Below, piece by piece: positions 1 through 64,000 of a stretch of DNA of 64,000 bases; the stretch's first letter is position 1, and each line of letters starts with the position of its first letter. Under the pieces are notes generated by a model. It worked only from the letters and a program-made list of their open reading frames with translations, made no database searches and was not told the DNA's origin. This stretch comes from Bugula neritina (Eukaryota > Animalia > Bryozoa), in NCBI GenBank assembly GCA_964035545.1, contig OZ037766.1:24482126-24546125 (forward strand), in the 5' to 3' direction. The translations under genes and the position numbers were made by a program.

Positions 1-1671
1 ATAATTTTAAGATAAAGTGCCCATTTTGATTTGATGCAATGAAAATGCTGAGCGGCAAGTACAGATTGTTTCTGTCCCTCCGTGACCTAGTTAGCTAATA
101 ACTATTTAGCACACCGCTGTTCAGGGTTCAGTTTTACAATAATTATTCCATTCAACTATGCATTGTTTAGAATAGTGGGTGAGATTCAAAATATGCACTT
201 TTTAGCAGATAAGTTTTTCTAATTTTTACCAAAACCAGTCTTTCATTATATTAGTTATCTTTTCCAAGCAGACGTAGCTATGGAAACAGCAGTATCGAAT
301 GTATTATTGGCTAGTAAATCTCCAAGCTGACAATGCATTATGTGTGGCATGTAGCTCCCACAGTGTTTCCTCACACTGAAATGTGGTCTTATGCTAAGAA
401 TTATTGCTACATGCAAAATCTTATTAGTTTTTTTCAACAGCCACAAATATTTGTTACTTCATCTTTCAACAGTTTGCCAAGCCATGCATGTCAGTGGTGA
501 TTTATTTGACCATCCTATGTGCTCTGCACTGATTCTTGGGTGTAGAGTTGTTAGGATGGTTAGTCCATCAAATAACTTTTCACTGCTCCTTTAACAGTTG
601 ATATAACAAACCATGTCACTGGTTCCAAAAGAGGTGGCAGTAATTAGGTAATTATAAGCAGCATTTGAAAAATAAACATTCAATGGTTCATGACCAACAA
701 TAAAAAAAACAATGCCCTAAGGCCTAAAGAGATACCATTTTCAATAGTGCCCACAGTAATTGCATCAGAGTTGCATGTAGTCTAACAACCACTTTGATGT
801 GAACTTGCAGATTTTTGCTATAGCGTTTTTATATCTTTTTGTGTGAACATAGTGTGTAGAGTCACTAACTGTGCTTTATTTTGAACCTAAGGTTTAAAAT
901 CGCTGCTGAGATGGTATGGGGATATCAAAAGCATTGAAATTAACCGACTGCTAAACAGGCAGTATTTTAGCTACTAGTTTATATACTAAATTTGCATAGT
1001 TGACTTATTGCGCTGGGTGTACTTTAAGACTACATATGACACAGTGCTGCAAACTATCAGAAATACCATGAGTTGAGTAGTGTTACATTCTACTGATGCT
1101 AACTCCAAACAAAACTCAGATTCACTTGACACCAGGTGGCAGTGAATAGAAAGCAGGTGGCCCCCTGCTAGTGTGCTATTGCCATTCCTTAAAATTCAAT
1201 ATGTTTCTAGCAACTTTTGGTTCATTGATTTTTACTCTACTATCAAATATGAAAATACGTGCAAACCTTGCTTGGCATGTTTTGGCTTAGACCTTAAGAA
1301 TGCTTGAATTCCATGTAGCTGCAATGGCCCAAGGCTATAGTAGTAAGCATTACTATGTATTCACATAGTTTTTGTGAAGTTTTCTTTGCAGTGCTAAATT
1401 TTCATATCAAATCAAAAGACATGGGTTATTAAAAGTTCTCATTGCCCAAGTTATTTACGAAACCAGCACTTCGTCTTGAGTAATAACTCATGCTGGTATA
1501 ATAACCATTCTTGTGTGGAAGTGGTAGTGGTAAAAGCTTTAGCACGGCCTTGCACTGTGAACACTGTGTACTCAACTTTATTCAGATTTTGCTACCAGGT
1601 TGTTTTTATCATTGTAAACTATTTGAATATGTTTTAGTGTAGAATGTAGGCTGTACATGGCCTAATGATAA

Positions 1672-4600
1672 ATGTGGATGAAAATGACAGCACCACTGAT
1701 GTCATTTGTTACCATCTCTCTCCTGTTGTTAGTAAGAATATCATCAGCAGTTGTTACATTTGACCTGCCAGTACCTGAGCGCAACCCCAGAGACTGCTCT
1801 AGTTACTGGTAAGCCTAACATTAGACTCCAGTGTTTTATATTTTATTTGTTTGTTTGCATATATTTCTACCACAGTAAATTTAAATATAAGTGATAATTT
1901 ATTAGCTATATACATGTATATCTGTGCCATGAATTGCCATTTGCTTTGCTAACTTCTATTTTAATATTTGAAGAAAAGCTGATTTAATGAGATTTCAGTG
2001 GTTTTCAGCTGATCATAATAAAGTTACTCATATCTAGTTTAATTAGAATCCTCACTTCTGAGCCTGACCCTAGTTTAATTCCAAACTGGTAGTTTCAGAA
2101 TCATTTTTAAGACAAATGAGTAAATTGTCACCAGCTATAAATTGCCAGAATTTTAGGGTGCTGATGGCTACTTAGTAGGCAATGCTATTCAGTTCTCCTG
2201 CTTTAGTGAGTTTGCCATATCGTCAAGTACACCTAATTGCTACATCTATGTCCACTGGGTGTTTTAGTTTTTATCCATACATGTGATTTTTCATTTCTTT
2301 CCCTTTGAATAATGAAGGAAAATGTGATTTGTTTCGTTATTCACAGGATGTACTATGAAGAAATATTACAGAGTTGTGCCCTCTGTTCATTCAAAGTCTT
2401 GGAAGGTGGAGATACTCAAAGCTTCAGAAGTCCCTGTAATGACCCCCGTTTGGGAGAAGCTACCTACAAAGAAATTATGTACTTACCTAAAGACTTTAAA
2501 TACGTACCTCGTAAGTTTTAACTTCCTAAAGTAAGTATTTATATGGGAACAAATCTGTAGCGGTAAGCCTCGTGTAAATTTCTTTGCTAGATGGATGCAC
2601 ATAACCCTAGTAGATGGAATTTGGCATTTAGTCTGAGCTCGAAGTCTGCAACAATTGAGTTTCTGTTTGGGGGGGGGGGAGGCGAGGGGGACCTATTTCA
2701 GTTTAAACTCAGAATTAGAGCAAATATAAGAAAAACGAATTATAGTTCTACTCAGAGAATTGTATTCAAACATTTCTCAAAAATCCGTAAACAGATGTTA
2801 TGGTGACTTGCTATTAACCTATTTTCCTACATTATTTAAATATAAATTAGAATAGCTTGTTTATTAAATGAATTAATAGTACTAATGATACTATGAAGGA
2901 CCAACTATTCATACAAAGAGGAGATATTACTTCATCATTTATTTCTACTTACTGAATTAAGTACTAGTTGTTGTGAGTTAGTTACAAGTCTGAATAAGGG
3001 CTCTTATCAGCAAAGATACAGATACAGATCTCTGTTATCAAATACCTTTTTATATGTGTTTGTTATCAATCACCGCTATGCTATTTTGCAGAATATCTAT
3101 ACTGTTAATTTGCTGTACATCTACAAAACATATTAATGGGTAGTTGTCGTGTTATGTGTGCAGGATGTGATGAAACTGCATTGCTACCAGACAGTGTGAC
3201 AGCTAGATGTGAGGATTGGTCCAGAATGGGCGATTATGGTTCAGGAAGCACCATCACACTCGGGGAAAGCTGCGAAGTGCGGTGTAAAGATGGCTACGAG
3301 AGTGTACTAAAGTCTAACGTCACCACTATACAGTGTTATAACTGCACAACTCATGATCAGTAAGTACACTGCATGATCAGTAAGTAGACTATAGGATCAG
3401 TAAGTACACTGTATGATCAGTAAGTAGACTATAGGATCAGTAAGTATATTGTATGATCAGTAAGTATACTGTATGATCAGTAAGTACACTGTATGATCAG
3501 TAAGCAGACTATAGGATCAGTAAGCACATTGTATGATCAGTAAGCAGACTATAGGATCAGTAAGTATATTGTATGATCAGTAAGTATACTGTATGATCAG
3601 TAAGTATACTGTATGATCAGTAAGTACACTGTATGATCAATAAGCACATAGTATTACCAGTAAGTACAATATAGAATTAGTAAGTCTGGGCGATAAGCCT
3701 AAACTATATATTTTTTGTTCACAATCTGAATTTGCTAGCTTAGGTAATATTACTGTTCTCATCATAGTGTAATATATTGTGCTCTTTTGGACGAATCTCC
3801 ATCAATTGACATGTCTTTTGTATAATTCAGCCCTAACCCATCTGTAGATATTTGTTGTCTTTTCAGATTTTGTCAATGGGACATACAGTTACCAGAAGTT
3901 CTGTGTCGCTCACTTACACCTGTACTTACACCTACTGCGGGGACAGGTAAGTTCTGTACTTTTGAACTGACATCTGCTGGATTTGATAGTTAAAAGCTGA
4001 TTAAACTGGGAGTTGATCTTATTAATATAAAATTGGTATGTGCTTTATGGAAACCTACTGCATGCATAAAAGTATAAGCTTAGTAATAAATATTTTCGCT
4101 GTCATGATCAATGATTAATTTGATTATGGATTGGCGTGTTTTTACTGTAATAGTTGTCTAGTGTCTTGCTTTGTTTTGACCTGTTTCTTCTACTCAAAGA
4201 GTTAGGCTTTTCTTAGTTTACATGCATTTTATAGCAACCCAGTTTCATCTTATAGTGGGGAAGAATTTCTGCACTATAACCTATTACCTAACTATAGCCA
4301 ACTTTCTCATTTCCAGTTGGAAATAAAATGGATCTTAAGGTTTGAGGGGAGATCAAGAGTTTTCTGGTGAAACGGCAGCCATAGGTTTGGTTAACAGAAT
4401 GATGACCTAAAAGTAGGATGGCCCCTCCTACCCATGAAACTAGTCAACTGGATATTTTAGATTTTTGCAAAATAACCATAACATTGTGCTGGTCATTACC
4501 AGTACACTGCTAGAATCTACAATGTTATAACATAACATAACAGAGCAAACAGTGCAATGTGATGCAACACTTAGCAAGCTGACTCCTTATTTGCTGCCCT

Positions 4601-7600
4601 TGCAGTCCATTAGCAACATAAACATTCTCAGTATTTGCTATTTTTACAATGTACGTGATGACAAAGTATCCCAAATCAATATCGGTCTGTCATGAATCTC
4701 ATGCAGATTGTACTTAAATATTAGCACCATTGTTTGCATTAACCAGGCCATTCATTGTACTATGTGTTGAACTATTATCTAGTGCCCCAGGCATTGTGCT
4801 GCATGCGTTCCCCACAGGCATGTCGCGCATGCATGGGTGTAAGCTGTAGGGTGAATGAGAAGACTCATAGTCCCTGCATTGTTCCGGTATTCACTGCGTT
4901 TCCAAGCAGGCAATAGAATCCGAACACACTAAAGGCTTCATTCCATTTAATCGAAGGAACCATTTCCATTATTCGAATAATTCGAAGGAGTCGTTCGATT
5001 GAGTTTCCAACTGCGGTTTTGCTCTGATGCAACTAGTTCCATGGGGTGAATGAAAAAACTCATTCGGATAATGAAAACGTAGTGATTTCGAATTTTATCA
5101 TAATTTTTCATTCCATGCATGGGGACAGCCTCAATCAAATAGAACCACAACCATACCTTAATACAAATCTGTCCACTCATGCATTCATATATGATATGAA
5201 AAGCACAATGGTTCATCATTTAGTACAATACAAACGAGTAACGCAGCCATGGACTTTTATTCAAGATATACAATATGCTTGCTTTTCATAATAATAATGT
5301 TCTCATGTACTGATGGGCTCCTTCTTCATCAACATTAATTTAAATACAGATAAAAGAGCCAATGTTTGTTATAGGCCTACTAGTTAAATTTTTCAGCTCT
5401 CCACACCTTTTAGAATTTACTATGAGATACAATTCTGTTGGGAATTGGCTGCTTGACACTTAAGTTGCGTTTATACCTCTGCTGAAAAAAGTTTAAGTTA
5501 ATAGTGCTTGTCCGGATACCCCTTTATAGTCAAACTGAAAATAGTTGCAATCATATTGATGCGGAAGCTCACTTTCTAAAATTGAAATTTGACTCTTCTA
5601 ATCGCTATTTGATGCCCTTTGTAAACGTTGTGAATTGGTGAAGTTGACAGCATAAAAGCGACAAGTGAGAAAGCGTAGGTGATATAATTATTAACATATA
5701 TAAGTACGCCATCTAATCGCCAAAGTCACAACTAAATGACGATGTTTACAAGGAGTTATTACTCCTTTTGAGTATTATTCTGAAATTGTTATCACAGTAC
5801 AAAAATTTTTACGAGTGGCTTTTACAATGCAATGCAACTCGGAGAAATTTCAACCTAGCCAAATTGAATTTCTGACCGAAAATCGTGAACATATAAAGGC
5901 AACTTTACTATTTACTCCAATCCAAATCTCATCTTTTTCAGGTGTAAACAAATTTAAACTATCCCAGCAAGTAACCTCCAACTTACTATAGCTTGCTTCA
6001 ATACATTACAAAGCAAGTTGTTAAGTTACTGCTCTTTCACTAGAACACCTGGAAGCTGAAATATCTAAATTCCTGGTGTAGGCTTTAAATGAAAAGTTGT
6101 GTTTTGGTGACATTTTACCTGCTGTTACTCCAGAACATCAGCATGCTAGTGCATTGCTTTGAGGTTCAAAATTTCCAGTAGCCATCTAACACGAAAGTTT
6201 CCATAACTATAGGCCCGAATTGGGGGTGACTGAGTGCAGTAGTTGGGGGGTCTCAAGTTTGGAGTTGCAGGTGTAGGTTAGAACTTTGAACTCTAAACTC
6301 AAGACCCCCAAACTACTGCACTCAGTCACCCACAACTGGGACTGCTTATAGAAAATTTCTCCCAACACTGAGGTTTACTTTAAAATGCTGGATGCATGCT
6401 AGTCATTATGGTTTGGGTTTATAACACCCAACTTGATGGGTTACTTCATATTGGTTCATGTGCTATAGGCCTATAGCAATAGCAATGTTCAAATACTAGA
6501 TTCAGGCGTATGGTTTAAGTGCACAACGATGGAACCAGTATGACCAGATTCAGCTGAGACCTTGACCCCCATTGGTCATGTGACCTGGTGTCAGAGGCAC
6601 CTCTCTCTAATATGAGATGAAGTAATCAGATGGCACTAGGCAGTGTGAATGGGCTAATGCAGTATTTTATGTACCATTAGTTTTAAAAGCAACCAAACTA
6701 GAAGATACCTAACATTATCAGTACATTAAACAGCAACCTGCTCGTTGGTTTTTGCTAGTAGGTTTTTGCTGGTAGTTGTTGAGGTTTCAAAACAGCAGCT
6801 TTCATTTGTTGCATGAGTGAAGAAACACAAGCTACTCATTCTTTAAACAGTTTCTGAATGAATGGACAAGGATTATTGTTCTCAAGATTGTGAGCTTGCA
6901 GCAATTGGTTTTGAATAAATTCTGGCCACATGAGATTGGAAGTACATGAAGCAAGTCTGCCCCGAGTCCCCAACCCCCATGAAATAAACAAACCCAGACT
7001 ACTCTCCAAAAACTACATGCAATGTTGAGTCTAGGTCATACGATTGGCTAAGCTGGCCCATTTCTAGGTCAATCGGTTCAGTATGATAAAGTGCCGACAA
7101 GGGGAGGGGAGCATGTTGTACATGTAGTGTAACTTCATCAACACATTATAGAAAAATAAATATGTAATAGTGACACAAAACATATGTGTATTTTATTTCA
7201 GTAGGTGAAAAAGACCAAGGGGAAGATGAAAAAAATAAAGGTCTGAAGGTGTGGATATTGGTGTGTGTGTCAGTAGTGATAGCTGTGCTCTTAGGTTCAG
7301 GGATTGGAGTTATCAGCTTCATTCGGTATCGGAGGTATTCCAGGAGGAAACCCAACTCTTCAGTAGAGATATCTTTAACTGAATTGTGTAAGTATAGCGT
7401 GTGTATGCAGGGTATTTGCATATAATGTTTATAGTGTAGATGTGTACAGTGTAAGTACATATAGTGTTATGTGTAGCGTAAGTACACACAGTTTTTGTAC
7501 GTGTAGTGTAAGTACACACAGTTGTTGTACGTGTAGTGTAAGTACATGCTTGTATGATGGAGGTAGATAAGCTATGCTCTTTTTCTATTCTTAGACGTTC

Positions 7601-10600
7601 CTTCGAGTGACGATGCAGCACAAGCTCATTCCCTTCTACCCCCTCCACTCAACGTGTCTAATACTGACTGTAACGTCAACTCTGAAGATAGGGTGAGATT
7701 CTACCTTTACTCAGTTCATACTTTGACTCTTGACTACACAACCAACTGTAAGCCGTTGTGACTCCAACATTAAACTTGCCCGCTACAACAACTACTCGTG
7801 ATGATACATTAGATATTGCATAAATTTTAGGAGCTTTGCTCAAGAGTGGTCTGTTAATTTTCTGCATTTTTACAAGAATCTCAAATGGCAGCCACATGAG
7901 CAATATTTGGACAGCTTGTCTTGATAAGTTGAAAGGTAGTAGTACGGTGTACTATATGTAATATGCAGCTACATTATGTAATAAGTCAATAATCACTCAA
8001 CCTCAACTTTGTGATGTTATTTTCATTTAAACTACATGCTCTACGACATATCACAGCCGTAATTTACTACCACACTTACTATTATAAGCTTTAGGGTTTG
8101 TATTGCAAAGACAACTCCATGATGAGGTGAATCAGTAGCTCACGTGACTAGACAATATTATAGTTATAATGTGGCATTCAAACGACCTTGAAGATGTAAT
8201 GCCAAGGACTGCTGGACTGCAGTACTACTTGTGCACCTTTGTCTAACCCAAGTGTCTGACTTTAAGGTTTCAATGTCTATCCATTTCTAAGTTATGAGTA
8301 GAATTTTAGTAACAGTGTACCAAGTCATTGTTGACTCAATCCTACATGCAGGTGTAAGCTCATTGCATTCTTAACTACCTGCAGAGCTGATAGTAAGTCA
8401 TTGTGGTGTACTATAACACTATATATCATACACCAACTTATCAATACTAGTGATAGTTTCTATTGATGTAAGCTACATCTCAGCTGTAGGTGCTGCTATG
8501 TCCACTTCCTTCTTTTGTGTAACTTCCTGTGACTTCTGCTGTAGGATGTTGCCGAGGGTCCCGAAAGGCATGAGTCGATGGACAGCAATAATTCTGGAGA
8601 CAGCGGCTACCGGACACTGTGTGCAGTTGCTATGGCCCAGTCCTCCACCTTCCCAGTCGTTAACATTACTAAAAACTACACTTATAACAGTGTCAACGCT
8701 AGCAATATTGGCACAAGTAAGTGATATTAGTTATATAGTTAGTAGCAGTAGTGGTAGTAGCAGTAGTAGTAGTAGTAGCGGTGGTAGTAGTAGCGGTGGT
8801 AGTAGTAGTAGTAGTAGTAGCAGTAGTAGTAGTAGCAGTAGTAGTAGTAGCAGTAGTAGCGGTGGTAGTAGTAGCGGTGGTAGTAGTAGTAGTAGTAGTG
8901 GTAATAGTAGTAGTGGTAATGGTAGTGGTAGTATTAGTTATAATTATAGTAACAGTGTTCTCTGTTCTATAAATAGATGTATGCTCATAGGTACCTCTCT
9001 GTCTAGACTCTATTGATTTGTGATCACAGCTGCTCATGTATCACCTAGCTCCTTATCATATAACATGTTGATGGTGGACTGTGGCCATTAGGACATAGTC
9101 CAGTGTTTAGGTCATCCTGCACACTGTAGCCATCAATCACAGCTGCAGTTGACCACTGATGACAGCTATAGTTTGACCTGCTCAGAATAAAGTACTGATA
9201 ACAACTAAGTCCACCCAAGCGTGGTTATTTACTTGGCCATGTTCCAGATTGTCCATCTCTCAACTATAACACCATCTGTTTGCTTAACCACTAACCCGTT
9301 GTTAGCCTAGGGCCACACTGTGCGTATTTTCGCATGCGAAAATTGAAATCACAAGTAGCAAAGGTGTCCACTGTAGCGTCAGTGATGCGTGATAAATAAA
9401 GCTTTCATTTTTAAATCGCACTCGCTTTCAATAAAGCGCAATTTACTGGAATATAGCACTAAATAAAGGAATTGGGCTCGCTGAATAGCTACCAGCCAAT
9501 TAGGTGACGACGACAGAGACGATTCGCACTTGCATTGAAAATGCAGAGCGACAAGTGCGAATGTTTTCTCAACGCGCACAGTGGACACCTTTGCTACTTG
9601 TGATTTCAATTTTCGCATGCGAAAATACGCGCCGTGTGGCCCTAGGCTTAATGTGGTAGGATTTCTAACAGCTCACACACAGCAAACAATGCACATCTCA
9701 AACATCAAACATTGCCCATTAAAATAAATTTGTTTTGTCTCCTTTAGCAACTTTTGATGTTCATCAGAAATGTGATTATATGTACCAGTATGGTTGTATT
9801 TGTTTTAAACATATCGATTAGAAAAACATTTAAGGTAATATAGATCAGTTCTGAACATTTTGATATTCCAGCCTAAATGCTTCATCTCGCAGTTTGTTCG
9901 TCACGTGACTAAATGAACCAGAGTTGTGAGGCTGTGAACAGTTGAGATGTACATTTCTGGTAGTGAAGATAGGTTGTTGAAAGATGGTCTGTGAATAGAT
10001 CATTGATTGTGGGACCATGTAATACCTTTTATCATTCATTGGGGGTTGTTCAACACATTGGAATTCTTGTGAATTTGAATAGATTACAGCAAGTTTCTGC
10101 CAATGTGAAAGGTCACCATTAAGCTGCCTGCTTATCTGTAAAGGTCACATTAATGCTGTTCCTACTACAGTCACTTAGAATTCATGTTGTTACTAACTCA
10201 ATAGTAGTACATCAAAATAACTCTCTACAATTTAAATGTTGCCTACTCTTTTCAATATTTTGGGTACATGATTTTCCCTTAGCCCGAGCTACTTATTCTG
10301 TGTGCTGGCTCACATAAGCCCCCCCCCCCTTTCAGTTGCGAATGAAGTGGTCAATAGCTACTTGCTGTTCATTTCTATACAATTTAGTGCTCGTGCACTT
10401 TGTGCTAAACATTGGTTGTCTAGAATAATACAATGGCCTATCAACTGAGTTCAACCCGCAACCCTTAGGGCTTAGAATAACAAAATACCTTTATTATCAA
10501 CACTGTCACGTAGTCGCCCGCTTGCATGCTTATCACAATCTCATTGCAGTTGTGGCCATCCATCAAACGTGTGGTAACCAACTGGACGAACGTGCATTGG

Positions 10601-13600
10601 TTGACCACTACGCTATCAGCTCTCAACAAGATTCTATACCGGCCATTGATAGGTCGTCCTCGCCTGAGCAGTCGTGCTCTGACGAGCTACAACAGTGCTT
10701 GACTGCCACCAACACAGTTCTGCTCAACTCTAGGGATTTAACAGTCTTAGAGGATTCGAATATAGTGTTTACTACAACTGGGACTAATCTAAGTGCAACT
10801 GCAGCTACTACAGTTAGCCCAACTACTACTGATACATCTACGACTACTAGTAGTACGACTACTACTAATACTACTACACTAGTCAAGAGTATTACTACTA
10901 CTAGTACTACTGCAGTTAGCCTGACTCCTACTGATACAACTACTAGTAGTCCGACTACTACTGGTACTACTAATTATCCAACTACTGATAACATAACTAC
11001 TAGTACTACTAGTTTTAGTACAACTACTACCTCTACTACTACTGCACCTGTCAGAACTGCTGCTGGATCGCAATCGTCTAGTCCTACTAGCAAAGTTGGT
11101 TTAAGTACAGCTGCACTATTTCCTAGTGTTGACTCGGTCTTAAGTACTGAGGACGCTCTATCTGCTTCTTCTCAGTCCCACTCTTCCATTCAGTCAACTC
11201 ACGACGTCAAACCTCAGTGTGAACACGCATTAGATGAGGCGAATACTGATGATGAAACTCTAAATTCAAAAGATATTAGTTTTGATGGTGAGTTATAAAT
11301 ATATTTATTTCCTTTTAAGTTTGTCATGAAATGTTAATATAATATAACTTTGTGTATACAAATTAAGTTCATTTTAATTGTAATAATTTATTTCCCTGTC
11401 AGTATAATAGTACACTGTCTCTGTAGAACTTATTTGATTGTACTAGTCGATTAGAGTAATCATAAATTTACTGTAGACGTGGAGAAATGTTGGCTCTTAT
11501 TTGAATTTTTCCATTAATTTTTGTTGCATTTGCAATGTTGGAAGTTGTTGAAGTTTAAAGAATAGATGCGTTTTGTGCATGAAGTGGGGACACAACCATT
11601 GAGTAAACAAGTTTGCATGCCATGTCACGTGAAGGTAATGCTTTGACAGGCTTGTGATTCATCACCTTTAAAACTACTTCACCAGACATAATGAACAAAG
11701 TTCAATTTGGAGTCATCTCCTCTTCTAAAAATGGATAGTAGTTGAATGAGCGAAGCATTATATAATAACTTGAACTGTCATTGAACTTAGACTGTTCTCC
11801 GCTGTAAATGAGAATGTCATGTTGCTAACTAAAGACTCAGTCTAAATTTCACTTAGTCTAAGTTGAGCTCAGTTGGTGGTAGAAGAGGCTGTGCAGTGCA
11901 CACTCAGCTACTGTAACCTAACTCTGGTTTTAACTGTTGCATCACCTTGTTGTGTTGGATTTCCCTCTCTATTCCCCTGTTAGTCACAAAGTGGATGTTG
12001 GACCAATTAAATTCTACCTTTACTGTTTAGTAGATTAGTTCCTTGTGGGAGTGCAGTAAGGTAAGTCATTATCATCATTGGAATCTGTTAGATTGAAAAT
12101 ATTTGGTAGTTTTAATGGTTGGTCCTTGTCTTCTTATCAGTAAGAGCTGAATGAAGGAGTAGCTAAAGCAGTTCAGAGTTTAGTTGTGGGAAGGTTTTTT
12201 GGATCCCCGTAGCCCAGTTCAGCAAAGAGCCAAGGTGAGGTGATAGGCTAACTGTGGGGATCATTCTTGTCATTAACTGGTAGTCTAGTTCAGTGTCTAT
12301 TTCTCTTGGAGGAGGGTTACACCAGGTCTCAATCACAGCTGACCGAGCAACTTTTGAGTATTTTTGAAGGAGTTGCTCTTAGATGGCTCTGTTTAGCTAG
12401 CCTGCATGTGTTCGTAGTTACTTGGTGTTACTTTTTTGTATGTGGTTCTTCATTTGCTTATCCATTTCCTGTCGACTGTTAACTGGTCAGCTAATAGTGT
12501 ATTGAACTGCATCTTTCACTACACTTGCCTCTATCTTCTGCATACTTATCTACTTGTCTCACATGCCTCCTATCTCCCTACTTATTGAACCTAGGTATAC
12601 CCTTATCACTCAACACAAATTTACTTGTTTCTAATCAATTTGTTATACAGCTGTTTTGACATTTGGGCAGAAATATGTCACCATGAGTGACTAGATTATA
12701 TCAGGAACATACACATGTGTATGTAACTAATACGTTGTACAATGCTGATGAGTAATGGTCTAAACTCTAATGGTAGTTTTCTTGTTAGCTTCTAAGTAGT
12801 GAAATTTTGTTATACAAAAATATGCAATATTTTCTGTTGCCACATGATTTGATTAATCTCTGTAAATGTTTGTTCCTACTTTGTATACTCCTTTTTTCTA
12901 AAAATATTGATTGTTCAATTTCACTTGTAATTACTGGTTTGGGATGCAGCTGTTTCACTTTGTTATTAAAATTATTCTCTAGAGCCCTGGTTGTATCTAT
13001 CAGCAAATCTCTGTATCTGATTAACCAGCTAACTTTTCATTAACTCAAAACCTGAAGCTATCTCCCCTTTCTAACAGAGATGTACCAGCTATGTGTGGTC
13101 ATTTTTCTTCTTCTAGGTCTTCTTTCTTCATCATGTTTTTCTGAAGAGTTCAAATTATACTACAAACATATGTATTTGCAGTTCTGACCTACTATATATA
13201 AACAATTTATGTTGTTGCTGCCAAAACTTTAGGTCTAAAGTTCTGCTGTTTTTTATGCTGACAACTGAACTTTTCAGCTAATTATTATTATAAGATGCTC
13301 AACACTTTGCAGCCCAACCCTATGCTAATATAATACTGAATACAGCAGTGATGAATATGGACAGAGAAACCGGGCCAGAATTGAGTTCTGATGACCCCAC
13401 CCGCTCTGCACCGCCTTCTGATCTGGGGATCACAGGCTGCGACGTGAGCTTTCTTCCAGCTGCAGGTGAGAATCTTTCTCCCAGGTCTTTATGTTCTGGT
13501 TGAGAGAAGTAATTCTTTGAGATGTTGCTATGTTCATCGGAGTTATCTACCCTGTGAATATATTATGTAGTATATGAGGTGATGGTTTATTTCCCATCTT

Positions 13601-16600
13601 AGGGCCTTTAGTTTTTTATATTTAGTATTTAATACATTGTTATATCTTAGCTAAGGACTGTCATTACTGTAAGGCCAATACCTACAATAATTTAGGCTAT
13701 TTGGAGTTGCAATCCCAACATATCAGTTGCCCATCTAGCTAGTTGACATACAATATACTTGGTGTCTACATTACACTATCATGTTCTCTTTTCACCCCCA
13801 CCCAATTGATATAACTCTCAAGGACCATAGACTATTGAACAAAAAACTCTTTATCTTGATTTGGATGTTGAAAAGTGGCATGTTGAAAGCTGAAGTGACA
13901 ATAACCTTAGATTCAATAGCTGTTAGCCAATGGCTAAGTGCTATTACAGCATGTTATATTTGCTTTATTGATACTAAATACTCAATCCATGTGATAATTG
14001 ATAACAATGTATGTATGCTGGTGCACCTATATTAATATTATCTGTTGAACAAACAGAAGTTCACTTGTTTTCATTTGACTCTAGTTTTACAGTAACTAGC
14101 AATATAACTAGCAGGGTAGTCAGCAGCTGTGTTAGACTATGGTAGTCATTTCTTGTCTGTTACTATAAATACATTGCTAAACTATGCTTCAATATCTTCC
14201 TTTTTGATTATCTTTGAACATTGTTCATTTTACTTAATTTAGTTCACACTCCATATCTCTAATTTTTAGTTATTTTTTACAAGTTAACTGCAAATTTATA
14301 TATTTTTTGCCCTATGCTAATAAAATATCAACTAAAAAAGTGAAGATCGTTTTTAAATTTGCTTAATTTTCTTAGTTTTTCCCAATTGTTTAGTAAAAAA
14401 ACCTAAATTTTTATAGTGGCTTTTGATCACAGTCCGCACATATATATATATATATATTTAGCTCATATGACAATGGCGTTACGCTTTGATGCTGCAGGAC
14501 CCCTTCCCAGCCTTTTTTGCCATACATATTTAGAATCCGCAGACAAAATTACCCCATATAGTAGGTTTTCATAATTTTTAAGCAAGCTTTGAATGTTGTT
14601 CCTAATTTGCTGGTGTATATATTAGATGAAGTAAAATGACCCACATTTTATAGGGGCCTTTCAGACTTCAGTTTTATTTCTCATCATTTACAGATCGTAA
14701 TGCTGATGGTTGCCCGGGTGACGACATGTCTAAACATGCCAAACATAGTAACAACTCAAACTCTACACTTGCAGCCATTAACAGCAGGTAAGACTAGGGA
14801 GTTGAATGGTTACCTGCAGTGTATTTTAAGTATAGACTGTAGGGTATATGTCTGTTCACTGCTAGATTGTGATTATTTAAAAACGCAATAATTGCAATGG
14901 AACGAACTTTTCCTTACAAAAATTGTCAAAAATCATACTAGTTCGAAAATCAAAATCAACTCTCGAAATTTCATCACTGATTTATGGGAATAAAGTTGCG
15001 TTTATACCTCTGCTGAAAAAAGTACCGAGTTTAAGTTAATAATGCCCCTTTATAGTCAAACTTAAAATCGTTGAAATCATATTGATGCGAAAGCTCACTT
15101 TCTAAAATTGAAATTTGACTCGCCTAATCGCTATTTACTCCTTTTGAGTATTATTCTAAGATCGGCCAATTGAGTTGTCACAGTACAAAAATTTTTACAA
15201 GTGGCTTTTACAATGCAATGCAACTCGGAGAAATTTCAACCTGGCCAAATTGAATTTCTGACAGAAAATTGTGAAGGCATAAAGGCAACTTTAAACTGGT
15301 CCGAAATTCAGCAAGCATAAAGTTGTTTGCTATGGAAGCTGTGTGAGTGCTATTCCATTAATATCTCACCATAAATCACTGGTAACCACAGTCCTTAGGG
15401 TGGGTATACGAGAATTTCAACAATATTTTGACAGCGCAAGCATTTTTCTTTCTTTATTGGTTTTGCTATGAGGAAATAGTGGAAGTTTGATCCTATGATC
15501 GTGATAAATGAATGTCTACTTCATTTTAGCTCCACAGTTGTTACTTGAAGGTAACTTAGAGTAGTATAAGTTGGTTACAGCCGTGCTGGCCTATAATACA
15601 GCCTATTAATAATACTCTAATATGTTGGTAGGTGTAAAGACTCTGGTATTTCTACCGCCCCTTCTGGTCTCCTGAAGTCCCATGCTCAAGTGATTGCTCC
15701 CATCACGCAAATAGATACTACACCGAGGACACATGCCCCCGAGAATCTAGAGGACCTATACCTTCTTAACGTCACCCTTGACCCACACCGAGCTTTCCCG
15801 CTACGAACCTATGGTTGTGATGCCACTGATGATGTCACCGAGAAGTTTCCAGATCAAGCAGACACTGACTCTCAGAGTTTAACGCCACAAGTGGTAACTG
15901 CTACTCCAGACTCTGTTATCTCTCCCAGAAGACAGGTTAACTACACAACACATGGACTGAGTCGCTCTGCCTCGCCTAGCAAACCTCATTCTGATCCCGC
16001 AGTGCCCGATGTTTCCTTACATAACAAAGAGACTTCCGTCGTTTCACAAGATAGATTTAGTGTTGAGGAAGGAAGTGAGAAGCATGTTGCCGAACTTACA
16101 GGTGTTACTGCCACTGCTCAACAAGGAGGCAGCTGCACTTCTGTGGCAAAAAATGAATCCAGCCTGAAAGTGGCCGTCCCAGTCCAACCTAGCAGTACTA
16201 AATTCCTTCCTGATGTTGAAGAACTGCAACGCAGGGCCAGTCCAACTCTTCCTGCGAATGTTGAGAAGTTTGAGAAACTCAGGCTAAAGGATGGCTCTTC
16301 ACCACAGCCCTTGGGTTCAGAAGACACTGGCTGCCTCCCCAAACACCTGCGTCAGCACTCGGCACCTGAGGGCAGACCCTGTCAAGTATTTGCTCAGGCA
16401 GCTGCTGCCAATCTACCTGAATATGACTCATGCACCTCCCAGTACACCTGTTCCGACTTTAAAGGTTTCCACCCATTGGGTGGTCCTGGTGATAGAAATT
16501 CTGAATCCCTTCAACACGGTGCTCAGTATAGCTCTTTGGGCTTAGGTTCTGTGCTCGGTGGTTCTCCTAGTGTGCCCGGGTCTCCGCACCACCGCATGGC

Positions 16601-18879
16601 CCCCGCTGACTCTCTACACCACCGTATGGCTCCAGCAGATACTGTGCACCACCACATGGGTCCAGCAGATACTGTGCACCACCACATGGCTCCAGCAGAC
16701 ACTGTGCACCACCACATGGCTCCAGCAGACACTGTGCACCACCGTATGGCTCCAGCAAATACCTTGCAGCATTCCCTCTCTTTTGACCAAAATTATGCCG
16801 GCCTATTAGGACCAAACGACCAACACCGTAATTCCTTTGCTCCTGGTGCATTTGCCTATGAAAATGGTGCTGAATCTGTCTATCCACAGTTTTATGAGAG
16901 AATTGGTAATCAGGGACATAGAAACCCAATGCCTACTCCAGAACAGCCAGGTTATAGACCCGCCCCTCCCCTTTACCATTCACAAGGGGCATATAACTAT
17001 AGGGCTTTTTTTGCTCCTAATGCAACCTACGCAAACCAGAGGGATTTTCCTCAACCTTTACATCGTCAGTATAGTCTACCATTACCTCAGCAGAGAATGC
17101 AGGTGAGCCAATCACAACACATGTAACTTGCATTTAACCAATGACCAGCAACCTGTGGTGGTAAGAGCCAATAACAGGCCATACAAGGTTCTGTAATATG
17201 ATAATGTCTTGCTGCAAAACCATATGTTTTGAGAATTACATGAAAAACCACTTTCTCATGACTAAGTTATATAATAGTGAATATATATGGAAAATACTTT
17301 GCAGTGTATACCAAAGGCAAATGTAATAATGCTGAGATGTGTAGTTCGTCAAGCTTCACGTTAGGCAGTGGTTGAGGGGCAAGTTTAGTCATCACATTTA
17401 TTTCTTTAGTTATCTAGGATCTTGTAAGTACTATAATGTTATTGTGTAGATGCCGTCATCTTCCGGTACGAAGATAACAGCTGGTAAAGTTGGCAACTTT
17501 GTGCAATCCAAAGAAGTTAAAGTTTATGGAAAGCCTGAAGATCTGCCAGCCTTGATATCTCAGGCTTCGCTGGTACCAGATGGTATGACTTTCTTTATTA
17601 CTCACACTATCAACCTATGTGGTCAGTCAGGGTGCTAAGTTCATTGGTATTTTTAAATAAGGGTTTTGTGTTTTTATTTTATAATAGTAGCTGATGAATT
17701 CCATAAAGTCCTAGGAGATATACGTGGCTTTCTTCTAGTACCTCCCTTACATGAATTTCTGTCTCCAATCTTCTAAGATATTTAGGAAGAAAGTTGCACA
17801 ACTTGAACCTAAACTTTTGATCTTTCATGCACTTTCTTAGTGTGCATGGAAAGAAATTCGTCATGAAATACTGCTTTTTATTAAAAATTGTTCATCCCAT
17901 GTGCATAAACTAGCAATTTAACGTAGCTTCAATATAAACTTCATGCACTCCACCATTGTCTATTAATATTCCATTAATTTACTAATAGAAAGCATTTTAT
18001 GACAGGCTTTTTAGTTAGAAAAATTCTGAGAACTTAATCAATTGAGACAAGAATTTGAAATTTTTAGGTGACATTGTTCAGATAAAAGTACCTCATTGCA
18101 CTTCTTGTTTGAAATTTTTGGGACTAATGTTTTACCAATGATCTATCATGTGTCGAAAGTTTTAATAGACTCTTTTCCAATGTCCTTGATGTTTAATTTA
18201 TAATTGGGAGTTGTGCTCCCTTAGCATGTGCATACCTTATTCAAGTTTCTATTAACCAGAGTTGTAGCAATCAGCACATTGAATGATTGACAAGATTTTT
18301 GTTCTTCTCAATAAGTAAATAAAGATAAAAATGTTTTCGCGTTATAATTTTTCGAAGTTTACTATGAAAAATACTATTAATTTTTTTAAATATCAATGTG
18401 TGCTACTCTCAAAATATTGATTTTCCGAATGTATGAGTATATAGCATAGTTTGAGTTCTATGTAGCAGCAAATTAAAATTTTTAATGACATCCCCATATA
18501 ATAAATTGAAAGTATGTACCTTCTAAGAAGGTACAACTCCTAATTATAAATTAAGTAATGGGGACATCGTTAAAAGCTCCATTGCTTCAGAGTTTAGACT
18601 GTGCATATATTTGCATCTTAAGGTTACCGTATGTGCACCCATTATAAAATAGTTGGGTTGTGGGTTATTATTTGAGAACCTTAGTCTTGTTCCAATGTCC
18701 AGTGGTGTTGAAGTTGAAAAGATGTGTATATGCATATAAAATCTAGAAAAGTTCATTAACTGCTGAAGTTTTATCCACATTCATTGTTGATGTTTTGTTT
18801 TGTAGCAAATTTTGAAATCACTGCTGAAACAGTTGGAGACTGCCAGAGTAGTACCCGCACTATTGTCGAAGCCAACTGA
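1672..18879 (+). CDS. Uncharacterised type-I transmembrane receptor-like protein (~1219 aa, 13 exons): signal peptide, TNFR(BCMA/TACI)-like Cys module, Sushi/CCP-like domain, TM, long disordered cytoplasmic tail
   Basis: Exons with GT-AG ends and matching phases: 1672-1808, 2347-2510, 3164-3359, 3867-3946, 7205(or 7202)-7387, 7595-7692, 8545-8716, 10550-11287, 13346-13465, 14694-14787, 15632-17102, 17450-17582, 18806-18879 (3660 nt, open to TGA). Signal MWMKMTAPLMSFVTISLLLLVRISSA; CSSYWMYYEEILQSCALCS; CCP-like C..LGESCEVRCKDGY..IQC..W...P..LC; TM VWILVCVSVVIAVLLGSGIGVISFI followed by RYRRYSRRK. AATAAA at 19025. Confidence 0.75.
3353..3686 (+). repeat. 20-bp minisatellite (ATGATCAGTAAGTACACTGT), ~16 units, starting at the exon-3 donor of the receptor gene
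   Basis: Direct reading; the first unit overlaps the exon end ATGATCA|GTAAGT. Confidence 0.9.
5460..5907. mobile_element. Non-autonomous DNA element (Kolobok-like termini), long copy
   Basis: Ends TAAGTTGCGTTTA ... TAAAGGCAACTTTA form an imperfect TIR in a TTAA-like context; extensive identity with 14991-15294. Confidence 0.65.
6193..6359. mobile_element. Palindromic (fold-back) MITE-like element
   Basis: GGGTGACTGAGTGCAGTAGTTGGGGGGTCT..AGTTTGGAGTT pairs with AACTCTAAACT..AGACCCCCAAACTACTGCACTCAGTCACCC; outer arms GAAAGTTTCCATAA / TTATAGAAAATTTC. Confidence 0.6.
8740..8935 (+). repeat. (AGT/AGC/GGT)n triplet microsatellite
   Basis: Direct reading; intronic, ~25 bp after donor 8717. Confidence 0.9.
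9305..9647. mobile_element. 343-bp MITE with ~70-bp TIRs (PIF/Harbinger-like), copy 1
   Basis: TIR GCCTAGGGCCACAC..CGTATTTTCGCATGCGAAAATTGAAATCACAAGTAGCAAAGGTGTCCACTGT and its reverse complement; TTA on both flanks; near-identical inverted copy at 45487-45829. Confidence 0.85.
14991..15294. mobile_element. Same Kolobok-like element, internally deleted copy
   Basis: TAAAGTTGCGTTTATACCTCTGCTG ... AAAGGCAACTTTAA; lacks the ~150 bp that copy 1 has between ATCGCTATTT and ACTCCTTTTG. Confidence 0.65.
16587..16766 (+). repeat. Coding 30-bp tandem repeat x6 (HH[RH]M[AG]PA[DN][ST][VL])
   Basis: CACCAC(CGT/CAC)ATGGCTCCAGCAGA(T/C)ACTGTG units, in frame within the large exon. Confidence 0.9.
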
Positions 18880-19169
18880 TGGTTGGATTTTGTGTCAACA
18901 GCCCATTCTTGGATTTTTAGAGAACATATTCTGGATTTGCTTAATGAAGTTGTGTGAAGGCATCTGAAATACCATAATGAAGGCAGTTCAATTAGCCATG
19001 TTATATAGCTATGCTAAAGTTTACAATAAACTTTTATGTTAACATAAGCAATGTATATATGTAAATGTTTTTATACCTTTGTATTACTTTGCTTCAACTG
19101 CTGAGATATTTGAATTGTAGTCAACTTTACTGGTTGTGTAGTAATGTTTCCATGTACCAATTTTGACTG

Positions 19170-19400
19170 CAATACTCTACTCAGAACTACACTACTCTAA
19201 CTCTGCATTACTTTAACTCTGCACTGATTTAACCTACCCTCTATTAAACTCTTCTTTACTCTCCACAAATCTATTCTCCACTACTCTACTCAATGCTGCT
19301 CTACTCCACTCGACTCCACGCTGCTGTGACTCTCCACTACTCTAATCAGCCCAATACTCTACACCATTCTACTTTGCTTTTTGCTTCTATGCTCTACCCA
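19170..19400 (+). repeat. Degenerate (ACTCT/CTCTA)n pentamer low-complexity tract
   Basis: Direct reading. Confidence 0.6.
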
Positions 19401-20345
19401 ACTGTTAGCTGTTACTTAAATAGCCATTTATTATTAGAATATTTGTTATCACTCACTCTACTGTTAATGTCTAGCAGTATTCTAGAAATTAGATTCTATT
19501 TTTGCAATTGTATTATATGTTAGTAACCTACTTCTTATTGGTTCTAATCTTCTGAATTTTTTTATGACTTGTTTCAACGTTTGGTCAGTAAATGTTAGCT
19601 TTGTCAGGGATTTTTACTTTCTGATGACTGGCATGTATTTGTATTGTGTTTGCATTGATTCCTCTACATAGGGTGTTTACTAAACATACCTACCTCTGTT
19701 GGTATCTTGCTATCACACATGTATTCCTATATTTTATCTAATTTAAACATCGTGTTTGGACATTTATTACTATGCATAAATCTTCTAGTTATTTTTATAT
19801 TTTTAAATCATGGCCAGTAAGTGATTTAATTGTATTTTGTATAATATAATTATGTAATTATAGTGTAGTAAGTTTTTGTTAATTATTATTTTATTTGGTA
19901 CAATAATATTGTATTGTATATGGGGGTTGTCTCCATGTCTCACTCAGGGACTTGGAATTATCTAGCCATGTCAGTTTATTTTGTAATTACTGCATTACCT
20001 CTTAGTGTTGAATTTCTTTATGTAAATGGTTGCATTGCTGAAAATGTCAAATTTAGCTGTCTACAGTAGTAATACACCAAATTGTAAAGCAATATGTGAC
20101 CTGTTGTAGTTCATAAATTATATGTATTAATTATTCACCAAAAATAAGGCATTTCGAGTAATAAAACTGGATTATAATACTTATAATCGTTCTGAAAATG
20201 TCATTTTTCAAACATAAGAGTGGAAAGGTTTCGGGTACTTGAACATTAAACTTTGATAAATTTGAATAAAATTAAAATAAGTTCTAAAATGTAATAAGAT
20301 ATGCCTGTAAAATGATTTAATTTAAAATCTCAGTATTACTGTGAT

Positions 20346-22627
20346 TTACTGCAAGTATAAGTGCTCAACGATGGCCATCCCTTCCGTTTCATGCCGTGTT
20401 GCCCTAGCAGTTGGTAAACCTTGAAGAGGGAGCACACATTTGACGGCCTCCATGTAAATTATGGTTGCTGTAAAAAATCTTCTGGAAACAAAGTATCCCG
20501 ACTCTCCTCGACGACGATGTGTTAGTATCATGGCTTCTTTCTGGCTGTTGTGAAACAAGTAGGTGCACATGCGTATGTAACTGGCCATAGCCAGTAAATG
20601 GTGAAGAGCCTCTTTCATGGATGTAGTAATCTTACCTTGGTATTCTAGTTGTCTCAGCGCATCCCAAGATGATGTTGCTTGAATTTCGTACAACACACTA
20701 AGATCGAGGATAATTAGAGATGGCAACCGGTAGATTTTTGGCTTAACTTCAACAATCCCCGATTCACACATAAAATCAGAAATATTCAGCTCATATTTTT
20801 CAACATCTCGGACAAACATTCTCTCTGAAACAGCCCGTCTTTCAGTATTCATTGTTATAGATGCCTTGGCTGCTACAAATGTTGAAAGCAAGCTATTTGT
20901 AGCTCCGGGTGTGGTGTAAGAGTAGATGTCGCGGGTAAAACTCATCATAGCTGAATCATCTCCTTGAAGGGCTACTTCTTCATCTGGGTTGAGGTAAATG
21001 TCCGTGTATTTGGATATTAATTCTTCGATACTATAAATGTATTTGCTCTTTTTATCAGTCACCCCGTTTCCTGTCGGAATGTTGCCAGCACATTCTTGAA
21101 GGCCGTCAATCTTCACACCACTTATCTCCTGATCGTCAAACCAATCTTGAAGTTCTTTGATGTTCATGTATTTCAATTTCGTTTCTTGAAGATTTCCAAT
21201 AGCGAAGTAGGTAATCATTGCGAGGTTTCTAAAGTATTGCTTTATGTCGGGGTCCTTTCTTTCAACAATAAAGAAGTATTCTATGTCGGAGTAAGGAGTA
21301 GCTTCTCCCCGAGCAAGTGATCCTTTAGCTACGGCGCTAAATGCACATGGCGGAGTTCCCCCCATTGCAGAAACGCCGTTCTTAATGATCTTTTGGACAA
21401 ACTCAATCATACTTTGATTAGTAAACTTCACCACATATTCCATCGAATTACAAACAGAGCTTATTTTCTTCCAATTTATGCCAGCCAACCCCACACCTCG
21501 AGATTTTGCCACTGCTCTTCTCAATGGCTTCATGCTATCTCTAGTCTGCAATCTTATGTTAGACAAAAGAGATTTGAGATGTTCTGTGGCGTCTTGTGAA
21601 TTAGCAGGGAGATTTGCTCTTGTCCTATAAAGGTACTCTAGGTCATGGGCCTTGCGTGCGTAGTAACCAGCCTGGGTTTTTGATCTTACTCTACATGAGT
21701 TGTACAATGTATGCGCCTGAAAATAAAAGGTGTGCTTCTATACCTAATATTGTGGTGGTTCGTGGAACTACCAGCAGCACAACATGTAGGGTCGCGTAAT
21801 TGACCCGGAACAATGGATAGCCAATTAGCGTAGTTGATAGTTAGCAGCAATTGTAGTTTCCCGCTGCTAACTCAGTCGAAGCTAGAGTGTGAAATAGATT
21901 AGATGTGTAACTTGTTTGGAAATAATGTATCGTGTTTTTATAATGTATAGTTGTGTATAAAATATACTCGTTCACTCGACTTATCCTGGTGCAGTTCTAT
22001 AGTAGATAAATAGACTCTCTGGATAGCACATCAACCCTAAATCTGAAAATCTTAACAATATTTTGTATCTATTAATTATTTTAATATTTATATTAACCGC
22101 AATACAAAACTTATACATAGTAAGACAGGGTTCTCCACTACAAATAATAATAATTATTGATAATTTGATTTGGTCTCACTATAGCAGTAAATTTTCATTC
22201 AATTCTTGGTATACTTTGGTTGGTCACAGATTTTTAAACTTTTTGACTGGTTTAATGGTGTTAAGATGGGCAACTTCTAATGGTGTAATAGCTTTTGCAT
22301 AAATTATGCACATAGCTTCATACTAATCATTTACAAAAATTTATTAAACAAGAATCTATCAAAAACATTTGTTCACAAATAATTACAACCTGATATTACT
22401 AAACAAATCAAAGTTTTAATTTTATGTTGAAGCAACTCTACCTTCAAAAGCTGTGTCCAATTGTTCAGAGGATCTTTGTGAGCAATCTCTGCATACAAAT
22501 CTGCCAGTTTAGATAAAATTTTTACTTCTGCTTGCTTTCTTGCAGCTGCTGTTCTAAATTTGTCTTTTTCAGTTGTTACCAAGTATTCTTGTTTGAGTCT
22601 GTTTATTTCTCCTCGAACGCCTGTCAT
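20346..22627 (-). CDS. DUF294 (GlnD/PII-uridylyltransferase N-terminal-like) nucleotidyltransferase with DUF294_C-like helical domain, ~518 aa
   Basis: Exon 22627-22442 (MTGVRGE...NWTQLLK, donor GTAGAG) splices in phase 0 to ttttcAG|21716-20346 (AHTLYNSCRVR...). Motif PPCAFSAVAKGSLARGEATPYSDIEYFFIV fits the Pol-beta NTase hG[SG]xxRxE...SDxE signature. C-terminal EVKPKIYRLP..LSVLYEIQATSSWDALRQLEYQGKIT..L..A..IR resembles DUF294_C. An in-frame TAA lies just upstream of ATG 22627. Confidence 0.8.
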
Positions 22628-24073
22628 TGTAGCAACTTTCTTCTTTTACTGCTATATAGGCCAAGTGAGTTGAAATAAATATCTACAACTTCCAAATGAA
22701 AACTTTTGTGACTTTATTCTAGAGAATGCAAACACTAAATGAGATGAGAATTGTTCTTTTGGGTAAAAGATTGAATAGATTATGCAGTTTACCTTTATAA
22801 AAGCTGGAAATTGGAAATCCAAGATGTTTGGGAATTTCCATTTTCCATTTCAACATAATGATCTTTGTTTTCTACTGGTTCTGATAACAGAGGGGAAAAC
22901 TGATTCAATTGAGAACTGGTTTTCCCCTTTCACAGCAATAGCAGTGCAGTTGCTACTATTGCTATTGCTTCTGCTACTACTACTGTTGCTACTACTACTA
23001 CTATTGCTACTACTTTCCCAAAAATTACTTATACAAGATACCACAGCCTTGTTTCTTGTCAGTTTTTCTTATTATGTTCTTATATACACTCATTTCTGAC
23101 TTAGAGGTTTTATAACTTAGCTTATCACTTTTGTCATTCATTGGTCAATTATTCTATAGCCTTATCTTCCTCACTGACATTGCATCAACTGCCATTATCT
23201 CTATTTTCATTGCTGATCTTCACAATAGCTGAATATTCTGGACAGTCAAAGTCATAAATCTATGAAGAAATGAAGCAATATTAGATATACCAGAGCTGCA
23301 TATAAGATAATAATGCACATAAAATATGTGAGGATTGTATTATTACCAGAAGCATGAAATAAGAATGCAACTTTTTGCCCATTACATAATAGCATAACTC
23401 ATAAATAGTCAACAGCGAAACCTGACAATAATCCAACTAATAAAGCCTATTTGAATCTTGAATAAATAAAGCGGAACTCAATAGGAATTGCATAAATAAT
23501 GTTTTGTGAGTGAAGATGAGAAAGTCAAGCACACAGGTATAGCCAGCAGCATATTTATTTCATTATATTATTGTGGCTGGCAACTTTGAACTGCTATATG
23601 ACTGTTCAATCTTGTGCTCAATTGATATCTTCAGCTATTTAGTCCCACTGCCCATCAGTGTTCACATTAGATAATTCTTAAACTGACAGCCCTGAAGAAG
23701 TAACGTAAAATGCATAAAGTAACATAAATTACTTTTTTGACAATTAAATTTTCATATCAAGAGTGAACGAGTCATAAAATCAGAACTTTATTAAAAATGA
23801 AATATGAAGGGATATGAATAAAATATACACAAAATTTAGAGCATATTTTCATTTTTACAAAAGGTGTTGAAATATTTACATAATTATATGTACAAATAAG
23901 ACAAATAAAACCCTTGTAATAACAACTGTATGGAGCGTGATGAACTTAGTCGAGGGCAAGTGGCAGCATAATAAACTTCTGAAAATGCTATTAACAAAAA
24001 ACTATCAATCAGTCTACAATCACCATTAAAGCTATGACACAATGGAAAAATAATCTACCATAATACTACATTT

Positions 24074-27000
24074 TCACATTGTGATTTCCATACTCATGTT
24101 TAGACCTAGATCTGGGCTCGTGCCTCCATCATCACTTGGAGTTCTGCAGTAACGCCAGTCAACATCCTCAGTATCAGCCACGACTGAAGCCTTTGTTACA
24201 GGAGTTGTGCCGTCTATTCTACTAGAAATTTTAGAATTCTTTTTTCGTTTATCATCGTCCCTGTCTTTATGCTTCTTATGCTTTTTCTTCTTTTCCGACT
24301 TTAATTTGTATTTTTCATCATGATGCGGAGAGGGTGAGGTATAATGAGAATGTGACCTTGAACTATGATAATGACGGTCATCTCGAGAGCTACAAACAAA
24401 AACCAACCAACTTGCATAAACAGAAGATAACTGCAACTATTCTATCAAAATATATTCTATATATACCAACTATTCCTGCACATCTACTGGCACCATTAAT
24501 CTATACATCTTTCTTTTTCGACTCATAAAGATAGTTTTTATAAACTATAATGACCCTTGGGCAAACATAAATTATTAGAATGTAGATAAAAATTTAATTG
24601 ATGCAAACGTATGGCATATCTACACCCCTTCTCTAACTATCTAAACCCCTTGTCAATATGTCTAAACCCCCTATCTATATATCTACACACCCTGTCTATA
24701 TATCTACATTCCCTGTCTATATATCTACACCCTCTGTTTATATACCCCACACACACATATAAACTTGAAAACTCTGTCCACTATACCAACATGCCCCTTA
24801 CTCTACATATTCATACACCCCTTATAGCATCTGAGCGTCTTACTAACCGCACCTTTTTCTCTTTCTACAAGAGTCACGTCTGCTTCGATCATTCTCCTCA
24901 TCACTGGACCACCCATTAGTTGACCGTCTTCTACTTTGTCTGGATTCCTGCTTTGAGCTAGACTCTCTCTCCGAAAGTCTATCAGACCTTCTAGATGAGC
25001 TCTCACTTCTCCGACTTGGAGGAGATGAATCACGGTGATGGCGAGAAGATGGACTCCAAACATGACTAGAATCAGAACATCTACTTCTCCTTGAACTGCA
25101 ACAGACAGATGACCAAGCATTGTAATAGTGTCAGGATCACAACTGGATAGGTGTGAAAGGTGTGAATAATGTCCAGTAGAGTTGGCCAATGACTTGCCTA
25201 CATGAGCTACTATGTATATTATAATACATAATTTTGACACAAGGCTTCTCGGCACTACTGAGGTCTAAACCAAGTATAGTCAATCAACCCTTAATTTAAA
25301 ATTGAACCCGCATAAAATAGCAGAGCTCATGCAGAGAGAGGAGAGTACACATGTATTTAACTCTTCTATGATGGATATTTTGGTATATTAATGCAATTTA
25401 TTGTTTTATTACTGCAAGTATATGGTCACTAAACTAAACAGAGTAGGCTGTTTATCATTTTCTAAAATGGAAAAAGAAAAGGTCAAATACTTAGCATGAA
25501 TTTCTCCTTCACAGATCTATCTATCTATCTATGCAGTAGGATTTGAATTATATAATTATTTCAACAAACGTGAAATTAGCAAAACATACCTGTCTCTTTT
25601 CGTGTGATAATGTTCATCTGATCGTTCATTGGCTGATATAATATCTCGATCAGCCAATGAAAATCGACGATCAGGGTTGTTGAAAACATGAAGAAAGTTG
25701 CAGTTTCGCCCCTTTGGACATTTCTTATGACGAAACTGTCCTAAAACACACCAATTGGAACTTTTTATGTAATTTAATAAAAGCATATTAAAATTTAAGT
25801 TTTAAAAACTACGTTTTGGCCATAAAAATAGCCGCATCAAGATAAAACTTGTAAAGTTAGCCACATAAAAGTTATGAAAACATATAAACTAGAACCTGCA
25901 CATTCACTTTTCACCATTGGCAGCAGGAAATTTCAAACAACTAAACGTAAACAAAATGAGGCGTGCTGTAAGTATTTCGAGTCTCACCACATATTGCTGG
26001 CTTCCATTTCTCAACATTTGTGAATGAACATTGTAGTTGTCTGCCCCCGTACCATCTGCCATTGAATAACTTGAAGGCATTGAATGCTTCATTTTCACTA
26101 AAAACAAAGAGAATCCAATACTAATTCATATAAAAAGTTTTGAAAAAATATCAAGTATCAAAAAGCTAAAACAAGTGCACTGCACATTTATTCAACGAGC
26201 TGAAAATGTTATCTATTTATTTATTTAAGTAACACAAAATTACAAAAGGAAACTCTGTTTAAGATCCAGAAACTGGATTAAAATAATCAAAAGTTTTACA
26301 AAAAAATTTACTGACAGCAGCAGAATATAACATTTGTTTAAAAACTAACTTTTAATCATAAAATAAAAATTTTATCAAGGAAATGATAGTTTTATTTCTC
26401 GACCGAAAACTTAGGTCTTTTAATAAAGAATGTATAATTTTTCTTGTAGTATATCATATTTTAAATTATAATGCTAAGCTTGAAAACAATTTTCCTTCAT
26501 CCAAAGTTTAGGGTTCAATATGCAAAACAGCGGATAAAATGGCTTCTTAGTAAAATGAATATTCAACAAGAATACAAAACCTTCCACTATAAAATTACAT
26601 GTTTTCATGACACACAGTAAAATTCTGTACAGCCTATTTGGTAACAAAGAAGAGTTTTTGGTCAATATGATGCTGTAATTGCACACTATTATATAACTAC
26701 TTTTAAAATTATGCTATAACATTATTATTTATCTTTAGTCGGCTAACCCCTCTTTTGCTTGTGTATAGAGTGTTTTTTTCATTTAAAAAAAACTCACGCA
26801 AGTTTATAGTCGTCATCCCTGTGAGAAACCCCCGACGGAAAGGGCTAAGGACTTATTCATATCTGGCACAGAAGTAATTATGACTGGATTGTCTTCCTGA
26901 CATCACCAATATCCTTTACTGGGGTTAGAACCCATGAGTTTGTGCTTAGTAAGCGAAACACTCTAACCCCTAGACCACGGCTTTACTTATACAAAGTGGT

Positions 27001-30000
27001 CTTGCATTTTCTCTCATAATTATGTGAACTTCAGTTTATGTATCAACTGCTGTTGTCGGCCTTACAGTTTTCTTTAATTCAAAGAGAAATTACACGCAAT
27101 CCTAAATTTCTATTTAAATTATCAACAATCAAAACCATTGAATCACAACACATGTGTTAATGACTACAACTACAAGCGAATACTTCTACCTGGTATACTG
27201 CACATAGACATTGCCTCTAAGATGCTGCTCATAATTACAGCAGACTTTAAACTGCACCACATGGCCGACAGCGTCAAATTCTGGCAGTGTGTCGGAATAG
27301 AACTCTTTGAAGTGCTGGTAGAAATCGTCTTCATCGTATTCCAGCGATATGTCTGTATAACATAACCAATTATTGATTAACCCACTTCTCTACAAGCCTT
27401 TTCTATATCAACCCATACATATACGTACATACAAACACATATATGATGTAATAATACATACAAACACATATATAATGTATCAATACATACAACTATATAT
27501 AATGTATTAATAATTGTCAATCAGATCAAGTCCAGCAGCTTCGCAATAAAAGTTATTGGATGAAAGCTAAAAGTAGCAACAAAATTCTTTTAGAAAGATA
27601 AAGTGACTTTGTTGATTGAAAACTGCTAGTTATATTAACTTTACAAAGTTTATAGAGATACACATATTATATACATGTATATTGCTATAAACTTTACAAA
27701 GTTTATAGAAATATACATAAATAACTTTATACAATTTCCATAGAACTATATAATAATATAATAGATCTATATAACAATCTTAATACTTATATATTTTGAA
27801 AATACATAGCTAGGTATCTAAAAAATGCATATTATTACAAAGAAGGTACCTTGTACTATTTTCCCTACCTGTATCATATCCACAGTAAAGATTATCAAGA
27901 CTAGGGTGATTATACATCCCAGACACTAGCAAAGTCTTGCTGATGGCAGGTTTTGTGTGCACACGTGAACATCTAAAGAAAAAACACAAATAACAAAGCA
28001 TTATGGTCAGCTATCCAAAACTGATCATCAACTCAATAAAATTATATTACATAAATTGAATATATAAAATACAATAATGCAGTAAACAAACAGCATTTAC
28101 AAATGTAGAAAATATCCATTACAGAGATGACGGAATATTAAAACTAAGCAGTCAAGACTGAGGACAGAGTATTTAAAGAATATCTCAGTTACAAACCTGT
28201 CACCAAATCTACAGGCACCAACTTTTCTGAAGAAGCTACAAATATTTTGAGGTTCAGGTAGATTGCTGGAAGAAGGGGGCTCGGGGTTGTGAGTTTGTTC
28301 CTAAAAGGAATATACAAATTCTATCAAAGTACAAGCATATAGAGAAGGCTTTAACTTACCGAGAGCCTACACATGTTATGCAGAACACAAAATAATGTTT
28401 ATAAAATCCTACGAAAATTCCTTTCTCCAGAAATTTTATTAGGTTCTGCAAGGCAGAGCACACTTTTTAAACAAAACGTCAGGACCACTGATAGGTTATA
28501 ATAAAAATATGATAGCAAATCACAAAAAGATGTGATATTGGAATGCAAGTAATTGTATTCAAAATATATGTTTAAAAATAGTTTTAGTCTTTTGACAATG
28601 TGGATCATACTTTTTCCAGTGAACAAACATTATGTTAGTTGAAACAAAGCTTTTGATGTATTCTTTGATACGAAACAAGTTAGAAGGCAAAAAACACTAA
28701 AAAAACAGAGCAACAGCTGATGTTCAAAGTAGACTTGAAATAATAATTTTAATTCAAAGAAGTTAAAATTAATAAGTTAGTGAAATTATTAGGAAATTTG
28801 CGAGCACTATGTTCTAGCCAATTGACAAATAGTAGTGAAACAATCCCATCATTGACAACTGCTTCATACATGTAAACTTACTGCTGTTGGAGTTTTCTGA
28901 CCATTTAGTAGCTCTTCTAGTTTCTCATCCTACAATTCTAGATGTCTGGGAAACGTGTTACAAACAATAACATCAACATTACACAGCGACTGACCAATCA
29001 TATCTAACAAAATAGAGCACATATCTATTAGTTGCTTAGGTAATCACCTTGCATCTTACAGATGCATTAGTAAGAATTTAGTGTGTCAACCAGAGTTTAA
29101 TTAATATCATCAATAATTACCGCAAAAAATATAATAAACTGCTTTTTAGCCATAAGATTTTACAAGTATACAAATTAGGGGAAGGATACAGACGCCGCAG
29201 CTAGAAAGTCCAGAAATCTATTGTGATAAATTGTTAAGGAAACATTGTAAACATCAATAGTTGTGTAATAAATAGCAGGTAAGTTGTGGACATTGCCTAC
29301 TAAACCTTATGCATGTATAAGTAAGTAAAACAAACCCCACCCTGTAGAATACATCGAATAAACAATAGAGTTTGAGAAAGTAGCACCCCTTCTCCAGTGC
29401 TGCATGTAGCTCGTCACACATAAATATACCACTTAGCAGAACAAGGATATTGTATCACCAGTGTAGTCTCTAGCTTCGCAATTCTGAGGTCAGTGTATAA
29501 CTTAACCTGCTGTCTCTTCGCTTCTGCGTCCTCGATACGCTTTTTCTCCTCTTCTTCTCTTTCTGCTGCCTGCTTTGCCTCCCACTCTTCGCGAATCTGG
29601 TTCTAGAAAAAACAATGCAAAACACATCGCTGTAAAAATAAAATGGCCGCAGAAAACCTCAAGCTAATCCCAGACAGGTTATTCACAAGAAATAGAAAGA
29701 TAACTGTCAAACTTTTAGTATTTATGTAAGTAGTTTTGATAACAACGGAAGAAATAATATCTGGACAAACAGACAGACTAAAACTAACCAACAGGTAGTC
29801 CTATATTTGGCAGAGACATTTCAACACAGGAATATACCAAGTTAAGAGAATATGGAGAAAATGGCAAGGAAACGGGCCCTTTTTTTGCCAGGTAATCACA
29901 TGAGTAAAGATGGCTAAATTCAATTTACTTCCTGAAGCTGTTTCTGCTCCTTCAGATGTCTGTAGTAAGATTGTTTAGCTCGCCAAGCAGCTTGAGCTTC

Positions 30001-30960
30001 CTTTTCCTTCAGCAGCCATAACTCATGCTGTTTTAGGCTTTTCTGTCTTTCATCTTCACTGTCAACAGTTTCTAACAAATATTAAATTATATCCTTATTA
30101 CAAATCATAGCAGATGAACTAGCATGTGAACAGTTCGGCAACTTGAAGCTTTAAACATTAATATTAGAAGTGATGGCTTTAAAATAAGGATTGGACTTTA
30201 TAAACGCAAACTACCTTCACTAGGCGATGATGATTCAACTTTAGCTTCCTGCTTCGCTAACTGTTGGCGCTTCAGTTTTCTGCGCAGCTTCTTTTTTTCT
30301 TTTTTCCATTCCTTATAGCTACAAATACCCAGAAGATTTTTGATTTAAATAGCAACTATACAGGAAAGTTATTTCAGAGTTATGGCCTGTTCCCACTACA
30401 GCGAGAGTAAATGATCATTGCTGCTATTGAGCGATGAGTGTCATACCATCGTAACACTAATCGCAAAATTCAATATAATACTATTAGTGTTAGTAATAAT
30501 GATACTGATAACATTAACTATAATTAAATTTAATGGTTTAACTTTAGGTTATACTTTTAAATTAATAGTAATAATTATAAATATATCTAAAGTAACAGTA
30601 ATAACTACTACTTATACTAATAAGCAGGCATGACTAAAAACATTTTAATAATAACTGATAGTATTTGAGTAACAGTTTATAGTAATACTAATACTAATAC
30701 TAATAGTAATAGTAATACTAATACTAATAGTAATAGTAACAGTAATACTAATCGTATTGACCCGTACTGCACAATTGCTGTTTTATATATTTTTGTAGTT
30801 CTAGGATTACATGAACAGAACAACCGGAAATGTTTTAAGGTAAGATTTACCGAAGAGAATTGGTTTTAAATATATGCCTGTGATCTTCATCTTGGCTATC
30901 AAGTTGGTGTTTAGCAACTTTATCATTATGAGAATCCGCCTTTTCCATGTGAATCTCCAT
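24074..30960 (-). CDS. ZRSR2: U2AF35-related protein 2 (CCCH-UHM-CCCH-RS), minor-spliceosome 3' splice-site factor, 12 exons
   Basis: Exons 30960-30851, 30318-30215, 30071-29929, 29602-29507, 28929-28882, 28300-28197, 27972-27869, 27352-27190, 26097-25988, 25740-25590, 25095-24853, 24389-24074. Peptides: [81 protein letters not shown], then an RS-rich tail. The long charged N-terminus distinguishes it from U2AF1. Confidence 0.93.
26791..26982 (-). mobile_element. tRNA-derived SINE, most complete copy (ZRSR2 intron)
   Basis: Minus strand begins AGCCGTGGTCTAGGGGTTAG (A box) ... GGGTTCTAACCCC (B-box-like), then a body shared with two other copies, ending in a T-run. Confidence 0.7.
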
Positions 30961-32719
30961 AACTAAAAGTAATAACACTAGCTGAATTTCTATAACTTTC
31001 TATGCACTAATACGGCTTTTGAGTTACCCGGCCCGCTGTTTATTTTGCTAACGCAAATATAATATTTATTAATTACACTCTTTTTTTCCTACAATATGCG
31101 GTGTAAATATTATAGGGTTGTGTTCTCTCTGCTTTTACGGCTGATATGATCACGTGCCACATGTGCGCCATTAAGGAAGCCAATAATAAGATAGGTCAAT
31201 GCTGAGTTTACTTTCTATAAATTAATATTCTTATAATTAATGTTCAGGTGACAAGTGGCAGTTAATACAGGTTAGTTATGGTTGTGAACTTGAACAATAA
31301 ATATAATATAAACGAAATTTAAAATCAGTTTTAATCGCAACAATGTTATAGTCTAACAGTAATAGTATTACATTTACTAATACTAATAGTAATACTAATA
31401 CTAATAGTAATACTAATAGTAATAGTAATACTAATACTAATAGTAACACAAAACTAAATAATTACTAAATTAGTAAATAACTAAATTACTTACTAAAGAC
31501 AAAGTAATACTATTAAGTATTAGTATTACTATAGTATTACTTTAGTAAGTAATTTACTAATTATTTAGTAATACTAATAGTAATAGTAATAATTAGTAAT
31601 ACTAATAGTTATAGTAATAGTAATACTAATAGTAATAGTAATACTACTAGTACTAATAGTTATAGTAATAGATTAATACTAATACTAATAGTAATACTTA
31701 TAGTTATACTTATACTTATAGTTTATTAGTTATACTATTAGACTTAGTATTACTATTAGACTTAGTAATACTAATACCAATAGTATTACTATAACTATTA
31801 GTATTATTAATACTATTACATTTACTTTTAGTTTTACAATTACTATTAGTATTAGTCATTTAGTGTTACTGAAACTAAAACAGTAAAAGTAAATATTAGT
31901 ATTTCTGTAATTTAGTCATAGTCCTACTCATACACTTACTCACACTCATAGTGATAGTCAAACTCGATGTCATGACAGTCGTAGTGTCTTACTTACTCTT
32001 TTAGTTTTAGTTTTACTGTTAAATTTGGAGTTAGTGTTACACTTACACCTGCTAATGCTGGCACAGGCTTAGAAATAAAATTACTATAAGTATAACTATA
32101 ACTATTAGATTTAGTATTGGCTTTGCTCAGTTGTGTTACTGTTACCCACTTGCTACGAGCACTTAATCTTACTGATACTCCTAAGTATGGGCAACATGAT
32201 AAATTGCTGGCAAGGCCAAGTGAGGAAAGCTCTTGAATATTATTTTTTAGAATTGGCTTATAATTACAATTACCTTAATTTGCTAAACATTTACATCATT
32301 GATATTATTTTAATTATTATGATGTATGTGGTAAATTTTAATAATATAACAAAATAAATATATAAATGATGCTTTCCACTATCGAAGCTTGCACTCACAG
32401 TAAGAGTAAGCTGTTTTTTTTTCATTAAATTTGCACTGTTGACCATCAAATTATATGCATGTTGAATTATATATTTTTGCATTTGTAATATTAGTGAAAG
32501 CATTTAAACATGCCAAATCTATTTTTATATTTTGTGTCTATCTCCTTCAGCTCACACTCATTTTCTATGCTTTCAAACTCCTTATTTATAGTTTATTGTT
32601 TAGTTTGTATAGTAAATCTATTTTCTATTCTATCTTCAAACTGTAGCTTTAGCAGTGACTTTACCAATTACTCTCACTGTTTGGTTATGTTTTAGTAAGC
32701 AGGGATTATCAACTCCACA
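30961..32719. promoter_or_regulatory. Divergent (bidirectional) promoter region, ZRSR2 / DLG1
   Basis: Head-to-head start codons ~1.76 kb apart. A locally CpG-containing core at ~31000-31200 has an E-box TCACGTG (~31150) and AGCCAAT (~31178). The TSS is not determinable from sequence. Confidence 0.55.
31350..32150. repeat. Hexamer-periodic A(C/G)TAAT low-complexity island (related islands at 30430-30755 and 60350-61270)
   Basis: ACTAAT/AGTAAT mosaics grading into degenerate 6-periodic runs such as AGTCAT AGTCCT ACTCAT ACACTT ACTCAC. Confidence 0.75.
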
Positions 32720-35700
32720 ATGCCAGTTAAAAAGGAAGGTAAGATTTAACTAAATTTTGAGCTAAAAGCTCTTCAATAAAGAAGAATTATTTGAAAATGC
32801 AGCAGTGTCTGGTTGACTAAGCTAGCAAATTCGTAATGGCCCAATCTTTACTTTTTTAATGTTCGAAATTCTCAGGTAGAGATGGGAATATTTACTAACG
32901 ACTCAAAGATATTTGTTTAGCTTTTTTTAGAGGTTTACTGGATAATTTAATTAGCCTCAGAAACAGAGGTTGTGTTGTAGATGCAGAGAGAGCCCTCAAT
33001 CTGCTCAAGAATTACCGAGCAGGGATTCACCCAAGTGATAGGTCTAAGATACAGTCTGTTGACAGGGTGATTACAATATTCAACAGTGAGCTCTTCAGAT
33101 CACTCATAGGTAAGTTAATATAGCTGACACTGTTGAAATCAAATTGATGGTCAAATGGTGTAGAAAAGTTTCCATGGTGTAACATTTGAATGGAGATAAT
33201 AAAGTAATGTAATTTCAGTGGGAAGCCGATATTGCGATGTTGAAAAGTTGTATTCCTAAATTTTTGATATTAAAGTTTTGAAATTTAGGATGTTGTTGGT
33301 CAGCAGTTAAGATATCTAATGTATATGCCTGTTATGTTTACTGGCTGTAAACAGGCCAAGAAACTGGTATTTACTACTAGTTCTGCCGCTGGCATTCTCC
33401 TGTCTAATTATGTTAATTAGTGGCTGGTATTGCTTATCAAGAAGATAACGAATCTGGTATTTCAGTTATGAAGCTGTGTTTATCAGCTATATGATAAAGA
33501 GCTGACTCCACATGCTACTAGATAGTTACAGTCAGAAATTAGATTAACTTTCTGCCCTTTGTTACATGGTCATTATTTTGGAGTATCAGAATCTCAATTT
33601 GAAGTTAGAAAGCCACTAGTTTTTATATTCTAACTTTATATTCCAGTGTTAAATTTTATGTTAGTTAACAAATATAATGTCCATTAAAGTATCCATCAAA
33701 CTATTTGTTCATTATATACAGGCAAATGTGGAATGAAAATGATGTTTTGTATGTTCCATAATATTTTAGGCAGTTTTGGCGGAGGAGAAATTGAGAAAAG
33801 CCTGTGTTCTAAATTAAAAATGTGGCAAAAGAAGTTATGTTCTCACAAGAATTTTAACCAAAATTTAACAATCAAACTAAAGAAGGGCTATCTCAATTTC
33901 TCCACTACGCTCCTAAGTGTGTTGGCTATCTGTTTAGGCTAGTTGATGTTCCTAGTTGAATTTTGCAGACATACAGGAGTTCTATGAAGCCACCCTACTT
34001 GACCAACAACTGAGCACCCATCAGAAGACCCAGGCTACACTCAGAGTGGCTGAGAAATATGCCTCTGTGGATGACATGCAACCTGTGGGAAATGGACTCG
34101 CTGCGGTTGATGATGTAAGTATCAAGGCATGTGTAGGTAGTTATTCTAACCAAATACCTTCCCCAGCGCACCTACTAAGGAATAATCAAATTATATTTGC
34201 TACCTACTTGCATTAGCTACATTTTTAAAGAGATGTAGTTACTAGGAAAATGGCTTGATGCTTTTGTATCAGTGAAACTTGTCCATCAGCTCAAATATTG
34301 GTTGACAATTGAATACAAAATATTACAATTTTATTTTTAAGGCTTTTTATTTTTACATCTTGAGCTTTGGAAGGAAATGGCATTTCATTCTATATTGTAT
34401 TAAATGAGGCCACATGTCATATCTGTGACACTTGTTTAGCTTTAATAGCATCTTTCACATTGCATTCCTTTGAATCAGCCTGTCTTCTATCAACACCTTG
34501 TCTACCTAACCTACCAACATCACTCATCTAGTTTGTAAGCAAACAGAATGATTGCCAATAAAAGCTTTTCAACCTCATTGTTTCCCATTTACGAGTTATT
34601 AGTTGCGTTACATTGTGATATACTGGCATAACCCAAGCCGAGAATCACCTATTTTATCATTTTTTATGACTGTTGACACGAAATTGACTCATTAAAAAGG
34701 TGCACTGGGATCTAAACCATACATATAGTTATCATTTACTCATTTTCAACAATTTAACCTTCACCGGTTTTGGCCTTCACTTTGTGGCTTTCCGGTAATC
34801 GATTTGATTAGAGTGTTTAAAGTAGTAAAAGTTAGTAATTGTGCTTCACCTCCTAGGAAACTGATGCTGTCAATATGATCCTAAACAATTCACTGGGAGA
34901 TTGTTTTGGAACATCTGAAACTTCACAAGCTGGGTTTTTCTTTAGCATACTGACAAAAACTTCTTCAGATATTTTTAGCTGTACTCATTAGCTGGCTGAG
35001 TTAGAGCAACCAATGCAGACTCATGTGCACTCAAAGTTCCAATAATATCTTGAGTATTTTATATTTTGTTATAGTGGGTAGTTATCTACTCTTGAAAATA
35101 GACATTTTTTGGTAAATGTGACTACTACACGAGGTTGTAGGCCAAGCTATGTCATCTATATCCTTGTGCTTACCAGGACTTCCCTCCCCCGCCCCCTCCC
35201 CACCAAGACCATCTCTACTCTGCAGAAGTAGACTCAGCCCGGGCTCCATCTCCACAACCGAGCAGGGCAATGAGGCCCCCTCCTCGGCCCCAGGAAAATG
35301 TGGGGCATTCACCGCAAGCCCGCAGAACTGCTGTGAGTGGCAATGTCTGCTTCTCCCTGCACTACAAGCTTTGAATGTTGTCCCATCAACTTACCTACTA
35401 ACTGAAGGAAACTGAAAACTTTCAAATTTCATTTATTATATAGGTGTGTGTGTGTGTGTGAATAGCCGGAGGTACTACATCTACTATATTTGTTATTCCC
35501 ACTCTATTGTGCAGCTTCTTAACTTCTTTCTCTGCTCCTTGTTGATCCCCCATAATACCGGGACCACAGCATTCTCCTTTATAGGTTGCCATTCTACTAG
35601 ATCTGTTGTTTACCTGGTTTCTGAAACTGTACAGAGGGTGTGATGTCTACTACTTACCCCCCCCCCTTATTAGCTGGCAGTTTTTGTTGGTGAAAGTAAA

Positions 35701-38700
35701 GCAGCAGTTTTCTTGTCTTCTGTCTGTCTTTATTTGTCTGCTTTTGCTGTAGCTGTTTATAGATGTGGTGTATTGGCAATGTGTGTTTATTATTATTATA
35801 ATTTAGTAATGGTAATTATGTTAGTTTAAGGTGACAAGAAGTCTGGTTAACCTAACTACCTTGTCTTTTGTTATGTATGTGAGCTCTTTTGGTTGCTGTT
35901 CTAATTAAATTACTTTTATTCCTATCAAATGCCTAATTACTGTCAGAAATTTGTTTTTTCTCTTTAATTGCATTTGAAAGGGTAAATATGGCTGCTAATT
36001 TACCTGCTGCCATGTATGTCTGCAGGCGGACTACCAACCTGCACCACCGGTTGAGGATGTTGTTCCCCCACCAGTAGCTGCCAGAAACCAGGAGTTTGCT
36101 CCACCACTTGTATCCAGAACCCCTCCACCCAGGGGTGCGTGTATATTACAATCCACTCCTTGATTTGAACTCTTACAAACAGTAAAATATAGTATCTGAC
36201 TTACCTTAGGACTGTGATGTAAATATGAAATGTTGGAGTTGTCTGAACTTTTCAGGGTGTTTATAGTAGTGTGCATTTGTATGCAGGCACCCCTACTAGA
36301 ACCCCTCAAAGTGTCACCCCCCAGAGAGTTCCCAGTCCTCTTCCTATGCCTGCTCCCAATATGCAGGCGGCAGGGGCGGATGAAGAAAGGGCCCCCTGTG
36401 ACTATGAACACATTGTTCTCATCAAGGTTTGTCATTCATTTCATGTTTTTGAACAATCTCTTGGAGTTTCACCAATGTATTACTTGCTAAATAAACTCAT
36501 CTAACTATAAAATTTGCTATGTTCAAATATAAGAATATTTCTGGTGTTTGAAGCTCCACTTTACACTTTATATTGAGTTTCCAGTTCTGTATGTGTGTTC
36601 GGTACATGTTCTATGTGAACTGTGCCTGTTTAGTGTTTACTACTTGTAATGATTTCACTATAGTATATTGATAAATTACTAGGTGTAGTTGTAATGTTGA
36701 TGATTAACGATCTTGCAGGGAGATTCTGGGCTTGGATTCAGCATTGCGGGAGGCAAGGAGAACCCCCACATTGTTGGAGATCCTGGCATATTTATTACTA
36801 AGATCATACCAGGAGGGGCTGCAGCTGTAGAGGGCAGGCTGAGGTTAGTTTGAATACCTGACTATTCAATACTAGCAAGCGTCTTGGTGGGTGGTTGAAT
36901 ATTGTATTCTGAAAATCTGATCTTTAATGTCCAACTCAGAATTCTCCTTGTTCTTTATTCTGTCAATTCACAAAATAAGCTGCAGAAATCCAAATATATT
37001 CAATCTGAATTTGATTTTCTGGTGTTGGGCTAAACCATTTTTTGCTACATCCTACACTGCGTACCCCTGATAGCGTTTTCATCTGGTACTTATGTACTGC
37101 AAGCCTGTAATACATAGATTAGTCAAATAATATGTACAGTAAGGCGGGACTCTTTTGTGGAATATGTAATAAGTATGCAGGCTGCTGCAAAATTTTGCAT
37201 AGATGGTGTTTTGTGTGTATTTCATGCGCTCAACATGCTGAACAAATGCTGTGGAAAGTTCTTGGGATAATAATTTCATTGACTTAGTAACATTTAGCCA
37301 CTCCCCTTTTGCAGTTTCAATTTTGCTGGTTTATTTCAATCAATTATCGAAAATCTCGAGTGAGATCTCAAAATAAAATAACTTATGACATTGGATATTA
37401 AAATCATGGACAAATATGATTGGTCACTCGAGTTTTGCTCCCACTGGCAATATGGTGTGCGGCAGCTAGCTACTGCATAAGGTTTTGCAAATTCTGCTCC
37501 ATGTGACAGCACCTTTATATACTGATATTAGTCGCTTAAATTGAGGGAAATTATTCAGTCACAGAGCAACACCTTGGCTGTAGTTGTCAGCCGAATATTG
37601 GCATTAACACCACAACCTTGTTTGAGCCTTTATATTTATCTACAACATATATCAACGTCCCTGTCATATATATCATTTAAGTTCCCTTGTGCACTGCATT
37701 TCACCGTCTCTACTCTCTAGGATGAACGACCAAATAGTGTCTGTGAACGAGGTTAATGTGGAAGACTGCACACACGAGGACGCTGTTCAGGCTCTGAAAG
37801 CGGCTGGCGTCAACGTCCGTCTCTACATTCGGCGTCACAAAGCACCCCTGGAGAGCATCGTGGAAATTGAGTTGGTCAAAGGGAACAAAGGTACAATAAT
37901 CTTCTTGTATGATTCATGATTCATGATAATTTTTGTTATTTTTTCTTTGCTGAAATAATTCATGTACTCCATATCTGTCTTTGTGTGATGGGCTGGTGTT
38001 TTTCAATAAGGGATTATCACCTATGCTGAGTATATTCAATTGTTTATAGTCGCACCATAAGTTTAGTTTATCACATGCTGTACAGTAGGGTGTTTCACTC
38101 ACATCGGTTTACATGTAGTCATTCACTGTGATTGTATCAAACAGAGTAAACATTAGTGCCATGTGTGTTGTGTTACCAACTGTCTCATGTCTCACACAGG
38201 ACTGGGATTCAGTATTGCTGGTGGAATTGGGAGTCAGCATATTCCTGGAGATGACGGTATATTCATTACAAGGATAATTCCTGGTGGCACAGCTGAGCTG
38301 GAGGGTCAACTGGCCGTGGGAGACAGGTTGATTGCTGTAAGTGTTGCTTGTGTAGCGCTATTAGTATGTTGGTAGTGCTTACAGTATGTTAGTAGTGCTT
38401 ACAGTATGCCAGTAGTGCTTACAGTATGTTAGTAGTGCCTACAGTATGTTAGTAGTGCCTACAGTATGTTAGTAGTGCTTACAGTATGTTAGTAGTGCCT
38501 ACAGTATGTTAGTAGTGCCTACAGTATGTTAGTAGTGCCTACAGTATGTTGGTAGTGCTTACAGTATGTTAGTAGTGCTTACAGTATGTTAGTAGTGCTT
38601 ACAGTATATTAGTAGTGCCTACAGTATGTTAGTAGTGCTTACAGTATGTTAGTAGTGCTTACAGTATGCCAGTAGTGCTTACAGTATGTTAGTAGTGCTT

Positions 38701-41700
38701 ACAGTATATTAGTAGTGCCTACAGTATGTTGGTAGTGCTTACAGTGTGTTAGTAGCGCTTACAGTATGTTAGTAGTGCTTACAGTATATTAGTAGTGCTT
38801 ACAGTATGTTAGTAGTGCTTACAGTATGTTAGAGCACTACTAGCAGTGCTTGCACACAATGATGCTTACACACAAATAATGATGCTTACACAACTAATAA
38901 GGCTTACACGTTGCTAGTGTGAAATGTTTCTCTATCATCTAATGTATCTCTTGTTGCATCACATATATTGCTTAACCTACTAGGCATGTGGTTGCAGGTG
39001 AATGAAACTGTGCTGGAGAGTGTAACCCACGAAGATGCCGTGTCGGCTTTGAAGGCCACCCAAACCAACGTGGTGCTTACAGTGGTCAAACTTGTGTACC
39101 CTTCCGTCACCCCCCAGGGCACACCCAGGAAGGTTAGTGCATTAGTTCATAGTGAAGGTTTTGCTGTGTTGGGCCTCATACGTTACCCACCCCATAATTT
39201 TTTTAAAAATTATAAATTACCGAGGCCAATATGACCAGTTGCTTCGAAGCTGTTACGCTGATGAGATTCTAATGCCATTGAGTTCTTTGAAGTTATCAAC
39301 TTCTGCCGTGCAGCTTCTCTCACTACTAGCAAAAATCTACTTTTTAGTCTAAATAAGAACAGAAATATCTGCACTTTGACCTAGCTTCCAGATCTGATGC
39401 TCTATGAGAGCTGAATAAAAACAACCATGGTATTCGTTTTCATTATTTTCCTACAAACATGCATATAAAGAGTTAAAAGTGTTGAATTCTGTAAACGAAA
39501 ATCTACAAAATTTATTCTATAACTTTCTAGTTTATGAGAGAAATTGTGTGAAAGGTTTTTATCCCTAAGCTATTGGCATTATATTTCATTATTACTCAAC
39601 TAACCATATTCTTAGTTTTTCAATCTTGAAATTTACCACGCAACAAATACGTTACATGCTAATTATCTCTAATAATTAGTTAGTATTTCGATGTTTATTC
39701 TCGTATGGATAACTCCTGACAATGTGTGTTTTATAGACTGTAGCTCCTCCCACAGCCCTCCGAGCTCAGGTAGATCTGCCTGCAGCAGACTCCGACTCTG
39801 GGTGAGTAATACAGTATACAGTGACTATAATACAGTGTGTAGTGACTGTAATACAGTGTACAGTGACTGTAATACAGTGTACAGTGACTGTAATACAGTG
39901 TACAGTGACTGTAATACAGTGTACAGTGACTGTGATACAGTGTATAGTGACTATAATGCAGTGTGTAGTGACTGTAATACAGAGTGCAGTGACTGTAATA
40001 CAGTGTACAGTGACTGTAATACAGTATACAGTGACTGTAATACTGTGTACAGTGACTATAATACAGTGTACAGTGACTGTAATACAGTATTACAGTGACT
40101 GTAATACAGTGTACAGTGACTGTAATACAGTGTATAGTGACTGTAATACAGTGTGTAGTGGCTGTAATACAGTGTACATTGATTACTGGCTGTCAAATCC
40201 TTTTAGTGCACAGTTCTTGCAGTATAAACTACAGATATATTGATGGATAATTATTACACATTGCATGCTCCAGCCAGTATGCTATGTACTACACATACAG
40301 TTGGTAGAGTAGATTATTATATAGCTGATTGCAGACTACTTATAGTACAATTTGTCTGCTGTAATGTCATTTCATTCCACTTGAGCATGCACTAGGACTT
40401 TATTCATGCTGTTGGTATCCACTCCACACCTACACTTCTGTTAATTAATGTACAGGTTTTGGTTGAATGAGGTAAAAGACTTCTTAGTGTTTATTCATAT
40501 TGTCTCCGCTCACTTACATTGTCTTTGTGGGCTCCTAGACAGAGTGGTGCAGTTGCATAACTGGCAAATCTTCATGAAATTAAATTTATGCTAAAAATAT
40601 ATTATATATAAATTCTTCTGTCATGTCTTCAATTTCTTTGCTTTATTCTTTCGCGTAATATATTCGGCATAATCTAAATTTCTGCAGTTGTGGTACTGTA
40701 CTACTACGTCTGAGCTGTAGATCATGTGATTTCATCTCCCTCTATGATTATCAACTAAATTTATAAATTTGGAATTGCTTTTCCTTTCCTCTGCAATCTG
40801 CTGTCTGTGCTAGTTTTAGACCACCCTTATGCAACCAATAATACAGCTACTTTATATATAGTATAACTCAGCTTTGTGGGTTTTCACACAAATTGTATTG
40901 GTAAGGAAAGCAACTCCGTGTGTCTCATTTACTAGCAACTACCTAAAGTAGGGGGGACATACATCAGCCCCACACTCCAAATTAGTATATTCATGCAATC
41001 AGCTACACCATGCACTCTTGCTGACTTGGTATTTAAACTAGAGCTTCTAGACTGGCCAATAACAGACTTAAATAACTTAAGAATGTTATGCTCAATTGTT
41101 AATTGGATGCTGCCATTTACAGTTACTTGATGATTTTAACTGGTTGACATCCAATTCTAATTGCTGCCACTAGCGGATCGCTGCTCATTATTATAACTAT
41201 ATCATTCTTTTTCTTTCTATCTTTAGTAATTTGAAATTCCTTGACGAATTAATAGTTATCTTGTGAGAGCCACCATATGATGCGTTACTTCTGTGTTTGG
41301 CTATTATTATAGTACTGATTTACTGTGACTGTTCCATTTGCCAGCGTGTGCACCACTCAAATCTGCTACATCCTCTCTTTCTATTTCAACTACTCTAGCT
41401 CTTGTATCCTCTCTCAGTTTGACTGCATATGATTGCATTTGAATGTAGAGCTTATTTTTTATTCAAACTTAAAAGCCCTGCTTTGTTAAATGATGATTGT
41501 GAAGACAACTCTTTATGTCACTGTCATCACTTTCACAACCTCTTGACAGTAGAGAAAGTCACTAAAACTGTATTACGAAATGTGGAGTGAGCTTTTAGCT
41601 AGTATCAACTTCATCGCTATTATAATATTGTGACTGATAAAATGCTCACTCCACGTTGCTTAGGCTCACTGAAAAACTCCCAATTGTATTTGTTGGATAA

Positions 41701-44700
41701 TTTATTTCTGCTATTGTCTTGCCAATCATGGATAGTTGTAAGTTGTAAACTGAAAGTTTCCCATGTATACCTGACTTATAACAGTAACCTGTCTAATTAT
41801 GTGTACTTACCTGTCTACCTTTAAGCTTTTGAAACCCTAATTTATGTCTATGTAATTGTATGTTAGTCTTCACCCATGTAATGAAATATATAAACATTTT
41901 AGCTTCTGTATGTTTAAATGGCCTAACCACTTCCCCAAGCAAATCATCTTGCACTCTTAATCTCTTTATTGTATTGTATGCATTTCTCACTGCATGGATG
42001 CAATGCAGTTCCTTTTTCTACTTTGTAAAAATTTGTTAAAACTTTAAAGTTAATAGTTTATTGAATGCATTAGCTTTAGTGTTTAAGTTTTGAAACTGAA
42101 GGCAGACACAATTTTTTTAGTGTCATAAAAAGCTCATTTGCATGAAGAGAACGTAGATTTTAAACTCATAAAATTTGTTGCGTTATTTTCTGTATAGGTT
42201 ACCAGCTACCACTTGATTGGATGTTGGGTTGTTGTGTGGTTTCTATAGTAACGGCTGCCATCTTTACTTGTAGGGATGAATGATGCTGCCGTAGCTTTAG
42301 CTCCGCCCACTGACCTACATCTTTTCATTGGCAGCTGGTAGTCTCTACTGCACCGCTGGCGGAAACATTCCTGTCATGGATAGATTATATATAGAAAACT
42401 TTAGTAGGGCTTGTGTTACTATTGATACGTTTTTCTCTATTATTTTTTCTAATTTTGGTATTGAAATATGCTGGTAGCTTTTCCTAGTAATGTAATATGC
42501 TAGCTGTGGTATACTGGTTCATGATTATGCTGCTTATACTCAATTATTAGTCTTTTCACTCAAAACATTCCGCTAATTTTCCTGCCGAATTGTGAATTGA
42601 TGGGGTTTGTGGCATTCTTTAGAGAGCGCACAACTTCAAATTTACAAAAATACATATCATGTGTTAGTATGGGGCTTTTATAGTTTAGATATAATTTCAT
42701 AAGTACTACCAATTCAGTCTTTGCTCGTGTAAGTTGCAGTGGGGAGAGTGACAAATTATTGTATAATTATACAATTTTGTAGTTTAATATATTGTGATTT
42801 TTTAGGTGTTGGTTGTTGATGCATTTATAAGTTTCTGTAGTTTATAGATGGTGGGTTTTCTTATAGTTTAATACATTCCTAAATGATTTCTCATCTCATG
42901 TTTTACTGACTTTATTTTGCTATATTTTGCAGTCTAGATGCATTAATTGAATTTAGCTAAAATATTTGGTTGCTTAGTGAAAACTTCATCACCAAAGATA
43001 TTGCAAACAAAACTACTGACAAAGTGTACCTCTACATATTGCAGAAAGCACTGAACTATTTTACAAGCTACGATAATCAGTGTTCAGTTTTCATTTCATC
43101 ACTGCATCAACATTAATTTCCCAAAATTGTCAAAAACTACACCTTGCTATTTTCAGCGGAAAGACTCATCTTTATACTCTCCAAATAATTGTGTTAGAAT
43201 TTGTAAAATAGGCTTGATTGTGTTCACTTCTATCATGAATGCTAGTAAACTAAAAAATACATAATATGTGTAAGGCTAAGCAAAGATTCTTTGACCAGAT
43301 TAAAATAATTTAAACTTTACAAATGACTAAGAATGACATCTTTACAGTTGAGCAAAAATTTGAAATTGCTCACTTGAAATGTTATTTGTTGCGACTAAAA
43401 TACCAGCAGCAGTGCAAATAAACCCATATTTTGTATAGTAAACGGTTCTAGTTGCTTACTTGAACATTTTTTATTTTATACAAAGTAGTACTATAGGCAA
43501 AGCAGCTTTTCCATCTTGGCTTTATTTTGTAGTCCAACTAAAGTTTGTGCATTGTTATAATTATATACTCAAGTATGGTTATTTTCACATTGATCAGATA
43601 ACTCCAATGATCTGCATTTGCTTTTATTAATCAATTTGATGTAGTCTGACATCTTCTATAATCCTTTTTCTGTTTAGTTGCTAAAAATCAATTTCTTGGG
43701 GTGGCATTCACTTGTGTCAATGCTGATCATTGTGTGGCGCTTGAATAATCCTTTCTATTTATTGGTTTTCACTTGGCATTTAGTCAATACTGTGCAACTG
43801 AATATTACGTAGCCTGAGAGTTGTAATCTATCACGGGCGGGTGCTGGTATGCTCGCCTTCTATAAAACATCTGTCCTCCTTTTGTCATTTTAGTATACGA
43901 AGAGCATTAGTAATACACTTAAGTATGAAACTAGCATGCTATTCATGAATTATACGGGATTGTAAATCATTCATTGTGAGTAGATGTCACGCTTTAGTAT
44001 TTTTGTAATGATATGAACCAAAGAGAAAGGTTTGAATGTGCTGTTCGTAGTAAAAGCAGGTTACAAGAGCTTCACGACTATAAGTATTTTTCAAGGTAAT
44101 GTTTTGTACTTGGTAACTATCTATGATAGATAATCAAAGTTATTCTTGTCTAGAAATATAGTAATAGCCTACTAAATGGTAACATATTGATAATGTGAGA
44201 AGTTTTGAATATTTTAAAAATTATTATTATTTCTACTCTGTATGTCTCTACTCTGTATGTCTCTACTCTGTATGCCTATACTCTGTATGCCTCTACTCTG
44301 TATGTCTCTACTCTGTCTCTACTCTGTATGTCTCTACTCTGTTTCTACTCTGTATGTCTCTACTCTGTATGTTTCTACTCTGTATGTCTCTACTCTCTAT
44401 GTCTCTACTCTATATGTCTCTACGATCTGTATATTTCTACTCTGTCTCTACTCTGTATGTCTCTACTCTGTATGTCTCTACTCTGTATGTTTCTACTCTG
44501 TATGTCTCTACTCTCTATGTCTCTACTCTATATGTCTCTACGATCTGTATATTTCTACTCTGTCTCTACTCTGTATGTCTCTACTCTGTATGTCTCTACT
44601 CTGTATATCTCTACTCTGTATGTCTCTACTCTGTATGTCTCCACTCTGCATGTCTCTACTCTGTTTCTACTCTGTATGTCTCTACTCTGTATGTCTCCAC

Positions 44701-47700
44701 TTTGTATCTACTCTGTATGTCTCTACTCTGTATCTACTCTGTATGTCTCCACTCTGTATATCGCTACTCTGTATCTACTCTGTATATCGCTACTCTGCCT
44801 CTAACCCTATTAGATTTTTGGCTTCTGTAGTATACTAACTAAACATCCAGTATCTTTGAACTTAATTCTCACTGAAAACAATGGAACTAGCAAATATCAA
44901 CTGGGTGGAAGTGTTGAGTCATTTATCATATTCATATGATGGGCTGGGTGCATTCAATTACATAGGATTCTTTTTGGATAAGTATCACTGACGTGTCAAT
45001 TTTTACTTAAAGAAAGTCACTCAAATTCTTCAACCTACCATTAAGCAGTTCATTGTGACAAGTATGCAATATGATATATTTTTTATAAAATACTAGGAAC
45101 GTTTTGATAGAAGAATTATTCTTAGCAACGAAAGGATACCTTGAACCCTCATGTCCACAGGAAAATACTCATAACTGAAATTTACAGCATTTTGGATTTT
45201 TATTACTTATTGAATTATCAACTTTGCATTTCAATAAATTGTGTCATCATATTAGGGTGGTTGGTTGGCGGAAATTGTTTGCTACTTGCTACAAATTATT
45301 TCTGTTGTCATGAGCCCTACTTGTGTTAATAGCAGCTGTTGTTTGTATCTCAACTCCGTATGTTAAAGATTGCCTTGCTTGTGTCTGCTGTATATTATAT
45401 TTCATTTAGAATGTAAAGTTATGTTACAATAATTACTTTCTAGATTTCTCTTTTAATAAGAGCGACTGGTCACATAATTACACTAAGCCTAGGGCCACAC
45501 GGTGCGTATTTTCGCATGCGAAAATTGAAATCACAAGTAGCAAAGGTGTCCACTGTGCGCGTTGAGAAAACCTTCGCACTTGTCGCTCTGCATTTTCAAC
45601 GCAAGTGCGAATCGTCTCTGTCGTCGTCACCTAATTGGCTGGTAGCTATTCAGCGAGCCCATTTTCTTTATTTAGTGCTATATTCCAGTAAATTGCGTTT
45701 TATTGAAAGCGAGTGCGATTTAAAAATGAATGCTTTATTTATCACGCATCACTGACGCTACAGTGGACACCTTTGCTACTCGTGATTTCAATTTTCGCAT
45801 GCGAAAATACGCACAGTGTGGCCCTAGGCTTAGAAGTTGTTTGAAGTTATGTCTAGACTTTTGTTACTCAGCACGTCAATGACCTGTGTGATTATTACAA
45901 ATTAATTTGAATGTTCTATTTCTAATCAACGTTTACATTATATTTATACAATTTATATCTATAGCGTACATATATAACAGTTTATTATGCAAGTTATAAC
46001 TAATTAGGAGTAATATTTGTAGGGTAGTGTCTTGTTTCACTATATGTAATATGTTAACTTATTACTCAGTTATGGCTGCTAGAACTAGGTATTTATTAGC
46101 GAGTGTGTTGACTAGGTTTTTGTTGATTTTGGGCCATGGGCTAAACAAAATGGATCTTGATATTTTAATATTATCCTTGGGATCCTATTATCTTAGTGTC
46201 CATCAGTAGTGGCTATGGGCTAATTAAAACAATTGTGTGTCATTAGATTTTCTACTACGATACATTACCAGATTGCTGCAAAACTGTTTCCACTAGTAGA
46301 TTAGTATTCATAAGATACCCCTCTATACTACTTGCAAACTTTCCATTCTACAAAACATGCATGTTACAGGCAGGCAGCGTTGTTGATATAGTTTTGTATT
46401 ACTTTGAGTGTTGGCTTTCATTTTAATGACTCCAGTCTGGAACTCATTTGCACAAGGTATTTTAAAGACGTAGCAGTATAAGCTGTGTAGTTCATTCAGT
46501 TGTAGTCAGGTTGTGCTGTAACTATACTTTATTTGTTTTGAAAGTTTGATTTTCTATGCAACTGTTTGGTAAGTTGACTCCACCTATTTGATTAGATTAA
46601 GATATGCTAGAAATAATTATTTTATAATGACATAAATTCTAATGAATGTTTGAATATTTTAGAATTTCTAGCCTTACCTAGTAAACTGACAAGTGTAACT
46701 GATTTTGTAAACATTTGTGAGGAGTAGCTTCATTTAGATTAAGATCTCGTAAAGTTTTTAGTTTGAATGTTTTCTAGAGCACCAAACCCAGTGTTCCCTC
46801 TACCTAGTTTTCTGAGACTGTGTTTAAAGCCAATCATTTCAGATATCTTGGTGATAAGTACTTTCTCTACTTCATCTGAACAAATTATACCCTGCTTTAC
46901 TCTTCTAACCCCCTAGACACAGTAACAAATGCCCGAGCTTCTTGTGGTACGTTAGGATCAAGCACTGCTTGATTAAAAAAAGTTGCTATTAAACAGGAAG
47001 ACGGTTGCATCAATTCATTGGATATAAATGTCTAATGAGGTGTTATAGATCGTACCCAAGAGCGCACTGCACTTTGAGAACTTCAGCCGGGCACATTAAA
47101 AATGGCTGTCTAGAGGGCTAGGCTTTTCTAAATTTCCTATGACAAAAAATGGTTGTCAAATATCTATGTTAATACTGTGATGCTTTCATAGGCAGTTTAT
47201 CATTGCAAAAGGTGTTCGTTTAATAAGAGCAGAGAAAGTTGTTTGTTTGAAGCATTTAATAAATTTTGTAGAGTCAAACTTTTCAGCCAATCAGTGTTCT
47301 TATTTTAAAATATGTTGATTCTGAAATCTATACACTGATGTGGACAGGCTTTTACTCTCTATTTCTTTGAACCAGTGTGACTTTAAATAGTTTTCAGACA
47401 ACAATACTTGGCTAATATTAATGGTAGTTTAACCTTCATTAGTTTACCTTCATCTGATTTAGTCAGTTTTGAGGGTCATAATACTTTATGAAACTGCAAG
47501 AAATGCTTCCTTTTCCACACACGGTTAACCTCATGATGATTTGGATGTTGACTTTAGTGACTTTCACTTCTCTTAGCTACTGCAAATGAGATATATAGTC
47601 TAATGATGCCACTAGCTGCATTTTGCTGTGATTTAGGATTGTTCCCTCTTTATTGGACCCACAACTCCAAATTTGCTTCTTCATTAATTCTATTACTATA

Positions 47701-50700
47701 ATATCATGCCATTAGCTTTAGGGTTGTCAACTTTTATTAAGACAGCAGATTAAATATTACTTAGCATCGATTTATCAGGTCAAACAACTACTGATAATTA
47801 TAACTTAGGCTTTTAGCATTAATGGCTAATCAATATTTTGACTAGCTTATAAAATTAATATTGTATTCTATATTCTCATAAAGTATAGTATTTCAACAAT
47901 GCCATGTATAAGCATGTATCTTAATCACTATTATATTATACACATTAGCTCATTCCTGACTGATCCAAACTCAAATATTAAATCTCTTGTGGCATTTTTA
48001 AAGTAGGAGGTTCTGCGTTAAACAAGATAAGGCAAGCAAATTAGTTTTAGATTAACCCAATTACTATTTCTATTGTAACTATTGTTTGTATGTTGTTCAT
48101 ATGTTGTCCCTGGTGTTATAAATCTACTAATACATGTAACAAGTATACTTTAATGCTATTTATTTCCATAGCATATTTGCAGATGTACACTAATTGCAGT
48201 TGTATATAGATGCAGGAGCGTGTATATAGGAGTGTAGGTACAGGAGTGTAGATACAGGAGTGTAAATGCAGGAGCGTGTATATAGGAGTGCAGGTACAAG
48301 AGTGTAGATACAGGAGTGTATGTGCAGGGGTATAGATCTAGGAGTGTATGTGCAGGAGTGTAGATACAGGAGTGTAGATGCAGGGGTGTAGAGACAGGGG
48401 TATATGAGCAAGGGTGTAGGTGCAGGGATGCGTATGCAGGGGTGTGTATACAGGGGTGTAGAGACAGGGGTATAAATGCCGAGATACAAATGCAGACATG
48501 CAGATGTAAAAGCAATGCGAATGTTTGTCTGTTGCAGAGCTCCACGGCTAGTGATACTCAGGAAGGGGTCGGGTGGTCTAGGTTTCAACATAGTGGGTGG
48601 TGAGGATGGTCAAGGGATCTTCGTGTCTTTCATACTAGCTGGTGGTTCTGCTGACTTGAGTGGGGAATTGAAGACAGGAGATCAGCTGCTTTCAGTAGAC
48701 GGAGTTGATTTGACTAGAGGTGAGGGTTTGTTGAGACCTATTAGAATGCCTGAACCAGCTTTACATAGCCTTTGGTTCTACAGAAAGATTTATCTACAAG
48801 CAGTTTGGATGATAAACAGAATTGAACCAGAAATGGAACAGAACTCAAACTAAATTATCTGTTTCGTAATTATTTTATAAAATGTTTGAAAAAAATGTAA
48901 GCAGTAAAGTGTTAGTCATATCACAGAGGAGTATATGCATAGATAAGGTTCAGTTGTTAAATTATCTACTATTCTAACATACATGTAGTCATGACAGAAT
49001 AACTATAAATACTTTAGCTGCGGGTGGTTGTTGTACTCGTAAAACTGTTACTACACGAGAGAAGACAACTGAGTATTGGCAGCTTCTATCTACAGGTGCT
49101 CCAACGTCATTGGCTGATTATAATAGTAACTTTGTATTAGTAAAGTGTGCTTTTAATTTCTGGAGTACTCGTGGAATGCCCATTAGCTTATGGAAGTTAT
49201 TACAGCAGTATTGTTGGTAACTGAATTAAAGTGTTAATAACCTTCAAGATTTTCTTTTCAGCTGATTAAGCTGCCTAATTCAATTGTACTTGCCCAAGTC
49301 TGGGACTTGCAAGGTATTCAATGTATTTGGACTTCACTTGCTGTTTAGCATTGTTTGGTTAACCTTGACCTAATAGTAACGAGCCTTTCGTATGCTGGTT
49401 TAGATATATGTAAATATAGTGAAGAAGTTTCAACACTCTGAAATACTATTTTGGCCACTTTTGTGAGTTTTGAACTAAATTTTAGCTTGTTTCTCGTTGT
49501 TTTGGTGGATTTGCAGTCTAAATACAAGTTTTTCATAGCACACCCTCTAAAACACCATCAACATGTGTGTACATATAGGTTGTTGAGCTAAAAAGGGAAT
49601 TTTCTCCCCCCTTAGTGTAAAGACCGCTTTTAAAGGAAGGAGGGGGGGGGGCATTGGAAAGGGAATTCTGGTACACAGTGGAATCCTATATTCACACGGA
49701 ATTGTGTTTCTTGAGGATTGGGACCGAAAGCAATTTACAAACTTTGGACTTTTTATTCATCCTAGTAAGATGGTCTAATCAATAACCTTGTCATTGTTTA
49801 TAATAGAGAATGTCTATAAATATGAGTGGTTACTGTAGCTGATATAGCTGACATTTGATTAAGTGGGCAGTGAGTGAGTAAGGCTAATATGCCATATTAT
49901 TCTCTATTGTCACGAAATATTTGCACACCATGTTATCTTATCAACCAGTCTGAGTAAGAATTTATTGAAATTATAAAACTTACGAGAGTATGAAAAATTA
50001 ACCTATCAGAGAGCTTCTCTCTACGTCATCCTGTTATATTAACAAAAGAGCATTGTAATACAGTAAGGGACATGTATATTTTAGTACCTCTTTTGTTAGT
50101 CAGCTAAGCTCTACTTCATGTAATCGCAATATTTCTGACCTACTAAGTTTGATTTAAACACTCACTGGTTATAATTATACATGCTGTGAGTTGACAGAAT
50201 CTTATTTGTACACATGTGACTTGGTGAGTATGCTTCCGTTGCCATAGCAACTGTTTGTTCATTAATCATTATCTCAGTCAGTTGTCATGGAATAATAAAT
50301 TACTCGCACACACAGGGTGTTTTTAAGAGTTAGTTATTAGCATTTTGTTGTATTAAGTATTTAGTACTAGTGTTTACTACTAGTTTACTAGTCTTTAGAT
50401 ATGGGTGGGAGCATGGTTAGATCAAAAAGCTCAGTTGTGAAACAGTATGGTAAGTGTAGAAGTTATTATGAGACTTCGTTTGTTATGCATTCAGTGTCAA
50501 TAGCTTGTTTTAATCTAATTATCTGCTTACTTGAAGTGAATTTTTTGATATTGAAATAGTATGGTTACCTCAACTCTAAAGGAAACTGAATTTACTTGAA
50601 CTTTAAAGGTTTTAAGTTCCTTTAAAATAAATTAACAATGAATATCTATATAGGGAGGTTACAAAAATAGTTGTTGGTGAATTATGCGCTCTGAAAATAT

Positions 50701-53700
50701 TGCAAAATACTGGCATAAACCACAAAAACTAAATAGGCTTGAGCCCTCATACATCTGCAGGAAATATTATATACATTTTTTGCTTCTAATAATTTTAAAG
50801 TGTGTGCTTAGCCCTGCACGCATCAGGGTTCTAATTTTGCTGTGTTTTAATATATAGAAGTGTTTATTGTCGAAAACTGAAAGAAAAGAGAACAGGGATA
50901 AAATTGTAAAGTCAAATGATAAGTGTAGTTGCAAGTGATAAATGATAAGTGTTAAGTGAAGTGAAAGAATAACAGAAAATGCTGGGTCTATATACCAGTC
51001 TAAAAAGTCAGCTTTTTTGTAGTAGCCAGAATCATTGTAGAAAAAGCATAATGTAGCTAACATAGCTATGTAATACAAGTAAAGCTATAATGAATTAGGA
51101 AAAGCTTTCCAAGCTCATGTAATGTCCCAACAAATTTCAGCTTAGTTTAGGTTAAAGTTCTTTATTTAATAATAAAGATGAATTTCTTATACTATCATTA
51201 CGTGATTCAATACAAAATTGTGCGTGTTGCTGGAAGTCCAATTAATGCTCTCAGAGGTAACACAACTTCCAAGGAGCCGTCTATTAGTTGAAGTTATACT
51301 AGGTTTATCAAATTACAATGATATAACTATTTTATTAGAGTTTTAGAGTTGTTTTACCCTCTTCACTACAAATTGTGGAAACCTTGTACAGAGTTTACTT
51401 TGATAGCATCTCTGAGAGACTTGATTACAACAGAGTTTGATTAATTTATGATTCTCATATATGACATGACTTGAAATTTCAAGTTTACAGGTCCAATGTT
51501 GGGACAGTGGCAAATTCTGAAAGTTACAATTAAATATAACATTTATAAAAACTGCCTATATTATTTTAATTCTTTGATAATTGAAGGAATAAAATTGAAT
51601 GTTTTACCACTCAACTAAATGCCAGCTAACTCAAACTTCAGCAATGTTTCCTACACTTACTAGGGGTGTCCCCCTTTTATATATTTGTCCTATTTTTGGT
51701 GTTCACCCTTTCAGGTGGATCACAACTCCGGTGAACTGAATTGCTGGTCGACCTAAATTTAATGCTAGTTGACTAAAACTGAACATGAATTACTATATAC
51801 TAGGTGTTATTTGACTCCATTAGCTCGTCCTCAACTATTAGTATATTCTTCTCTTGTAGCGACACACGAGGAGGCAGCTGGTATTCTGAAACACTCAGGA
51901 GAAACGACTGAGTTGGTGGCCCAGTATCGACCTACGGAATACCATGAGTTTCAGGCTAAGTTCTATGACATAATGGCAACCAAGAAAGCTGGGAGTTTGA
52001 CTACGACTCAGATGAAGTCCCTTTATGTGAGGTACTGACTCACTTGTATACTGACTGATTTGTATAATGACTGATTTGATTCCTTAACTTTGGTTAGAAG
52101 TAACTACCTCGTGGGATCTACTATTAGGAGTAGAGCCAACATATCATGCCATAGGCACCGAGATTTAATCCTAACTTACAAATTATGTAAGTCATTTATC
52201 ATTTTGCCTCAATGAATATAATCTAGCAAATATTTTTATGGAGATAAATACCTTTGAATGAACAACAGCTCACTTCAAACTATAGCTGTGTCTACCTCAA
52301 TAAAGGTAGTATCTGTAGAAGCTTGTCTTAGTATGTTACCGGATGTCCGGTAAAAATGGCACAGGTAAAAATGGCACAAGTGGCAAAGAAGGTAAAAAAT
52401 GGCACATTTTCAGTGTTTGGGTTGGTGTTGGGGAAAATTCAACATCAATTTGCCATTTTTACCTACTTTCCATTACCTGCGCCATTATTACCTGTGCCAT
52501 TTTTAACGATGCCATTTTTATCTAAAATCATGTTACTAGGACACTGAAATTTAAATACTACTTGCCGTAGCCATGGTTTACTTGGAGCTCTAGTGAATAG
52601 CTTTATCTAGAGATTTTATTGCTTAGACCTACTAGAAATTGACATGATAAGATTATGCTTCAACATTTTGGAGTTTTCTGATATACCTTGTTCAGTGCTT
52701 GACAGTGTTTAGGAATAGTGAGGTGACAGTTTTGGTGGTCTTGTCAACCTAGTTATGGAGGTTGTCTGCCATCATTTTGATCTGCCAGCTAGATGGAAAT
52801 TTCAACTTTGTTTGTGTCTAATATTTAATTTATATCCTTTCGGTTTGGCATTTTGCTTTATCATGACTGTTAGAAAGCAGCAGCACATGTTAGCTCATAG
52901 TAGTGGTCTGTAAAGAGCTGGGGCTGTTGAACAGCACCCCGTAATTTACGGAATTTTGTAACCTGAGAAATTGTCAGACTATCAAACAAGCAATCACATT
53001 TCAAACCAAGTGCCAAACCAAAACTTATAAACCAATGCTAAGCCTTACATCTGCACCCTACAGTTTGACTGCCTGACAGCTGGATTTTTTACCATAAATT
53101 ATTTAAGTCCTACTATGGGTACAGCAAGTAAAACAAGTACAGCAGGTTAAGAAGGAAAAGCGGTTTGTTCAACAGGTGTTCACACCAGCCAACTCTCCAC
53201 TTGCATCGTGTTTTATATAATACATTCCATAAAGTCATAAAATGAACAGTTAACCTTTAGTTCTTCTGTCACTCATTTACTGACTCTCAGTCTATAACAA
53301 ATGAGTTGTTAAAGCTGTAGGCTGAGGTCTTTAGGCCCTTTCAAGGGCTAGCTGTTGAAATATTTCTCTTGGGGTTTAGTAATTTGAAGATTGTCTAATT
53401 TGTCCCATTATCGTTGATTAAAATTGATTTTTTTGCTTTAAAATGGTGGATTTCATAAATTTAGTTTCCAGCTGCATGGGGGAGTGAAATGTATTGAGTT
53501 GAATAATTTATAAAAAATAGGAAACAACAAAGGTGCAATGAATCTCTTCTCGAGAAATTTTTATATAGTTTTTGTATTTAAAAGTGTGTAATTTAAAAGA
53601 GTTTGTATGATTGAAAGTATATTATACTCTTTTTTTTAACAATTACCTCCAGAAAGATATATACCAACTAATAACTATGATTGTTAACCGGCTAAAACAA

Positions 53701-56700
53701 ACGTTAGTTACAAGTTATTGTTAGTCCAAAACTGTTGCTGTAAAGAGTTCTAGATTTTGTTCTAACATTCATAGTTCACACCACTTCACTACTTTTACAG
53801 ACTTATTTTCACTAGCAGCTACTCTCTGCTTAACCAGATTCCAGTTATAGTCTTGCTGAATTGAATGCAATTTGGCAATGTGCTTCTAGATAACTATTCA
53901 TGACTGATTTATATGCACATAAATTCCGCTTTAGGTTTATTCATGTCTAATATCTGTTTAGTCGGTTATGAATTTTATATTTTGACTCGTTTCCTGTTTT
54001 GGTTTGTTCCCTGTGTTCGCTTGTCCTTCACTGAGCCCATTACTATCTCTGTTTCAGAGCTCTCTTTGACTACGACCCTACAAAGGATTCTGGACTACCC
54101 AGCCGAGGTCTCGCTTTTAAATATGGCGACATACTACATGTTACAAATGCATCAGATGATGAATGGTGGCAAGGTAATGCAACTCCTATACACTGCAGTG
54201 TTGCATATTTTACTAACAGCTTTTGTTGTAGTGTACAGATGATGATTGAGTTCTAGACTCACGTAACTCCCGCAAGTTTATAGTCACCATCCCTGTGAGA
54301 AACTCCTGGTGGAAGAGGTTTTTGTTAAATCAGGCTAAGGACTTATTCAGATGAGGCACAGGATCAATTATGACTGGATGCTCTTCCTACCATCACCAAT
54401 AGCCTTTGCCAGGGTTCAAACCCATGACTTTGTGTATATGCAGCTATGTTTGGCAGGAGTTGCTGATCATATGACATTCATTTATTACTGCTTGACATGA
54501 TTTATAAGTATACGACTTTTCCTCCTCAGAATTTTCAATGTGATGCAATTAGATGGGGTACTGTTGAGTTTGTCATTGACATCATCTGGTTGGTTAATCC
54601 TTTCTATCTTGTCATTTCATTGGCTGACTGTTGATGTTTTAGGTAAAGTGATCTGTCCAAAGGGCAATGCTGATACAACTGGCATAATTCCCAGCAAACA
54701 GCGAGTAGAGCGAAAGGAAAGGTCAAGGTTGAAAAAGGTGTTATTTAGCGGCAAGAAAGATGGTCAGCCAGGAGATGGTAAGTTTTAGATCAGCGCTATA
54801 GAAACCTTTTACTACTTCAGAATATGAGCTTTTGTGTACGGATGCTGGGACATACTGATATGTGATACATATTTTTTGTAAAAGAAAAAAAGAAGAAAGG
54901 AATATTTAGTAAGAAAATGTCGACAAAGAAGGGAAAAGACTCCAGCTCTGAAGACTTATGTGATGATAGTAAGTTATTGTGTTTTATTAAATATAGTTGA
55001 GTCTATTCCTATATGCTAGGTTTAATTTTAATATTTTATGTTCTAAATATAGCTGGTGGACTTGCCTATTGCTTCAATACAGTTTTAAATTTCTGTTTTT
55101 AATAAGTTTGAAGCAAAGCATTTTTGCATATTCTGCAACTACAAGTGTTTATAGTATAATAACTATTACTTAAAGTCATAATATTACAAAGCAATGTGGC
55201 CCACTATTTGATACTACATTAGATAATTATAGTCTAGTGTCTACAATTACAGCGTTGTGTACATCCAACTTAGCTCTACCAAATATTAAAATTCATTGGA
55301 CTCCCTTATAAGTGTGTACCTGCATACGACTTATTTTAGGACTACGGTGCAAAGCAGGTGGGGCTGTGTAATGCATTTGTTAGCATGGGCATCGTTCACG
55401 TGCTTTTGTTGACTTGCATACTGCCTTCTTTTTAAATAATGCTGGTTTTTTAAGTAACTGAAATAATTAGGTAATAAAGTATATATGTAGAAATATAGGT
55501 ATGGTTCACTAGCTATTAATTAGGGGTTGAGAAAAGGGTAGAACTTATCAATCAAGTTATACAAGTGTAGATTGTAAGGTTTTGGCAATTTGTCTTGTCT
55601 ATTGTTTTATTGGCTGTGAGTGGTTACTTGTGTGTTTCAGCATGTGTTTAAGCTGATGTGCTGTGGGATGCATGAATTTTTGCCTGTTTGTCATAGAAAT
55701 GTTACACATTCTAATTGTTTTAAATTGTCTTGAATTAATTTTAATTGCCCTCTATACTTGATTTATGTTATTTGTGATAGAATTACACATTCTGTAATTT
55801 TTAGCTGACTGTTCCTTTAAAACTCATATTATTGTTATACAAAGTTAGCTTTGTTTAAATAAGTTGCACTTAAATAGTAGCTGGTATAAAAATTGGGTAT
55901 ATTATATTCGAGTTAAAAAGTTTATGGAGTTTATAGGCCTCATTGTTTTGCTGGAAAAGTTGTTGCGATGTAAAATATACCTTTTATAAGGTTAATTTAG
56001 CTTAGTAAGAGTTGTGTGCTCTAATTTTTTATTCCTAATATTTACTAGATAGCGTCTCACAGGAAGATATCCGTAAGTATCGTCTCCCTATCTGTCTCTC
56101 AAATCTTTTGCTGCTGTAACCAAAGGGAGACATTTAACGTGAAATAGCAATTCCAGTTTCTGCAGTTTCACAGATTTTTAATTGAAATTTTCTTCAGCTT
56201 AATCTATAATCTCTTCTTATTTTATCACTTCTCACATCCCATAATTTAATTAGACTTTTCTTAAGCCTCTAACAAATTTCAGTTTCTTTATTCTTTCGGT
56301 AGCTGTATAACAGTCTATTTAGCAGATATTGGTTCTGGAGTTATCTACTCTTCTATCAGGTGTTGGGCTTTCCACTTCTAAACTCTTCAGGCTGGAATAA
56401 TACTTAGTTTTGCTTTTTTCCAATCTCATTGTAATGATAAACTGAACTTTCTAATTTACTTTCAGGAGCAGATGAGCCTATTGTGTCGTATGAAACTGTT
56501 AGCAAGCAGAGCTGTAAGTAGTATCATGTTATCTTTTTGGTTCACTTTTCACTTGATCACTGTGATTGTATAACTGGTTTGAAAAAATATATAACACGGT
56601 TTATTTCTAGTTTTACAAATATACTTTTCATCACATATCGAAGTGAGTGGAAATTTAATTTTGATTAAATTAAAGTTTAAAAAAATCAACAAATCAATTT

Positions 56701-59065
56701 TTTGTGACACCTGCCTGTTTATCTAAATGAAATATATATGCATATATTATTTTCATCTCAAGCGCAAGTTATATTATGTATACTTCAAGTGAACTACACT
56801 AGACCAATCATAGTGCTTGGACATATGAAAGTCAAGGTCAATGATGAACTTATGAGCATGTCACCTGATCTCTTTGGGAGTTGTGTCCCTCGTAAGTTTA
56901 ACCTTTTTACTTTTAATTTAGGATAAAGTTCATTATTCACACAGTTGAGTATGTATTAAAAAATACATGTGTGATTTTGATTTTCGAATATAACAGTCTT
57001 ATAATTCACTCCATTTCTTTAGTTTTGTTATCTTGCCTGCTTACTGGGGATTGTAAGTAGTTGATGAGCGCCATTCATGTGAAGTTACATACTTGATGCT
57101 CACACCAAATTGGTTACTTGCAGATACTAGCAGAGAAAGGAGAGATCACGAGGTAGACAAAGTTCACTACCACTTTGTAGCCTCTCGGGAAGAAATGGAA
57201 CGTGACATGGCTAATCACAAATTTATCGAAGCCGGACAATTTAAAGGAAATTTGTACGGAACAAGTATTGCTTCTGTTAGAGAGGTACGTGTGTTCCGTC
57301 ATATTTTTGATGAGAAGTTTGTTTTTATAGTTCATTCAATGTTGCGAGCGTGGTGTTTTTAAATGGTTCATATGGTAAAATGTTAATTGCGCAAGACAGA
57401 AGATACAGTGCTACTTTGCATGAGCTATGAGTGTAACATAGTTTTTATCACTGTCAGAAGCACTACAAGTATTGTGTAGCGAAGCTCTCTCATTTTTTCA
57501 ACTCTGGTGTATTTATTAACTAATGATTTACTAATTGCTTGCAATTGAAAAGCAGTGTTTTCATATTTTTTCGAATTTTTCGCTGCCAATAGTTTAAATT
57601 TTCCATTTTTGTAGTTCAATTTTCTGGTATATGACTGTGAAATTATTGATCCTGACAATCATAAAAGTTAATAACCATAATGAGTATGAGCAATATGATA
57701 TTAATAAATAATAGCTTATGTATATAATGAAATGGTTTCAACATTAGATCATGTCAGACTCTATAAAAGAGGCTGAAGTAGCTGTATTAGTTCACATTTA
57801 GAATAAATTGATTGATTCTCAATTTATTTTCGCCAAAATAGGTTGAAACTTCCTTTTAAAAGAAAAAAGAAAATATCACAAAATTGCCCAAGCTATTAAA
57901 ATTAGCAACCAAATACCTTTTTTACCAACATTTCATAGCTTGCACAGCAAGCACCTTGTTTTCAATGTCATTTATTGATTTTTTCATCATAACAGGTGGC
58001 AGAAAGTGGCAGACACTGTATACTAGATGTCAGTGCAAATGCTATCCAGCGTTTACAGGTTGCTGAACTCTACCCCATTGCTATATTCGTGAGACCTAAA
58101 GGAATTGAGCAAATTAGGTATGCTGTTCATTCTATAGTCAACATGGATTATCTATTCTAAAATTAGAATCCGTAAAGATCTTGTGTTTTTATGAAGAAAA
58201 TGTGATACAATGTTTTATAATTGTAGTAGTCTATGCATATGTAATATTACAGTTTCAATCTTTATATTTTTTGCTTGTAGCTGTGGTGTCAATTTTTTTC
58301 TTATCTTATGGAGTATAATAATCTATAATAATTGTCACAGTATTAACATTTCGATAAAGTGAGTTTTGCACAGCACTACATAGTTATAAGTAATTGTATT
58401 TTTTTAAATGCACGAATAATTTTCTAAACATAATATTTTGTTTGGAGTATTTAGTATATTTTGCGTTAATTTTGCAGAGAAAGTAATAAAAGATTCACAG
58501 ACCTGCAAATTAACCAGGAGTACCAGAAATTCTTAAAGCTCGAAGCAGAATATAGCGAGCATTTTACAGGTGAGAATATAGCGAGTATTTTACAGGTGAG
58601 AATATAGCGAGCATTTTACAGGTGAGTTGGTTGACTGAGTTCTGACGATTCTGCTTATTCAAGTTGTCATGTTGAAATCTGAATATTGTTAATCAACAGC
58701 CTGTAGTCCTATAATTAAAGCACTACCTTGACTTAGTAGCTAAAAATAACTTTATTTTACCCAAGATTGGTGTATTTGTCAACAATAAAATTGCTTATGA
58801 AATTAGTAACAGGTAAAACATATTACTTGTGTATGCAGTTTGTAATAAGTTGACCACTAGCTATTTTACTGGTCGTATTTTTGCTAGACTCCTTTTTAGG
58901 GTATAGGTATATGTTATTAAAAGAAATACCTACTGATGCTATTTTTCTGTTTTCTCAGCTGTGGTCGAAGGTGACACTCTACAGGAAATCACAGATAGAG
59001 TTAATGAAGTTATCCAAGAGCAATCAGGTCCTGAAATATGGGTAGCCACTCAGGATGCAAGCTAA
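32720..59065 (+). CDS. DLG1: Discs large MAGUK (L27-PDZ1-PDZ2-PDZ3-SH3-HOOK-GK), ~23 exons
   Basis: Starts MPVKKE|[20 protein letters not shown]|DIQEFYE (L27; exons 32720-32738, 32981-33109, 33969-34114). Pro-rich exons 35177-35332, 36026-36134, 36287-36426. PDZ GLGF exons 36719-36843, 37721-37890, 38200-38336, 38998-39132; linker 39737-39801; PDZ3 48538-48719, 51860-52031. SH3 ALFDYD..DDEWW 54058-54173, 54643-54777. HOOK 54885-54968, 56049-56072, 56466-56513. GK 56790-56891, 57124-57284, 57996-58117, 58478-58569, 58959-59065 (EQSGPEIWV..stop). Confidence 0.97.
38364..38833 (+). repeat. 20-bp minisatellite (AGTAGTGCTTACAGTATGTT), ~23 units
   Basis: Direct reading; starts ~30 bp after the PDZ2 donor at 38337. 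Confidence 0.9.
39802..40178 (+). repeat. 21-bp minisatellite (GTGACTGTAATACAGTGTACA), ~18 units
   Basis: Direct reading; the first unit begins at donor GTGAGTAATACAG (39802). Confidence 0.9.
44230..44800 (+). repeat. 15-bp minisatellite (TCTCTACTCTGTATG) with 11-bp variants
   Basis: Direct reading; produces the spurious ORFs at 44195, 44205 and 44242. Confidence 0.9.
45487..45829. mobile_element. 343-bp MITE with ~70-bp TIRs, copy 2 (inverted relative to copy 1), in a DLG1 intron
   Basis: Same TIRs; the interior is the reverse complement of 9305-9647 with only a few substitutions; flanks TAA/TTA. Confidence 0.85.
46905..47121. mobile_element. Decayed TIR element (possibly piggyBac-like MITE)
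   Basis: CTAACCCCCTAGACAC..TGCCCGAGCT versus AGCCGGGCA..TGTCTAGAGGGCTAG form imperfect inverted ends resembling TTAACCC..GGGTTAA. Confidence 0.35.
48195..48510 (+). repeat. Degenerate ~14-bp repeat (TGCAGGAGTGTAGA-like) upstream of the PDZ3 acceptor
   Basis: Direct reading. Confidence 0.75.
52341..52528. mobile_element. Fold-back element with subterminal GGTAAAAATGGCAC repeats
   Basis: Three direct GGTAAAAA(A)TGGCAC units on the left mirrored by TGCCATTTTTA(CC) units on the right. Confidence 0.6.
54258..54434 (-). mobile_element. tRNA-derived SINE copy, 5'-truncated
   Basis: Shares CAAGTTTATAGT..ATCCCTGTGAGAAAC..GGCTAAGGACTTA..GGCACAG..AATTATGACTGGAT..TCACCAAT with 26791-26982; retains the B-box region but not the A box. 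Confidence 0.7.
58548..58625 (+). repeat. 26-bp x3 tandem duplication spanning a DLG1 exon/donor junction
   Basis: GAATATAGCGAG(C/T)ATTTTACAGGTGA repeated three times. Confidence 0.9.
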
Positions 59066-59370
59066 TGCCCTCAACTTTGGGCTCAGATGCTTGTAATAGA
59101 TCAACAATATTCTTCGCAGTGCACAATCTGACAACCTGTCACTGGCATGTTGTAACAGGTGTCATGTGCTCATTAGCTAGTAGTTGACAAACTGAGCTAA
59201 GTTTCAGCAAGTATGTGCAAGGTGCTACTTGGGTGATTTTTACTGTGATTATTGTATACAATATGAAACACATTCCTTGTAAATTAAAAAGTTGCATGAT
59301 AAATCAACTGGTGCAACGTCACTTTGATAGTTTCAAGTCTTTAGTTTGAATACTTATTTTTGTAATTAGC

Positions 59371-59452
59371 TTTTAGTAGACCAGCTCGTTTAGTAGGCCA
59401 GCTCGTTTAGTAGACCAGCTCGTTTAGTAGACCAGCTCGTTTAGTAGACCAG
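59371..59452 (+). repeat. 17-bp tandem repeat (GTTTAGTAGACCAGCTC), ~4.8 units, in the DLG1 3'UTR
   Basis: Direct reading; lies between stop 59065 and AATAAA ~59628. Confidence 0.85.
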
Positions 59453-59943
59453 GGGTTTGATGGTGAATGAACGATGGAAAGTTGTCAGCTTCAAGTTTTA
59501 TGCAATGCTTATGCTTTTTATTTAGTGGAAATAATTATTTTGTACATATATTGATTGGTTATTAGTATTCTTATAATTTTAGTATCACTTCATGCTATAA
59601 ACTTGATTATGTTACTTATATTAACAAAATAAACGTATGTATTATAAATTAGAAATAGTGAGCTTTAAAAATGACGGATAGCACTGATTTTTTTTAAAAT
59701 ACAGCATTTTCTAGTTAGTATTATGAAAAACAACAATATGGCTGAGGTAAGAAGTGGCTTAATCTCTAGACTTTGGTGATGTGAAAAAGGGCAATCAATT
59801 ATAACCATATATGCTATGGCTCACAAACCTAGTAAGATTTTGCCAACTCTGCATCTGTATAACAAAATTATGAGGCATAATTAACTTTAAGGTTTGTGTT
59901 CTCTCATTCACAAAATTGTAGCTGTAAAGCTCTGCATTCATTG

Positions 59944-60138
59944 ACTCCTGCTCACACAAGTTTATAGTAACTATCCCTGTGAGAAAACCCCTGGTGGAAA
60001 GTTTTTTGGTAAATCGGGCTAAGGACTTAATTAGATGAGGCACAGGAGCAATTATGACTGGATGCTCTTACTAACGTCACCAATTGTCTATGACTTCGTG
60101 CTTACTACGCAAACGCTCCAACCCCTAGACTACGACTG
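59944..60138 (-). mobile_element. tRNA-derived SINE copy (B-box segment deleted)
   Basis: Same body; retains AACCCCTAGACTACGACT (A-box end) but lacks the GGGTTxxAACCC segment. Confidence 0.7.
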
Positions 60139-62162
60139 CTCCCTATTCACTGACTAATGCATATACTGCGTCATTAGAATATTATTATAATAAAAGAGTT
60201 ATCTTCCTTACAATAACCCTAGAACTGGATTTCAACTGCAATAAAATCTTTAACGAGCCCAACATAACATTTTAATACCATGTAAACCACCGTTTCATTC
60301 GCCCTAAATATAAAAGCTATATTCCGGTGCTGGTACAATACCCTCACAGTGCAACAATTACAATATCAATATTATTGTTATTATTTTTATTAAAACTACT
60401 AATGAATATAATAATAATAATAATAATATAATAATAATAATAATGTTATTTACTTTGCAGTACATTATATGATTAATTATTAAATTTAAAATTTGCATGC
60501 TAATCAATCTGAGTCTAGTTTTAGTGTGCTGCAAGTGCAAGTTAAACTCAGACTGAGACTGATTTTACTTGAAGTTGATTCTTAGTTTTGCTAATACTAA
60601 TAGTAATAGTAATAGTTATACTAATCCTAAGTCTAGTAGTATAAGTATTAGTTGTGGCTACTGTAAAAGTAACAGTTAGTGTTACAGTAACATTTGCACG
60701 TACAGTTACACCAACTGTCACTCTAAGGATTAACTCTAAGTGATAAGTCTTAGTCTAAGAGTAAGACTAAGAGTAAAAGTAAGTCTGAGTCTCACTCTGC
60801 CTATTAGTATTTGTAATTGTATCAGTATCACTATGACTATGGTAATGCTATTAATTAAGGGTGCTAGTAGTCTATAAAGTCTGGTAATTTACCCACTGTC
60901 GTAGTGTTGCTTCTATAATAAATAATTGCAGTTATACTTATACTTATACTTATACTTATAGGAGCTCGAATTGAGATTCAGATTGAGAGTGATAAACCTA
61001 ATTTCTAAGTTTAAGTGAAAACTGATCGTATTTGAGCATTCACACTGCCTTATAGTTATTACTAGTGGTGTTACTTTTAATCATCATGGCTATTAAATTG
61101 CTCATATAATTATGTTTAATATTATTACTGTTCTAGAATAAAAGTCTTTTTCATTGTACACCGTACACAGAGACTAAGAGCAAGTATAATTCCAACTCTT
61201 ACTCTTAACCTTAAACATCAATTGTTGTGGTTATAATAATAATAATGATATTGTTAAGATGATACCAACTTATAGTAATTTAATTAAAATTTGTCCTTTA
61301 TTATTCAATATTTATATGGTAAAATAATGATATAATACACTGATATGAAAATGTAAATACACAATAATTTCTAATGAATTAGTTTACATTAAATTTGATG
61401 TAATTGATTTAACATCATAATCAGTAAGTTATCATTGATAGTAACTTTAACTAGAAGACTAAAAACTTTTAAAATAAGAATATGAAAATTTGAGTTTAGG
61501 ATTATTTTTAGACTCATTACTATTGTATATAATTCTATTATGTAAGTTTATGTTATTTATATTGAATTTATAACATTAAAATGTCTATATTGTTAGTTAT
61601 GTTAGTCCAAATAATAATAAAACTATATCATTATTATCAGGAAACAAGTTTAAATTTGAATAATTATTTTCACTCGCACTGATATTAAATCATTATATTG
61701 GGCCTAGTGAAGTGACTAAATAGTGTATTCATGGCTACTGCGGTTGGGATATCTTATCATATTTGATAATATAAACTAAATATTTGAGCTCAACCCAAAA
61801 AAGATTTACACCAGCCTTCAGTTTAAAATTAGAATTATATGAGTATTTGTACTCTTACTAAGACCATTGTATACTTCAGCTTACTTCAACTGTTAAGCAC
61901 TTTGTAGTTTTACACATATAGTTGCAACCAATCTTTTTACAGGGTTATAAAATAAACAAATAGTTTAAATTGAACACATTCAGTAACCTTTACATTGGAT
62001 TTTTAATATATGTCAATATTTGTATTCATAATATTCAGCTATTGAATATTTAATATAGTTTGCTTAATTCTGTTTTATAGTGTTGTTTTGTTATATAAAT
62101 TTTAAATGTAAAATTTGTTTTACAGAAATTGCAAGTGTTGAGCAACTTCACTAATTTATAAG

Positions 62163-63210
62163 ATGCCTAGTTCAGACGAGCAATTTATACCTCCTACACC
62201 AGATGAAGTTCTGAGCATAAAATTTTTAAGCTCCAGTTGGTTTCAAGGAGCCTTGGCTGTAGGTGTTACCGGGTTAGTTTTCAGAAAAGCTAGGAGATGG
62301 AACGTTACCAGGTAATACGTTAGTAATGAAAATGTATTAATTTTTATGACACCCTTATATAAGTTAATTATAGTTAGACAAAGAACCATGAGCCATTTAA
62401 CATGGTTAATACGAAAGCGTTAACATGACTCCCATATTTCAAATGGCAGATTTTAGAGGCACTCCTAATACAGAAGCTTATGCCAACTGTGTCTGTACAA
62501 TAGACTTCAGCGGTAATGAAGCTTTTAACCCCATCAACTTTAAGATCTATAAATAGGCATATCAACTCTGATATAGCTAAGGTAGCATACATTTTGGCCA
62601 TGGAAATAGATGCTAATAGAAATGTTGATTTTAACCCCATATTATTTATTTTACCATTAAACTCGTTGAGGAAAATAAAAAAATGCATCTAATGATGTTT
62701 TTCATATTTAATTTCATAGTAAAGTTACTTGCCACTAATAGTGGGATTGTAGGTGAAATTTTGGGGTACCCTAGAAATTTTTACTGTTTTGGTTTAACAT
62801 GTAAGCAAATTTTACCTTTTATTTATTTTATGCAGCACCATGTTGATTTTAGATTTACTGTTTATTTTTCAATTGCAAGAGTGCTCCAATAATTACTGTT
62901 GTTTATATTAATTGTAAATACTGATGTAAAAAAATACATATATCATCAAAAGATATTTTTATTGTCAATTGCTTCTAGTTGAACCACTCACTACCTCACT
63001 AATTCACTGCCATTTATTTTCAGTTTTGCTGCGTGCTGTGTATAGTGTATAGTATATGAGTTCTGATAGCTATAATAGGTTGATCACTTTCTTTGTTTCA
63101 GATATAATGCTGATGTAGAAACTGCAAGACGCCTGGCTGCTAGGCAGCTCTCTTTGCAGCGAAAAATTAACAAGGATGGGCTTGCAGCTGTCTCAAAGAA
63201 GCCATTGTAA
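62163..63210 (+). CDS. Small (85 aa) putative single-pass membrane protein, 2 coding exons
   Basis: 62163-62311 (MPSSDEQFIPPTPDEVLSIKFLSSSWFQGALAVGVTGLVFRKARRWNVT, donor GTAATA) joins in phase 2 to tttcAG|63102-63210 (RYNADVETARRLAARQLSLQRKINKDGLAAVSKKPL*). An acceptor at ~62125 implies a 5'UTR intron; AATAAA at ~63318. Confidence 0.6.
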
Positions 63211-64000
63211 CATTACTGCAAACAATTATGTCGGCTTTGTTGAAGATTAAGAATCTGTTTATTAGTTATAAGTTACTGAAAGTGTAAATTCTTTGTTTGA
63301 AAAATTAGTCTATTTTGAATAAAAAGTGAATTTTGTGGTTTGCCAAGTTTTGATGATGAGTTTTACCAACTGTAATTTTATATTTTTATTTAGTGTACAG
63401 ATGATTATTATACATGCAGTATGTAGCAGCTTTCTTGTTTTTGCTAAAACTATGGGAATAAATTCAACAACAAAAATTTTTTTTAGGCTCGTTTGTCCAG
63501 CAAGCCATAAGCTGTGTTAAAATGCTCATTGAAATTGCTTTTATCTCAAAGTTGCTAGATTTAGCTGCACCTAGTGTTTCATAAATTGGTCACAATGTAT
63601 TGGTGAATCAACAAAATAATGTTCAGAAGTAGTGAATACCCTCAGTATTTTACAGCAATGTAATTTTCTTTCTAAATCCAATTTTAATAATAAGAGTCAT
63701 TTTCTGCTGATAAAAAACTTGAGGAAAATTTAGCTCACAAAACCTGCATCAATTTCTAAACTAAAAATAAAAAATATCTAGAAGTTGTAAGCTCCTGTAT
63801 ATGGATGGAGTTGTTATCTCAATAATGAACAACCTTGGTAACTGACCTAACAAGCGCTTAATGTGCGCTCCAGTATACTTTCTAGCTATTCTAATAATTA
63901 GCTCTAGTCAAGAAATCGATATTGAGACGTCAATGTGAACCTTGGTCGGATTTTACCCAATGTGTTGTTAGAGGTTAATTAGTTGCTTCAAAATAAATAC

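Follow-up and report, generated by a model that had tools for sequence, protein, structure and literature searches.

Gene structure and transcription

On the minus strand of the window (the whole stretch of 64,000 nucleotides of bryozoan DNA that was analysed) lies a two-exon gene, the coding parts of which join to give a protein of 518 residues (Table 1). The list of open reading frames gives the second exon as 20346..21707, which makes 453 amino acids when counted from its first start-like codon; upstream of this codon, no stop interrupts the frame as far as the acceptor cag/GCG at 21717/21716. As exon 1 comprises 186 nt, from the ATG to AAG/gt at 22442/22441, the intron is in phase 0. Exon 1 codes for a helical N-terminal segment which matched no family in the Pfam scan and which, together with the junction, recurs in P0001 of B. 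neritina and P0005 of Watersipora. Exon 2 contains further N-terminal helices, the nucleotidyltransferase (NTase) core and a helical C-terminal domain.

The locus is a genuine bryozoan gene that is both transcribed and spliced. In runs X3 and X6, RNA-Seq-labelled contigs join 21715 to 22441 and omit exactly the 725 nt of the intron, and the shorter arm flanking the joint measures 117-213 nt; the junction reads CT..AC on the plus strand and thus GT..AG on the gene strand. These contigs extend 5' to 22653, and the RNA contigs of relatives continue beyond the stop codon into the 3' UTR. The transcript evidence consists of contigs from a close relative (~93% identical) rather than raw reads of the sequenced individual, and the RNA label of X3 and X6 is that given by the submitter. 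The NCBI B. neritina model P0001 uses the identical 22442/21716 junction, the acceptor position before 'AH' recurs in the paralogs and in contig L066, and Watersipora P0005 and P0003/P0004 stop at the same residue as the window protein. An earlier interpretation made from the DNA letters (the sequence-only reading) had described a spliced animal gene with a clean phase-0 GT-AG intron and had proposed a search for the 22442/21716 junction in RNA. The sequence, the X3 and X6 joints and P0001 all confirm this description.

Table 1 Features of the NTase gene and its intron in the window
Feature	Position	Strand	Basis
Exon 1, coding part, 62 codons	22442..22627	-	ATG 22627-22625; gt donor 22441-22440
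Intron, phase-0 GT-AG, 725 nt	21717..22441	-	Sequence; RNA-Seq-labelled X3 and X6 contigs
High-copy element in intron, ~310-320 bp, read as solo LTR	21747..22069	.	Genome copies; DNA depth; contig joint
Exon 2, coding part, 456 codons and stop (20346-20348)	20346..21716	-	ORF list; Pfam; AlphaFold model
Cryptic in-frame GT..AG stretch, 459 nt, coding here	21031..21489	-	P0001/P0002 compared with RNA contigs
NTase motif G132-X11-D144-X-E146, GSLARGEATPYSDIE	21279..21323	-	Residues 132-146 of exon-2 translation
E178 codon (in NLQET), candidate third metal ligand	21183..21185	-	Conservation and loop position
KIDG, residues 202-205	21102..21113	-	D204 as acidic candidate
AGNIPTGNG loop, residues 210-218, signature of bryozoan-type clade	21063..21089	-	Alignment
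Helical C-terminal domain, HEPN/KNTase_C-like, DUF294_C-like, residues ~289-434	20415..20852	-	Structure comparison

The public B. neritina gene models at this locus lack the catalytic core owing to the removal of 459 nt: P0001 and P0002 splice out this stretch and read ..SRGVG/IDELISKY... This internal 'intron' was rejected as the main form. No joint at 21489/21031 was found in the RNA-Seq-labelled contigs, which run unbroken from 20784 to 21715 through the catalytic core, and B. neritina DNA across the stretch has an open frame with the motif intact.

Contamination, which the sequence-only reading had already discounted, is excluded because the locus is situated on a 33.6 Mb contig and ~15 kb around it are collinear with two B. 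neritina contigs; the spliceosomal intron and the paralogs on many contigs also rule it out. The Pfam scan of eight large neighbouring ORFs gave nothing useful and the Rfam scan of 19500-23500 gave no match. The intron harbours a high-copy element, read as an insertion of a solo LTR. At least 742 candidate copies are present in the genome, many in same-strand pairs ~7.2 kb apart, and the scored copies are 97-100% identical. The element reached a depth of 64,000-143,000 in DNA run X8, which derives from the same species and one contig of which joins 21738 to 22070, i.e. without the element. It is also missing from the orthologous B. neritina loci, as a gap in the alignment to L064/L065.

Domain organization and fold

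The exons were searched and folded separately, and the AlphaFold model covers exon 2 (pLDDT 86.3, pTM 0.90). Pfam DUF294 (PF03445) was matched at residues 92-167 with 26.3 bits (gathering threshold 21) and SidM_N with 28.1 (gathering threshold 27). Foldseek ranked DrrA (E 1.6e-7) and GlnE (E 7.5e-7) with a probability of 1.00, and VIA-align gave Z 23.9 over 311 residues for DrrA and Z 20.4 and 19.8 for the N- and C-domains of GlnE, in alignments of 305-312 residues; the top entry outside DrrA and GlnE reached Z 7.9, and two partial DrrA entries 10.9 and 10.6. Since the model matches DrrA and both GlnE domains, the fold is modelled as an NTase of the DrrA/GlnE/DUF294 type followed by a helical domain, and the predicted product combines N-terminal helices, a Pol-beta NTase core of this type with G-X11-D-X-E and a HEPN-like helical domain. 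The profile and structure searches suggested by the sequence-only reading thus recovered the NTase fold.

The helical part of DrrA 3l0i (Z 10.9) matched the C-terminal domain, as did HEPN/NTase substrate-binding domains at Z 6-8. The DUF294_C-like helical C-terminus that had been proposed is therefore supported by structure as a helical domain but not by sequence, since the window protein gave no Pfam match to DUF294_C (PF10335) at E up to 1; the chlamydial relatives do match PF10335. No TPR family was found in the Pfam scan of the protein. The HD and ACT domains of GlnD were not found either (Pfam, E up to 1) and the protein ends after the helical domain, which rules out membership in GlnD. 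GlnD, previously named as the nearest kin, gives way to DrrA and GlnE, the best structural matches.

Active site

The residues G132, D144 and E146 (21323-21279) conform to the GS-ATase/DrrA-type motif, defined as G-X11-[DE]-X-[DE] (PMC8097203). In the PDB sequence match and the profile alignment, GSLARGEATPYSDIE aligns with the GSLAKAQATEYSDLD motif of DrrA. Across three clades (bryozoan, amphioxus and chlamydial), conservation of the motif residues G, S, D and E amounts to 95-100%; the whole family has Glu, not Asp, as second acid, which the published degenerate motif permits. The intact active site previously recognized at about this position is hence corroborated, with exact coordinates and with conservation in three clades.

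Two residues are candidates for the third metal ligand, both of them near-invariant; the profile alignments to PDB sequences end at residue 158-177. E178, 99-100% conserved in all three clades, lies in the AlphaFold model in the loop after helix 156-174. In DrrA the third acidic Mg2+ ligand is D150, located in the α4-α5 loop, and in GS-ATase it is D753 (PMC7815794). By analogy with the loop position of D150, we infer that E178 is a candidate third ligand. D204 belongs to the KIDG motif, to which the sequence-only reading had pointed as a downstream acidic candidate, and proved to be 100% conserved in all three clades. The AGNIPTGNG loop, modelled with low confidence (pLDDT ~52-72), is invariant in the bryozoan-type clade (A1). 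The amphioxus and chlamydial relatives have another conserved loop instead, with only P214 and G216 in common. The residues K325, R330 and R382 of the helical C-terminal domain are conserved in all clades.

The bryozoan family and its TPR-less member

The paralogue count proposed earlier put the number of paralogous matches in the same genome at 64 or more, spread over nine contigs (C1-C9); the closest is only 39% identical to the window gene. Most of the matches are fused to long TPR arrays: the paralog ORFs of 955-2110 aa combine DUF294 with TPR_12/TPR_10 arrays, and a typical bryozoan member consists of a ~440-residue module followed by 10-25 TPR repeats. One intron position is common to the bryozoan family and is also found in other species. 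The window gene has the intron before 'AH', falls into the AGNIPTG-loop clade and has no C-terminal TPR array; it is the one short member without repeats in a family with at least 60 copies in this genome.

In a tree computed by a quick search without an outgroup, with redundancy filtered by hmmalign identities, the window gene groups with Watersipora P0005 and two further sequences, P0003 and P0004, in a clade (100% SH-aLRT) that is nested within the TPR-bearing radiation. Because of this nesting, the TPR array was apparently lost in the window gene and its Watersipora orthologue. The dN/dS ratio against B. neritina L064 was 0.25 overall, with values of 0.30 for the core and 0.16 for the C-terminal domain; judged from the sequences, both genes appear to have been kept under purifying selection after the loss of TPRs. 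The view of the gene as an isolated domesticated import did not hold: it is one TPR-less derivative among numerous matches with a shared intron position, and the family is expanded in amphioxus and octocoral as well.

Distribution and origin

Related proteins in other animals amounted to 618 matches, mostly from Branchiostoma, in which the NTase-TPR relatives are hugely expanded, and additionally from the octocoral Dendronephthya. The only prokaryotic relatives found in the motif scan are expanded, effector-like chlamydial proteins sharing the PYSDLE signature. They were detected at 27 loci in Chlamydiae, two chlamydial MAGs contained 33 and 28 DUF294 matches, and architectures such as PARP-Ank-DUF294-DUF294_C-TPR occur. 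The TPR-tailed relatives that the sequence-only reading had mentioned from marine invertebrates and intracellular bacteria are thus real. For the animal DUF294/DrrA-like family, the only publications that the literature search turned up were the one on chlamydial NEX2 and general articles on HEPN and AMPylation, and no paper describing the amphioxus/octocoral NTase-TPR proteins was found.

In the tree, the bryozoan, amphioxus and chlamydial members form three separate clades, without direction, and the window gene falls among the bryozoan sequences, well away from the chlamydial clade. The occurrence of the family in amphioxus, an octocoral and environmental Chlamydiae points to an old transfer of an NTase-TPR protein between animals and intracellular bacteria, in either direction. 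Transfer from host to bacterium is as possible as the reverse, because the chlamydial members carry eukaryote-like domains and the tree has no direction. An old inter-domain transfer followed by lineage-specific expansions is likely. Of the horizontal acquisition claimed previously, an old exchange between animals and Chlamydiae remains plausible and a lone recent bacterial import does not.

Predicted function and alternatives

The gene probably encodes a free-standing, single-copy DrrA/GlnE/DUF294-type NTase of bryozoans, with two exons, which derives from the TPR-bearing family by loss of the repeats and transfers a nucleotide to protein. By analogy, the product is most likely an active protein nucleotidylyl (AMP) transferase, and the protein nucleotidylation suggested at the outset stands as the best functional prediction. 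D144 and E146 would bind Mg2+ together with a further carboxylate, E178 or D204, and a hydroxyl group on a target protein would receive a nucleoside monophosphate, probably AMP taken from ATP. DrrA AMPylates Rab1 at Tyr77, and GlnE adenylylates glutamine synthetase. Without the TPR part, the enzyme may act on a fixed partner or constitutively, not via repeat-mediated recognition.

Both a writer and an eraser are conceivable, since the AMP-removing N-domain of GlnE matches the window model as well as the transferring C-domain does (Z 20.4 vs 19.8). The protein could then remove nucleotidyl groups by phosphorolysis like the GlnE N-domain, or bind and modulate the TPR-bearing paralogs, which would suit a genome with one conserved copy that lacks TPRs and dozens that have them. 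However, the catalytic residues are identical in the writer-like paralogs and the window protein, the sequence does not separate the activities, and we consider an eraser or regulator rather unlikely.

A GlnD-like bacterial enzyme, acquired horizontally as a single gene and domesticated in an animal, is improbable. The Pfam and Atlas fold neighbours are overwhelmingly bacterial DUF294 families, Chlamydiae are the only prokaryotes with PYSDLE relatives, and the distribution is patchy among the animals named in the searches, all of which would agree with such an import. The paralogs on nine contigs, the intron position common to the family and other species, the nesting within the bryozoan clade, the synteny with B. 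neritina and the missing HD and ACT domains nevertheless contradict it, and the chlamydial PARP, Ank and F-box domains are eukaryote-like, so that the direction may be from animal or protist to bacterium.

Similarly low is the probability that the protein synthesizes a nucleotide second messenger or short oligonucleotide in the manner of cGAS, CD-NTases, OAS or HalB. Such enzymes have the Pol-beta catalytic core in common with it, and an expanded, sensor-fused family looks immune-like. Nevertheless, the fold is not nearer to CD-NTases than to protein-modifying NTases: HalB (Z 5.6) and CdnE (Z 4.4) matched weakly, whereas DrrA and GlnE, whose matches span both domains, scored four to five times higher, and PADLOC gave only marginal matches (PDC-S09/PDC-M70A). 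A small-molecule NTase of the aminoglycoside ANT type, modifying a metabolite or xenobiotic, is very improbable: ANT(4') and ANT(3'')(9) structures were listed (Z 5.8-6.6), but with low scores and rmsd above 6 Å, and the additional N-terminal helices and the loop signature are common to DrrA/GlnE-type and amphioxus proteins.

If the predicted AMP transferase activity applies, animals might have, in addition to Fic and SelO, a third class of protein AMPylases. In bryozoans and amphioxus this class, of the DrrA/GlnE type, would be expanded in the form of sensor-enzymes coupled to TPRs, with the TPR-less single-copy member as core writer (or eraser) of a nucleotidylylation signalling or immune system shared or mimicked by intracellular Chlamydiae. 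We put this forward tentatively, as a view that is more doubtful than the assignment of the gene itself. The GS-ATase/DrrA class has been treated as bacterial, and here it is a gene family of animals which contains introns, is transcribed and is under selective constraint. The window gene ties together three unexplained expansions (bryozoan, amphioxus and chlamydial NEX2-like), a link which bears on the exchange of signalling enzymes between hosts and intracellular bacteria. Being short, repeat-free, single-copy and conserved in two bryozoan genera, it is the easiest biochemical entry point.

Comparison with known systems

DrrA/SidM of Legionella pneumophila (PDB 6yx5, 3nku; SidM_N PF20879) ranks first among the structural matches and also among the PDB sequences matched across the G-X11-D-X-[DE] motif, and it shares with the window protein the two-part build of NTase core and helical domain. 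The two proteins are only 14% identical, the second acid of the window protein is Glu, its AGNIPTGNG loop has no DrrA counterpart in the alignment, and the GEF and P4M domains of DrrA are absent from it. Moreover, DrrA is a secreted bacterial effector, whereas the window gene is an intron-bearing animal gene. Both halves of E. coli GlnE (PDB 1v4a, 3k7d) match over more than 300 residues with the same metal-binding motif, but GlnE, which acts together with PII and glutamine synthetase, consists of two modules and a regulatory linker, whereas the window protein is a single module. Animals are not known to have a PII system.

The Atlas models of bacterial DUF294 + DUF294_C proteins (PF03445/PF10335) superpose with TM 0.62 over residues 41-435. 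They bear CBS, cNMP-binding or Cache sensors, whereas the window protein has no sensor domain and has ~40 additional N-terminal residues and exon 1.

The chlamydial NEX2 proteins are expanded families combining F-box, OTU, PARP or Ank domains with DUF294 and TPR (Domman et al. 2014, PMC4209131). With the window protein they have in common the PYSDLE signature, E178, D204, K325, R330 and R382; like the bryozoan paralogs, they have the NTase followed by TPR_12/TPR_10 arrays and a massive within-genome expansion. They differ from the window protein in forming a separate clade with 20-26% identity, in lacking the AGNIPTG loop and in their TPRs and added N-terminal effector-like domains. The amphioxus and octocoral NTase-TPR proteins (UniRef automatic name 'Protein-PII uridylyltransferase N-terminal domain-containing') superpose over a 435-residue module with TM 0.86 (Atlas, amphioxus cluster) and have the same motif and C-terminal basic residues, but they constitute a separate clade (96% SH-aLRT) with another loop after the FDG motif and are nearly always fused to TPRs.

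Gene structure, expression and genomic context

The window gene is composed of two coding exons, and since exon 1 consists of whole codons only and ends with AAG/gt, its intron is in phase 0. The reading frame, the intron, the GSLARGEATPYSDIE motif and the KIDG element were all found where the sequence-only reading had placed them.

Features of the window gene (residue numbers refer to the exon-2 translation)
Feature	Position	Strand	Remarks
Exon 1, coding part	ATG 22627-22625 to AAG/gt 22442/22441	-	62 codons
Intron	between 22442 and 21716	-	725 nt, GT-AG, phase 0
Intron element	~21747-22069		~310 bp, high-copy
Exon 2, coding part	acceptor cag/GCG 21717/21716 to stop 20346-20348	-	456 codons
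GSLARGEATPYSDIE motif	21323-21279	-	exon-2 residues 132-146
KIDG	21113-21102	-	residues 202-205

The 22442/21716 junction was seen both in the B. neritina proteins P0001 and P0002 and in contigs from X3 and X6, two runs labelled metagenomic RNA-Seq ("symbiont metagenome", 2016) which, being ~93% identical to the window, represent a close relative. These contigs join 21715 to 22441 and omit 725 nt (CT..AC on the plus strand, i.e. GT..AG for the gene), with a shorter flank of 117-213 nt. Their depth over the intron is nearly zero (none past 21791 in X3, traces at depth 1-6 up to 22073 in X6). The DNA run X8 from the same species (~99% identical) covered the entire stretch. The RNA contigs are unbroken from 20784 to 21715, and the catalytic core is therefore present in the mRNA. 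The orthologue of the window gene is thus transcribed in a close relative. A comparison with the B. neritina contig L064 gave dS 0.18, dN 0.045 and dN/dS 0.25 (core 0.30, C-terminal domain 0.16), a ratio that indicates purifying selection and hence selective constraint on the gene.

The locus lies on a 33.6 Mb contig, and ~15 kb including both flanks are collinear with both B. neritina contigs (L064 and L065, GCA_010799875.2) at 79-92% identity, which bears out the earlier statement that the gene is not contamination. The sole large difference is a ~310-320-bp insertion in the intron. This element has at least 742 candidate copies genome-wide, those scored being 97-100% identical, and many of them form same-strand pairs ~7.2 kb apart, as expected for the LTR pairs of a young retroelement; it is probably such an LTR. 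The copy in the window is solitary. It is missing from both B. neritina loci and from one X8 DNA contig, in which 21738 is joined to 22070, and the insertion is therefore recent and apparently polymorphic. On the plus strand, an ORF at 15690-17126 encodes 478 residues, among which Pro, Ser and His are abundant and HH(R/H)MAPAD(T/S) is repeated in tandem. No Pfam family was found for it; in B. neritina, a gene of 478 residues is called at the syntenic position (L065 10394-13305).

Fold and active site

The two exons were searched one by one, and exon 2 alone was folded. The Pfam scan produced SidM_N (28.1 bits, gathering threshold 27), DUF294 (26.3 bits, gathering threshold 21, residues 92-167) and a weak NTP_transf_2 match. 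The closest PDB sequence match was DrrA, spanning the motif. The AlphaFold model, made with the 28-sequence alignment A1 (pLDDT 86.3, pTM 0.90), was matched by Foldseek to DrrA (E 1.6e-7) and GlnE (7.5e-7 and 2.2e-5). Similarly, exhaustive VIA-align comparison gave DrrA 6yx5_B (Z 23.9, 311 residues, rmsd 4.0) and the N- and C-domains of GlnE (Z 20.4 and 19.8). Apart from these, only partial DrrA structures exceeded Z 8 (10.9 and 10.6), and CD-NTase-like structures scored Z 4-6. In the ESM Atlas, the top model was an amphioxus NTase-TPR cluster (TM 0.86, 435 residues), followed by bacterial proteins that combine DUF294 and DUF294_C with sensors of the CBS, cNMP or Cache type (TM 0.62). All these matches thus indicate that the modelled protein is an NTase of the DrrA/GlnE/DUF294 type with a helical domain. 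The DUF294 part of the original GlnD/DUF294 assignment holds, whereas GlnD was ruled out, as the Pfam scan found no HD or ACT match and DrrA and GlnE were the top structural matches. Likewise, the C-terminus described as DUF294_C-like has the helical domain (residues 289-434 match HEPN/NTase substrate-binding domains at Z 6-8) but no DUF294_C match in Pfam. Another, small Atlas cluster superposes on residues 1-289 (TM 0.77 by hit); its DUF294 proteins are 292 residues long and mostly of ciliate origin, a further eukaryotic lineage with this NTase type.

The metal ligands are D110, D112 and D150 in DrrA and D701, D703 and D753 in GS-ATase (PMC7815794). G132, D144 and E146 of the window protein match the NTase motif. 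Among 125 bryozoan-type, 121 amphioxus-type and 40 chlamydial domains, G132, S133, P141, S143, D144, E146, E178, G200, D204, P214, G216, K325, R330 and R382 are 92-100% conserved in all three groups. The active site is conserved and appears intact, as proposed. The third metal ligand may be either E178, located in the loop that follows helix 156-174 and in this comparable to DrrA D150, which also sits in a loop, or D204, the acidic candidate previously suggested within KIDG. The AGNIPTGNG loop, modelled with low confidence, is invariant only in the bryozoan-type clade.

B. neritina models lacking the catalytic core

P0001 and P0002 (91-92% identity to the window protein) skip from ..SRGVG straight to IDELISKY.. 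The counterpart of this skip in the window is a cryptic in-frame GT (21489-21488) .. AG (21032-21031) pair spanning 459 nt. The L064 and L065 DNA is collinear with exon 2 (91.3-91.6% identity), and it keeps an open frame across the skipped stretch, in which the 15-residue motif, unchanged, and the AGNIPTG loop both occur. The X3 and X6 RNA contigs do not contain the 459-nt joint over 20784-21715. The 459-nt "intron" was rejected as the main form on these grounds, and we read the core deletion as an annotation error or, at most, a minor isoform. The models concerned, EB796_016334 and EB796_021999 (L064 6001-7969 and L065 6001-7305), remove 153 codons with the catalytic core. The two loci (dS 0.046) could be haplotigs or the products of a recent duplication; in L065, exon 2 does not align over its first ~20 residues.

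Paralogs and probable loss of the TPR array

When the 216 Mb genome to which the window belongs was searched in six frames, at least 64 matches were found, the window locus being the sole 100% match and the next 39% identical. Many of the matches form tandem clusters on three contigs (C2, C5 and C6), where the open frames span 950-2,267 residues. The 12 paralog loci analysed are single ORFs of 955-2,110 residues, and the NTase-module profile matched every one of them over 440-447 positions. All six paralogs scanned with Pfam carry TPR_12, TPR_10 and TPR_1 arrays; DUF294 exceeded the gathering threshold in four, and the other two gave weak SidM_N or no NTase match. All 12 ORFs begin at the "AH/SH" with which exon 2 of the window gene also opens, and a pyrimidine tract and CAG stand before it; L066, a contig from another sample, has ttccag/GCCCAT at the same point. 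The intron position is therefore common to the family.

In a tree of 79 domains (IQ-TREE quick maximum-likelihood search, SH-aLRT, midpoint-drawn, no outgroup), the window protein, its Watersipora subatra orthologue P0005 (513 aa), P0003 and P0004 form one group (100% SH-aLRT). None of the four has TPRs, and the group sits inside the TPR-bearing bryozoan-type clade (53 rows, 100%). The simplest reading of this topology is that the TPR array was lost before the window, Watersipora and P0003/P0004 lineages diverged. The present analysis adds this TPR-less, single-copy member, kept as an orthologue between bryozoans, and corrects the B. neritina models.

Predicted function

By analogy with DrrA and GlnE, the window protein is a predicted protein nucleotidylyltransferase, which would carry out Mg2+-dependent transfer of a nucleoside monophosphate onto a protein hydroxyl, as DrrA does on Rab1 Tyr77. 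Both halves of GlnE, the deadenylylating and the adenylylating one, match about equally well (Z 20.4 and 19.8), and the protein may instead be an eraser of nucleotidyl groups, which we consider the less probable reading. Having no TPRs, the predicted transferase may be constitutively active or dedicated to one fixed partner; the TPR repeats of the paralogs presumably recruit or sense something. No paper on this enzyme class in animals was found in the literature searched; according to a 2021 review, the only known metazoan AMPylases are Fic enzymes and SelO.

Distribution and origin

Word searches named Watersipora, Branchiostoma lanceolatum, B. floridae, B. belcheri and Dendronephthya gigantea. 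An amphioxus-type query matched 618 proteins, and the 120 matches listed are nearly all from Branchiostoma, named automatically [quoted passage not shown] or mislabelled TTC28, KLC4 or OGT. One B. lanceolatum protein (P0122, Hypp3365) has two tandem NTase modules and a Peptidase_M28 part, which could point to the fusion of gene models or to an architecture that is unusual. The contig of P0016, one of many bryozoan-type matches, carries a hAT transposase fragment and has low gene density.

When 185,579 prokaryotic species genomes were scanned with two signature peptides, 27 loci were confirmed (20-26% identity). The informative record titles among them are all chlamydial (Chlamydiales, Parachlamydiaceae); L025 and L050 belong to one MAG labelled just "uncultured bacterium". 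TPR-tailed relatives in marine invertebrates and intracellular bacteria, mentioned in the sequence-only reading, exist in Branchiostoma, Dendronephthya gigantea and Chlamydiae. The tree separates bryozoan-type, amphioxus/octocoral (96%) and chlamydial domains (100%, one long branch excepted). Since animals and Chlamydiae have the module in common and fall into three separate groups, an old exchange of the NTase-TPR module between them, in either direction, is likely. Horizontal acquisition is plausible, though not that of a lone gene, given the at least 64 family matches and the nested position in the bryozoan-type clade. Host-to-bacterium transfer deserves serious consideration, as the chlamydial proteins carry eukaryote-like domains.

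Two chlamydial MAGs, G001 and G002 (2.6 and 4 Mb, via L032 and L028), have 33 and 28 DUF294 matches, in ORFs of 600-1,955 residues with PARP, ankyrin, DUF294, DUF294_C and TPR arrays. The 50 members of the Neochlamydia NEX2 family have an F-box, sometimes OTU, and then DUF294 and TPRs (PMC4209131). The MAG proteins match this published family, and the sets in G001 and G002 represent NEX2-type expansions within uncultured Chlamydiae.
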